The notes below the pieces were generated by a model. The model was not told the DNA's origin. It saw only the letters and a program-made list of their open reading frames with translations, and did no database searches. Shown here piece after piece: positions 1-64,000 of a stretch of DNA of 64,000 nt. Numbering within the stretch: the stretch's first letter is position 1; each line of letters starts with the position of its first letter. This DNA comes from Leucoraja erinacea (Eukaryota), in assembly GCF_028641065.1 (NCBI RefSeq), contig NC_073411.1, positions 6,572,001-6,636,000 on the forward strand. Reading direction: 5' to 3'. The position numbers and the translations under genes are program-made.

Positions 1-213
1 ATTTCCAAACTTAGATTCCATTGAAAATGTAACATTTCAGAGGTAGACGACTTTATTATGTCTCTAGAGCATGCAGCAAAGAATGAACTTCTTTTATTCA
101 TCTTCTGAATTGGATTTTATCTTCCATAAAGAAATCAAGTATACAGGATAATTAACAATCCTGTGGATTTGCATAATCTCATAGGTATATTTTGCTTCAT
201 TTTCATTTACATT

Positions 214-562
214 CATTCATCATCGTTGAAAACATTAGCGACGCAGTGGCGCTGGTTTCCAACGGGAACGGTGACACATTTCTGTCCTCCAGTTTCTGCG
301 GACTTCTGCCGCTGGAAGTATGCGATTTTGGTGTGTGTGCTTTATCATCATTCCTTACAATGCTATATACGACAGTGATCGCAACTTCTACTGAAGTGTG
401 GATGGCTGTTGGCTCGCTAGATGCTCATCCGCCCTTTGACAGGTCTTGTTTTTGGTCCTGCTGGGGGTCCACAGCCCCCCTCCTCACCTGGCAAAATTCT
501 ACCATGCATGGATTGAATGAACAGAGGATGATGTACGATCCTCCTTTTATGATGATGATGAT
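214..562. mobile_element. Unclassified ~350 bp SINE-like insertion
   Basis: GC-richer block in AT-rich DNA ending in (atg)n, flanked by direct repeat tttacatt (206-213, 563-570); no recognisable coding motif. Confidence 0.3.
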
Positions 563-759
563 TTTACATTAAAAATCTATATTTTGATGACTTGCAAACA
601 TTATAGTATAATTTGTAGTATTGTAGCTCCCCTATGGGATGGGCATCAGAATGGTATGTGTGAGAAGCTTTGTTTAAAAGCTCTCTGATGCCCAATTTGA
701 TTGTCATCAGGATTACTATGCTCAGATATCACCACAGCCAATCAAATGTGGACCATGAT

Positions 760-931
760 TTCATGTGATAGAGTGAGGGTGGTGATCTACGATATAAAGG
801 CAGCATTTGATCAAGAGTGACATCAAGATGCCCTGGTAAAACTGAAACCAGTGGGCATCAGAGGGAAAATGCTGGTTTGAGCCATACTGCGGAAGATAGT
901 TGTGGTTGTCATAGATCAATCATCCCTGTCC
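760..931 (+). mobile_element. Old CR1/L2-group LINE RT fragment
   Basis: Decayed DIKAAFD..HQ.ALVKLK..GIRGK...VVV..QSS reverse transcriptase (RT) segment; same family at 20130-20720. Confidence 0.6.
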
Positions 932-1100
932 AAAGATAGACATAAAGTGCTGGAGTAACTCAGCTGGTCAGGCAGCATCTCCGGAGAGAAAGGTCACCCA
1001 TCCTTTTGATTTGATCTTGAAATGCTTCTGACCAGCTGAGTTACTCCAGTACTTTGTGTCTATCTTCGGTATAAACCAACATCTGCAGCTCCCTTTTACA
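932..1100. mobile_element. Penelope-derived imperfect fold-back element with 11-bp TSD
   Basis: gatagacataaagtgctggagtaactcagc...gctgagttactccagtactttgtgtctatc inverted arms; TSD catccctgtcc at 921-931 and 1101-1111. Confidence 0.75.
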
Positions 1101-2329
1101 CATCCCTGTCCCAAGATGTCAATGGAAGAGCTAATTTCCTGACATAACATGAACTTGGCACCATCTAAAAGGCACAAGTCAGGAGTATGATAAAATAGTC
1201 ACAATTTGATTGGATAAATGCAGCGCCACTAGCTCTGAAGACACCTTAATTTCCTCCACTACTGATGCACGATGGCTGCTCCGCATACCATTTACAAAAT
1301 GCACTGCACTTGATCAGACTACTTTAACAGTAGCTCCAAACATTCACTGAGACTTAAGAGCATTCAAAACAGGCATTCAAAACAGGAGCTTTCACTGCAT
1401 CTTGGTACTTGTGACAATAATAATAACCCAATACCAATACTTTCTTAATCAAACCAGCAGATAATACATTTCAGAGCGGCCTGTTTTATTATCAAACTAC
1501 CCAAGTGATGGGATGGGAAATGACTGCACGAGCAGTAAAAGGGCATTATGAATTTTCATTGCTCTACGTGTGTTCTTTGTTATTCCCATTTATTCTCACT
1601 CTACACTGCCTGGAACGTTCATGATGAAGAAAAGTATGTGTTGAGATAACCAAAGCAGGGTTCAGCTGTAACCTGCAAACAAACCTGATGAAGAATGGCC
1701 ACCCACTGATGAGTACAATTAAGTTAAACATTGACGATATAAAGTGACAGATGCAAGAATTTGCAAAAAAATTCTAAAATAATCGGTTCCACCATTACTT
1801 GTTTATATGTACATTAATGTTACAGAATATTAATAGGTTTCTGCCAAGCTTTATGGTTTTAGACTGAGGAGGTGCACAAAAATTATTAACAGTTGTGCAA
1901 ACCAGCTATTCTGAAACATTTTTTTCATTTCTAGCACATTAAATCATTATCAAGCTATAAAACATTCTGGTTGAATACATTTTGAGTTTTGTACATTAAC
2001 ATCATGTTGTCACACTGAACAAAGCCCAGATTATGCAATTAATTTCCTTCAGACAAGTTGAAAATTAATTGTTTATTTAATTATAGCATATTAATATAGT
2101 AATGGAAAGGCAAGGTTTGAAAGTAAACTGACAAATTCTAAATCTTGACCATGGTCTATTTATGAATTGCAATACCCATTGAAATTTTTCAGAACTCTGA
2201 TTTTTCCCCCCGCATCTAATGATAGTGCAATGTTCATTACATGACTTTAAAGAATGACCATAAAAATAAAACAGTTTCTGAGGTGTAAGCTTCCCCTTTC
2301 CCAATATTAATGTTACAGCAAGAACAGGA

Positions 2330-3110
2330 AGGCAGATGATTATCTGAATGGTGTCAGATTAGGAAATGGGGAGGTGCAACGAGACCTGGTGTGCTTGTAC
2401 AGCAGACACTGAAAGTAAGCATGCAGGCAGTGAGGAAAGCCAAGCTGGCCTTCATTGTGAGAGGATTTGAGTTTAGGAGCAAGGCAGTCCTACTGCAGTT
2501 GTACAGGGCCCTAGTGAGACCACACCTGGAGTATTGTGTGCAATTTTGGTCTCCTAATTTGAAGATGGACATTATTGCTATTGAGGGAGTGTAGAGTTGG
2601 TTCACCAGGTTAATTCCCGGGATGGCGGTACTGACATATGATGAAAGAATGGGTCGACTGGACTTGTATTCACTGGAATTTAGAAGGATGAGAGGGCGTC
2701 TTATAGAAACGTATAAAATTCTTAAAGGATCAGCCATGATCACAGTGAATGGCGGTGCTGGCTCGAAGGGCTGAATGGCCTACTCCTGCACCTATTGTCT
2801 ATTGATTGGACAGACAAGATGCAGGAAAAATGTTCCTGATGTTGGGGGAGTCCAGAACCAGTGGTCACAGTTAAGGTCATTTGTCACCCAGAGAGTTGTG
2901 AATCTGTGGAATTCTCTGCCACAGAAGGCAGTGGGGGCCCATTCACTGGATGTTTTCAAGAGAGTTAGATTCAGCTCTTATGGCTAAAGGAATCGAGGGA
3001 TATGGGGAAAAAGCAGGAACGGGGTACTGATTTTAGATGATCTGCCATGATCATATTGAATGGCGGTGCTGGATCGAAGGGCCAAATGGCCTACTCGTGC
3101 ACCTATTTGT
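2330..3110 (+). mobile_element. CR1/HER1-like LINE, 3' part of ORF2 plus 3' tail
   Basis: LLQLYRALVRPHLEYCVQFWSP and TQRVVNLWNSLP motifs; tail gaagggccaaatggcctactc; extra short tail nested at 2731-2803. Confidence 0.9.
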
Positions 3111-5859
3111 TAATTTTCCAATATTGATTGCTGTCAGATATATCCCATGAGCGATGGGATATATCTGTGGATGCCATTGTGGATGCCATTGTGAAAAGGA
3201 GATTTTAAGAATTCAAGTAATTACAAATAGCTCTGAAACAAAATGGTTGCATTAGTGATGAGCCTGAAACTCGCAGATTTTAAACATCCATCTAGTTAAT
3301 AAACGGAAACCTGTCATTCTTCAATGGACTGGTTAAGGTGCAACTGCAAACCTCCAAAATGCATAGCAAACCACTCAGTTCATCAGAGTAATTATGGATA
3401 AATAATAAATACTGGCCACGCCAATAATACTAATATCCCATGATATCCCATGATAGAGGGAATAATATCCTAGCCTTCCATCAATGTCCCTCTGCACATT
3501 TATTACCAGAACTGCATCATAGAGCGAGAGGTGGCATTTTTGTCGTAGAAATCTGATGTTAAGACCCGAGTCCAAATGATGTAAAATTCAAAATTTCATC
3601 CTCTGGTTAAGTCATGGCAGGTTTCAGCAAATATTTTTGTTGGTGTTCTGCCTACCCTTATTAATCCTCATGCTTCCATTACTGTTCTCTGTCCAGACTA
3701 AATGCCACTGCCTGCATTATGCAAACTGTACTTTATCATTTACTTGGAGAGCTACAAGGAAGGAAAACAATGATTCATGCTCAGTGACTCGGGTGAACAT
3801 AAAGCCGAAACAAATTTTACTCTTGAGATTTTATTTCTACATGTTTGCTTTCAATCCTGTACTTCCTGGTAAATAAGAAGCATATTACATAGTGCTTCAC
3901 AGTCAAAGCAGTACTCTCTTGATTTGTTTCATTTTCGGGCCTTAAAATTACATTCACAACCTCGCGAAGGAATAATGTGCTCCACATTTCTTTTCACTGA
4001 TTAGAAATATTTAGCCAAAATTCTCACAACACCAAAATTCAATAAAAAAAATTAAAATAAAATAAGTTTGATGAATTACATGGAGTTTTAAAAAAAATAA
4101 CATGCCTTTGGGATCTTCATTTAAAAGTAAATTTGCAAAAGGGGCGTAGTACATTTGTGGTCAAGTAATGACCAACAAAATAAATTCATTTAGATGTGGC
4201 AAAATTCACAGTTAATGGTTTCATTTTTTCCAGGAGTAAACTACCAAGTTTTATTTTCAATCATGAAATACTATCGCTTTGTAATTCTTTAAAATAGCCC
4301 GTGCTATTTTGCTTTTCCATTACTCGTTGTATTCTTTCAAATTGGATGAATGTTTCTGTGCTTGAGAGCAGTTTTTTTGTCACCTTTCTTTGGCTGTAGA
4401 TCAGTACAATTAATGAGGAGCTCCTTTACACTCGTACACTGCATAATAATAAAGGGAAAGAAAATCCATGCAAGTTTGGGAAATTAAGTGCTTGAACTTG
4501 GTCCGTTCACACATACAGTATCAACAGATTTCTAAAAAATAATTTTTAAATATGGATATCTCCATTTGCATTTCTCTAAATTATTTAATTCAGTGTTCTG
4601 GTGAGGGAAATTGCAAATATGTTATTCAGTTTCATTTTTGCTTTAGGTGCCTTAGGTTTACAAAAAATAATTCAATTCCCCATTGAGTCACATTTGAGCT
4701 TACTGTTGTTTACCTCCAAAAGAATAGTTCATGAGGAACATTTGTTCAAAAGTAATCTCTTCACAATATTATGTTGTCTTATTGCTGTCTGGCCAGGCTT
4801 ATGCAATACAAGATTTAATTATTAAACACGGGGGTAGCAATTGCAAATTAGGAAGAGGGTCGGGAAATCCAGTTCCCTGTGGTTGTTGCATGTTCAATAA
4901 TATTGTCATTAATTTGTACCTCATTTATTTACTTTTGATTTGGATCTCTGAATAAGAAAATATTATTTACCTCAGTCATGAAAGGTTCACTTAGCTGTTC
5001 ATATTTGTGCTGCCCTCAAAAAGATTGTCTGTAGATATCATTCTGAATGATATCTTTCTAATTTTAAGACTCGCCTCCCTAGTTCATTGTGCTCCCACAA
5101 GCAGTAAACATTTTCTTGAAGTTATTTTGTGAAAAACATTTTATCATTTTAAACATTTACATTCAATCATTTATTGGATCTTCACTATTGAATACAAATC
5201 AAATTTATCAACCATCCTCATAATTTATGCCTTTAATTCTGATCCCTGGACAGATTCTCTGGTCTTCTCTGCTTCTGTTTTCAATATGGCTGAATCCTTT
5301 AATAATTCCAAAATACTTCTGTCAACAAAGCAAACTCAAATATACTATTTAAATCTTGCTTCCTTCATAATTTATGCTATTCTGCTTCTTCCAATCTATG
5401 AGAAAATATTAACCGCTCTCCAATAGTTGAAGGAGTTATATTACTGTTACCATCACATTAGAAAAGCTCAGATTTTGGATACTTTGCTCTTCAGACGGAT
5501 GAAAATGGGAGCATAATCACTGGAAGGCACATATTGGCAAGGTCCTCTTGGCTGAATAGTTCCTTGCTTTCTTTCCTTGACTTCTTTACCCTTGGATATT
5601 TCAGCTCCTTGAGCCCACTGCCAAAGCTGCCATGACAAACGTCAAAAAAAGGCACATTTGAGCCCAGATGTTGTATGACATAACTAAAATGAGGTAATTC
5701 AATCCCTCTCAATAATGTCGGTTCAGATACTATTCGGGTTGTCAAGGCAGAGCCCTGAATATTGAGCGTCAATTATTGTTCAATTATTCAATTTTACAGC
5801 TGATTCCACTTTTCCCTGGACATTCATGTAATCAGTATAAGATGAATGTCACGTAAAGG

Positions 5860-6337
5860 TTGAATAGGGGCTCTAAGCTCGCAACACAACAGGCCAACGG
5901 CAGAGGCCTTCCTGAGGTTCCGTGGCCGCCATGCCCACCCCAGAAGACCTGAAGGCTTGGTGATTGTCGAGACCCACCCGAAAGTTTGTTGGTCGGTGGG
6001 ACCCACCCAAATTCCCAGTGAGCCGTGGAATGCTCCTGACCAGTAACCCGCATGAAGGCTCGGCGAAAGGCGGGACTGGGAGGGAAATGGAGACGTCAGA
6101 TGCAAGGAACAAGGACCGGTAGGAGGGTAAACCGGGTTAATGCCTCCATGGACAGCTGCAGGAGGTGCCCCTGGGACACAGATGGCCGGACGAGGAGAAG
6201 GACATCGGTTTGCAGGAACTGCTCTGGTACATCCAGCACGTGGGCCAACTGGACTTTGGAAATGGCGCCATGTTATGGCATGTGTAAAGATGCAAAAAGA
6301 ATTTGCAATTGCACAAGTAACAAATAAAGCACCATTG
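5860..6337 (+). mobile_element. GC-rich non-coding element with Rex1-type 3' tail
   Basis: Ends gactttggaaatggcgcca...gcaaaaagaattt...gtaacaaataaagc; similar end at 42500-42650. Confidence 0.45.
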
Positions 6338-7647
6338 CGCAAGGAAATGTGCCAGTCAGCCCAAATTAACCAAGATGCCTATTCATACCAGTCCCATTTG
6401 TTCACGTTTGGCCCATGTCGATGGAAACAGCTCCTATCCATGTACCTCCCAAAATGTATTTTAAATAACCCCAACTACTTCCTCTGGTTGCATATGTTTC
6501 ATATCTATGTGTTAAATTGCAGAGAAGCTGCCATGTAAAGATGACATTGTGCACTATGATCAGCATTGATTCTGAGATGAATGCTATGATTAATAATGCG
6601 CACAAAATCAATCGCGTGGCACTTAAAGTATATATAACATGCAATTGAAATTCTCAAATCAGCATTGGTATGCCAATGACAAGCAGGTGCTTGGGATAGG
6701 TGTGTTATTTATACTTTACTGGATAAATGGATGCAGCTTGGCTGTCACCAAAATCACTTACCAAAACACAGATATTTCCCTCATCAACATAGCTTCTCCC
6801 ATTTCAAACACATGGCAGTGACTGTCATGGCAGTCGTCCAATTAAGTTTGTCATTATGATCTGTGCTGTCATGGAAACAAGACGTTGGGTGTGTATGTGT
6901 GAGCGCACATGCATGTGTGTGGATGGGGGAGAGAGAGAAAGAGTTAACAGCTCAACTCTGAATTGACGCAAATCCAAAGTAAAGGGCATGATGCATTTTC
7001 TTTTGTGACTAATTTAAAAGCAATGAAAATTATTACTATTTGCTTTTACTTTGTAAAATTGATGCATTGTTGAAATGCCTAAATTAGGTGTTTCGACATG
7101 ATTTTTATTCTGATAACATATAGCAGTCTGATGGAAGTAATTATGCTAGCTTCATAAGTCATGTCCTATTAGATAAAAATATGAAGTGTACAACTTATTA
7201 GTTGTCTCCATGAAAAGCTGGTTATCTACTAATGATTCATTAATCTACATTATTTTACATCAGGTCAGTTGTGTTCAAACTCTTAGAAATAAAAAATGTC
7301 ACATAGTTCCATTGTAAGTAAAAATGATCTGATTCTCATATATAATACCAGTAATTAACCAAAGGATGCGTATTTACCTAATTCCTGCACACAATGTCGT
7401 TTAGAGCCACATGGCTATACATAGCTTCTGCATTTCAGTGGAGGAGCACTGAGATCGCCAAAGGTTGTTGAACTCAAGGGATTACGGAGCCATGGAAAAT
7501 AAGAAAATTATTGAAACTTTAAAACTGGGCTGTTTTTTGTTTACTAGAGCCAATGCTGTTCTGCAAGGACAGGGGTGTACACTGGAAAAGGGGATGGGCA
7601 CTCAAAAAGTGACACAAGAGGCCAGCCAAAAGTGTCAGAATAACAGA

Positions 7648-8220
7648 ATAGAAACATAGAAACATAGAAATTAGGTGCAGGAGTAGGCCATTCGGCCCTT
7701 CGAGCCTGCACCGCCATTCAATATGATCATGGCTGATCATCCAACTCAGTATCCCGTACCTGCCTTCTCTCCATACCCTCTGATCCCCTTGGCCACAAGG
7801 GCCACATCTAACTCCCTCTTAAATATAGCCAATGAACTGGCCTCAACTACCCTCTGTGGCAGAGAGTTCCAGAGATTCACCACTCTCTGTGTGAAAAAAG
7901 TTCTCCTCATCTTGGTTTTAAAGGATTTCCCCCTTATCCTTAAGCTGTGACCCCTTGGCCTGGACTTCCCCAACATCGGGAACAATCTTCCTGCATCTAG
8001 CCTGTCCAACCCCTTAAGAATTTTGTAAGTTTCTATAAGATCCCCTCCCAATCTCCTAAATTCTAGAGAGTATAAACCAAGTCTATCCAGTCAGTCTTCA
8101 TAAGACTAGTCACTGCCTGCCATTGTGAAAAGGACCCGTTTACTCCTACTCTTTGCTTCCTGTTTGCCAGCCAGTTCTCTATCCACATCAATACTGAACC
8201 CCCAATGCCGTGTGCTTTAA
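7648..8220 (-). mobile_element. Young CR1/HER1-like LINE 3' fragment (internally deleted)
   Basis: (atagaaac)n tail; minus ORF 7746-8051 = ORF2 C-terminus ...RVVNLWNSLP...GYGEKAGTGY*; further CR1 piece at 8110-8220. Confidence 0.92.
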
Positions 8221-8876
8221 TTGCTGGTTAATTAATAGTCAAATCTAGAGGTAACAAAGCCATGAACTAAGGTTTCAGTAGCTGATGAGCTAAGGCAGTT
8301 GTGAAGACGGGTGACGCGATGGAAATCGGAAAATGAAGCATTATTGATGGTTTGGACGCTTGTTCCTTAGATCATCTCAGGGTCAAGCAGAGTACTAAGC
8401 GTTCAAAAAGTTCAGCTTGTGTTCGCATTGAGCCAGAGAAAGAAATGGAATCATTGGTCGAGAAACCATTTATGCCGACAGCAATCTTCCCAATATTCAA
8501 TTGAAGTAAAAATCTGACCATTCAGTGCCATACGTTAGTCAGGCAGTTTGACAATTTAATAGTCAATGGAAAGGCAAAAGGAAAATGCAATGAAGAATAA
8601 CTGAGTGTTCTCTGCGTTTGTGTGATACATTTTTCAGATGTCACTGCTACTTGGCAAAAAAAAAGAGAATTAAAAGGTGAAAGTTAGATTGTTGGGTTAT
8701 GACAAGGGGTAACAGTGAAGGTATGGGGAGGGTTGCTGGTGATACTCTGTCCACAACTCATTGGGTAAGAATAACTTTGCTGTACGGTAACTCAGCACTG
8801 GAGAAACATTGGAGGACAGTGAAATGGTCATGTGAGTATACAAAATGGGAACATGAAGGAGTCCTCATAATGTGTT

Positions 8877-9058
8877 CAAGAAGGAACTGCAGATGCTGGA
8901 AGATCGAAGGTACACAAAATTGCTGGAGAAACTCAGCGGGTGCAGCAGCATCTATGGAGCGAAGGAAATAGGCGACGTTTCGGGCCGAAACGTCGCCTAT
9001 TTCCTTCGCTCCATAGATGCTGCTGCACCCGCTGAGTTTCTCCAGCAATTTTGTGTAC
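8877..9058. mobile_element. Penelope-derived perfect palindromic element, copy 1
   Basis: 75-bp perfect arms 8909-8983/8985-9059 around a single G; 14-bp TSD cctcataatgtgtt (8863-8876, 9059-9072). Confidence 0.9.
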
Positions 9059-9094
9059 CCTCATAATGTGTTGCCATTTAAGATGATCATAGAG

Positions 9095-9300
9095 CAGCTG
9101 TGGTGAAATTCGTGGAGTTGCTGCCTCAGCTCCAGTTCAACGAACTTAGCAATAACATCTGAAAATGGTGCCACATGATCGCTATTTTCAAATCCATCGA
9201 CTTAGGTTCCTTCCTGTCTGTGTACAGTTTGCAGGTTGTCTCTGCGACCAGGTGGCTTTCTTCAGGGCTTGGGTTTCCTTATACATAACAAAGATGGGTG
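9095..9300 (+). mobile_element. Degenerate V-SINE
   Basis: gttgctgcctcagctccag head; ctgtctgtgtacagtttgca...gggtttcctt V-domain-like core. Confidence 0.45.
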
Positions 9301-10596
9301 GATTGGATTGGAAACTACATATTATAAATGTTTCACAAATCTCCGCTCCTACGAAGCTGAAAGCAGTACTAAAGGTTACATGTTATATCATATTTGCCGC
9401 AAATGCTTAATTGAAAAAGAGGGTCAATAGCTGTACTGCAAATAACTGAATATTTCCACGTAGAGGGAAATTCCCTGGATTTGTACATAAATAGTTACAC
9501 TAAGCATATTTAAACTTGAGGTATATTGGAGCAGCATAATCCAATTTCTCACTTCCTACATTAGCAGTTAAATATCTTTAAACATTTGTTTAGTCTGAAG
9601 TTTTATTTTTGACTTGTGGCTGGCAAATTAATGTATTAGATAACTGTTAAAGGTTCAACAGTGATGTTTGAAAGTAGTTTCTTCACCACTGCGCAAAGGA
9701 ATCACATCTTATTCTCCCTTTTACTCATATTTTCAGCTCTTGTCTTTTTGTGAACGTATTCATATCTTGCAAGATATTTGTAAATTCAAGGGACTTTTAT
9801 TTTAATGGGTGTGTACAAAGTTTGAATGGCAACTAGCCTTCTGGTTGTATGAGGCGTCACTTGTGTTTCCATCCAACTGAGGTTATTGGATCCTGATGTT
9901 TAAGAAGGAACTGCAGATGCTGGAAAATTGAAGGTAGACGAAAATTAAAATCCTTGGATTTGCAAATTATTGCAAATAATAATGCAAAATATTGGATGCT
10001 GAAGTGGGTTTATTGGAGTCAATTAACAGCATTACAACTGGAGTTGTGGCTAAGATGCATCAACTCATCAAGAATTACTATATTATTCCAAAACTTAGTC
10101 ATGTTGGCCATGAAATCTGACCACCAATATGAGCAACAACAAATGCCAGCCAATTTGCTATTTTATACTTCCTATCCCCAAAGTTAATTTTCATCCCACA
10201 CTACATCATTCATAAACCATATAGTTGAACCGGTGTACATATTCCACTAAATATGAATACCTTGTTGAAGAGGCCTGTGAATCATTTACAATTATTGCTG
10301 ATAATGGAAGAGCTCTTGGACTACAAATCTGAGGCCAAAGCACGGTTTATTTTCAATGGCAGATGTACAAAGTTCAAGATTGTCATGAAAACTCAAGACA
10401 GTGAGTTTCATAATCTTCAATTATGAACCATCAATTGTTTTGGCCTTGTGTTACTGTAAAATATCACAGTCTGTACAGTCTGTACACTCTCTAAATACAT
10501 AATTGTATGTATTTACAGAGTGGAAGTAACACTTTAAAATCAATTAGTTCCAGGGATTAGTATCAAGCGCTCCAATATCAAACAAACCAATGGGCG

Positions 10597-10865
10597 TAGG
10601 TTTAAGGTGAGAGGGGCAAAGTTTGAAAGAGATGGGTGGGGCAAGTTTTTTTACAGAGGGTAATGAGTGCCTGCAATACACTGCTGGGGTTGGTGGTGGA
10701 GGCAGATACAATTGTGGCATTTAAGAGATCTTTGGATAGGCACGTGGGTATGTAGGGAATGGAGAAACATGGATTGTGCCGACAGATAAAAGCAGGTCTT
10801 AGCATAATATTCAGCACAGACATAGCGGGGCGAAGGACCTGTTCCTGTGCTGTACTATTCTATAG
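10597..10865 (+). mobile_element. CR1 LINE 3' end
   Basis: aggtttaaggtgagaggggcaaagttt...gaaggacctgttcctgtgctgtac, CR1-type 3' end. Confidence 0.8.
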
Positions 10866-12429
10866 TTGATAAAGTTATTCGGCTGCTCTCTAACGTTCAA
10901 AGTCCTGACATTCACAATCCTCCCACTAGAATACTGGTCTGACCCTCTCTACCAGTTTATCCTGAGCCTCTCTCAATCACAACCTCGCCCACCATTGTTT
11001 CCTGTGATCTGCAACTTTCTAGATTTGCTCGGCCAACTCTGGTGTTGTGGAGCAGCAAGAAAAATTGCTTAATTGCGAGTTTCCTGATGCAAGGTCTTTT
11101 GTGTGCATGAGCAAATATTACTGTGCATGTAGGCTGCATACCATTGCTGCAGCAAACACAGCCTGATCTCAACTAAATAAAGTGACAATTTAACAAGCCT
11201 TGTGGCGGAAGCTGAAGAATTTCTAGGCCCTGGTCTTAATAAAGTACACAACTCATTGCTAGAGTATTGCATTGCCTTGTAGTAGTATGGTTATAAATTG
11301 TTTTAATTCTGTTCTGACTGTTGTAAAACAAGAAGAAACTAAACTCAGTAATGCCTCATATTATGAAGCATTTCATAATGAAATACTATTGCAGTGAAGT
11401 TTGTCTTGGAGTTATCTTTCCTTTCACATTGTAAGTTGTTCAGCCGTATCTTATGAGTAAACGTTGTATATCAATCTCTAGGCAGCGCTGCATTTGGAGC
11501 ATTGTGAGGGAAATTTAGACCACATTGTCACAGGAATGCCTTTTATAAGGCACTCGCATGATAAATAGGTTTGCATTGCTGTACTCTGGCAACACACCAA
11601 TGTGAATCCCATCTTCTTCACGCTCCCCCTCTCCATAGGAACAACCAGTTTAAAGATTTCAACAACCCCCATTATCTGTCATTGCACTAGAACTGAGTAT
11701 GTTTCTTACAGAGGGTGCCTGGAATGTACTGCCGGGGATGGGGGAGAGGCTAATATGATCGTGCCATTTAAGGCGTATCACTGTAGATCTGGAATTGCAT
11801 ACAGACCAGAGCAAGCAAAAATATTTATGAACACAGTGAATTATTATGGTTACCCTGTCTTTCCATCATCACCATTATTAATAACTAATATCATATTTGA
11901 GATTGATAAAAATAATTAATTTTTAATTCTTCATCGATGTTTTGGGATTTCACCTCAGGTCATGTACAGTGATTAACCACAGTGCCACTGTACCCAGATT
12001 TTCAGTATCTAAGAGTGAACGTGAAAACCTTAACCAATACAAGATAGGTAATTTATAATATAATCAGGGCGAGCAATTGTTTAAATTGCAGCTTCCATGA
12101 AAGCACATTTATCACCACAAATGATATGAAGATTGGCAGTCTGTTGCTGAAAGAAGATGACTGTCGTACGATATTTTGTCAGATCATTACTGTGGTCTGT
12201 TGGCATTGGTGCCAACACTACAGGGATCACAACACCCTGAAAAAATTGCGCAGTGTCAGTGTCATCTCTGGTGAGATGTCATCTTAATTTTTGTCTTGTC
12301 ATTGGAGGTCTATTGTCTTGGCAAATAGCAAAGGTTGTGTTGGGGAGGGTGGAAGGAAGAATATTGGGGATATGGAGGGTTGGCATCTAGACAGCCTGCT
12401 TAGTCCAGACTTGCCAAGCCGCTTGAGGA

Positions 12430-12695
12430 ATTGTTTCACCCGACGCCGGATGTTCCATCTTCACGGCAAGAGGGCCCTGAAAACATCGGACTGGCTGTAA
12501 GGCCACAAATGGACCCCGACCTCGGGTGTTTCACAGAGGAAGAGGACTTAACTTTCTGGTGCCTTTCCCCACAGTGGAAATGTTTGAGTCTGCTGTGGGG
12601 GGACGTTTGTGTTGAACTCTATAATGTGTTGTGTCCATTTTCTTTATTTTTTTTTAACCTTTTTCTATGGTTTGGAAACTTATTATCTATTTCAT
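12430..12695 (+). mobile_element. Non-coding GC-rich element related to 28119-28548
   Basis: Shares gcct..c.ccacagtg...ctgtgg.gga.gtt block with the reverse complement of about 28240-28290. Confidence 0.45.
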
Positions 12696-12697
12696 GT

Positions 12698-13027
12698 ATA
12701 ACCATATAACCATATAACAATTACAGCACGGAAACAGGCCATCTCGGCCCTACAAGTCCATGCCGATCAAATTTATTTCCCCTTAGTCCCACCTGCCTGC
12801 ACTCATACCATAACTCTCCATTCCCTTCTCATCCATATGCCTATCCAATTTATTTTTAAATGATACCAATGAACCTGCCTCCACCACTTCCACTGGGAGC
12901 TCATTCCACACCGCTACCACTCTCTGCGTAAAGAAGTTCCCCCTCATATTACCCCTAAATTTCTGTCCCTTAATTCTGAAGTCATGTCCTCTTGTTTGAA
13001 TCTTCCCTATTCGCAAAGGGAAAAGCA
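12698..13027 (-). mobile_element. CR1 LINE 3' end
   Basis: (ataaccat)n tail; minus ORF TRGH..RIKG.KF...MRGNFFTQRVV.VWNELP. Confidence 0.88.
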
Positions 13028-13344
13028 AGTTAAATTGCAGGTATCAATGCAAGTTAACTTAAAACGTGCTATATAAATAAAACTTACTTACTTACTAGTC
13101 ACAAGCCCTCAAAAAACTATTATAACCTTGTCCTGTTGGGAATGGTCCCTGCCATTTGGTACTGCCCTAAATGCACAAGCAAACCCTATGTAGGGAATGT
13201 ATGTTTGCCTCAATTCTGGAAGGCATCAAAAATGTAGGCTCAAAAAATATTAGTTTGAATTTCCTGCTTCCTGGCTATAATTATTGTTTATTGGAATATT
13301 TGTACTTTGTTAATTGGACAAACTGAAAGAACATGAATTTCACA

Positions 13345-14330
13345 TAAGAGCATAATTCCCCTCTTCCATTATAGATGGGGCTCTCACTAGGGTCTCCTTG
13401 ATATCCCCCAGCTCCGCACTTGCTCCCCGTCCCCCTATGCGTAACAAGGACCAAGTCCCCTTGTCCTCACCTTCCACCCCATCAGCTGTCACATACAGCA
13501 TATAATCCTCCAACATTTTCGTCACCTCCAACGGGACCCCACTTCTGGCCACATCTTCCCACCTCTTTCTGCTTTCTGCAGAGACCATTCCCTCCGCAAC
13601 TCCCTGGTCAACTCGTCCCTTCCCACCCAAACCAACCTCTTCCCAGGTACTTTCCCTTGCAATCGCAGGAGCTGCAACACCTGTCCCTTTACCTCCCCTC
13701 CATCCAAGGACCCCAACAGTCTTTCCAGGTGAGGCAGAGGTTCACTTGCACCTCCTCCAACCTCATCTGCTGTATCCACTGTTCCAGGTGTCAACTCCTG
13801 CACATTGGCGAGACCAAGCGCAGGCTCGCTGATTGTTTTTCGCTCAACGCCTCTGCTCAGTCCACCTTAACCTATCTGATCTCCCGATTGCTCCGCACTT
13901 TAACTCCCCCTCCCATTCCCAATCAAAGGCCAAAGGACATTTATTGTCACATACACCAATTGGTGCAGTGAAATTTGAGTTGCCATTTGAGTTTTTAATC
14001 TAACCTTTCTGTCCTGGTCCTCCTCCATTCTCAGTGAGGCCCAGCGCAAATTGGAGGAACAGCACCTCATATTTTGCTTGGGTAGCTCACTTCTCAGCGG
14101 TATGAACATTGACTTCTCTAACGTCAAATAGCCCTTGCTTTCCCTCTCTCTGTTCTTTCCCCTTCCCAGTTCTCCCACCAGTCTTCCTGTCTCTGACTAC
14201 ATTCTATCTCTGTCCCGCCCACTCCCCTGACATCAATCTGAAGAAATGTCTCGACCCGAAACGTCACCCATTCCTTCTCTCCAGAGATGTTGCCTGTCCC
14301 GCTGAGTTATTCCAGCATTTTGTGTCCACC
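13345..14330 (+). mobile_element. Penelope-like element (PLE), GIY-YIG endonuclease region plus 3' end with hammerhead-like core
   Basis: PCNRRSCNTCP followed by FQVRQRFTCTSSNLICCIHCSRCQLLHIGETKRRL (GIY-YIG-like); 3' ctgaagaa...cgaaacgtc at 14238-14265; Rex-type tail inserted at 13925-13996 (TSD aatc). Confidence 0.88.
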
Positions 14331-15564
14331 TCTGAAATAATGACTGGGTGAGCAAAATATCAAGAAACTCGGCATTCACATTGACATTTGGGAGAACCCA
14401 GCTCACAACCATTTAGCCTGGAGAAGCCAGGTCAAGGATTGGTGCAGTTATCGTGAAGAGCCATCAGAAACACTAAGTAGAGATTCAATGGTGAACCAGG
14501 AAGCAGGGTCTGCTGCTGCATCCGCTGGCGCAGTGGGGATGTAGCCACCATCTCCCAAGGCAAGCAACATTGACTAACAGATAGACTCATGCCACTTCAT
14601 TGATAGAATTAATATGCAGTGATTTAACGTGACAGTAGCAGCATTGATACTAAATGTTGGCTCGGGGACAAAAAGCAGTGGTGATGGTGAATAGAGGGAA
14701 TTATGTGATGGTTTTCCTTGGGGGTTTGAAACCACAACCTTGCATTTCAGTTGCGACTGCTATCATTGTGCCTTGGGTTACAAGGTTGGGCGATGTTACC
14801 CAGTCATGTATGTGAAGGGAATTTTGGAAAAAAGAGGAAGAGCAGTTGAACTAAAGGAAAATACTAACTGCACTTTGCACACTCTGTCAGAGGCTTCACT
14901 TCACAAACTTTAGCCTTGATTATTGACCAGTTCCAGGCTCAAACTGTACTGCACATTAGCTGGGGATCTATAGGATGGTTGGAATGATAAATAACACTGG
15001 TAAAATCTGCTTGGTTGATGCAGCACTTTATATATTTGCTGAGGGAAAATCAAATGGATATGATTAAAGCTATTCATCTTGACATTCTCTGGCTTTTAAC
15101 TGTGCACTTTTATCCCTGTAAGCTTTTAAAGTACTGAGGTACACTGTTAGAAGAAAGATTGGATGACTTGGGGGAAAAAAAAATTCTGGGTGAAGCATAC
15201 TCCATTTTATTGTGAGAGGTTTCATGGTACTTTAATTTTTCCATTATCTCAGTTGAACTTGAACCCTGATGGAAAAATTAACAAGAGATATTTTTCAAAA
15301 GTAACATGCTTTTTTAATGTAGTTTGGTTTTACCCATGAATTCTGGCCAAAATCCTGATGGGAACAGTAAAAGAATATATTTGCAACTAAAAATCTCTCA
15401 TCTAGTTGCAAAGTATCATTGAAGATGCTGCCAATTTACTGTAAGCCACATTTAATACGTTTGCTGGTATGATGGTGAATTTGGCAGGAAGCAGATTCAC
15501 TGCTATTGCTACTTGATGCTTGTCCTTGCATTCATGCATGTATTGACTTGGGAATAACTACATA

Positions 15565-16286
15565 CATCCGAGGACGTACACTCCATTGAGAATAAATGGG
15601 GATCCTGTCGATAGGGTGAACTGTTTTAAATATCTGGGAGTCCACATCTCTGAGGATATGACATGGGCATCACACGCCTCAGCACTCGTGAGTAAGGCAA
15701 GGCAGTTCCTTTACCACCTCAGGCAATTGAGGAAATTCAGAGTGTCTCCGAGGATCCTCCAGTGCTTCTACGCAGCGGCGATGGAAAGTATCTTGTCCGG
15801 GAACGTTACCATCTGGTTTGGGAATTGCTCTGCCAAGGACAAGAAGGCTCTGCAGAGAGTAGTGCGTTCGGCCGAACGCACTATGGGAACTTCACTTGCC
15901 CCCCTGCAGGAACTATACATCAGGAGGTGCAACGCCAGAGCCAACAATATCATGAGAGACCCCTTCCACCCCTGCAATGGACTGTTCCAGCTGCTACGGT
16001 CAGGCAAACGCCTCCGTTGCCATGCGGTGAGAATGGAGAGGTTGAGAAGGAGTTTCTTCCCAGAGGCCATTCGGACTGTAAACGCCTATCTCACCAGGGA
16101 CTAACTCTGCTGAACGTTTTATCTTCCATTATTTATTATGTAAAAGAATATGTGTGTTATGATTGTGTTTATAGTTTGTTTCGTTGTTTGTCTTTTGCAC
16201 AAAAGTCCGCGAGCATTGCCACTTTCATTTCACTGCACATCTCGTATGTGTATGTGACAAATAAACTTGACTTGACTTGACTTGAC
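15565..16286 (+). mobile_element. Rex1/Babar LINE 3' fragment (young)
   Basis: FKYLGVHISEDMTW...LYHLRQLRKF...SFFPEAIR; (cttga)n tail; near-identical to 55171-55687. Confidence 0.92.
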
Positions 16287-16431
16287 ATCTGTCAACATGC
16301 AAGGAAACTAGAGGAAATCTGAAGCAGGCCTAAAGAATATAAAGCCCTTGCATGAAGTGACAATTCTCTTTTGGTCACCTTGGATATTTTGCAGCTCAAG
16401 AAGTCGGGAATCTTGAGTTTAGCAATGATTC

Positions 16432-16679
16432 TAGTTTAATTTAGTTTAGAGATACAGTGCAGAAACAAACACTTCAGCCCATCGAGTTTGCGCCGACCGT
16501 AGATCCGCGTCCACTAACGCTATCCTACACACACGTGGGACAACTTACAATTTTACCAAGCCATTTAAGGAAACCGGAGCTCCTGAAAAATGTACAAACT
16601 CCATACAGACAGCACCCATAATCAGGATCGAACCTGGGTCTCTAGCGCTGTAAGGCAGCAACCCTTCCAATGCACCACC
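16432..16679 (-). mobile_element. tRNA-derived HE1/V-SINE
   Basis: Minus-strand B-box GGTTCGATCC, gttgctgccttacagcgc head, CR1-like tail and (ctaaa)n end. Confidence 0.85.
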
Positions 16680-17344
16680 TTCTTATCTTAGGTTTATTTT
16701 GTATATTTTGCTGTTTCTGGAATATAATATCTTCCATCAGGAGCCAATATCAGCAAAATAAACTCTTAAAATGACTACATTTTAATGGATATATATGAGA
16801 AAATTATATTTATTCATTTGAACCTTTTTTTGATAATCATTGATGCCTGTGTTTTGTTGGAGTGAAATTGCCATCCTTAAGGCAAAGAAATGTGGCATCA
16901 CGGGAAGCCTTGCCATGAAAATAATGTACTAGTGCTCCACGACACATGAATCATCTTCAGAATATTTCTGCAACCATATTAAACTGATACGAAATATCAA
17001 ATTGACAGATGTTTTTGATGTTCTCAGTGATATAATGACTTGGGAAAAGACTTTTCTTGGTTAAATATACTCCACTTTATTGTGAGGTGTTACTCGATTT
17101 AACCATTACCCAGTAAATATTTCCTGAGCTGTTTCTTTTCAACAGTAAAATACAATGCTAATTTATACAGGATTGGCAAAACATTATTTTACATCTCTAG
17201 ATGATGAATTGTATGGGCAGTAGCTCTCAATGAAATGTTTTCATGCCAAGGTCTTCAGTGTTGAACGCTGAGAAAGAGAAAAGGGGTTTGGATTATTGTT
17301 TTCAACAAAGACTTGCATGGTAAAATGATTTATCAGTGAAACAA

Positions 17345-17643
17345 AGAAACATAGGAAAAAGGTGCAGGAGTAGGCCATTCGGACAGTGCAGCCATTCAAT
17401 GTGATCATGGCTGATCATCCACAATCAGTACCCTGTTCCTGCCCTCTCCCCATATCCCTTGATTCCGCTCGCTCTAAGAGCTCTATCTAACTCTCTTTTG
17501 AATGCATCCTGTGAATCGGCCTCCACTGCCTTCTGAGGCAGGGAATTCTGCAAATTCACAACTCTCTGGGTGAAAACGTTTTTCCTCATCTCAGTTCTAA
17601 ATGCCCTACCCCTTATTCTTAAACTGTGGCCCCTGGTTCTGGA
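17345..17643 (-). mobile_element. CR1/HER1-like LINE 3' end
   Basis: Minus ORF TRGHSLRIRGR.FRTEMRK..FTQRVVNL.NSLP...GTGY*. Confidence 0.88.
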
Positions 17644-18528
17644 TATTGATCTCTGGCCAGGAGAAAAGGAGAGGCAGATGTCGGGTGTACGCAACTATAA
17701 TCAAATGAATCTTTGAGGAACATAAAGCATTTTAAATTCCCCTTGGTAAGAAATTGGGAGAGCAAAACAGGGACATGAGATACCTTTGGGAGATAAAGGT
17801 GAACTTCAAGAGATTCTTTAAGTCTATTAAGAGAAAATGTGTAACTAGGGATAGAATCGGTCCCCTATGTGTGGATGGCTGAGGTCTTAACTGAATCCTT
17901 AACTGCAAAAAAACTGCCATGCCTCCCTTACTTTCCAGAATGTCCTAGGATATAATTGGTCGAGCTCCAGGGGGTGTAGGCCTTTATGCGCCTCAAGATT
18001 ACCGATACTTCTCATAAAGGCGTACAGCACAGAAACAGACCCTTCAGCCCAACTTTCCCACATTGACCAAGATGCACCATCATTGCTAGCCCAATGTTGG
18101 GGATGCCCAGTGCTACTATCTTCAGTCTATGCACCATTGCAATGCCCTCCTCTAATAGATGCGCTGAAAGTGGTACGAGGTGTATCCAGGGATGGAGCAA
18201 TAGGCACATATTCTGTAAATATGCTTTCCATAAGATGCTTATTGCTTTATTAGTAATCTATGTTCGATTTAGGCTCATGGTTGAGCCAGAGAAATGTGAG
18301 TTTTCTTCCATTGTTGTTCTCTATATCAAGAATGGTTAATGCCATCAAAGGATAACTAATGAAGCCTTTACTCCAGAAAGCTGATACATTTTGAATGAAT
18401 GCAATGCTAAATTCGGGGGAAAGTCTAAATGTATATAGGATATGTAATATTAGAAGCTGTATTCTTAATATGAAGTTCTAATTTATTTTTTTGCTATATC
18501 ACTGTTCCTCTTTATTTCACCCTGACAG

Positions 18529-18574
18529 GGTAGAGAACTCCAGCTTGGAGAAGTTAGAGGCACAGTTCTCACAG
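18529..18574 (+). CDS. PEBP4: PEBP4-like internal coding exon (46 nt, phase 0 to 1)
   Basis: Polypyrimidine tract + ctgacag acceptor, gtaagc donor; encodes GRELQLGEVRGTVLT and joins in frame (G|CG = Ala) to 33197; resembles recalled human PEBP4 GADLKKGKIQGQELSAY. Confidence 0.85.
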
Positions 18575-19249
18575 GTAAGCAATGTTTGATCACCATCCCC
18601 TTAATGTGCCACCCACGTCACAGACAATAACCCCTCCACAGCCACCTATAGCTAAGAAATACTGGGCTGGCACAATACTCCTCCACTCCTGTGACACAAG
18701 GATTGCTCAGTGATTTAGCCAGAAGTGGAGGTGTGCTTAATAATTCTCACAGAATAAGGAAAATAACTAAGGCTGTTTATGATAATCTTAAAGGTATATT
18801 CTCCCACTGTTAGCTCTACCTCCCTCACCAGTTTCTAACTACCACCCCGAGCAGATGAATAGAAAAGTAAAACACAAAGACTTCAGTGACTCATGAGTGT
18901 AACTGGAAAGGTGAAATTAAGGACATTGACATACCTTTTTCCAATGCAACAAAAATCCCACAGCACTCTGCTTATTTGTATTCGGGAACCAGCAATTTGA
19001 AGGTGACAAAGCACCCCAAGCCACTGAACAGAAACATTAACAGCCAAACCTTCTCTCCAGCCCACTAATTGAGAGTGTGTTGGTCAAAAGCAAAAACAAA
19101 GTGCTGGAGGAACCGAGTAGGTCAGACAACATTTGTCTGCGGAATGGACAGATGATGTTTCAGGTTGGGAACCAACTGGTCAAAAATAAGATTTAATCAG
19201 GAGAAAACTGAGCTAAAAGGCTGGGAGATTTGGGAACATAGTTGCTTAG

Positions 19250-19985
19250 AGTTATAGATTGTGTAAAGAGGCCCTTCGGCTTAACTTGCCCATATCGACC
19301 GATATGCCCCATCTACACTAGTCCCACCTGCCGCTGCTTGGCCCAAATCCCTTCAAACCTATCCTGTCAATAGACAATAAACAATAGACAATAGGTGCAG
19401 GAGTAGGCCATCTGGCCCTTCGAGCCAGCACAGTCATTCAGCGTGATCATGGCTGATCATCCCCAATCAGTACCCCATTCTTGCCTTCTCCCCATTTCCC
19501 CTGACTCCGCTATCTTTAAGAACCCTATCGAGCTCTCTCTTGAAAGCATCCAGAGAACCGGCCTCCACCGCCCTCTGAGGCAGAGTCACAATTCTCTGTG
19601 AGAAAAAGTGTTTCCTCGTCTCCGTTCTAAATGGCTTACCCCTTATTCTTAAACTGTGGCCCCTGGTTCTGGCCTCCCCCAACATCGGGAACATGTTTCC
19701 TGCCTCTAGCGTGTCCAAACCATTAACAATCTTTTATGTTTCAATAAGATCCCCTCTCATCCTTCTAAACTCCAGTGTGTATAAGCCCAGCCGCCCCATT
19801 CCCTCAGCATATGACAGCCCCGCCATCCTGGGAATTAACCTACGCTGCACTCCCTCAATAGCAAGAATGTCCTTCCTCAAATGAGGGGACCAAAACTGCA
19901 CACAATACTACAGGTGTGGTCTCACTAGGTCTCTGTACAACTGCAGAAGGGCCTCTTTGCTCCTATACTCGACTCTTGTTATGGA
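19250..19985 (-). mobile_element. Two stacked CR1 3' fragments
   Basis: Older tail at 19250-19367 interrupted by younger copy with (caataga)n tail; minus ORF TRGHSLRIRGKPFRTE. Confidence 0.85.
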
Positions 19986-20129
19986 CCAGTTAGTCTAACA
20001 TCAGTAGTGGGGAAAATGCTAGATGGGGGGGGGGAGGGAAACGAGAGATATAGACGCTGATGTAGAGAGATGATTCAACGACTTCTTCCTGAGAGTCTTC
20101 CAAACATGTAAACCAGTCTTCAGCCAACC

Positions 20130-20720
20130 CCAAGTGATAGCAATAAAACGTGTGGCAGCACTCAATATGGCAAAGGCTATGGGACTAAATGGTATCCCAG
20201 CCCAGTAATGAATATGTGAGCTCCAGTATTGGCCATGCCTCTTCACAGCCTGGACCCACATATGGATGATAGAACTAAATTGCAGTCCGGAGGTGAGGCT
20301 GGCTGCTGTCGACCTGAAAAGCAGCTTTTGATTGAGTGTGGCATTGGACAACACCAATAAAACTAAAGTCAGTGTGTATCAAGGGGAAAGCACTTTAGTG
20401 GTTGGAGTCATACCTCGTATAAGAAGGAAGGTTGTGCCCATTGGAGGTCAATCATCCCAGGCCTTTAGTGTGAGTTCCTCAGGACACTGATCTTGACACA
20501 TCCATCTTCAGCTGCTTCATTAACAATTTCATAAAGGGTGCGAGCGTTCGCTGATGATTGAACACTGCTCAATGTCATCGTCCTTCCTCCGTAACTAGAG
20601 CAACTATATTCGGCAAAACCTATACAGAGCAGATTATGTGGAAAATAACATTTGCGCCACAAATATGTCTGGCAATGAGCAAGGCAGAGCCTGATAAATT
20701 CAATGCCGTTAGTTGCTGGA
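20130..20720 (+). mobile_element. Old CR1/L2-group LINE RT fragment
   Basis: Decayed AAFD.VWH, WLESYL, VPQ...L..SIFSCFIN and gttcgctgatgat (FADD) motifs. Confidence 0.7.
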
Positions 20721-21194
20721 CCCCCCACCATAAGCATCTGAATATGTAACAGGATAATATTAATCAAAGGCCAGTGTCACCTGGTTTACACAAAGATCAT
20801 GTTTTGAACACTCTGTGTTGTCTGACGTGCATTCACAAATGACAAGACAGATTTGAGTCTAACTCGGTATTATTCATGCAATGTAATGGAGTAATCATCA
20901 CTGCAGTGTGAGTATCTGTTCCCTCCCATTGGAAATGGATACAAACTCACCACAAGATGCCACAGGGTGTGTTTGGCGAATTACTATGACCTGATTTAAT
21001 TGAAACATAAATATATATTTTAATTGATGCTAACATCTTGCAATTACATCAAACCTGCACAAATTGTTTGTGTACCAGTACCCTTAATGGCCATAGGCAA
21101 GCGCTGTAATGATCATATTTACAGTTATCACACTTCTGTTAATGATGCTGACAGCAAGCTTTGTATAAAGGCAAATACTAATTATGTTAAATTA

Positions 21195-21360
21195 GGAGCA
21201 ACAAACAATCCGCAGGAGGAACTTAGCAAGTTGAGCAGCATCTGCGGGCCCAAAACGTCGACCAACCCTTTCCCTCCACAGATGCTGCTCAACCTGCTGA
21301 GTTTCTCCAGCAGATGGCTTGTTGCTCCCGATTCCAGCATCTGCAGTCTCTTGTGTCTCC
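21195..21360. mobile_element. Older Penelope-derived fold-back element
   Basis: ggagcaacaaac...gttgagcagcatctg / cagatgctgctcaac...ttgttgctcc arms; near-TSD atgttaaa(t/a)tag at 21184 and 21361. Confidence 0.7.
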
Positions 21361-22349
21361 ATGTTAAAATAGCCACATTTGATTTAAGCAAAACATGGAC
21401 GAATAATGGAAAATAAATCATATTATAATCTGTTGGAATTAATTTGTATAAAATTCTTTCGATTGCAATTTTTAAAAATAATTAACCCACTTATTGGAGC
21501 AAAAATATAAGAATTTAAACATCCGTACCAACATATTCATAAGTTGAATACAATCTCAGGCAAAATGTAAGTATAATGCACTTCTAGCTATTATTTCTCT
21601 TCCAAAGCTCCTCCCTATCTTCAACTCATCCCCTCATGATCTACATGTACTGACTGTACTGACTGTGGTTACTTGCCATCTTCAAGTTTCATTCCAGCTC
21701 CAGCTGCCACAAAAAGCAATCAGTGTAGGGATCTGAAAATTCATCCCCTTGACCCAACCCCTCCACAACTTCATTCCACCCCAACATCAAGTCAGTTGCA
21801 AACCAGTTTCCTATCCCTTCCAATAGAACAGTGCCTTCTATAGCAAAACATCTTGCAAAATACTGCAGTTCTGTATCTGACTGTATCTTATTAAAACACA
21901 AATCTCTGTGTATTTTTCTGTTCATCCATATCTACTTCCATTATCGCATGTACCAAGTTTTACCTGCTCCAAATTTCTATATTTACATTTATAATGAGAT
22001 TGCATTGTGCTCACTTGCCTCAACACCAGAAATTAACTAATGTAATGCATTTTATCATGCACAACACAGCCTATCTTGTCTTGTAGTCTATGGCAACTTG
22101 AATTGTGCTGTTCACAATGTAACTCCAGCAGCGAGCTGTTACTGGTAACATTTCCAAATAGTAAGACTGACACAGATTGTAACCCACTTAAACATATGGA
22201 GCGATGTTTATTTTTCAAAGTGGTATTCGCAAAAGTAGATTTCATTTTTAAACCATATTGAGAGATTTCCATTCTTATAGAGAGAACATGTCTGTGATGA
22301 GGCTATCAGTGTTTGGGGGGAAGCTAGTTTATATTTGTTTCACAAGCGT

Positions 22350-22600
22350 AGAGTCATACAGTGTGGAAACAGTCCCTTCAGCCCAACTTGCTCACACAGA
22401 GCAACCTGTCCTATCTATGCTAGTGCCAATTGCCTGCATTTGGCACATACCCCCAAATCTGCCCTATCCATGTACCTGTCTAATTCTTTCTTAAACGTTG
22501 TGATAGTCCCTGCCTCAACTACCTCCACCAGCAGGTCGTTCCATACACCCACCCCCCTTTGTGTGACAAAGTTACCCCTCAGATTCCTATAAAATCTTTC
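22350..22600 (-). mobile_element. CR1 LINE 3' end
   Basis: Minus ORF RGNFVTQR.VGVWN.L..EVVEAGTITTFKKELD. Confidence 0.8.
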
Positions 22601-22830
22601 CAGCATCGCCTTAAGCATCTCTGATGAGCTAACAGCACAATGCAGCTTTGCTTTTCATGTTTCTCATCTTAATTCCAATTTATGCCTCAATCGTTCTGAA
22701 CTTTTACAACCTCATGTACTGTTAACCACAATGTAACATAGGAACTAAATATTGCATTTATAAATACTCCTTTAACTTGGCAAGATTCCTGCTCATCTAT
22801 CATTCCATAACAAATCCTCTACTTTCATTG

Positions 22831-23017
22831 TGCAGGAAAGAACTGCAGATGCTGGATTTTAGACACAAAATGCTGGAGCAACTCAGAGGGTCAGGCAGCA
22901 TCTCTGGAGAGAAGGAATGCGAGACGTTTCGGATCAAGACCCTTCAGTTTGAAGAAGGGTCTCGACCTGAAATGTCACCCATTCTTGCTCTCCAGAGATG
23001 CTGCCTGACTCGCTCTA
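22831..23017. mobile_element. Penelope-derived fold-back element retaining hammerhead-like centre
   Basis: Inverted arms around gacgtttcggatcaagacccttcag|tttgaagaagggtctcgacctgaaatgtc; 11-bp TSD tactttcattg (22820-22830, 23018-23028). Confidence 0.8.
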
Positions 23018-23793
23018 TACTTTCATTGCATTGATTTCAAAACCCTTGTCTTTGTTTTCCGACGTCTCAACAGCCTTCCTTTCTTTTCAGATCCCTAAAC
23101 TGATTGAGTACAGGCATTTGCACTGACAATTGTGATGCTTTATTATTCACAAAAACTGAACACAATTCATACTCGATTTTATTTCAAGTTGAGCTATTGC
23201 AAAATTAGGCCACTGTGAAATAAGTTGCAGTTTTGTCGATGATTGTTTTGATGTTACGAAGTGGCTGATTATGTATCCATTTTCAAAGGAGCTGCTGATG
23301 TTTGCTTCTGCATCATGTCGGTAAAGAACAAAAGCAAAAGCATGTGTACGCGTGAATTCAGTATGTAAAAGTCTTATAGTATCAGACACAATCTGACAAC
23401 AAGTGTCAGCTGTGAGCAGGAAAGAATTGAGAATGTGGAAAGTAAGTCAGTGAACTAGCATTTGATGGATTAACGAAAATACAAAATACGTATATTGATA
23501 TGTTGGAGAGTTTATTAGCCTCATTATTTTAGATTATTTTCAAGACAATTTACACAAAAATCTATTTCAACATTGTCATGTTCCCAGAAGCAGCAGGTTG
23601 CATTGTGTGCATCTGTAGATAAAAATCCTCTGATCATTAATTTGGTCATAGCTCTTGCAGTGTAATGGAAGAAACAAAAGCAGACTGTTGGACAATAAAT
23701 AAATATAAAAAAATACTGACCCTGAAATGGTGTATTTTACACAACAGTCCATGATACTATTTACAATCCACCTATCTCCGTCCATGCATTTTC

Positions 23794-24153
23794 ATAGAAA
23801 CATAGAAAATAGAAAATAGGTGCAGGAGTAGGCCATTCGGCCCTTCGAGCCTGCACCGCCATTCAATATGATCATGGCTGATCATCCAACTCAGTATCCT
23901 GTACCTGCCTTCTCTCCATACCCCCTGATACCTTTAGCCACAAGAGCCACATCTAACTCCCTCTTAAATATAGCCAATGAACTGGCCTCAACTACCTTCT
24001 GTGGCAGAGAATTCCAGAGATTCACCACTCTGTGTGAAAAATGTTTTTCTCATCTCGGTCCTAAAATATTTCCCCCTTATCCTTAAACTGTGACCCCTTG
24101 TTCTGGACTTCGAGAACAATCGGGAACAATCTTCCTGCATCTAGCCTGTCCAA
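23794..24153 (-). mobile_element. Young CR1/HER1-like 3' fragment
   Basis: Near-identical to 7648-8010. Confidence 0.9.
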
Positions 24154-24180
24154 CTTCTTCATTGAGCTTCAACAGAAGCT

Positions 24181-24478
24181 TAGAAACATAGAAACATAGA
24201 AATTAGGTGCAGGAGTAGGCCATTCGGCCCTTCGAGCCTGCACCGCCATTTAATATGATCATGGCTGATCATCCAACTCAGTATCCCGTACCTGCCTTCT
24301 CTCTATACCCTCTGATCCCCTTGGCCACAAGGGCCACATCTAACTCCCTCTTAAATATAGCCAATGAACTGGCCTCAACTACCCTCTGTGGCAGAGAGTT
24401 CCAGAGATTCACCACTCTCTGTGTGAAAAAAGTTCTTCTCATCTCGGTTCTAAAGGATTTCCCCCTTATCCTTAAGCT
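24181..24478 (-). mobile_element. Young CR1/HER1-like 3' fragment, tandem to previous
   Basis: Near-identical to 7650-7945; (tagaaaca)n tail. Confidence 0.9.
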
Positions 24479-25141
24479 TCTTGTACACTACTTACTAATT
24501 TTTATTGTTTCAGCTCAAATGGATTCCACCAGTGCGTGTGGATTTTAAAGGTATTTTTTAAGATGCTGGCAGCTAGAGATGAACAAAGATATCAACAGGC
24601 TTACGGACTGTGGAAAGATATAGTGTTACCGCTAAGATCCAGATTAGTTCCTGGCATTTCACACGGACCACTAAATTTCTTTGCTCCATTCAACAGCACT
24701 CAGACCACAAGATACCCCAACACAAAACTACATCATAACGAGACTTGCTAACGAGGCTTCGTCATTGCCAAGAAGCTTGCATTTCACTCTTTAGGAATTA
24801 AGGGGAGAAATCAGCAGTTCATCATTTCCCTGTAAATGAGTTAACTGAGCAGAAAACTGCCATGGTTTTGTTGATGTTATTAGCTTCTCTAAACTATTGG
24901 CTGGGAACAAATTCTCATTTAATGAGATGAGAAATGGTTTAATCATGACAGCAGTATTGCACACCTACCTGGCCCAGTAAGGAAGAAACAAGAACAGCAG
25001 CAAGATTAAAAATAGGTAATGAGGGAAAGCTGAAGAGAAAAAGACATTTCAGAAATATGGAGAGAAAGCTGTTTACTCACCAAACATGTATAAATCTTCA
25101 GATAGTACGAAAATAAATCTGTCCTGCAGAAATGTTTTAAA

Positions 25142-25275
25142 TGTGTAGAAAGGAACTCCAGATGTTAGTATACCAAAGATAGACAAAAAGTGCTGGAGTA
25201 ACACGCCGGGCCAGGCAGCATCTCTGGAGAAAATGGATGGGTGATGTTTTCGGGTTGACATCCTTCTTCAGACTG
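25142..25275 (-). mobile_element. Penelope-like 3' end (single arm)
   Basis: aaggaactccagatg...gtgctggagtaac...ccttcttcagact. Confidence 0.7.
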
Positions 25276-25639
25276 GTTATAGAAAAGGTCTAAACAGGGT
25301 ACATAGAAGGCCATCTGGGGAGTTCAAGAGCAGGAAGACATTTGGAGATGGGAGAATGGGTTATCACAGGGTGGTGAGGACTCCTCATAGAAAAGGCATG
25401 GAGATTAATTTTACTGTTTCAAATGTTGGCTTGTAAATGAATTTACATTGAAACGTGCACAAAACCAATAATTCATGTTTAACCCTTGCCATTTCACACT
25501 GATATCATTTTCTATTCAATCTGCACATATTTTGAGTGCACAACACCTAGTTTCATAGTTTAATCACCATTCATTCATGAACTGCTCACCTGCCTACACA
25601 TTCAGATGCTAAATGATCAGCTGTGCATTAATTCTATCT

Positions 25640-25845
25640 TACACGGTAGGGACAGTTTATAGAAACCAATTAACCTACAAACCTGCACGTCCCTGAAATG
25701 TGGACGGAAACCGGAGCACCTGGAGAAAACCACATGGTCACAGGTAGAACGTACAAACTCCGTACAGACAGCGCCCCGTGGCCAGGATCGAACCTGGGTC
25801 TCTGGCACTGTTAGGCAGCAACACTCCTGCTTCACCACTGTACCA
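25640..25845 (-). mobile_element. HE1/V-SINE (head + V domain)
   Basis: ggatcgaacc (B-box on minus strand) and ccggagcacctggagaaaaccac V-domain. Confidence 0.85.
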
Positions 25846-25876
25846 TCCATGATGCTTTTCTGACTGAAGCTGAAGG

Positions 25877-26191
25877 CAAGAGCGAAACTCACTATCAAAA
25901 CATGGAGGGGACGGGGGACACAATTTTTTGGCGGCCGCACGCGCATGCGCACACTCACACACGCGTGCGAGGCTTCGGAGGCTCAATCCAGTGGTAAATG
26001 CAGCTCAACTCTGCCTGTCTCACCGGGTTAACTAACAGCCCTGTCTGGACTGACGGGATACCAGCGCTGCTTCTCCGCGCTAGCCACATTTCCCACAAGC
26101 CCAGGCAGGTTAACCTGGCGGGGATGTCGCCCACCTCTAAAAACATGGGGGGGACGTGTCCCCTCTGGCCCCCCTGGGTTTTCCGCCCCTG
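25877..26191. mobile_element. hAT-like non-autonomous DNA transposon (MITE)
   Basis: Ends caagagcgaaa / ttttccgcccctg (degenerate CAGGGGCGGAAA terminal inverted repeat, TIR); 8-bp TSD gctgaagg/gctaaagg; subterminal aaaacatgg.ggggacg repeats. Confidence 0.65.
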
Positions 26192-27089
26192 GCTAAAGGG
26201 GATGAATTGATTATTTAAAAGGCCAGCAAAACAAGTTGTAAAATTGCCAATAAGACTGAACATGTTAAATTGCTCATAACATTCTCCAGTTGTTAAGTTT
26301 TCCTTCACTTTAATGTTCTGGGATTTACTGCATGTTAATTAAAACCTTTTCTCAAAAATCATTGTCTACTAAACACTTCAGTAAATTGCTTAGATGTAGT
26401 GATGAGGGACACTTCAAAACAATACAATACTGCTTGTTGCGATAGACTATGCAACCTTCAGTTTTCATTTATTTTATGCACGTAAGAATGGGCATACTGT
26501 AGACTATTTTGTTCAATATGTGCAGAGGTCAAAAGGACATCGGCATTCTCCTTCAACAATGAGATGAAACTGGTACAGGGTGAAATGTTTTCTGACTGAT
26601 GTGCATAAAGTGATTGGGGGCAGTGAGTTTCAACCTTATGTGGCCATCTGAGTCAGTGAATTTCTTCCCCTTATGCAGGGGGCTGCCCCTGAAGTAATAC
26701 TTTTTAGAAGAAGCACATGTGCAGGGGGTTTCATTTGACTTCGAAAAGTTAGATGTAGATAATAATAGACTGGAGTTCTAAGATGAAAACATTTTTGTGA
26801 GTGGTAGGCACGGATAGTTGAAGTAATCGGATGGCGATGGTGGCATACAAGCTTGCATTACACTGGATAGAAAACTTTCCTCTGTGTTTCCAGCAAAAGA
26901 TTATGTGTAAATATTACTCATGCAAGTGAAGTCTCTGAAAGAGATGACAGGGAAATGCAATGCTTCAATGGAATAGCTTGCCTCCTTGTTGATTCTGCAG
27001 GTCAAACCTTAACATCTAATGTAAAGTTCCAACAGGCAATCCACACAAATTACACTGCACTAGAAAGTAGATTCAAAAATACAAGTGGA

Positions 27090-27345
27090 AAAGAGTGGGT
27101 CCGCTTCAGAACCAAGGGAGTAATCTGTGTGTGGCCCCACGGTTGTAAGCAGGATCCTAAATGAAGACTTCTCATCTGTATTCACCAAGGAGAAGGATAT
27201 GGAAGATAGTGATTTCAGGGAGGAATATGTGGATAATCTGGCACTTGTCAGTATTAAGGTGTTAAGTGTCACAGGACACCTTTTGTGGGGGAGATCCTGT
27301 CTCAGTAATTTGATGGAGTTTTTGAGGAGGGACAGGGAGTTGATG
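27090..27345 (+). mobile_element. Old CR1 ORF2 fragments
   Basis: LNEDFSSVFTKE and GRSCLSNLMEF motifs. Confidence 0.7.
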
Positions 27346-27431
27346 AGTTGTTTGTGAGGCTCTGTCTTTAGTGGTGTCCTTGAGAGCTTCGTCATTGATG
27401 TTCTTGCAGCACCACCTGATTATGTCGATGT

Positions 27432-28057
27432 TCTGGGCCATGTTGTTGAAGAGGCCAGTGCCTCTACTTCCTGAGAAGATTACGGAGAGTCGGTTTGTCA
27501 AGGAGGACTCTCTCTAACTTCTACAGGTGCACAGTAGAGAGCATGCTGACCGGTTGCATCGTGGCTTGGTTCGGCAACTTGAGCGCCCTGAAGAGGAAAA
27601 GACTACAAAAAGTAGTAAACACTGCTCAGTCCATCATCGGCTCTGACCTTCCTTCCTTCGAGGGGATTTATCGCAGTCGCTGCCTCAAAAAGGCTGGCAG
27701 TATCATCAAAGACCCACACCATCCTGGCCACACACTCATTTCCCTGCTACCTTCAGGTAGAAGGTACAGGAGCCTGAAGACTGCAACGACCAGGTGCAGG
27801 AATAGCTACTTCCCCACAGCCATCAGGCTATTAAACCTGGCTTGGAAAAACTCTGATTATTAATAACCCATTATCTGTTATTTGCACTTTATCAGTTTAT
27901 TTATTCATCTGTGTATATATTTACATTATGGTATATGGACACACTGATCTGTTTAGTAGTAAATGCCTACTATGTTCTGTGTGCTGAAGCAAAGCAAGAA
28001 TTTCATTGTCCTATACAGGGACACTTGACAATAAACTCACTTGAACTTGAACTTGAA
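27432..28057 (+). mobile_element. Rex1/Babar LINE 3' fragment
   Basis: NFYRCTVESMLTGCIVAWFG...LPSGRRYRSL...NSYFPTAIRLLN; (cttgaa)n tail. Confidence 0.9.
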
Positions 28058-28118
28058 ATGAAGAATGTGAATAAGGCAGTGGTCAATGCCTGTCATGGCA
28101 TGGGTCATGTCAACATTT

Positions 28119-28548
28119 GAATTGAATTGAATTGAATTGAATTCCTTTATTGTCATTCAGACCTTACGGTCTGAACGAAATTTCATGCCTGCAGTCATAC
28201 ATACAATGATACAATAATAAACAACAATAAACACAAATTAACATCCACCACAGTGTATCCTCCAAACACCTCCTCACTGTGGTGGAGGCAAAAAATCTTA
28301 GGGCTGCAGTCTCTTCCCTCCTCTTCTCCCTCTGCGCTGAGGCGATTCCCCACCGGGCGATGGTACAAACAGTCCCGCAGCTCACCGAACCCCGCAAACG
28401 GGCCGGTTCAAACACTGCGGCCCGGGGTGGTCGAAGCCGCCGCACCTCCAGTCCAGCACACGCAGCCGCCGGCCCGCGGCTGAACCCAGGACTCTGGACA
28501 CCGCCGCCAGAATGTTGTCCCAGCCACCGGACCGGATCGCCCTCACGT
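28119..28548 (-). mobile_element. Non-coding GC-rich element with Rex1-type tail
   Basis: (gaatt)n + tttattgtca...gaaatttc is the reverse of the Rex1-like gaaatttc...tgacaataaa tail; CpG-rich body without RT motifs. Confidence 0.6.
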
Positions 28549-28743
28549 GAGTGCCGTTTCTCCCTCGGGCTGGGCCACTCCAGCGGGAGTGCCGTTTCTC
28601 CCTCGGGCTGGGCCACTCCAGCGGGAGTGCCGTTTCTCCCTCGGGCTGGGCCACTCCAGCGGGAGTGCCGTTTCTCCCTCGGGCTGGGCCACTCCAGCGG
28701 GAGTGCCGTTTCTCCCTCGGGCTGGGCCACTCCAGCGGGAGTG
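28549..28743. repeat. Minisatellite, 5 perfect copies of a 38-bp unit
   Basis: gagtgccgtttctccctcgggctgggccactccagcgg starting at 28549, 28587, 28625, 28663, 28701. Confidence 0.97.
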
Positions 28744-29314
28744 GCCCAGCCACTGCCTCAGTAGAACCAGTCCCAACTATGCTCGAAGCTTTAAGTGAAG
28801 CCCATCCTTTGTGTGAAACTGACAGCGAATTCCACTTCAGTACTTTCCGACTGAATCATTTGATGGTGGCTGGTGTTCAAGGTCTGAGCTTCCATTGGAG
28901 CAACAATAACATTCATCTTTGAAGTGGAATGCTGAAACGGGGAACATACAATGGACCCAACAGACAATGGACATGACAAATCAATGGTGCTTCAGTTCAG
29001 CATACAATTATTTAAATGGGCTTTTAGGGTGGCAAGGCACAGCAGCCATTTTATCCCCTTGCACATTTGCTCAGAGTTGTTCCACTGGAAAAGTCACAAG
29101 AACTGAAAGTAAATCATCGCCCCTCACCCTGACTACAGCTTTTGTCATCTTATTGTTCCTACTCAGCCAATGAACCAGACAGCTGAGATTGCCACTGCTC
29201 AATGTGAAGTGGTGCTTTCTGAATCTGACCTTTATGGTTCCTGAGCCACTGATAATATGGAGAAGCAAAGGTGTGCAGAATACCAATGCAAGCTAGGGTG
29301 ATACAGTGGCACAG

Positions 29315-29712
29315 AGATTCAGATTCAGATTCAACTTTAATTGTCATTGTGCAGTGTACAGTACAGAGACAACGAAATGCAGTTAGCATCTCCCTGGAAG
29401 AGCGACATAAATAAATCTATTTACATGCATACGGTCATAGTGTTTTTACTGGTGGGAGGAGTGTCCGGGGGGGGGGTGATTGGCAGTCACCGAGGTACAG
29501 TGTTGAGTAGTGTAACAACCGCAGGGAAGAAGCTGTTCCTGGACCTGCTGGTCCGGCCACGGAGAGACCTGTAGCGCCTCCCGGATGGTAGGAGGGTAAA
29601 CAGTCTATGGTTGGGGTGAGAGCAGTCCTTGGCGATGCTGAGCGCCCTTCGCAGACAACGCTTGCTTTGGACAGACTCAATGGAGGGGAGCGAGGAACCG
29701 GTGATGCGTTGG
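29315..29712 (-). mobile_element. Rex1/Babar 3' fragment inserted in a V-SINE head
   Basis: (gattca)n tail; reverse reads LPSGRRYRSL...NSFFPA; flanks cagtggcacag | ttgctgccttacagcgccag rejoin a SINE head. Confidence 0.8.
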
Positions 29713-30477
29713 GTATTGCTGCCTTACAGCGCCAGCTTGTTCCAGCCTTGCTACATCATTGATAGGCAATGGAAGTGCTCATGGAGATGGATAATTTATT
29801 AAGCAAAGTCACTGCTTTGTACCAGACTTCCTGGGTGATATTAGAGCTCCCCTCTCTTGGCAGGGTCAATCATTCATAACACACCTCGTTAATGGTAGCA
29901 GTGGGGATGTATGTCGCAGAAGGCTTGGCCCCTGTGATATGTTTATAGCCATAGAATTTTAGAACTGGACCACGTATGTCATCACCCAGGATTTGACAAC
30001 AGGGATACTGTGATGGGATTGCCATTGAATGTGACGTGGAAGTGGTTAGAATTTTATTGCTGTTTTTTTAACGCAGGTTTGCAAACAGCAAGCATTCGAG
30101 TGCTTTGTTTTGGTGATGTGCTTTGTGTTCATGGCGTGGCATATTAAATAGTCCATTTGGCACACAAATTGCTATGTAAGCAATGTAAGAGCACCCTGAT
30201 GAAATACTGATATTGTATGTTTGAAAAATACAAATAGTTGGTGGAGAAACTGCACAAAGCGAGAAATTGCTCAAATGTGAACAATAACTTGTCTAGCAAC
30301 CAAAACTTTTTTTTTTCATACACACTGTAGATTCAGCATTAACGTCATGTCCATGCAATGAGCATCAACTCTGTCTCAAAGTGCAAGCAGAGCAAATGAG
30401 GGATCAAACCTCTGTATTCTCACCATGGAATAGGCCCAGCGCAGTCCTGTTGTCTGAATATGTTCATTCGAAAATTT

Positions 30478-31030
30478 ATCCCAGGAGCGAAATTAATCTG
30501 CCAACAGTCCTAAAAACACAATATACATGAAACATGAAATTAAAGTGATGAGTGGAAAGGCTTGGGGGGGATGGGTAAAGATTGGGGGGGAGGGGGAGGG
30601 AGTCAGTCTCAGTCTACCACACGACAGAAAAGTGTGGAGTTGCACAGTTTGATGGCCACAGGGAAGAAGGATTTCCTGTGGCGTTCAGTCCTGCATCTTG
30701 GTGGAACCAGTCTGTTGCTGAAGGTGCTCCTCAGGTTGACCAGTGTGTCGTGGAGGGGTGAGCTGTATTGTCCAGGATGCTCCGCAGCTTGAGGAGCATC
30801 CTCCCCTCCAAGACCACCTTCCGTGAATCCAATTCCACCCCCAGGACGGAGCCAGCCCTCCTGATGAGTTTGTTGATCCTATTGCCATCCACAGGCTTGG
30901 CCCTGCTGCCCCAGCACACAGCAATGAAGATGATGGCAATGGCTACAACTGATTGGAAGAACATCTGCAGCAGACGTTGAAAGAACGGAGCCTTCTCAAG
31001 ATGTACTGCCGGCTCTTTCCCTTCTTGTAT
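30478..31030 (-). mobile_element. Rex1/Babar-group LINE 3' fragment
   Basis: Minus ORF MFFQSVVAIAIIFIAVCWG...RINKLIRRAGSVLG...ILDNTAHP. Confidence 0.85.
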
Positions 31031-31449
31031 AGGGCCTCACCGTTCCTGGATGTTCAACGATTTTATGTCAAGTTTCAGATACTTGGAATAAGTTACTCCA
31101 AATAATGTTAAATAAACATGCATTACTTGGATTTACTTCAGTACATTATTTAATTCTGTAAAGCTGTTGGCCATTTCAATACAAGGTGGAGTTTAATGAA
31201 CTGTGGGATGAAAAGTGATGTTGCATGGAAATTGCAGTCATTTTTCTCGCAGTGAGCATGTTTTTTAAAGTGCATCTGCTGCCTGCTGGCAATGAAATTC
31301 AGAGTTAAACAACCATCAGTTCGACTGAAAGCAAGCAATTGTGATATTGTCGTGCAGTATTTGGACAAAATCACAAAGTTTTAAACTGATTGTTTCTTTG
31401 TAGGATCACAAAACGATTATACATGTGGTCTAACCTCCATTAACTACGA

Positions 31450-31690
31450 CACATCACTAACTTCCACCCTGCCCTCAAATTCACTTGGACTATCTCTGAT
31501 GCCTTCTCCCCTTTCTCGATCTCCCTGTCTCCATCTCAGGGGATAGACTATTGACTGATGGCCTTATTCTTCTCCCAGCTCCCCCCTCCCCTCTCCCCCC
31601 TCAGCTTACTGATCCCCTTACTAGAAATAGTCTGATGAAGGGTCCTACCTGAAACATCACATATCCATGTCTTCCAGAGACGCTGCACTG
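31450..31690 (+). mobile_element. Internally deleted Penelope-like element (RT fragment + 3' end)
   Basis: TNFHPALKFTWTISD..(L)PFLDL RT segment; then ctgatgaagggtcctacctgaaacatc hammerhead-like core. Confidence 0.8.
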
Positions 31691-31789
31691 TAGAATTTGA
31701 TGGTCACCAAGTACATCTGGCTCCATCATGTTGCAAATGTTGGTTTATCATTCAAGATGTCTCGAATACTCAATTTGTGAAACCACTTC

Positions 31790-32535
31790 AAATTGTCGAA
31801 AATGTGGGAGGCGTGATGAGTAAGTGTGCAGATGACATGAAAATTAACATTATGTTTGATAGTCAGGGTGATCGTCATGTTTGAAAAGAGTACTGATCAG
31901 TTGCAAATTGGGCAGATTAATGGCAGATAGAGTTTAATCCAAATGAGTGTTAGATGGTAGAATTTAGAAGGTCTAATAAGGGCCGGGGTTCTAAGGAACA
32001 AAAGAACCTTGGTGTACTAGACAACAGATCCCTAAAGGTGGAAGCACCGCTGAAGAAGGTACACAAGATGCTTGTTCTCATTAGCTGGCACAGCAAATTT
32101 AAAAGCTTCGGACTTTTTCATCCAATGTTATAAAACTTGTGAATGTACTGGAGAGGGTGCAGAGGAGATTTACCTTGATGTTGCCTGTGGTGGATCAATT
32201 AAGAAGAAAGACTGGATCGGCTGGATAAATTGTTTTCCTTGGAGCAGAGGTGGCTGAGAAGGAATTTGATTGAGATATGCAAAATTATAAAAAGCATTCA
32301 CTGGGCAAATAGGAACCTTTCTAAATTCAGAGGTTTCTTAGACCAGAGGCCATAGGTCTAAACATGGATGGTGAAAAGAGGTAGTCACGCATATGATATT
32401 TAATAAGTATCTGTTTAAGCACTTGTATCACCAAGACATAGAAGGATATTGAACATACACAAATATCAATGAATAAAGATAAATGTGATGGTTGGCATGG
32501 CTATGAAGGGCTGAAGAGCCTATTTCTCTGCTGTC
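31790..32535 (+). mobile_element. Old degenerate CR1 3' region
   Basis: aagtgtgcagatgac (KFADD-like), tggcagatagagtttaatcc (WQ.EFNP), CR1 tail gaagggctgaagagcct. Confidence 0.7.
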
Positions 32536-33196
32536 GAAGTTCTGGAATGACGAAAGCTGTGGCTCGGATGAAGGGTCAATGATGCCAGGGGGAAGGATTG
32601 GTTTTATTGAATGACCTTTTTGTATTGCACCATTTACAGTAAATTAATGTACAGATATCTCCAAAAAATAAAGCATGGAATTGTTTTGAAAAATAAAAGT
32701 TAAACGCATTGAGTTAACACATAAATGTGAATGTGAATACCAACAAAGTGGCTTGCAATGTTATTTTAGAAGAAATCTTCTCATAAATATCAAATGAAGA
32801 GATTCAGTGGACTGTCTTTATACATTGCAAGACTGGTTTTAGCACAATATGATTTGTAATTGCTCTGGGTTTTATAGAATGACTATCAATTTCAGTAATT
32901 TTTATGTTATTTTCTGTTCCTAAAGCTAAGTTCCCAGTCTTCTCCCATATCACTAAAACACAGTTTTGTATTTATATTCACAATGTGTATTGATTTCACA
33001 TTAAAATATGAACAAACTCTGCACCATTTGATTTTATCTTTTCTGCTGATTACCATAGTGCCATACACATTTGAGAAAAGGGATGCGTTTGATAAATATA
33101 TCTAATTTACAAAATAAGTTGCGCAATTGCTTTTGGGGTGAAGGAACCCTTAGTGTTATTTTTTATGACTTTTAATTTTGTTTCATTGTATCACAG

Positions 33197-33313
33197 CGTA
33201 TACGCCTCCCAACCCTCCATCTGGCACAGGCTACCACCGTTACCAGTTCTTCCTTTACGAGCAACCAGTCAGCAGAACTATTTCACTGGATGAACACGAA
33301 GCAAAGTCCTTAA
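33197..33313 (+). CDS. PEBP4: PEBP4-like internal coding exon (117 nt, phase 1 to 1)
   Basis: tttcattgtatcacag acceptor, gtaagt donor; encodes (A)YTPPNPPSGTGYHRYQFFLYEQPVSRTISLDEHEAKSL with PEBP signature P.PP.G.G.HRY.F..Y.Q; HRYQFF and the ISL segment favour PEBP4. Confidence 0.92.
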   Translation, partial: RIRLPTLHLAQATTVTSSSFTSNQSAELFHWMNTKQSP

Positions 33314-33914
33314 GTAAGTCTATTAAAGAAAGGTGAGGGGCAACATTTTATTTTTGTTTCGGAGGTGACAGTATCTTCACCAGTTATTAAAAATGTGGAT
33401 GTGTAAGGTGTTTGCAGAACTCCACAACACAAAAGATTTTAATAATTCTGACTGGATTTTGAAAGAGTGGGATACTTATCTGCATCAAAGACTTTAGTTG
33501 CAACGCTGGCTATAAGCCCTTGTGATGCATTTGCATTAAATCGATATTGCCAAGTGGAGCCAAAACTTCTGAGGAGGTGGGCAAATTTGAATGAGCATTG
33601 TCTCGGGAAGCTTTTGGAACAATAACATTTTCTGGAATTGATTAAAAAAGAGGTAATAAAGATGACTTTTTTTTACATCAAACCAAGTAATTGACCAGCA
33701 TTCCACACCACTGGGTAAGCAGAGCACCTACAAAATACCACTGTTTCATTATTTGACTTCATTAATTCGCTTATTTATAGATTTAATTGGTCCTTGAAGT
33801 TGGTGCATTTTTATTATTGAAGCAAATAGAAATATCCCATCAGTATTATCTATATCATCAATACATTGGCATCAAGGTTATATCTAGAAAACCTTTTTAT
33901 CCAAACCATGTTAA

Positions 33915-35973
33915 AGTGCAGGGGGCGTCTGCCTCATGGTCAACTCTGCGTGGTGCTCAGACGTGGCAGTCCTATCCAACTCCTGCTCTCCACACCCCGA
34001 ACATCTGGCCATGAAGTGCCGCCCCTTCAACCTTCCGAGGGAATTCACATCCATCATCCTGACCGCGGTCTACATCCCACCCCAAGCAGACGTCCGTCTG
34101 GCACTGAACAATGAGATCCGCACTCTTCTGAAGTCCAGATACCGGGCATTCATGCCTGAAGATACCGGGGACTACAAGAAGACCAGATACGACCTTAGTA
34201 AGGCCATCAAAAGGGCCAAAAGGGACTTCTGCCCCAAATGTTCGGCAGCTGTGGCGGGGCTGAATGCAATCACCTCCTACAAGGCGAAATCAGAAGGCAG
34301 TACACATGTCAGTGAAAGTTCACTCCCTGACGAGCTCAATGTGTTTTACGCACGCTTTGATAGGGAAAACACTGATGTGCCTTCTCGAGCCCCCATTCGC
34401 TGTTATGGTATTTTGGTCACGGTCACTGAGGTCGACGTCAGAAAATTCTTCAGAGGGGTGAACCCTCGGAAAGCGCCTGGACCTGATGGCATACCCGGTC
34501 GTGTTCTAATAACCTATGCGGACCAACTGGCTGGAGTTTTTACGGACATTTTCAACATCTCACTTCTGAGTTTTGATGTTCCCACCTGCTTTAAAAGGGC
34601 ATCAATCATACCGGTGCCCAAGAAGAGCAAGGTGACTATCGACCAGTGGTACTAACGTTGGTGGTGATGAAGTGCTTTGAGAGGTTGATCATGGCGCAAA
34701 TCAACTCCGACCTCGACAAAAACCTGGACCCACTGCAGTTTGCTTACCGCCAAAACAGATCAATGGTGGATGCAATCTCACTGGCTCTCCACTCCGCTCT
34801 GGACCACTTGGACAACAAAAACTCATATGTCAGGCTGTTATTCATTGACTACAGCTCAGCATTTAACACAATCATCCCCTCCAAGCTGGTTACCAAACTC
34901 ACAGAACTGGGTCTCTGCGCATCCCTCTGCAATTGGATCCTCGACTTCCTCATTCACAGACCTTAGTCCGTCCTTATTGGTGGAAATGTGTCAGCCTCGA
35001 TAACAATCAGCACGGGAGCACCTCAAGGCTGCGTGCTCAGCCCCTTGCTGTACTCACTCTATACTCATGACTGCGTAGCCGGTCATAGTGTGAATTCCAT
35101 CATCAAGTTCGCTAACGACACCACTGTTGTGGGTCGGATCACTGATGGAGATGAGTCAGAGTATAGAAGTGAGATTGACCATTTGACCAAATGGTGCCAG
35201 CACAATAACCTGGCTCTCAACACCTGCAAAACCAAGGAACTGATTGTGGACTTTGGAAGGGGTAGAATGGGGACCCATAGTCCCCTTTATATTAACGGGT
35301 CGATGGTGGAGAGGGTCAAGAACTACAAATTCCTGGGCGTGCACATCTCTGAAGATCTCTCCTGGTCCGAGAACACGGATGCAATTATAAAGAAAGCACA
35401 TCAGCGCCTCTGCTTCCTGAGAAGATTACGGAGAGTCGGTATGTCAAGGAGGACTCTCTCGAACTTCTACAGGTGCACAGCGGTGAGCCTGCTGACCGGT
35501 TGCATTGTGGCTTGGTTCGGCAACTTGAGCGCCCAGGAGCGGAAAAGACTACAAAAGGTTGTAAGCACAGCCCCGTCCAGACCTCCCTACCATCGAAGGG
35601 ATCTACCGCAGCCGCTGCCTCAAAAAGGCTGCCAGTATCATCAAGGACCCACACCATCCTGGCCACTCACTCATCTCCCCGCTGCCCTCAGGTAGAAGGT
35701 ACAGGAGCCTGAAATCTGCAACATCCAGGTCCAGGAATAGCTTCTTCCCCACAGCCATCTGGCTACTAAACTCAACTCATACAGAACTCTGAACATTGAT
35801 AGCCCATTGCACTTTATCTGTTTATTTATTTGTGTGTGTATATATTTATTCAATGGTATATGGACACACTGTATTTATGCCTACTATATTCTGTTGTGCT
35901 GAAGCAAAGCAAGAATTTCATTGTCCTATCTGGGACACATGACAATAAACTGTCTTGAATCTTGAATCTTGAA
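33915..35973 (+). mobile_element. Rex1/Babar LINE, ~2 kb, endonuclease end + RT, disrupted
   Basis: [54 protein letters not shown] (FADD mutated); frameshifts, stops and deletions; (cttgaat)n tail. Confidence 0.95.
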
Positions 35974-36897
35974 GTGATGCATTTGTTTTATGGTAGTTTT
36001 CACACGTAATTTTGCTTGCTCAACACATTTATTAACCCATTTGAAAGTGGTCTATTTTAAACTGTAGCTTGACTAAAGGTATCTTGTTATAAATGTATTT
36101 CACAAATGAGGTACAGAATAAAATAATATATTCTTTCAGCGTTTTATGAGGGTACAACAGGTTGGAGGACTGCATTCAAACTGCATTCACTCCAAATGCC
36201 ATCAATTTCAGGATGCCTGTACATATGCACAAATTGGCTGTTCTTCAGAAGAACATTGTTGACTGCACTCCAATGTTGGACTCTTCACGGATCATGGATT
36301 TGCTGGAATTCATCAGCATTAAACTGGGGAATCTGGCAATTGAACATGATTTGTATAGTTGTAAAAGCATTACTATTCATTTTAATGCAGAGAGATAGCT
36401 ATGAAAGATAAGTGTTTTTAAAAAAATGGAGCTGATTTAAATGACAAGAGGCTAACAGATCACTAGTTCCCTGTTTCCTACATCACTATATCTATATAAG
36501 TGTGTTGTCTGAATCTGTGACTGCTGCAAGCAAGATTTTAATTGTACTCGTATCTCACCATACTGGTGCACATGATTATGAACTCAATTTGATTTGATTT
36601 GACTCGTACATCTTCGGGTATCTGTCTTATTCTGGTTCAGCCATGCCACCTTGGTCAAAAGTTAAAATAATTCTCATTGCCTGATAAGATGCAATTTGAT
36701 ATAACATGAATACCGGGCCATCTATAGAGTTTGGTATCTTATTTGGACACTGAACATAATTCATTTATTTCGATGTTTTCATTGCCCACTATAACATTAT
36801 TATGGTTGGATAGCTCCTTCATGCACCCTTGCAATTATTCCGGCCTTTATTATTCCCAAATGTATTCACAATAATAGCTGAGTTCTTATAGTTTATT

Positions 36898-37113
36898 CCC
36901 ATCAGAACTGCCCCCTCCATCGACTCCTTTAAGTCAAGGCTAAAAACTTATCTATACCCCCAAGCCTATCCTGAAGCCCACTGAGCGAGGGCTATATGTA
37001 TATATGTATGTAGTTTGTTCGTTTATACTATTCTTATAACAAATGTAAAGCACTTTGGCCAACGAGAGTTGTTTTTTAAATGTGCTATATAAATGAATGT
37101 GACTTGACTTGAC
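36898..37113 (+). mobile_element. L2-clade LINE 3' end
   Basis: FKSRLKTYL then tgtaaagcactttg...aaatgtgctatataaat tail and (gactt)n. Confidence 0.75.
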
Positions 37114-37897
37114 TATTCTAGTTTGGTCAACAGTATTCTTTAATGCTTATAAAGTGGCTGGTTCCATACGATCTCACAGATGCTGCCAGTTCTGCATTAA
37201 ACTTTCCCACATGGGTTTCCCCTGTTGTGTATGTGGGTAGTATTATCTATGTGGTAGTTTGTATCATTAGTGTACTATGCGCAGGGGAAAGCTCCGGATG
37301 ATTCAAAGGCACATTTTACCCAGATTTGTTGGTCTTCAATTGCTTCTGCCATGCGTACCAAAGCTAAATTACCTTCACATACTGTTTTCCCTTCCCCAGA
37401 ACTAATATTATTGTTAAAACAATATGTGTAATACAGCTGTTTTAAATATGTGCCAACTTTAGATGCTTTCCCCAGGTAATTAACAGTTGGTCTGGCTGTC
37501 ATTATATCATTGCCTCTATTTCTCCCCATAGAAATAAAAATGTACGTTTGCTCTGTCTTGGCCCTGTTTATAAGATTCAGGACATGCAGAGAAGTGTTAC
37601 TTTATAAGAAACTTTGCAAATGAATCCTTGATATGTATGGCTCCTTATGTTAGATGCTGTGTACATTTCCTGAAAAGGTGGGATTGACAACTGTGCCAGT
37701 ACTGCTGTAGGCAAATAAAATCATCCTCTAAGGGCCACCATTTCACCACCCCGTAAGTCATTTTCTCTCTTTTGCTTCTGTTGTGTTTATGTAGCTTTAT
37801 CAGATTGAATTAACCTCCTTGTGGAAAACAAGGGCATTGTCCACAATATTGTATGACCCCCCCTAATCTAGTGGTTCAATAATGCTTGGAATTAGGA

Positions 37898-38210
37898 AAT
37901 ATACAAAATGTTGGAGTAATGCCCCTGTCCCACTTAGGAAACCTGAACGGGAACCTCTGGAGACTTGTCTCCAGAGGTTTCCATTCAGGTTTCCTAAGTG
38001 GGACGGGCATAACTCAGCGGGTCAGTCTAGAAAGACTGCTGGGTCCCTGGATGCGGGAAGTCTCCACCCTGGAACCCCAGCAGACCTTCCAGTCCAACCC
38101 AAAATGTCACCAATCCATGTTCTCCAGAGATGCTGCCTGACATGCTGAGTTACTCCAGCACTGTGTGTCCTTTTGTAAATTGACCAGAATCTGCAGTTCC
38201 TTGTTTCTAC
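37898..38210. mobile_element. Penelope-derived fold-back element containing a MITE
   Basis: aaaatgttggagtaa|ctcagcggg ... gctgagttactccagca...tctgcagttccttg. Confidence 0.7.
37920..38009. mobile_element. PIF/Harbinger-type 90-bp palindromic MITE
   Basis: tgcccctgtcccacttaggaaacc...ggtttcctaagtgggacgggca with TAA duplicated at 37917-37919 and 38010-38012. Confidence 0.85.
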
Positions 38211-38920
38211 TCCTCTAATGGTTTTTTTTAATCACCTCTACAAAACTGGCCAAAACTGGCCTAATATCTTCCTAAAGCTTCATAGTCATGCAGCATGGAA
38301 ACGGGCCCTTTAGTCCATCGAGTCCATATCATTATCTCCTTGTTCCTCTTAATTCTCCTGCCTTTTAGCTATTGAATGTGTGAACAATTATCCTGATGTT
38401 TTCATGGGTTACTCTATAGTAACTCATGGGATGAGTATCTGAATTAAGATTCAGATTCAGATTCAGTATCCTATGTGGGAGATACTTTGCCCGTTATTCA
38501 TTGATACTTCATCCCATTTTATTTCTTCTGTTTATCGAATCCTCTCCAGTCTTTCGTTTATTATCCTATTTGTACATCCAACGTTTTCTGAAGTCAGTGG
38601 ATTATGGCTTTCATGTTACTTCCCTTCAGCAGGCAACCATTTCAAGGTCACCCTCATTATCTGTCTGATAAAGTGATAATCCTGATCTGATTCCAGCATG
38701 CTTGGCCGTTCACATCTAGAGAACACCTCTCACATCTTGATCTTATCTGTGATTAGTACAGTAACTGCTTTGCATATAAAAGCCTTAACTCATTCAGTCA
38801 TGTTATCCACTAATAATGCTGAAAATTGGGAGAAATCCAATAAAATATACCTGTACGCACTACCATGTCCCCTCTATCTTCAGAGTGTGCCTAAGCAAAG
38901 CTTTCCCATTGTGAATCTGA

Positions 38921-39116
38921 AGGGCCTGTCTCACGTGGCCGTCATTTGCGCGACATCATTCACGCGTCACGACGTGTCGTGCATTACGCGTGCATGGCGC
39001 GTGGTGAGGCGCGGTGGCATAGGCAGTGACGCACGGTCGCGCACGAAGCCCCAGGATTTTGGGATTCACAAAATCTTTGCGCGTCACCTACGTGACACCC
39101 AAGTGGGACAGGCCGT
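38921..39116. mobile_element. PIF/Harbinger-type MITE (CpG-rich) nested in the integrase relic
   Basis: TIRs agggcctgtctcac / gtgggacaggccgt, flanked by tga/tca (TNA-like). Confidence 0.75.
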
Positions 39117-39504
39117 TCAATTACAAAGTGCACTGATTAAGCAATTGCACAAATATCTTCCACTACATTCATTGATTCTTTTTCCCAATGTCTCTGTGCC
39201 ACACATCCCTTTCCCCATTCCTCTATGTACCAGACCAGGAGTGAGGGTGCTTGTCATTTATCATCCATAAATAACCCTTCTTTTATACTATCTTCAGATA
39301 TTTGATGGGGTCCCTCCATGATTTCACATTTTATCTGTTTGTCTAACACTTCCTGAATGACCAAATATGCCTTTTGCAAGTTGATGAGATCTATTTCTCT
39401 CACTGACCCAACTGTTGCCAATGCTGTTATTAATCCCAAAACAGCTCCTCAATACCATCTTCTTTGCCAATCTCTCTACTTCCCAATATCTTCCTAAAGC
39501 TTCA

Positions 39505-39790
39505 GAATCATGCAGCATGGAAACAGGCCCTTTAGTCCATCGAGTCCATATTATTATCTCCTTGTTCCTCTCAGTTCCCTCCTGGCCCTGATTCTATGAC
39601 TCACTTGCACACAGGTTGATAAATAACCTAGTAATCCTCACTCTTCAGGATGTGGGAGGAAATCGGAGCACCTGTACAGAACCCACACAGTCACAGTGAG
39701 AATGAGCTGACAGGTCCACATAGAGCTAAGAATTAAGCCAGGTCACTGGTGCTGTGTGGTGGCAGTTCTACCAGCTGTGCCACTGTGTGC
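39505..39790 (-). mobile_element. Older V-SINE nested in the pol relic
   Basis: cagcatggaaacaggccc tail; gatgtgggaggaaatcggagcacc V-domain; ctgtgccactgtg head. Confidence 0.7.
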
Positions 39791-40259
39791 CCTTGTGCCT
39801 CAAAGTGGCTTCTCGGCTACTGATTTAAATTGTCTTTCAAACAACCCAAAAGTCTGTCAGTGAATAGCAGACAAACATAGAATCTGAACAGATAGTATAT
39901 GGAGGCGGGAACTCAGTCGGGTGAGTCATTTCATCTGCAATAGCAGCCAACTCTGCCTGCTGTGCACTCTGATGACTTGGTAATTTTAGTGCCACTGTAA
40001 CTTTATTACAGAAATTCCAAATTTTACATCCCTCTCTTTCTCCCTTTTTGCACATAACTGTATCCATCCACATAGATCTATCTCACCGGCAAGTGAATGA
40101 CTTTCCTGTTATTTCCCAGGCCCCTTCTACTGCACATTTATTTGATTCCCCTATGTACCCATACCTACTGTGTAGGAAGAAACTACAGCTGCTGGTCTAT
40201 ACTGAAGATGGACACAAAATCAGGCATCCATGTAGCATATGCAATGGTCTATATATACA

Positions 40260-40720
40260 CGAATCAAGAGATTGTCATATACACTGGTCATGCACTGGAA
40301 CGATGAAATTCTTTCTTGCTGCAGCTACAACTAAATGTTTTTCTTTCCAACAACAACAAAAGTAAATATGCAACATTATTAGTTATTGTAAGGAAAAACT
40401 AGATCATAATAGTTCAAAACACAATGTATGTAAAGCAACTATTGTAGTGCAATATCTGTTGCAGATGGGTGCTGAGATATGGTTCCTAGTCAAGGTTGTG
40501 CAGGGTTGTTCAAGAATCTGCTGGCGGATAGGAGGAAACTGTTCTTGATCTTGGAGGTAACGGTTCTGAGGCTCCAGAACCTCCTTTCTGCTGGAGGCAG
40601 CAATAAGAGGGTGTGGCCAGGGCAATGTATCTTTGATGATAGTAGCTTCCTTCTTGAGGCAAAACTTCCTGTAGATCCTATCAATGGCGGAGAGATCAGT
40701 ACCTGTGATGAAACGCAATG
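40260..40720 (-). mobile_element. Old Rex1 3' fragment
   Basis: Minus: ITGTDL..I..IY...CLKK...IIKD; SLR...KIKNSF. Confidence 0.7.
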
Positions 40721-42079
40721 GAAATATACTGTAAGCTTTAAATGATCTCCAGACATTGGTATTGCTGCTGCACTGCTTCACTCGTTGCCTTACCCATGCT
40801 CCTTTTTCTTTCCCTTGATTATTATGGGTGTCAGGAGTTCAGGGGAGAAGACAGGAGAATGGGGCTGGGAGGGAAAGATAGGTTGGCCATGATCGAATTG
40901 CAGAGTAGACATGATGGGCCAAATGGCCTAATTCTGCTTTATAACTTATGAACTCTTTTCTGAGTCCCTAAAACTGTACTTTGCCCTACCTGAGCCTTTT
41001 TAAAGTTTACTTTTAGCTCACACCATGTTAGGAGCCACAATAACTTCAGTAGCAACACACATATGCTCCACAGCATAGTCTGTAAATAGTAACAAACCAT
41101 CCACATAATGAATCACTTTGTCCCTGCTGGAAAATCCTTCTAAGCAATTAGCCATTTGCTGATGGAATATAGATTGGCTGCGGTATTATGGAAACCTTGT
41201 GGCAGGCATGTCCAGATGTACTGCCATCCCAATTGGCAAGGCTGCATTTATACTGATCATCTTTTCTCATCAGAACAGATTAAAACCTATGTAAGCTATC
41301 TAGAATGCCGTACACTGTTGTTGAGCCCTGTACGCGGCTGATTAGATCAATCACAGCAGCCACCTTTGGGATACATGTTGCTTTATTCTTGCTCAGCAGC
41401 CTGTCATCTTTTGTTCTTTTCCGCTATTCATCAAGTCCATGGATTGCAGAGAAGAACAAGAGATTACAGACTGTTAAACAAGTCGAACAGGCCGGGTGTG
41501 TGAATGTATGTGTGTGTTGCCGCAGGATGCAAAATGATTTGGGCCATGAGAGATTTTACTGCAACCTTTAAATCTCTTGCCTGCATTTTTAAAGTAACTT
41601 TATGGCATCTACTGGGTGTTCCCAGGTTTCCCCTCAACTGTCACCTCTGCTGCTGAGATTCTCCCACAATTATGTTTGTGTGAGGCTAAAGCTGCTTCAT
41701 CCAGAATGCCTTTACTCCACTCTGGATTTATTTTAATGCTTCCCAGTCCCTAATCCCCTTTTGCTACCGCTTCCTATCCTGGAACTCCACACATAATGTG
41801 CATGCCCATTCAGTTGATTCCACCATTTTCCATTGCACTCCCATAAACTATGGTTATCTAAATTTATTACAAAGCCATTTGCTTCCCTGCTGTGTAAGCC
41901 TAGTAACTTTCTCTCCTCATCCCAATACATTAATGGAGAAGATGCATATGATGTATGAGACAATAGTCGGGCAGGGGGGTGTGGGGGAGAGGCATCCACA
42001 GTACTATCAAGCTGCACACTCCTTACCAACGCACAGTTTAGTTGTTGCCAGGACCACTTGACTCTGAGCATGGAACAAA

Positions 42080-42655
42080 GAACCGAATTCCGAAGATGAG
42101 CTATAAGTAACTACCCTTGAAATCAAAGCGGTGGATCAGAGGGTCGCACGTGGCTGAAGCTACCAGAGGACGCCAGTCTGGAAGGGGGAGCCCTCCGAGC
42201 CGGCCCCTGCTCATCCCCCAAAGACCAGAGACTAGGAGGATGAAGCCTGGGATGATGACGGACTCGACTGGCGAGGAGCAAGGTCAGTAGGAGAAGAGAG
42301 GGATCCAGGGTTGATTGTCTATTGTCAAGGTCTGGCCTACTGCCCCCTCAAGATCAGCTGCGGGGGGCTAAGGAGGATAGGCGAGAAGTGGACATGGGCT
42401 CATGGTAGATCCACATGTCCAGGGGAAGACAGTGGCTGAAGGCTCACAGCAGCCTGGGATAGCCTGGAAAAGGTGCTGTTCATAAGAACTAGAGCGCAGA
42501 CTCGACTTTGAAAAAGACGCCAGAATATGGTGCCTCTTGCATGCGGATCAGTAGACTATTTCTGTACGATTTGCTAATCGAGGATGTGCTTGTGTATGGC
42601 AATACTCTGCTGGAGTTTGCAAGAAAAAAAATTCACTGTGCGTTTGCACTTTGCG
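42080..42655 (+). mobile_element. GC-rich non-coding element with Rex1-type tail
   Basis: gactttgaaaaagacgccagaatatgg...gcaagaaaaaaaattcactgtgc end, similar to 6250-6335. Confidence 0.45.
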
Positions 42656-43406
42656 CATTATTCTTGTAAGCGTAAGAGCTCAGTCTACTTACTCACTCCA
42701 CATTTGAGAAACCTGTCATCTTGAAAGTTAATACGACAAACCTTCATTACATTCCCCACATCACTAGTATATCCTTCCTTAGATGAGATGATCAAACATG
42801 TACACAGTATTCCTGATGCATATCTCAGCAGGTCTGTATATAATTGGACTGAAACATTTTACTCGTGCTCAGATCCTGTTCCAATAATGGCCAACATGCA
42901 ATCTGGTTTCATAATTACCTCCAGTACCTACAGGATAGCAGTACGCTTGTGCAAAGAAGCCCAGGTATCCCTGACCTTACACTCTCTCACCATTAAATAA
43001 TTGCTCGTGACCTCATTTTTGTCACATTATATCATATCTATCATTTCCTTGATTGTCTATTTAACCTGTTATATCAGCTGAAGTCTCTGTACGTCCTACA
43101 TACCGCCACCCAGATTTATAGCTTGAGCAAACCTTCCACCCCTGCCTCCACCTAAAGAATTGAAATAGATTATGACCACTTGGGGTGACAGTTTTAATCC
43201 CTGCACAAGCTACTTGTTACAGTCTCACTACCAGAAAAATGACACATTTATTACCACTCTCTACTTCCTATTCATTAATCGATTTCCAATCATTAATTGC
43301 ATTAATATGCAACATTTGCGCACCCTCATTGTACCAAAGACCTATGAAAATCTAATTCATCCTTAACCATTCTGATGCTTATAATCTGCAAATCTCAATC
43401 GCATTT

Positions 43407-43459
43407 GTCAACTGTGATTTCCATTTCATAGGTCAACTGTGATTTCCATTTCATAGGTC
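43407..43459. repeat. Tandem duplication, 2 x 25 bp
   Basis: gtcaactgtgatttccatttcatag x2. Confidence 0.9.
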
Positions 43460-43884
43460 TATATTTATACCAGGGAGTCGGTGGTGGAGGCAGATACAAC
43501 GATGGAATTTAAGATGCTTTTGGATAGGCACATGGATATGCAGGGAACAGAGGGTTATGGATCACATGCAGGCAGACGAGATTAGTTTAATTTGGCATTA
43601 TCTTCTGAATCTTCTGAATTTGTAGTCGGAAGGGCAGTACTCTGCATATCGCCAACTTGTCCGGTCCAGATATTGTGGGCCGAATGGTCTGCTCCTGTAC
43701 TGTATTATTTTATGTTCTGGGTTCTATAAAAGGGAAATATTGAGCAGGCCAGTCTGCATCTGTGGGAAAAGAAACAAAGTCAGCATTTCAGATCAACATT
43801 TTCCTTACTACTGACAGCAGGCGAACTGCCAATAGTTTCCTGTATTCTCTCTCCTTCCTTTCTTCAATAGTGAGGTTACATTTA

Positions 43885-44199
43885 GAAACATAGAAACATA
43901 GAAATTAGGTGCAGGAGTAGGCCATTCGGCCCTTCGAGTCTGCACCGCCATTCAATATGATCATGGCTGATCATCCAACTCAGTATCCCGTACCTGTCTT
44001 CTCTCCATACCCCCTGATCCTTTAGCCACAAGGGCCACATCTAACTCCCTCTTAAATATAGCCAATGAACTGGCCTCAACTACCCTCTGTGGCAGAGAGT
44101 TCCAGAGATTCACCACTCTCTGTGTGAAAAAAAGTTCTTCTCATCTCGGTTTTAAAGGAGTTTTCTCCTTTATCCTTAAGCTGTGACCCCTTGTCCTGG
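43885..44199 (-). mobile_element. Young CR1/HER1-like 3' fragment
   Basis: Near-identical to 7650-7960. Confidence 0.9.
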
Positions 44200-45385
44200 A
44201 GTGGCTACCGTCCATCAGTAAGGACTGTTTGAAAATAAATGGAGTTTTGAAATATAACAAGCAGTGCATCTGCTTAACCAAGAACTGCATAACCAAGTCC
44301 TTCAACTTGTTAGCATGCTGAAGGGCCACTGTGTCAACTGTCAAGCAGTCAAGGCCAGGTAAATAGGACAGAAAGCAAGCACAAAACACAGCATAAAAAT
44401 AATTAGAATCATTTGGAATAACTGAAACTAATCGCAAAAAGTTGCACAAAGGACACAATGGATACAAGGATGTGGAAAACCTAGCCTATGATGATTAGTT
44501 TTCAAAACTAAAATGTAGTTTGTGTTTTTATAACAGACGTATAACCCTAAAGATTGTGTAAGTAAAAGTATCACCAGAAAAGCCCCAGTTATTCAAGTTC
44601 TGAGCCCAAGGGAAATGTAATAACATCTATTTAAAAATACAATTGTACAATTGTGGTTTGTATTCTAGTAGAACCCAGTTTTTGTTGCACTTATGGACTA
44701 TGGTATAATTTGTTCACAACTTCTTCCATCTGAGGTATGAACACTGCCTTTCCCTTGGTAATTAGATTTTAAAAATTCATGAGAAGGCATTCAATTCTTT
44801 TGCACAAATTATCTCTAAATGTGTTTATCATTTTTTGTTTAACTTTGGATTTAGTCAATCATTTACTGATCCTCAAACCTCAAGTTATTGCTTGTCACCG
44901 CTTCTATAAGAGCATGAAGACATACAAAATTGAAGGAGTCAGCCATTCAGCCCCACATGTTTGTTCTGCCATTCAATAAGTTTCTTGCACATGCATCGGA
45001 TCCCCCAATTCCCTTGATATATCTATAAAATGTATCAATCTCTGCCCTAACTATTCTCATCTGCTGTTCAAAAACCAAAAGAAATGCAAAGAGTTGCAAA
45101 TTGTTCAGGTGAAGAAGATTCTTCTTAATGCAAAATGGGCATCTACAAACATGGTGATGCCTGGTTCTAGGCAACTCATCAAGGGGAAGCATTATCCCAA
45201 TATTTAACTTGGTTTAAGACATTGTAGGTTTCAATGCAATCCCGTCTCATTCTTCTAAACTGATTCATTTCTCATTATAACACAATCCTGCCATCCAAAA
45301 ATTAATATGGTGAAACTTTGTTACAATCTCTCTAATCCAAGTACATCCTTACTAAATTAGGGAGAACAAAATCTGTATATAATGT

Positions 45386-45586
45386 GTAGGAAGGAACTGC
45401 AGATGCTGGTTTACACCTATAATAGACACAAAATGCCGGAGTAACTCAGTGTCGGGCAGCGTTTCTGCAGAAATGGAATAGGTGACGTTTCTGGTCGAGT
45501 CTGAAGAAGGGTCTCAACATGAAACATCACTTATTCCTTTCCACCAGAGATGCTACCTGACTCGTTGAGTTACTCCAGCACTTTGT
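45386..45586. mobile_element. Penelope-derived fold-back element nested in an old minus-strand CR1
   Basis: Arms around gtctgaagaagggtctcaacatgaaacatc; 15-bp near-TSD atctgta(t/c)ataatgt (45371-45385, 45587-45601). Confidence 0.8.
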
Positions 45587-45679
45587 ATCTGTACATAATG
45601 TTCTAGGTATGGTCTCCCCAGAGCTCTATGTAATTACAAAAAGAAGTCTGATGCTTGCAGAGAATCATGGAGAGAGACA

Positions 45680-45985
45680 GAGACATCTCCAATAAAGGTC
45701 TTTCGGCCAACTGAATCCACACTAACTAACAACTACCTACTAATCCTATAATAACCCCATTTTATTCTCCCCGCATTCCTATCAGATTCTACCACTCCTC
45801 TCCATGCTAGGGGCAATTTATGGCAGTCAAATAATCTACCAATCTTCATGTCTTTAATTTGCAGGAGTAAACTAGAGTACGTGGAGGTCACAGAGTACAA
45901 GCTCCGTAGGGCAGCACAGGAGGTCAGATTTACAATAGGTCTCTGGTGCTGAGAGGCACCGGTTCTACTTGCTGTGCCACTGTGC
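45680..45985 (-). mobile_element. Older V-SINE
   Basis: ggggcaattta...tacaagctcc...tctctggtgctgagaggca...ctgtgccactgtg. Confidence 0.65.
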
Positions 45986-46801
45986 CTAGGCTCTTGCAAT
46001 ATAGGTAAACATACTGCTTGCCTTCTACTTACTTGCTCTCTCCGAATGTTAACTGGAAGTGGTTTTTGCCCAAGGAGAACCAGATCCCACTGAAGAAGAA
46101 CAGTTGTCCATCTCTTACCATTAAAAAAAAAATCATCCTTTCTAACTTTTTCCATTAAAGTGGATGATCTCCTATTTCCCTTGGATATATTACACATTAT
46201 GGATGAGTCCCTTATCCAAATCTTTGATACAGATCGTGAACTCCAGCATCAATACTTGTAGCTGCACACGTCTCAGCCTAAAAATGATTGAAATAAGTGC
46301 CACTTATTATGCCACTTATAAGTGAACAGCAAAGTTTAAATTAAGGTCAGGTTTAACAAGTGCAGTTACTTATTAAAATATTGTACGAGGCATTTTAGTT
46401 GAAATCTAATGTCCTTCATATTGTCTCCCTATATTCTCTTCTCTTGATATTTTGTTATTTTAAAAATATAAGTGCTTCACTTCCTTCCTTTTTCAAACAA
46501 TGTCAGAGGTCCAGTATTAATGGCAAAGACAAAGTGTTGCCAATGAACTACGTTTTTCCACTGGCTATTTTAAAGCATCACATTTATCTTCTTCAAGCAG
46601 CTCGGCATTTTCCTCTAGTTTGCTTTGTGTCCTGTGCGCTGAAGAGAAATTGTGTACAATTTAATTCATTCACACCATGTGGACATTGCAGACAAGGCTT
46701 AGATTTATTGGCGGCTTGATTTTTAGTCCACTGGTACTGATGGTCTTCTGCCCTCTGGCTAATTAGGTTTTGCACCTTGGCCTGAGGGTAATGTGTGCTA
46801 T

Positions 46802-47578
46802 ATCAAAGGTAGACTATTATCTGAATGGTGGTCGATTAGGAAAAGGGGAGATGCAACGAGACCTGGGTGTCATTGTACACCAGTTATTGAAAGTAGGCAT
46901 GCAGGTGCAGCAGGCAGTGAAGAAAGCAAATGGTATGTTAGCATTCATAGCAAAAGGATTTGAGTACAGGAGCAGGGAGGTTCTACTGCAGTTGTACAGG
47001 GTCTTGGTGAGACCACACCTGGAGTATTGCGTACAGTTTTTGTCCCCGTAATCTGAGGAAGGACATTTTTGCCATAGAGGGAGTACAGAGAAGGTTCACC
47101 AGACTGATTCCTGGGATGTCAGGACTTTCATATGAAGAAAAACTGGATAGACTTGGCTTGCACTCGCTAGAATTTAGAAGATTGAGGGGGGATCTTATAG
47201 AAATTTACAAAATTCTTAAGGGGTTGGACAGGCTAGATGCAGGAAGATTGTTCCCAATGTTGGGGAAGCCCAGAACAAGGGGTCACAGTTTAAGGATAAG
47301 GGGGAAATCTTTTAGGACCGAGATGAGAAAAACATTTTTCACACAGAGAGTGGTGAATCTATGGAATTCTCTGCCACAGAAGGTAGTTGAGGCCAGTTCA
47401 TTGGCTATATTTAAGAGGGAGTTAGATGTGGCCCTTGTGGCTAAAGGGATCAGGGGGTATGGAGAGAAGGCAGGTACAGGCTACTGAGTTGGATGATCAG
47501 CCATGATCATATTGAATGGCAGCGCAGGCTCGAAGGGCCGAATGGCCTACTCCTGCACCTATTTTCTATGTTTCTATA
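46802..47578 (+). mobile_element. Young CR1/HER1-like LINE 3' 0.8 kb
   Basis: QRDLGV.VH...KANGMLAFI...LVRPHLEYCVQF...GYGEKAGTGY*; tttctatg tail. Confidence 0.95.
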
Positions 47579-47845
47579 CGATTACAGCATGGAATAAAGG
47601 TTTGTAACCAAATATATTCCTGTGACTGTTGGCCCACAGGAACTCCACTAGTTCCGTTCTGAATCTATCCCATTCGACATGTCCATCTTAAACAATGGAC
47701 AATGTTTTTGACGTGGAGATGATAATTCAGTCCCTTCACTGATCTATTGGCAAATGAATCTGAAAATGATCGAGGACAAAGTTCTTCACTTGTTAGATTT
47801 GTCAGACTGTCAGCAAAGATAGAGGCAAGATAGAAAAAATAATAT

Positions 47846-48029
47846 TTAAGAAGGAACTGCAGATGATGTAAAATCGAAGGTAGACAAAAATGCTGGAGAA
47901 ACTCAGCGGGTGCAGCAGCATCTATGGAGCGAAGGAAATAGGCAACGTTTCGGGCCGAAACGTTGCCTATTTCCTTCGCTCCATAGATGCTGCTGCACCC
48001 GCTGAGTTTCTCCAGCACTTTTGTCTACC
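47846..48029. mobile_element. Penelope-derived palindromic element, copy 2
   Basis: 75-bp arms 47879-47953/47955-48029, 1 mismatch. Confidence 0.9.
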
Positions 48030-48054
48030 ATAGAAAAATAGTAAACTTGTAACT

Positions 48055-48128
48055 ATGTTAAAGCACTTTGGTTCAAATGCTGGTTTTGTTGAAAAGTGCT
48101 ATATAAATAAACATTATTATTATTATTC
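48055..48128 (+). mobile_element. L2-type 3' tail
   Basis: taaagcactttg...aaagtgctatataaataaa(att)n. Confidence 0.6.
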
Positions 48129-49451
48129 CCTTAGCTGGTCAGTGCTCCTGTAACAAAGGCTACAACCTCCTTGCCTCTTGGTTTTAATGTCAAATGGCAT
48201 ATTTGTGGCTTTTGACCATGCCAGGCTTTGCTTCTGTTTTAATGTTTCTTTATGAACATGTCTTTTCCTCATCCTGGGTGTATTAACTTTTTTGTTTAGT
48301 GAACAGCTGTTTGCTTTGTGGCGAATCTATGATAAAATTTTATTATTATTATTATAAAACTGTTTGCTTTGTGGCGAATCTGAGCACATTTGCCATGTGA
48401 ACTTTGTTTCATCTACACGCCTGCAATTAGCTGGGCTTGACACAGGGTGCCAAACGAATAGATCTGCCCACACCCATGATGCGGCGCGTAGCCTAGGCAT
48501 TGAAGAAACGCCCAAGCTGCTTCAGGTTCAGAATGCCCTGACAGCCATTAACACGTGGCAAGATTCCCCTTCTTTGTTTTAATGAATAATATATGGCTCC
48601 CCACATTAATAATTTGCTTTGTTTAAAGAAGGAAATGCTCGGTAACTGTGGGCAGTGTCTACTGGGTGATGCTGTGTTTGATAACATCAATAATAAGAGA
48701 GAAACCTTTGAAGCCTGTTATTCTTTGTTGATCTAGAGGAAGATCCATATAAAGCAACACGGTTTTTTAAACATGAAGGAACATGTTGCATTGGTTCTTT
48801 TGGAACTACCAATGGTAAAATGCTTCATTGATAATCAGCATTGTATATCGATGTATATTTAATTGATATGCTATATTTAATTGTATACTCCATTAAAGTT
48901 AGTTCCGTGTGATGCATATAGCAGAGGCAAATTGCAGTACAGCCCAGTACAACCATTTACCAGTTCTTGTCAACACAGGCAAGCCATAATTTCTTTAAGA
49001 GAAGCAATATTTTCCTCTTTCTGCTTTTTGCTCTTTTAATGATGGCTGAAGCAGAGGGTTCTTTGGAAATAAGGTTGATGCCTCAATAACAATCTTGTAA
49101 ATTCAACAAAAATAATTTAATGGTGATATAGAAGGAATCGGGCGATAGATGGGATCAGAGGAGTGGAAATTTACTGTGGCACGCTCCTTATTTCTACTTG
49201 ATTAACTAATTCCTTTTGTGTCTGGAAATCTGGGTGTTCAATGGCACCTGTGTCCTGTTGTCTCTTCCAAAATATTGCTACAGTCTCTCGATTGACACCT
49301 ACTGGTTGCATTTGCACTGCCTGATTGAGCACCAAGTGGCTTGATCTGCTGGCCAGTCACTTGATGAGGTAAAAAGACAATCACAGTTCCTCCGTGTCCT
49401 GTTGCCTACATGCGCAGTGAATTATTGATCACAGCGTAACTTTTCCTGTAT

Positions 49452-49513
49452 TATTGGTAATAACAATGAGAGTACTTAATATTGGTAATAACAATGAGAG
49501 TACTTAATATTGG
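49452..49513. repeat. Tandem duplication, 2.2 x 28 bp
   Basis: tattggtaataacaatgagagtacttaa x2 + tattgg. Confidence 0.9.
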
Positions 49514-50019
49514 AAATAAATGTCACTATCAACATGCTGCAATGCAAACAATTTAATTTGTGAAATTAAACATCAGTTTGCAATTTCGCCTCCAACTTCT
49601 CAACTGATACTACCTGATACTGGTAGTTTATGAAGTTTGAAGTTTATTGGCCAGGTATTCACATACAAGGCATTTGCCTTGATGCTCCGCCCGCAGGTGA
49701 CAACATGACATACAGTGACAGTTAGTACATACAGTACTACCTGATTGTACTGAAAGTCCAGATCTATTCTCCAGGAAAATTAGCTTCACTGTGGGAAAAG
49801 TGGAGTTTGTGTTCGGTATTCTTCATTGTTCTATTATTCTAATAAGTCTATTATTTCAGACCGATATGTGATATGTTTCATCTAATAGACTTTAGACTTT
49901 AGAAACAGGCCCTTCGATTTTGGTTAAAAGCAATTTGTATCAATTGCTACCATCCAATTAGTTTACAGTCTTCACATGTGCCCATTCCATTGAATCCTGC
50001 TAAATTTATATTAATTTCA

Positions 50020-50830
50020 TTCTTCATAAGCAATCCCTTGATCAAGGCTGACTTGCTTCCACTGTTTTGTGGGTTCTGAGGTGGCTGGTGTGTTGGAATC
50101 GCATGCGACTGCCAGGGCAGCTAAGGGATTTCCTCTGCTTATGCAGGGCTTCTGTTAGCTCAAGCTTCCCAATGCCAACCTGAATGCTCCTTCTCCATCT
50201 CAACTGGTCATGAGCCAGGACTCCCAGGAGTTATCGGGGATGTTGCAATCCTTCAAGGAGGATTTGAGTGCGTTCTTGAATTGTTTCTTCTGTTCACCTG
50301 GTTATCTCATCCCCATACTGCAGAGACCTGTATTCTGTCAGGCATCTGAGCCACAAAGATAGACACAATGTGCTGGAGTAACTCGGCGGGTCAGGCAGCA
50401 TCTCTGGAGAAAAAGAATAGGTGACATTTTGAGTTGGAACCTTTCTTCAGAATCTTCAGAATTTCTTTGGAGTCTAAAGAAGGGTCCCAACCCGAAACAT
50501 TACCCATCCTTTTTCTCCAGAGATGCCACTTGACCCACTGAGTTACTCCAACACTTTGTGCCTATCTTCAGTATAAACCAGTTCTTTCCTACACCTATGA
50601 GCCCCATAGCCTCCTGCTGCAGCCACCTGTATGTGTACAGGTCCTTATTGCAGGGGATGTTGGCCCAGAAGAGGACACTGGCTTTGGTTCTATTATCCTT
50701 TCATTGAGTTTGGAGGAGTTGGCAGGATCTTGCCATGGCTTTGAGATGACTGCTATAGGTGGTCCACATTTCCCAATGCAAAAGGAGGCCTGGGATCAAT
50801 GCCATCTTGTAGATCAGGCCTTTTGTGGCA
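50020..50830 (-). mobile_element. RTE-clade LINE 3' fragment (old)
   Basis: Reverse reads PG.QKKQFK..LKSSLK.CNIP..SWESLA.D..RWR; RTE-like agtggaagcaagtca...gaagaa tail. Confidence 0.7.
50353..50595. mobile_element. Penelope-derived fold-back element nested in the RTE
   Basis: aagatagacacaatgtgctggagtaactc ... gagttactccaacactttgtgcctatctt arms; degenerate hammerhead-like cores on both strands. Confidence 0.8.
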
Positions 50831-51888
50831 GGGCTATCTCCTGTTATTCTTCAGATGCTCTTAAACCTACGGTGTTCTTGTTTTATTACCAATTTTTATT
50901 TAAAACATCCCACCAATCCCTTCCAAGTCTAATTACAGCCTGTTGAAAATCCTTATTAGATATTCCTAATCTTTTGAGGAATTCTCTAAAAATTGATCTT
51001 AATGAGACAACGAAATCTTAGAGCGCGCTGAGGTTCTGCTGCTATTTATTTCAAAAGGTTTATCTCCTGAATTAATTTAGTATTATTCCACTGTGATCCT
51101 GAGTGGGTTAGAGTCGCACCGTCGTGTTCATTATTGCCTAATTCGAAGGTAGGTTGATACACTATGCCAAACTATTTAATGCCTTTAAAGATCTCTTCTC
51201 AACTGCCTTGTTTCCATGGATACATGATTTACATGATTCCTTCCCAGGAGACAGCATATTTCTCAGTAAAACCACAGTTCTTCCTTTTGAAAAATGCAAT
51301 ATTTGTGAATTATTTTGTTAACTTGGGGGCAACGGGTGTGTTTTGCTTGTGGAGGGTCCTGTGCAGTTGCCAATTTGAGACCTTTCCTGATCACAATGAC
51401 ACACTTAAAAAACGTAAACCACTGTCACATTTGGCCTCAGTTACCTATCGCCTACATTTAAATAGATTAAGATAAAAAAAACAACGGAATGAGACAAAAA
51501 AAGAACAGAAAAGTGAAAAATGAGTGGGTAACATGATAATCCAAGTTGCAGATTGTGAAGAGGACACAAAGAGTCTTCGAAATGAAGGATAGTGGGCAAA
51601 TATTTGGCAAAACCTCACATTTGCCCACATTGCCCATATAATGTGGGAAATGTAAAGTTCCTCAATTTGACTGAAAGAATAAAAAAAGGCAGCATATTGC
51701 ACAGCTCCATTAAACATTCCCCCTCTCACCTCATAGCTATGCCCTCTAATGTTGGACATTTTCACCCTGGCGAAAAGGTGCGCTACCCTATCTATTCTAA
51801 ATATGAATACAATGTAACACTGCATTCTACTCTCTGGTACTTTTCTCTTAGTTCTATCTGTTGTACATGTGTATGGGTGGGGTAGCAT

Positions 51889-53145
51889 TCATGTAAAACT
51901 AAAACTCTGATCATGTACTCTTCCGGTTTGCGCAGTTTTTTTATTTGCGCAAAAACGGTACGCGATAGCGCTATGATTTTTCGCCAGCTTACTCACCCTT
52001 TTCCTGTGCTGCCAGTGCGCCACAATCCGATTGGTGGTCTATTGTAAAAGTTAGCGAGATATAAAAATCTTTAACAAACGAGCGTGCACAGATCAATCTA
52101 CTCTCCGGCCAGTCAGCGCTGCGCGAATTGGTCTCTTCTACTGTCACTCCACGGGACGATCCGCTTCTACTTGCGCCATCGCGTCTTTACTGGAGCTGAG
52201 GGACGCTCTGGATGGCCAGCGGAAATCTCCAACCGGACACAATTTTCGGATGGACTGGAAGCGGCCCGGCGCAGGAGATGTCGGCAAACGGAAAGCGAAG
52301 GATCTGCTCCCGGCGGAGAAGAGCGTCCAGTGCCCGCTGTGAGTCCCAAACGCACTCCCTTCACAACGTCCCGCAGCCCCAGCCCCTTCCCCTCTGGTCC
52401 CCCTCACTGGCTCCTGCCCCCTCCCCCGTGATAACCCCTCCACCCCATGGCTCGTCCCCCATCTTTTCTCTTTGCTCTTCCCCCCCCTCACCCACATGCC
52501 GGCGTGGCCCTAGCTGCTGGTGCTTCCGAGCCGAGGATCCAAGCCGACGGCTGATGCTCCTCCGGGGCACGCAAGAAGGGAGAGGAGCGGCAACCTCGAG
52601 ATCCTGGGGAGGGAGAGTGGGGGGAGAGGATATAGAGGGAGAGGAGGGGAGTAGGGAGGGGAGAGGAGTTATGTAGGGAGGGAGGGAGGGAGTGACTGAG
52701 GGTAGGGGAAAGGAAAGGTGAGGGAGGGATTGGGGGAGCGTAGGAGGAGAGGGAAAAGGAGTGGGAGGTGAGGAGGGAGAGTGGGGAAGGAGGGGGAATA
52801 GTGGGAGAGGCGGACAGTGAGGGTGAGGAGGGATAGTGGGGGGGATAGGGGAGGTGAGGAGTGGGGGATAGAGGGATATGAAGGGTGTAGGGAGGGGAGA
52901 GGAGTAATGGAGGGAGGGAGGGAGTGACTGAGGGTAGGGGAAAGGAGAGAGGTGAAGGAGGGATTGGGGAGGGGAGGAGGAGACGAGAAAGAAGGGGGAG
53001 GATGAAGAGGAGGGGGAGAGAGTGCTCGGGATGAGGGGAAATGAGTTGCGCCTGTACAGTTGGGGGCCATGGGTGAGTGGTGGAATATTGTGTTGGGGGA
53101 CCAAGCCACGTGTGACGTGGACCCAACGCTTCGCACTTAGTCTAG
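51889..53145 (+). mobile_element. Non-autonomous Helitron-like element with internal G/A-rich tract
   Basis: 5' tc...aaaactaaaactctg; CpG-rich body; 3' ccacg-tgtga-cgtgg hairpin then cacttagtCTAG|t; no TSD. Confidence 0.55.
52600..53040 (+). repeat. Polypurine G-rich low-complexity tract with ~75-bp internal duplication
   Basis: gagaggagt...ggagggagggagtgactgagggtaggggaaagga...ggattgggg at about 52661 and about 52897. Confidence 0.9.
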
Positions 53146-53336
53146 TGATGTGTTCATGCTGGGTATTTGCAGCATCTAAGAAAGATGTTCTCAGTCTGCT
53201 ATCGCTAAAATACAATGTGAACCACTTTGGATTGGGAATCGGGAGCAATCATATGGGAAACAAACCGAGAACGGAAGGATATGTGCAACCCATGTTGAAT
53301 TAGTTAGCAACTCACTCCAGTTTCCAAACAAAGTTG

Positions 53337-53524
53337 TTTAAGAAGGAACTGCAGATGCTGGAGAATCGAAGGTACACAAAAAGGCTGGAGAAACTCAACG
53401 GGTGCAGCAGCATCTATGGAGCGAAGGAAATAGGCAACGTTTCGGGCCGAAACGTTGCCTATTTCCTTCGCTCCATAGATGCTGCTGCACCCGCTGAGTT
53501 TCTCCAGCCTTTTTGTGTACCTTC
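53337..53524. mobile_element. Penelope-derived palindromic element, copy 3
   Basis: 78-bp arms 53368-53445/53447-53524, 1 mismatch; TSD ttccaaacaaa (53322-53332, 53522-53532). Confidence 0.9.
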
Positions 53525-54101
53525 CAAACAAATTTGATTGCTCTCAAAAAGCAGCGAGGAGCTAAATGTCTAAAGATATTTGGAGAAAAAGGCAAATCTT
53601 ACAGCATTTCTCCCCCTAAATGAGTCAGGGTAGTGGTAATAAACCTTCCTGAATGAAGGATAATAATGTTCCAGTTCATGCCTTTGAATTGAGCTTAGAA
53701 TTGAGGAAATTTCATCGCCAGCTTTATTGTAATTGATTCAACGGTATGAACTAGCAACTTCAACAGCTATGCATTAATCAGATCAAAATATCGTCAGTAT
53801 GGCAAGCAGGTTGTAAAAAAACAAACTATAACAAATGGAAGAATTAGTTTCATGCACGTAGAAAGTTTGTTGACTGGTTTCCATCACAATAAATGTCTCA
53901 ATTTTCTTTGATGGTGTTTGTATTGTTGAGAATAAAATTTAACCGAACCAGTTTATGTTCCTGTGATACTCCTCAAGCAGATAAAGATGTCTAAGGAATT
54001 ATTAAATGGAATTACGATTGTGGACTCCTGACTGAAAATCAAACAACAAAGCCAAAGAGGAATGTTTTGCTGATATCGTTTGCAAGCTGAAAGGTTCTGA
54101 A

Positions 54102-54850
54102 GAGGTAGACACAAAATGCTGGAGTAACTCAGTGGGACAGGCCGCATCTCTGGAGAGAAGGAATGGGTGACATTTCGGTTCGAGACCCTTCTTCAGACTG
54201 ATGTCAGGGGAGTGGGTGGGGCAGAGATAGAATGTAGTCGGAGACAGTAATGGCCCTGTCCCACCTAGGAAACCTGAACGGAAACCTCTGGAGACTTTGC
54301 GCCCCACCCAAGGTTTCCGTGCGGTTCCCGGAGGTTGCAGGTGGTTGCCGGAGGTTGCAGGTAGGGAGAGTGACAAAAACCTCTGGGACTCACACGGAAA
54401 CCTTGGGTGGGGTGCAAAGTCTTCAGAGGTTTCCGTTCAGGTTTCATAAGTGGGTACCTATCTCCAATAATAAAAAATAAAAAAATAAAAAAATAAAAAA
54501 TAGAATGGGGGCATTAGACTGGTGGGAAAACTGGGGAGGGGGAGGGGATGGAAGAGAGAGAGGGAAAGCAAGGGTATGTGAAGTTAGAGAAGTAATTGTT
54601 CATACCACTGGGGTGTAATATGAGGTGCTGTTTCTCCAATTTGCGCCGGGCCTCACTTGGACAATGGAGGAGGCCCAGGACAGAAAGGTCAGGTTGGGAA
54701 TGGGAGGGGGAGTTAAAGTGCTGAGCCGCCGGGAGATCAGGTAGGTTTAAGGCGGACTGAGCGGAGGTGTTCAGCGAAACGATCGCCGAGCCTGCACTTG
54801 GTCTTGCCGATATACAGGAGTTGAAACCTGGAGCAGATGAGGTTGGAGAT
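54102..54850 (-). mobile_element. Penelope-like element 3' part (GIY-YIG region + 3' end)
   Basis: Reverse-complement homolog of about 13750-14330; LLYIGKTK..LGDRFAEHL on the minus strand. Confidence 0.88.
54251..54513. mobile_element. PIF/Harbinger-type MITE, longer relative of 37920-38009
   Basis: Same terminal arms; taa/tta flanks; right TIR interrupted by an A-rich (taaaaaaa)n insert. Confidence 0.8.
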
Positions 54851-55039
54851 TCTGAGGAGGGATTTGCAGTGAGAAAGGGCTATAATTTAAAAAATTAGAG
54901 CGTGGCTATGAAACTTGGTTATGAAGCAGGCCTGAGACTACATAAGAGCACAGTTTCTCTGTGTGGTAGTTTATTAGCCTGAGTTAATCTCAAAACCAAG
55001 AGTAATCTGATGGTTCAGCAGATCTACGATTGAACTATT

Positions 55040-56826
55040 CATATGATGCATATTATCTCCTGCCTTAGTAAGGATCTGGATCCACTACAATCCACTTACT
55101 GGCACAACAGATCAATAATGTATGTGATCTCGCTGGCTTTCCACTCTGCATTGTACACTTGGACAATAAGATGCTTCTACGCAGCAGCGGTGGAAAGCAT
55201 CTTGTCCGGGACATTGCCATCTGGTTCGGGAATTGCTCTGCCAAGGACAAGAAGGCTCTGCAGAGAGTAGTGCGTTCGGCCGAACGCACTATGGGAACTT
55301 CACTCACCCCCCTGCAGGATCTATACAACAGGAGGTGCAACTCCAGAGCAAACAAAATCATGAGAGACCTCTTCCACCCCTGCAACGGACTGTTCCAGAC
55401 GCTACGGTCAGGCAAACGCCTCCGTTGCCATGCAGTGAGAACGGAGAGGTTGAGAAGGAGTTTCTTCCCAGAGGCAATTCGGACTGTAAACGCCTTTCTC
55501 ACCAGGGACTAACTCTACAGAACGTTTTTCCTTCTATTATTTATTATGTAAAATAATATGTGTGTTATGGTTGTGTTTATAATTTGTTTGGTTGTTTTGT
55601 TGTTCCGCGAGCATTGCCACTTTCATTTCACTGCACATCTCGTATGTGTATGTGACAAATAAACTTGACTTGACTTGACTTGACTTGAGAACACATGTGT
55701 CAGGCTGTTGTTCATTGACCACAGCTCAGCGTTCAACTCCATCATCCCCTCCACTTATATGATCCAACTTAGAGAACGAGGTCGCTGGTCAACCCCAACG
55801 TAATTGGATCCTCGACGTATTAGCAGCAAATCCCAATCAGTATGTGATGACAATAGAACTTAAGGGTCAGGTGTCTGCTCTCCTCACTCGGTACCCATGA
55901 CTGTGTAGCTGGACTTGACCCCAATGCCATTTTTAATTCACAGATGATACCAGATTTTCTGGACGAATAACTAGTAAGGATGAATCAGAGTACGGGAAGC
56001 AGGTGGAAAATCTAATTGAATGGTGCCTGAACATCAATCTCACTCCCAACGTTAGCAAGACCAAGGAGCTGATTGTTAATGAGTATGGGAAAACCGAGGA
56101 TCCACGAACCTGTATTCACTGATGGGATCTGATGGGTGGAGAGAGGCAACAGCTTCAGGTTTCTGGACGTACATATTTCTGAAGGTCTGTCCTGTGCTCA
56201 GCACATCAATGCAATTACACAGAAAGCACAACAATGCCTCCACTTCCTTCAAAGATTGAGGAGATTGGGTATGCTGACGAATATGTTATCAAACATCTAC
56301 AGGTATACAGTAGAGAGCATACGTTGCTTCAAGGCCTGGTTTGACATCTCGAAAGCCCAGGAACAAAAGAGACTGCAGAGAGTGGTTGACGTTTATCTGG
56401 TTCATCACAAGTACTGCCCAAAAGAGATCAATACTTGCACTCAAAAGCAGCCAATATCATCAAAGACCCACATCACCTTGGGCATACTCTCATTTCGCTA
56501 CTACCATCGGGGAGAAGGTACAGAAAATATGACCACTAAGTTCAACAATATCTGCCCACCATCCATTAGTCTCTTGAACATTACACAACACTAACCTTGG
56601 CAGCCGTGATCTTCTATGGACTCTGTCTGGTTGCACCAAGGATTTTAGTGTTGCGCTATTGTAATGATCTAGTGTTGTGGTTAATAATTGATTGTATTAT
56701 TTATTATTGTATATTTGTCTGTGTGTTACTGCATTTGCAATCCTGTTAAGCTGTAGCAAGTAATAATTTTATTGTTCCATTGCCAAAATCTATGACAATT
56801 AAATACTCGATTCTCTTGACTCTTGA
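55040..56826 (+). mobile_element. Old Rex1 element with a young Rex1 (55171-55687) nested in it
   Basis: DLDPLQ... | VRLLFID.SSAFN, KTKELIV, FRFL.VHISE motifs; inner copy near-identical to 15762-16286 with (cttga)n tail. Confidence 0.88.
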
Positions 56827-58324
56827 TAGTGCACATGGATTAGCACTTGTCATTCCAAACATTGCACATAACATTATTTATTTGCAGGCCCATATCCATT
56901 AACTAATACCAAACGTCTGTAGGTGCTAATACAGAATATAGTTGTGCGATGCTATTTGTGATTTAAGCAAGGTTTGTATTAACAGCAAATGACTGCTGCT
57001 AAAAATTAGCAAATAAAGTCAGCCAAAAAACGAGCATTATATGTGAGAAAACAACACAAAGAGTAGGATCAGCACGAAGAGAAAGATAACATGCACCGGG
57101 GAATGAATCAAGATGCAATAAAGAGAGAGAAAAGCATTGTCAGATTCAAGTTTTAATTTGTGTACCAAATACTTAATACCTCTGTCCATGGCAGTCTCGA
57201 TACAGCAGCATTAAAGGCTGTTTAGGAGGTGATAGACAAAGTGTAGCGGGATGGGATGAAAGATAATGTACCCACATACCATCCAGCTTTCCAACAATCT
57301 CCTTTGTAGGTTGAATCTATCATGAATGGACCCATGCCATAATGCATTAAGGACTCTTAATTCCCACAGAGATCACAGTGCATCTGAGTGGTGTATGATT
57401 ATGCTCCTTGCAGCAAACTGGTGTCATGGGGAGAAGGCAGGAGAATCAGGTTGAGAGGGAAAGATATGGCAGAGTAGACTTGACAAGCCGAATGGCCTAA
57501 TTCTGCTCTGAGAACTTATGACCTTAAGAATAACTGCTCCAAATTCTGTTGGTAAGGCAGAGATGAGAGTCTTCTACATTGATGATACCATCACAAGTAC
57601 AACGACAAGTAGTGCCCAAAGGTTCCCGGTTCACTTCCCTGATGGATGGCAAATGGCAATTGAAAATGGGTGCAAATATCTCCAATTTCTACACAACCAT
57701 CTCGTATGTGGTTGCTCGAAGTGAGTTTCAGAACGGAATATCTGATTGATCTGCATCCTGCGATAGCATCACGTTAAACATGTTTGCACAAAAGACTCGT
57801 CATTCTTTTTTCATTCTGTCATCATAACCGATATGCTGTTTCTCGTACCGTTGAAGACACAAAGAGGAATTTAGTGGGGTTGAATACTGTGCTGTAACTA
57901 ATCACTTGTACCTTTATCCATTACCCATAGAACTCCTGGCCAAAATGTTACTTTATTTTACTGTCTTGGAAGTTTTGTCTGTTTTACTCTGTGTTAATTA
58001 GGGTTCCATATTGGGGTGATGGAGTTCTGAAAGCAGCTAGTTTAAACAGACTGGTGGTACTTTCTGTAAGGTTCCCACTGATCTTAAAGATCGAAAGGAA
58101 TCCAAGCAAGCCAAGATTTCTTGAGCGTAAACAAATGAAAATGAAGGGGAACAAGTGGAGATACTAGGGCTTCCGGTTTCCGCCATTCTACACTCTCAAT
58201 ATCATGGGAAACAAAGCTTGAATTTCCCTGTAACTATACTCTCAGAAAAGGTCATTTTCTTTCCCATGTGTCCTGTATTTTGGTGTTAGGCAATATAAAA
58301 GCATTTATTTGATTAATGGATCCT

Positions 58325-58728
58325 CTCGGTCATGACTGACAATGGGAGATGCATCCTGATCGGATGCAAGCCTGGGCGATGTCATATGGAGGACAGGCTG
58401 TTGCCCATGCAGCATATCCTCCCTCTCTCCACGTCGCTGATCGATCCAAAGGAACAGCGGGGCCGTTACAGTTTGGCACCAGCGCCATCGCAGGAGCTGC
58501 CCGAGCGAGGTCGTAGACAACAACGAACTGCCTTAGGGGCTCCGACTCCGGATTTTCTTGGGAGGTGTAATCCTGGAGCCTTTTCCATGGCCAAAAGGCA
58601 GTGGAGGTTTTAAATCAGAGTTTTCCCTCTCCTAGATGGACTGCCTTCCCAGGCTGACGAGCACCATCTGCCCGAGACTCGTGGGGGCGAGAGCGTCTAC
58701 CTTCCCGTAGCAAGTCTGCCCACTGCCC
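58325..58728 (-). mobile_element. RTE/Vingi-related non-autonomous element
   Basis: Minus strand carries ccatctaggagagggaaaactctgatttaaaacc, like the recalled RTE-type 5' UTR motif; no ORF. Confidence 0.5.
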
Positions 58729-58921
58729 AAATTAATGGATAAGAACCTTGTATTCCTCCATTTTTCTAACCACCACCCCCTCCCTGAGCACAACTTTTGA
58801 AGAAGCTTGTGTGACTCATGAAGATCATTAATGATTACCTCCATGCATAGACACAAGCTTGTCATCATCATTTATCTGTGTGATGTTGGAATGTCTTAAT
58901 ATTTAACTCTTTGCAACAAGT

Positions 58922-59185
58922 GGGTGTCACAGTGGCGGAGTGGTAGAGTGCAGTGCCAGAGACCAGGTTCGATCTTGACTTTGGGGTTCTGTCTGTACAT
59001 AGTTTGTATGTTCTCCCTGTGTCGTGTGGGTTTTCTCCGGGAACTCCGATTTCCTCCCACACTGCAAAGACATGCAGGCTTGTAGGTTAATTACCTGCTG
59101 TAAATTGCCGTTAGTGTGTGGGATAACATAGAACTAGTGGTCGGGTGATTGTTAGTCGGCGAGGACTCAGCTTCCACGCTGTGAT
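58922..59185 (+). mobile_element. HE1/V-SINE
   Basis: A-box tggcggagtgg, B-box ggttcgatc, V-domain gtttgtatgttctccctgtgtcgtgtgggttttctccgg. Confidence 0.85.
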
Positions 59186-60754
59186 GTGTTTTTCAACAAA
59201 ATTGTTTTACTTTTGGGTTTAATCTGTGAGAAGAACAGAATCCCTTGCTAGGCCCTTGCTTGAGTACATCACCACCGGATTTGGGAAAAGCAGATATATG
59301 CCCAGTAGCATCAGAGGGAAAGTCAACAGCCTCTAAATTCTTTACCCATTTACTCATACAGGATTTGTTCTTTAACAATTTGTAATTTTTGTTTTAGAAT
59401 AGTTTGTTTTCGATACTGGTGCATTGCTTACATTCCCCGACAAGCAGTTTAGTAGGCCTAGACTGAAAAGGCTCTTATCTGAGTTCAGATTCCAACATGG
59501 CAGTTGGCAGAAATTATTATTTTTTAAGTTAGTCGTTGGTAATGAGGAGCTCACAACAAGTGGGTTGTCATAAAAAAACCCATCTGACTCCGTAATATCC
59601 TTCTAGATGAAAATCCGTTAACCTAACATGATCTTGCCAGTAAATGACTGTAGGCCTATTGATGTGATTGAATGGCCTCTCAAATGGCCTCATAACCTTT
59701 AGCTTAAGGGCAGCTAAGGGTGAGCAATACATGATGGCCATGCCTGTTAGGCAGAAAAACAAGGAGTTATTTTTAATTGTTTGGTTAAAGTAACTGTAAA
59801 TGATCACTACAAAAAATACTCTGCATGACAACATGAAATGAAACCTATCTGGATCATTTATCAATGCAGAGATGCCCTCGTCAGTAGAGTATTCAAAAGT
59901 GATTAATATATAACAATTGTACTTGCATTGTTCAAACTAACACTGATTTGGTGTTCCAATGTTCAGGGATGTACGAGTGTACATTTTCAAATGTGGGGTT
60001 AATGCATGAAAATGTTGCTGAGGTAACTTAATCAGACGTGTTCTTATTGAATGGTGGAGCAGACAGGAGGGGTCAAAAGGCCTCCTACTGCTTCTATTTA
60101 TACATTCTTACGTTTCATACTTCATAAACTGTTTCCTCTGGAAATGCTTTTTAGATGAGATTCAGGAAATTGATACTGCAGAAGAATAAACCGACATAGA
60201 AAAGAATTCCATTGTGAGACTGATACTACTGAAGTCATCAGCGTTCGACCAGAGGGAGCTAGAAAGTAAACAAAAAGGCTGGTTCATGAATGAAGTATCA
60301 CATCTTAGAGCTCTCGGGTATTTTGGTGATCACATTATTCTTTTCGAGAATATGTTCTGGTACAAAATGACCAGCTGGGCCATCCATCATGTTTATCACA
60401 TCTGAGACAATGTAACTAGTAAAATTGGACACTTCTGCCTGATACTCAACTGTGCACCCTTCAAGGGCTAACATTTTGATTTCACAACTACCCAAAAAAG
60501 ATGTCTATTTGAAAATTGATTTCACAAAATTGATTTCACAATTTCGCACACTTTATGGATATCTTGTTTTCCACTCCTAATTTCTAGGTAAAATATTCAT
60601 TTTCCCAGGCACCTTCATTCCAGTTTACAACACTATTAAATGATGTAGTTAGCAGCGAAATATAAAAGTTCTTCTGAGGTGAAATGTTCAACCAGACTCT
60701 TAAAAAATGACAGTCTCGACAATTGACCTGTCAGGGTAACTTCTTGCCTGAGGT

Positions 60755-61110
60755 GTTTAACTGCAGATGCTGGAAAATCGAAGGTAGACAAAAATGCTGG
60801 AGAAACTCAGCGGGTGCGGCAGCATCTATGGAGCGAAGAAAATAGGCGACAATCCGGGTCTGAAGAAGGATCTCGACCCGAAACGTCGCCTATTTCCTAC
60901 TCTCCATAGATGCTGCCTCACCCGCTGTCTACCTTCTTGCCTGAGGTTATCTGTTGTCATCCCCGGTTTGTCCTTTTTTTCCCCCTCGCATCCAGTTCCC
61001 CCATCCCCCACTACAATCAGTCTGAAGAGGACTCCCAACCCAAAATGTCACCTCTCCGTTTTCTCTAGAGATGCTGCCTGACCCACTGGGTCACTCAGCA
61101 TTTTGTGTCT
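60755..61110. mobile_element. Composite Penelope-derived element(s) with best-preserved hammerhead-like core
   Basis: Fold-back 60783-60932 with gggtCTGAAGAaggatctcgacccGAAACGTCgcct (core 60860-60887), followed by a second PLE 3' end. Confidence 0.8.
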
Positions 61111-61899
61111 ATGTCTTAAAAATGACATGTTGCATTTACCAAGTTTTATTAACCTAATTTTCTCTGAAACAGTGCTGTTTGAAGGACCAATTATCATATA
61201 GCATCCCTTTGTCCTTCTTGAGATCTATGATGTACAACTTCATATTCAACCTCAGACTGTTTTGCCCAGGACGTCAGGTCACACCAGCTCCCAGCATTCC
61301 AGCCTTAGGATCATTCCAGGTTACTGATGCTGTTCTCTGCATCATCTCCCAGTTCTTTTCTTACTACCACATCAGAGAGGTTTCCCCGATGTTCATACCG
61401 AGGGAGATTTCAAATTAAAGACAAGAAATGCTGAAGTTACTCGGGTCAGACAACATCTCCGGAAAACATGGATAGGCAACGTTTTGGGTAGGGACCCTTC
61501 TTCAACACAATTTTACTTTCAGCCCCGCAGGAGCAGGTATAGGTAGGCAATATATCATATCCTTGTGGAGATTTCCCTGGGAGCTTCCTGCCCAATGCAT
61601 CTGGCCTCCAGTTCTGGAGGCTTTCTGCGGCCACTGTGCACAAAGAACATACAGTCCTCTCAGGCATTGTCTTTCACGAACGTCCAGTTAAGACACATCT
61701 GACACCTTGAGATCACTACATCAAGCCCATTTCAACAGCTGCAATGTTCAGGTTCTGGTTCGCCTTCTGGTCCTCCCTCAGCAGTCATGTTGCAATAAGC
61801 TATCAAAAGCCACAAAGTCCAGCCCTTTCTTAATTTAATAAACGCAAAACAGCTTAATAGTTTACTGAAATAGATTACCTTTCTTTCTTACATTTCACA

Positions 61900-62100
61900 C
61901 ACAGAAGATGGGATATGGAATGAGATGCCAGAGGAAGTAGTGGAGGCAGGTACAATAACAGCATTTAAAAGACATTTGAACAGGTACACAGATAGGAAAG
62001 ACTTAAAAGGATGAGGGTCAAATGCAGGCAAATGGCACTAATGTATATGGTCAGATCGCAGGGACGAGTTGTGCTGAGGGCCCAGTTCCCAGCAGTATGA
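61900..62100 (+). mobile_element. Old CR1 3' end
   Basis: tggaatgagatgccagaggaagtagtggaggcagg (WNE.PEEVVEA). Confidence 0.7.
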
Positions 62101-62404
62101 TTGACGCTATTATCAATTTAACAACTTTCAGACATGCTTATTCCATAAATTCTACATAAAAAGATAATTATTTTAAGCAGTTGTTTTAAGATGGAATTTG
62201 TAACCTTTTACTGATAATTGTTGGGTAGATTTCTTTCTATTTGAAAAGTTTGATGAAAATAAATTAAATCTCAGAATTGCTGGGAATCAGGAATAAAAGT
62301 AGTATTCTACAGCAGTATGCGGGGGGAAAAAAGGACTTCCACCTGTTAAGTGGGATCTTCTTCAGAACTGCTGTGTGTTTTGACCATCTGTACTCAAGGA
62401 CGTC

Positions 62405-62930
62405 TTGGGCCCTATATCTGAGGAGGGCAGTGCTGGTGTTGGAGAGGGTCCAGAGAAGGCTTACGAGAATGATTCTGGAAATGACCGGTTTAACATATGA
62501 TGAGCTTTTGACGACACTGGGCCTGTACTCGCTGGAGTTTAGAAGAATGAGAAGGGGAAACTTACTGAATAGTGAAAAGCCTGCCTAGAGTGGGTGTGGA
62601 GAGGATGTTTTGACTAGTGGGAGAATTAAGGACTAAAGGGTCCAGTCTCAGAATAAAAGGATGTGCTTATAGAAAGGAGATGAGGAGGAATTGCGTTAGT
62701 TTGAAGGTGATGAATCTATGAAATTCATTGCCACAGATAGCTCTGGAGGCCGTCATTGGGTATTTTTAAGGCGGAGATTGACAGATTCTTGATTAGTAAG
62801 GGTGTCCAGGGTTATGGGGAGAAGGCAGGAGAATGAGTTTGAGAGGGAGAGATAGATCAGCCATGATTGAATGGCGGCATAGACTTGATGGGCCAAAATA
62901 TCTAATTCTGCTCTTATGAAGTTATGAACA
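62405..62930 (+). mobile_element. CR1 LINE 3' fragment
   Basis: LERVQRRLTRMI..M.GLTY.E.L..LGLYSLEFRRMR; gatcagccatgattgaatggcgg tail. Confidence 0.85.
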
Positions 62931-63834
62931 TCACTTACACAGACATTACATGTGATAAATTGTTTGGTTGCCTGCATTAAGCAAGGGAACTAAACGTGCA
63001 GAGGTGAGCACAGCCGGCCATAATGATAGTGAGCAAGATGAATATCTCGCCCAAATATGCAATTGCAAACCACTAGTACATTTGCCAACACAAATTACAA
63101 TTTTCATTTTTCACTCTTCAAGTGATGTTTTAATAATTTGAACTGTGCTAAGACTTATGTGAAATTGAGTAGTTTGAATTGTCTGTTCTGTGCTGTAAAT
63201 TCTACCGACTTATCGTTAATATTCCAAGTGTTAACATTGATTCCACAGCTGCCTTGACCCAAATTTACAGAAAAAACAATCCAATATCTGGTCGAGTCTA
63301 AACCACAGTCAAATTGGCAATAGATCACATCGATATAAATTAAGCAATTTTGCATTGATTGCTTTGTCGACAAATTGTTGCATTGTTACTGCTTTATCTG
63401 CTGACCAGAAACCACACATTGATTTTGACATCTGCATTTATCTGGCTGAGAGCTCATGGTCTGTTGCACAGTAATTCAGTTGAAATTAAATTGAAAATAA
63501 TATCTGTAACAAAGCCAATAACAATAGTAAATAACCATATGGGACGTCTGTAGCAGTTCATCACCCTTTGGGAATAATCCAATTGTTATCTAGTTTCTCC
63601 ATCTGAGAAACGAGTAACATCACGAGTGTGTTTTATTTCATAGAAACATCTGCCGGAAGAATATTTTAATCGTGCCCAGTGCCCAGCTGAAATGGTTTCA
63701 AAAGCAGCTATTGCAACATTAACTTTTATTGATCTACCATTTCTGTAGGGGTTATATTTTCTTGCAGAATCACGATATGGGAATTTCAAAAATGAACATC
63801 CTTTTAATGTATTATGTGTACAGTTCAAGGTATG

Positions 63835-64000
63835 GAGCAGCAATGCTAGGAGAAGGAAGAGATCTGCCTTGCACCTTTTTTTGGGAAGAAATAATGACAG
63901 GAAATTTGAGAATTCTTGCTACTGAGGGAGTGCAGTGTAGGATTCACAAAGTTAATTCCCGGGATGGCGGGACTGCCATATGCTGAAAGAATGGACTGTG
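63835..64000 (+). mobile_element. CR1 fragment truncated by window end
   Basis: gagggagtgcagtgtaggattcac...ttaattcccgggatggcgggactg matches 2580-2650. Confidence 0.7.

Follow-up and report, generated by a model that had tools for sequence, protein, structure and literature searches.

How does a genome come to hold near-perfect palindromes that differ from copy to copy, yet in such a way that each difference is mirrored in both arms of a copy? The question is raised by three palindromes in a 64,000-nucleotide stretch of Leucoraja erinacea DNA (contig NC_073411.1, positions 6,572,001 to 6,636,000; hereafter the window), which lies on a 15.6-Mb contig of a 2.19-Gb genome.

Structure and identity of the palindromes

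The three palindromes of the original prediction were all found, at centres 8984, 47954 and 53446, each with a single G between arms of 75 to 78 bp. Copy 1 is perfectly paired over 75 bases (a repeat search extends the match to 78 nt at 99%), and the arms of copies 2 and 3, with one mismatch each, are 75 bases (47879-47953 / 47955-48029) and 78 bases (53368-53445 / 53447-53524) long, respectively. The central G sits on the side of the tail in all three, and the three differences between copies that had been described as mirrored are present. What had been taken for a leader common to the copies occurs on one arm only and is the known tail of Penelope-like elements (PLEs). The target-site duplications (TSDs) reported for copies 1 and 3 are both there, that of copy 1 being exact over 14 bp and that of copy 3 exact over 11 bp, or 15 bp if one mismatch is allowed, but the prediction had not counted copy 2, which has a degenerate TSD of about 13 bp with a 1-nt slip within an A run. 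A contig of a related organism (run X3) joins window position 8862 to 9059 and thus represents the empty site, which shows copy 1 to be a genuine insertion that duplicated 14 bp of its target. The RNA fold has an energy of -160.7 kcal/mol (z -29.7), and since none of 200 shuffles is as good, the hairpin is not due to chance; a transcript is predicted to fold into a very stable hairpin.

Table 1. Features of the window that bear on the palindromes (positions are those of the window)
Feature	Position	Strand	Basis
Copy 1, left TSD, 14 bp; last 5-6 bases also match the AC-rich end of the element	8863..8876	.	Duplication, and empty site joining 8862 to 9059
Copy 1, PLE tail, on one arm only	8877..8908	-	Sequence; tail as defined in the available text of PMC3846280 and PMC11167929
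Copy 1, tailed arm (PLE pseudo-LTR end)	8909..8983	-	Sequence comparison
Copy 1, centre: 15-nt near-palindrome (7+1+7) = stem-loop II of a minimal hammerhead, G at 8984; ribozyme 5' half absent	8977..8991	.	
Copy 1, inverted arm without tail	8985..9059	+	Sequence comparison
Copy 1, right TSD	9059..9072	.	Duplication and empty site
Broken GIY-YIG end of an older sister PLE subfamily; hammerhead motif, tail-less end; decayed frame without Pfam match	13345..14333	+	
Exon of PEBP-family host gene	33193..33312	+	PF01161, E 2e-06
Copy 2, with degenerate TSD of ~13 bp; tail about 47846-47878; older subfamily type	47830..48042	.	
Older two-armed relative; 106-nt arms, 79% complementary, both extending past the hammerhead core	50356..50568	.	
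Copy 3, with TSD of 11-15 bp; tail about 53336-53367	53322..53536	.	
Broken GIY-YIG end of that older sister subfamily, with a further small inverted-repeat element inserted in it	54101..54850	-	
Two-armed relative with a different, asymmetric junction (one arm retains the whole hammerhead motif); 14-bp duplication	60740..60945	.	

Centres as perfect as these could in principle result from faulty assembly or from a polymerase skipping a hairpin. No read or contig spans the loci end to end, and reads were compared for copy 1 only. Against an artefact, raw RNA reads cross the collapsed centre (position 8994 is covered by 69, whereas 1,623 depart at 8991), and the stretch 8941-9000 is also spanned, at a depth of 31, by a 60-nt contig from a related organism, both being evidence on any copy rather than on this locus, and hundreds of longer-spaced pairs were assembled uncollapsed in the same genome. 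Because collapsed centres are crossed and longer-spaced pairs are intact, a general artefact is unlikely, and as the explanation of the palindromes it has next to no probability.

The arms belong to a large family. A 34-nt arm core has 50,663 exact matches in the genome and the exact collapsed centre has 1,671, while the hammerhead motif of intact arms, a predicted ribozyme that is half-deleted in copies 1-3, has 18,307. In longer copies of the family, the same arm lies downstream of a frame ending in a GIY-YIG domain (Pfam PF01541, E=0.0016, 19.1 bits, which is below the 22.6 cut-off). The CCHH endonuclease motif, as read by eye against its description in PMC8557442, is present in the translations of three of these copies (L277, L286 and L296), and upstream of the endonuclease L277, L286 and L307 have C-x4-C-x2-C, an instance of the CX2-5CxxC motif in the RT-EN linker that is common to Neptune and Nematis (PMC8557442). 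Of 100 collapsed copies, 95 carry a tail on one side and one side only, and 83 of 92 have a TSD (median 14 bp, range 8-19). A one-sided tail, an inverted truncated copy, a variable TSD and the motif of a minimal hammerhead in the pseudo-LTR are the marks of an EN+ PLE insertion, and the palindromes, rightly predicted to be retro-insertions of a Penelope-like end, are head-to-head stubs of an EN+ PLE with a linker of the Neptune/Nematis type; the clade is a putative one, set by linker type alone from broken C-terminal fragments. A MITE or TIR DNA transposon does not fit the spread of TSD lengths, the asymmetric tail and the unfixed polarity of the centre (see below). Retrozymes have tandem direct repeats, intact hammerheads and circular RNA (PMC7229834, available text), whereas the present arms form inverted repeats that have lost the ribozyme core.

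The two broken GIY-YIG elements of the window (Table 1) have ends that match the arm at about 80% identity. This agrees with the homology originally noted, but these elements are older sisters of the palindromes and not their parent. Five older two-armed relatives (22833-23030, 45390-45590, 931-1092, 50356-50568 and 60740-60945) have the same one-tail plan with differing junctions. PLE stubs are interrupted at two places in the window (54255-54455 and 37915-38007), and also in L113, by insertions of a different small element that has inverted ends, and a tandem repeat array at 28164-28760 has long open frames on both strands. A scan of the window against Rfam gave no match at the gathering score. 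The 264 kb around the window contain three exact collapsed centres, all of them inside the window, and two exact intact arms; this local cluster of collapsed centres exceeds the genome-wide mean (0.76 per Mb), but the numbers are small. Random 10-kb stretches (200 kb in total) held no exact collapsed and no intact copies, too few for use as a control.

Copy 1 lies between two exons of a host gene, named PEBP4 in the original prediction, that, as read from its predicted domain, is a member of the PEBP family on the + strand. One exon is in the window and the other PF01161 exon is about 41.6 kb before it, which places the exons about 75 kb apart; the stretch of the PEBP domain between them was not located. 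A whole-genome profile search with PF01161 gave no match, and the exons were found by motif and confirmed with Pfam. Copies 2 and 3 are beyond the second exon and may be intronic. In a look for A-to-I editing, T>C at position 9001 is seen in 10 of 138 RNA reads compared with about 2% of DNA contig depth, a difference that cannot be read as editing because the RNA reads pool thousands of copies and the DNA is not matched to them.

Origin of the two arms

The layout of insertions was surveyed in the first 100 arms on C1, picked irrespective of their centre and representing about 91 insertions. Relative to the hairpin centre, the 3' ends fall at +71..+79 in 59 arms and at +108..+114 in 33, with 8 elsewhere. 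The 5' ends are at -24..-6, around the 5' half of the hammerhead, in 66 arms; 7 arms start downstream of the centre, and 93 extend 5' beyond the predicted cleavage site. Eighteen two-armed insertions are among these arms, each with one tailed and one tail-less arm, and two of them are collapsed as in the window copies, the others having spacers of up to about 600 nt. For four arms (three loci) there is a candidate tailed partner at a distance of 285-554 nt. The end of the short arm coincides with that of solo tail-less copies.

Several features of individual insertions were also observed. Of the 100 arms (G000 C1:0.1-4.7 Mb, L241-L325), 51 have a 5' end that falls at -24..-15 relative to the hairpin centre, where the hammerhead motif begins; this cluster is a sharp truncation or RNA-start hot spot and not the ribozyme cleavage site. 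At the tail-target junction of L141-L240, the tail is separated from the duplication by 0-8 extra bases that match the AC-rich end of the element, and a few bases of the short arm belong to the duplication as well, such that there is microhomology at both priming ends. L104 (G000:C1:1391341-1392084) is a young two-armed insertion with arms of about 300 bp and a short asymmetric spacer. Arms of the family are found inside other repeats, including older PLE ends, at L103, L106, L120 and L009, with L103 and L106 at the same target position. In L400 and L401 (C23 and C24), a collapsed-type junction is followed by a further partial or complete arm start, which suggests template jumps.

Co-variation of the arms was examined in 81 loci with full arms. 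These were taken from the first 100 listed of the 1,671 exact collapsed centres after 5 loci without a tail, 3 duplicates and 11 loci with short arms had been dropped (a fourth duplicate is among the loci kept). The arms are closer within a copy than between copies (divergence of 3.6% versus 6.3%), and the co-variation originally described exceeds chance, with 18 mirrored non-consensus bases against 1.85 in 1000 permutations (maximum 6) and 12 mirrored alleles found in three or fewer loci against 0.55 expected. When the search fixed a variant in just one arm, the second arm carried it too at 19 of 22 comparable loci (23 were found), compared with 4 of 20 background arms. The three mirrored differences named for copies 1-3 are themselves subfamily markers, as an objection foreseen in the original prediction would have it, but the fixed TSDs of a TIR transposon that belonged to the same objection are not seen.

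Single-arm changes (59 in the tailed arm and 58 in the short arm) outnumber the mirrored ones by 117 to 18, 10 of 15 mirrored allele types recur in other genomic arms, and the duplications are clean at the majority of the 15 loci that carry a mirrored variant. These results suggest that the arms share a template at insertion and drift separately after that; there may be weak conversion as well. The original prediction had offered later homogenisation as one of its two routes, in which gene conversion within the palindrome makes the arms alike after insertion. The interiors of the duplications in collapsed copies are indeed 3.5% diverged (23/652) compared with 2.4% at non-CpG sites of the arms (82/3440), the reverse being true of other pairs (1.1% versus 1.7%). 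The gap is not significant (p=0.10), however, and the excess of single-arm changes, the recurrence of mirrored types, the clean duplications and the sharing of a rare variant by the two arms of pairs separated by 161 nt and by 1.4 kb all argue against conversion, which is very improbable as the source of the co-variation.

The base at the centre shows which arm runs through the loop. In collapsed copies it is on the tail side in 54 loci and on the other side in 37 (the 100 loci minus 5 without a tail and 4 duplicates). Two further junctions, with 30 loci apiece of which 2 lack a tail, give ratios of 18:10 and 14:14, and a 23-locus subfamily set gives 12:11. A palindromic master would yield one polarity only, and so would fold-back of a tailed cDNA since a tail-less cDNA cannot make a tail. 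Mixed polarity is incompatible with a single palindromic master and with plain fold-back, and it agrees with two cDNAs that start from the two cut strands. The three junctions that were counted by exact pattern occur 1,671, 326 and 45 times in the genome, and all are at near-self-complementary spots. The best self-pairing sites of the region are stem-loop II, with a score of 7 and 1,671 junctions, and a site 18 nt further 5', with a score of 4 and 326 junctions; the third site, with 45, is weaker.

Fold-back deserves consideration, as self-priming has been proposed for PLE palindromic junctions (PMC3846280, available text) and the copying of one arm from the other at insertion was the remaining route of the original prediction. 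One cDNA that turned on its own hairpin and copied itself would explain the mirrored variants directly; the tail-side G of all three window copies and the mild, non-significant excess of tail-side polarity (54:37 and 18:10) are in its favor. The opposite polarity is nevertheless seen at all three junction types (37, 10 and 14 loci), and the end of the short arm, shared with solo tail-less copies, is a priming site. Fold-back is thus improbable as the general route, though it may account for a minority of copies. Alternatively, the palindromes could be a self-propagating mini-element, MITE-like or dependent on a non-autonomous master, which would be in keeping with 1,671 exact copies of one centre. 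Such an element is scarcely credible given that centre polarity is unfixed, the collapsed form occurs in every subfamily examined, spacers form a continuum and duplications vary from 8 to 19 bp.

Insertion probably involves two cDNAs from one source that are joined at near-self-complementary spots, with the centre formed partly at insertion and partly by later deletion. The PLE enzyme would likely cut the two target strands about 14 bp apart, and one cDNA would likely start from each cut, one at the end of the RNA tail and the other about 35 nt further in. Both would be copied from the same source sequence, that is, from one RNA twice or from two RNAs of one source, and both would usually stop just 5' of the hammerhead motif. 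Identical cDNA ends could pair only at near-self-complementary spots, where the arms would then join. The best such spot would be the 15-nt stem-loop II, at which the single unpaired base may be left as G or C at random. Some copies likely join there during insertion, and others likely join 10-25 nt further out and subsequently lose the inner hairpin by deletion between two 15-nt repeats, a loss that may be more frequent near chromosome ends. The collapsed products are without the RT gene and half of the ribozyme, and no host function is needed to explain them.

Loss of the hammerhead half and the time of collapse

The original prediction had all three copies collapsing at one point with loss of half of the hammerhead, and this holds: the 5' half of the ribozyme is absent and the centre is stem-loop II. 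With the 5' core lost, copies 1-3 cannot be ribozymes. The prediction also ascribed the loss to a deletion between short direct repeats. The 15-nt stem-loop reads almost alike on both strands, so that a copy with two motifs carries 15-nt near-direct repeats around its inner hairpin. Near-direct repeats that flank a hairpin are a classical substrate for deletion. Since either half of the stem-loop can be used in the deletion, the centre can be G or C, and the observed centres are compatible with such an event.

Position and age bear on when the collapse occurred. On C1, for which alone position data are detailed, the outermost 20 Mb at either end contain 45 of 66 collapsed matches compared with 39 of 110 controls (p=4e-5; 4/25, 20/48 and 15/37 for the three control patterns). 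C1 accounts for 4.0% of the collapsed matches, as against 6.8% of the controls and 7.8% of the genome. Collapsed copies have the oldest tail type more often than other junction types do (54/91 versus 18/56, p=0.002), their tails are more diverged (2.3% versus 1.6%, p=0.02), as are the interiors of their duplications (23/652 versus 4/363, p=0.02), and their share is 3.7% in a young subfamily versus 8.4% overall. The p-values for age are modest and, although several tests were made, uncorrected, and the search patterns of the classes differ in length and CpG content. Divergence between arms, the most direct clock, does not differ significantly at non-CpG sites (82/3440 in collapsed copies versus 28/1677 in others, p=0.10), nor does it differ significantly between terminal and interior collapsed copies (p=0.54). 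In the 18T collapsed set, arm and duplication divergence are as high as in the whole set. The arms are identical in 16 of 80 collapsed copies, and some collapsed copies are 100% identical to copy 1 over 181-185 nt, which indicates that collapse is not only a slow process.

The timing of collapse is likely to be a mixture. Since collapsed copies are older and enriched at chromosome ends, many likely collapsed after insertion, as the predicted deletion between repeats implies, whereas others likely formed their centre at insertion. It is also conceivable that priming is two-ended but that all collapsed centres arise during insertion, through annealing or microhomology joining, in which case the skews would reflect differences in repair between subfamilies or chromatin states. 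Very young collapsed copies with identical arms and perfect duplications, which are found in chromosome interiors too, are consistent with this possibility, as are the non-significant age difference between arms and the hairpin being the best annealing site. Formation of all centres at insertion is nonetheless unlikely, as the arms of two subfamilies and the CAG-A-CTG junction are spread nearly evenly on C1 at genome-average density, unlike the collapsed copies, and four age indicators agree in direction.

A broader reading, which is offered tentatively and is perhaps less probable than not by some distance, is that the thousands of two-armed stubs are an in-vivo record of double-ended PLE integration, in which two cDNAs of one RNP are joined by microhomology, and that conversion to a one-base centre takes place by recombination-linked deletion, through which palindromes become more perfect with time. 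A literature search, which did not extend to most subscription journals or to the PLE reviews of 2005-2006, yielded no report of twin priming in PLEs or of PLE palindromes that collapse in a position-dependent way.

Implications and comparison with known systems

How PLE integration is finished and how inverted copies originate are open questions according to the available text of PMC8557442 and PMC11167929. Centre polarity, the sharing of rare variants and the recurrent junctions provide countable predictions for the existing in-vitro PLE system, and for this PLE family the polarity data argue against the published self-priming idea. If late collapse is true, long palindromes are growing more perfect in a vertebrate genome in a manner linked to chromosome position. 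If the deletion is in addition recombination-linked, the stubs could be used as a genome-wide historical reporter of hairpin-induced deletion in the vertebrate germ line. The near-perfect 75-bp hairpins, at least 1,671 in number, may be a potential source of intronic dsRNA; any host effect, such as the ADAR, endo-siRNA or cruciform roles of the original prediction, is hypothetical.

In twin priming of L1, two priming events take place on opposite target strands and the products are joined by microhomology. The palindromes resemble it in the opposite-strand double priming and microhomology joining that are proposed for them. They differ in that L1 inverts an upstream, non-overlapping part of the RNA, whereas the present family would copy one and the same segment two times, with a fixed start site for each copy.

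A closer parallel is the PLE protein PAc (Poseidon of Anolis), which in vitro cuts both strands and extends them, with uncleaved hammerhead RNA as template and two internal start sites at the limits of the tail (PMC11167929). Cutting and extension of both strands, two start sites that bound the tail and an AC-rich end are common to PAc and the present family, in which the first two are predicted from sequence; the use of uncleaved RNA as template by PAc has its counterpart in the 93 of 100 arms that pass the predicted cleavage site. PAc is a Poseidon-clade element, and the CX2-5CxxC linker seen here is absent from Penelope/Poseidon, so the data are from another clade. Joining of the two cDNAs is not treated in the available sections of the PAc paper.

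Metazoan PLE minimal hammerheads, as described in the accessible part of PMC4209133, occur as dual motifs on opposite strands 100-700 bp apart. Intact arms of the present family are like them in having a CUGAnGA core, a long helix II, GAAA and a palindromic helix III, and copies 1-3 are unlike them in having lost the 5' core.

The structure of the palindromes is the layout already published for EN+ PLE insertions, which consists of a pseudo-LTR, an adjacent inverted 5'-truncated copy, a one-sided tail of 30-40 bp and a TSD (PMC3846280, PMC8557442 and PMC2377424, as far as their text is available); the new part is the statistics on centre polarity, rare-variant sharing, age and position. Head-to-head arms, a one-sided tail of about 32-35 nt, a variable duplication and a palindrome at the junction are shared with the published unit. 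The palindromes differ from it in that each arm is of minimal length (75-78 bp) and the two join within the hammerhead, and whereas PMC3846280 reads PLE palindromic junctions as the result of self-priming, the polarity counts favor two separately primed cDNAs.
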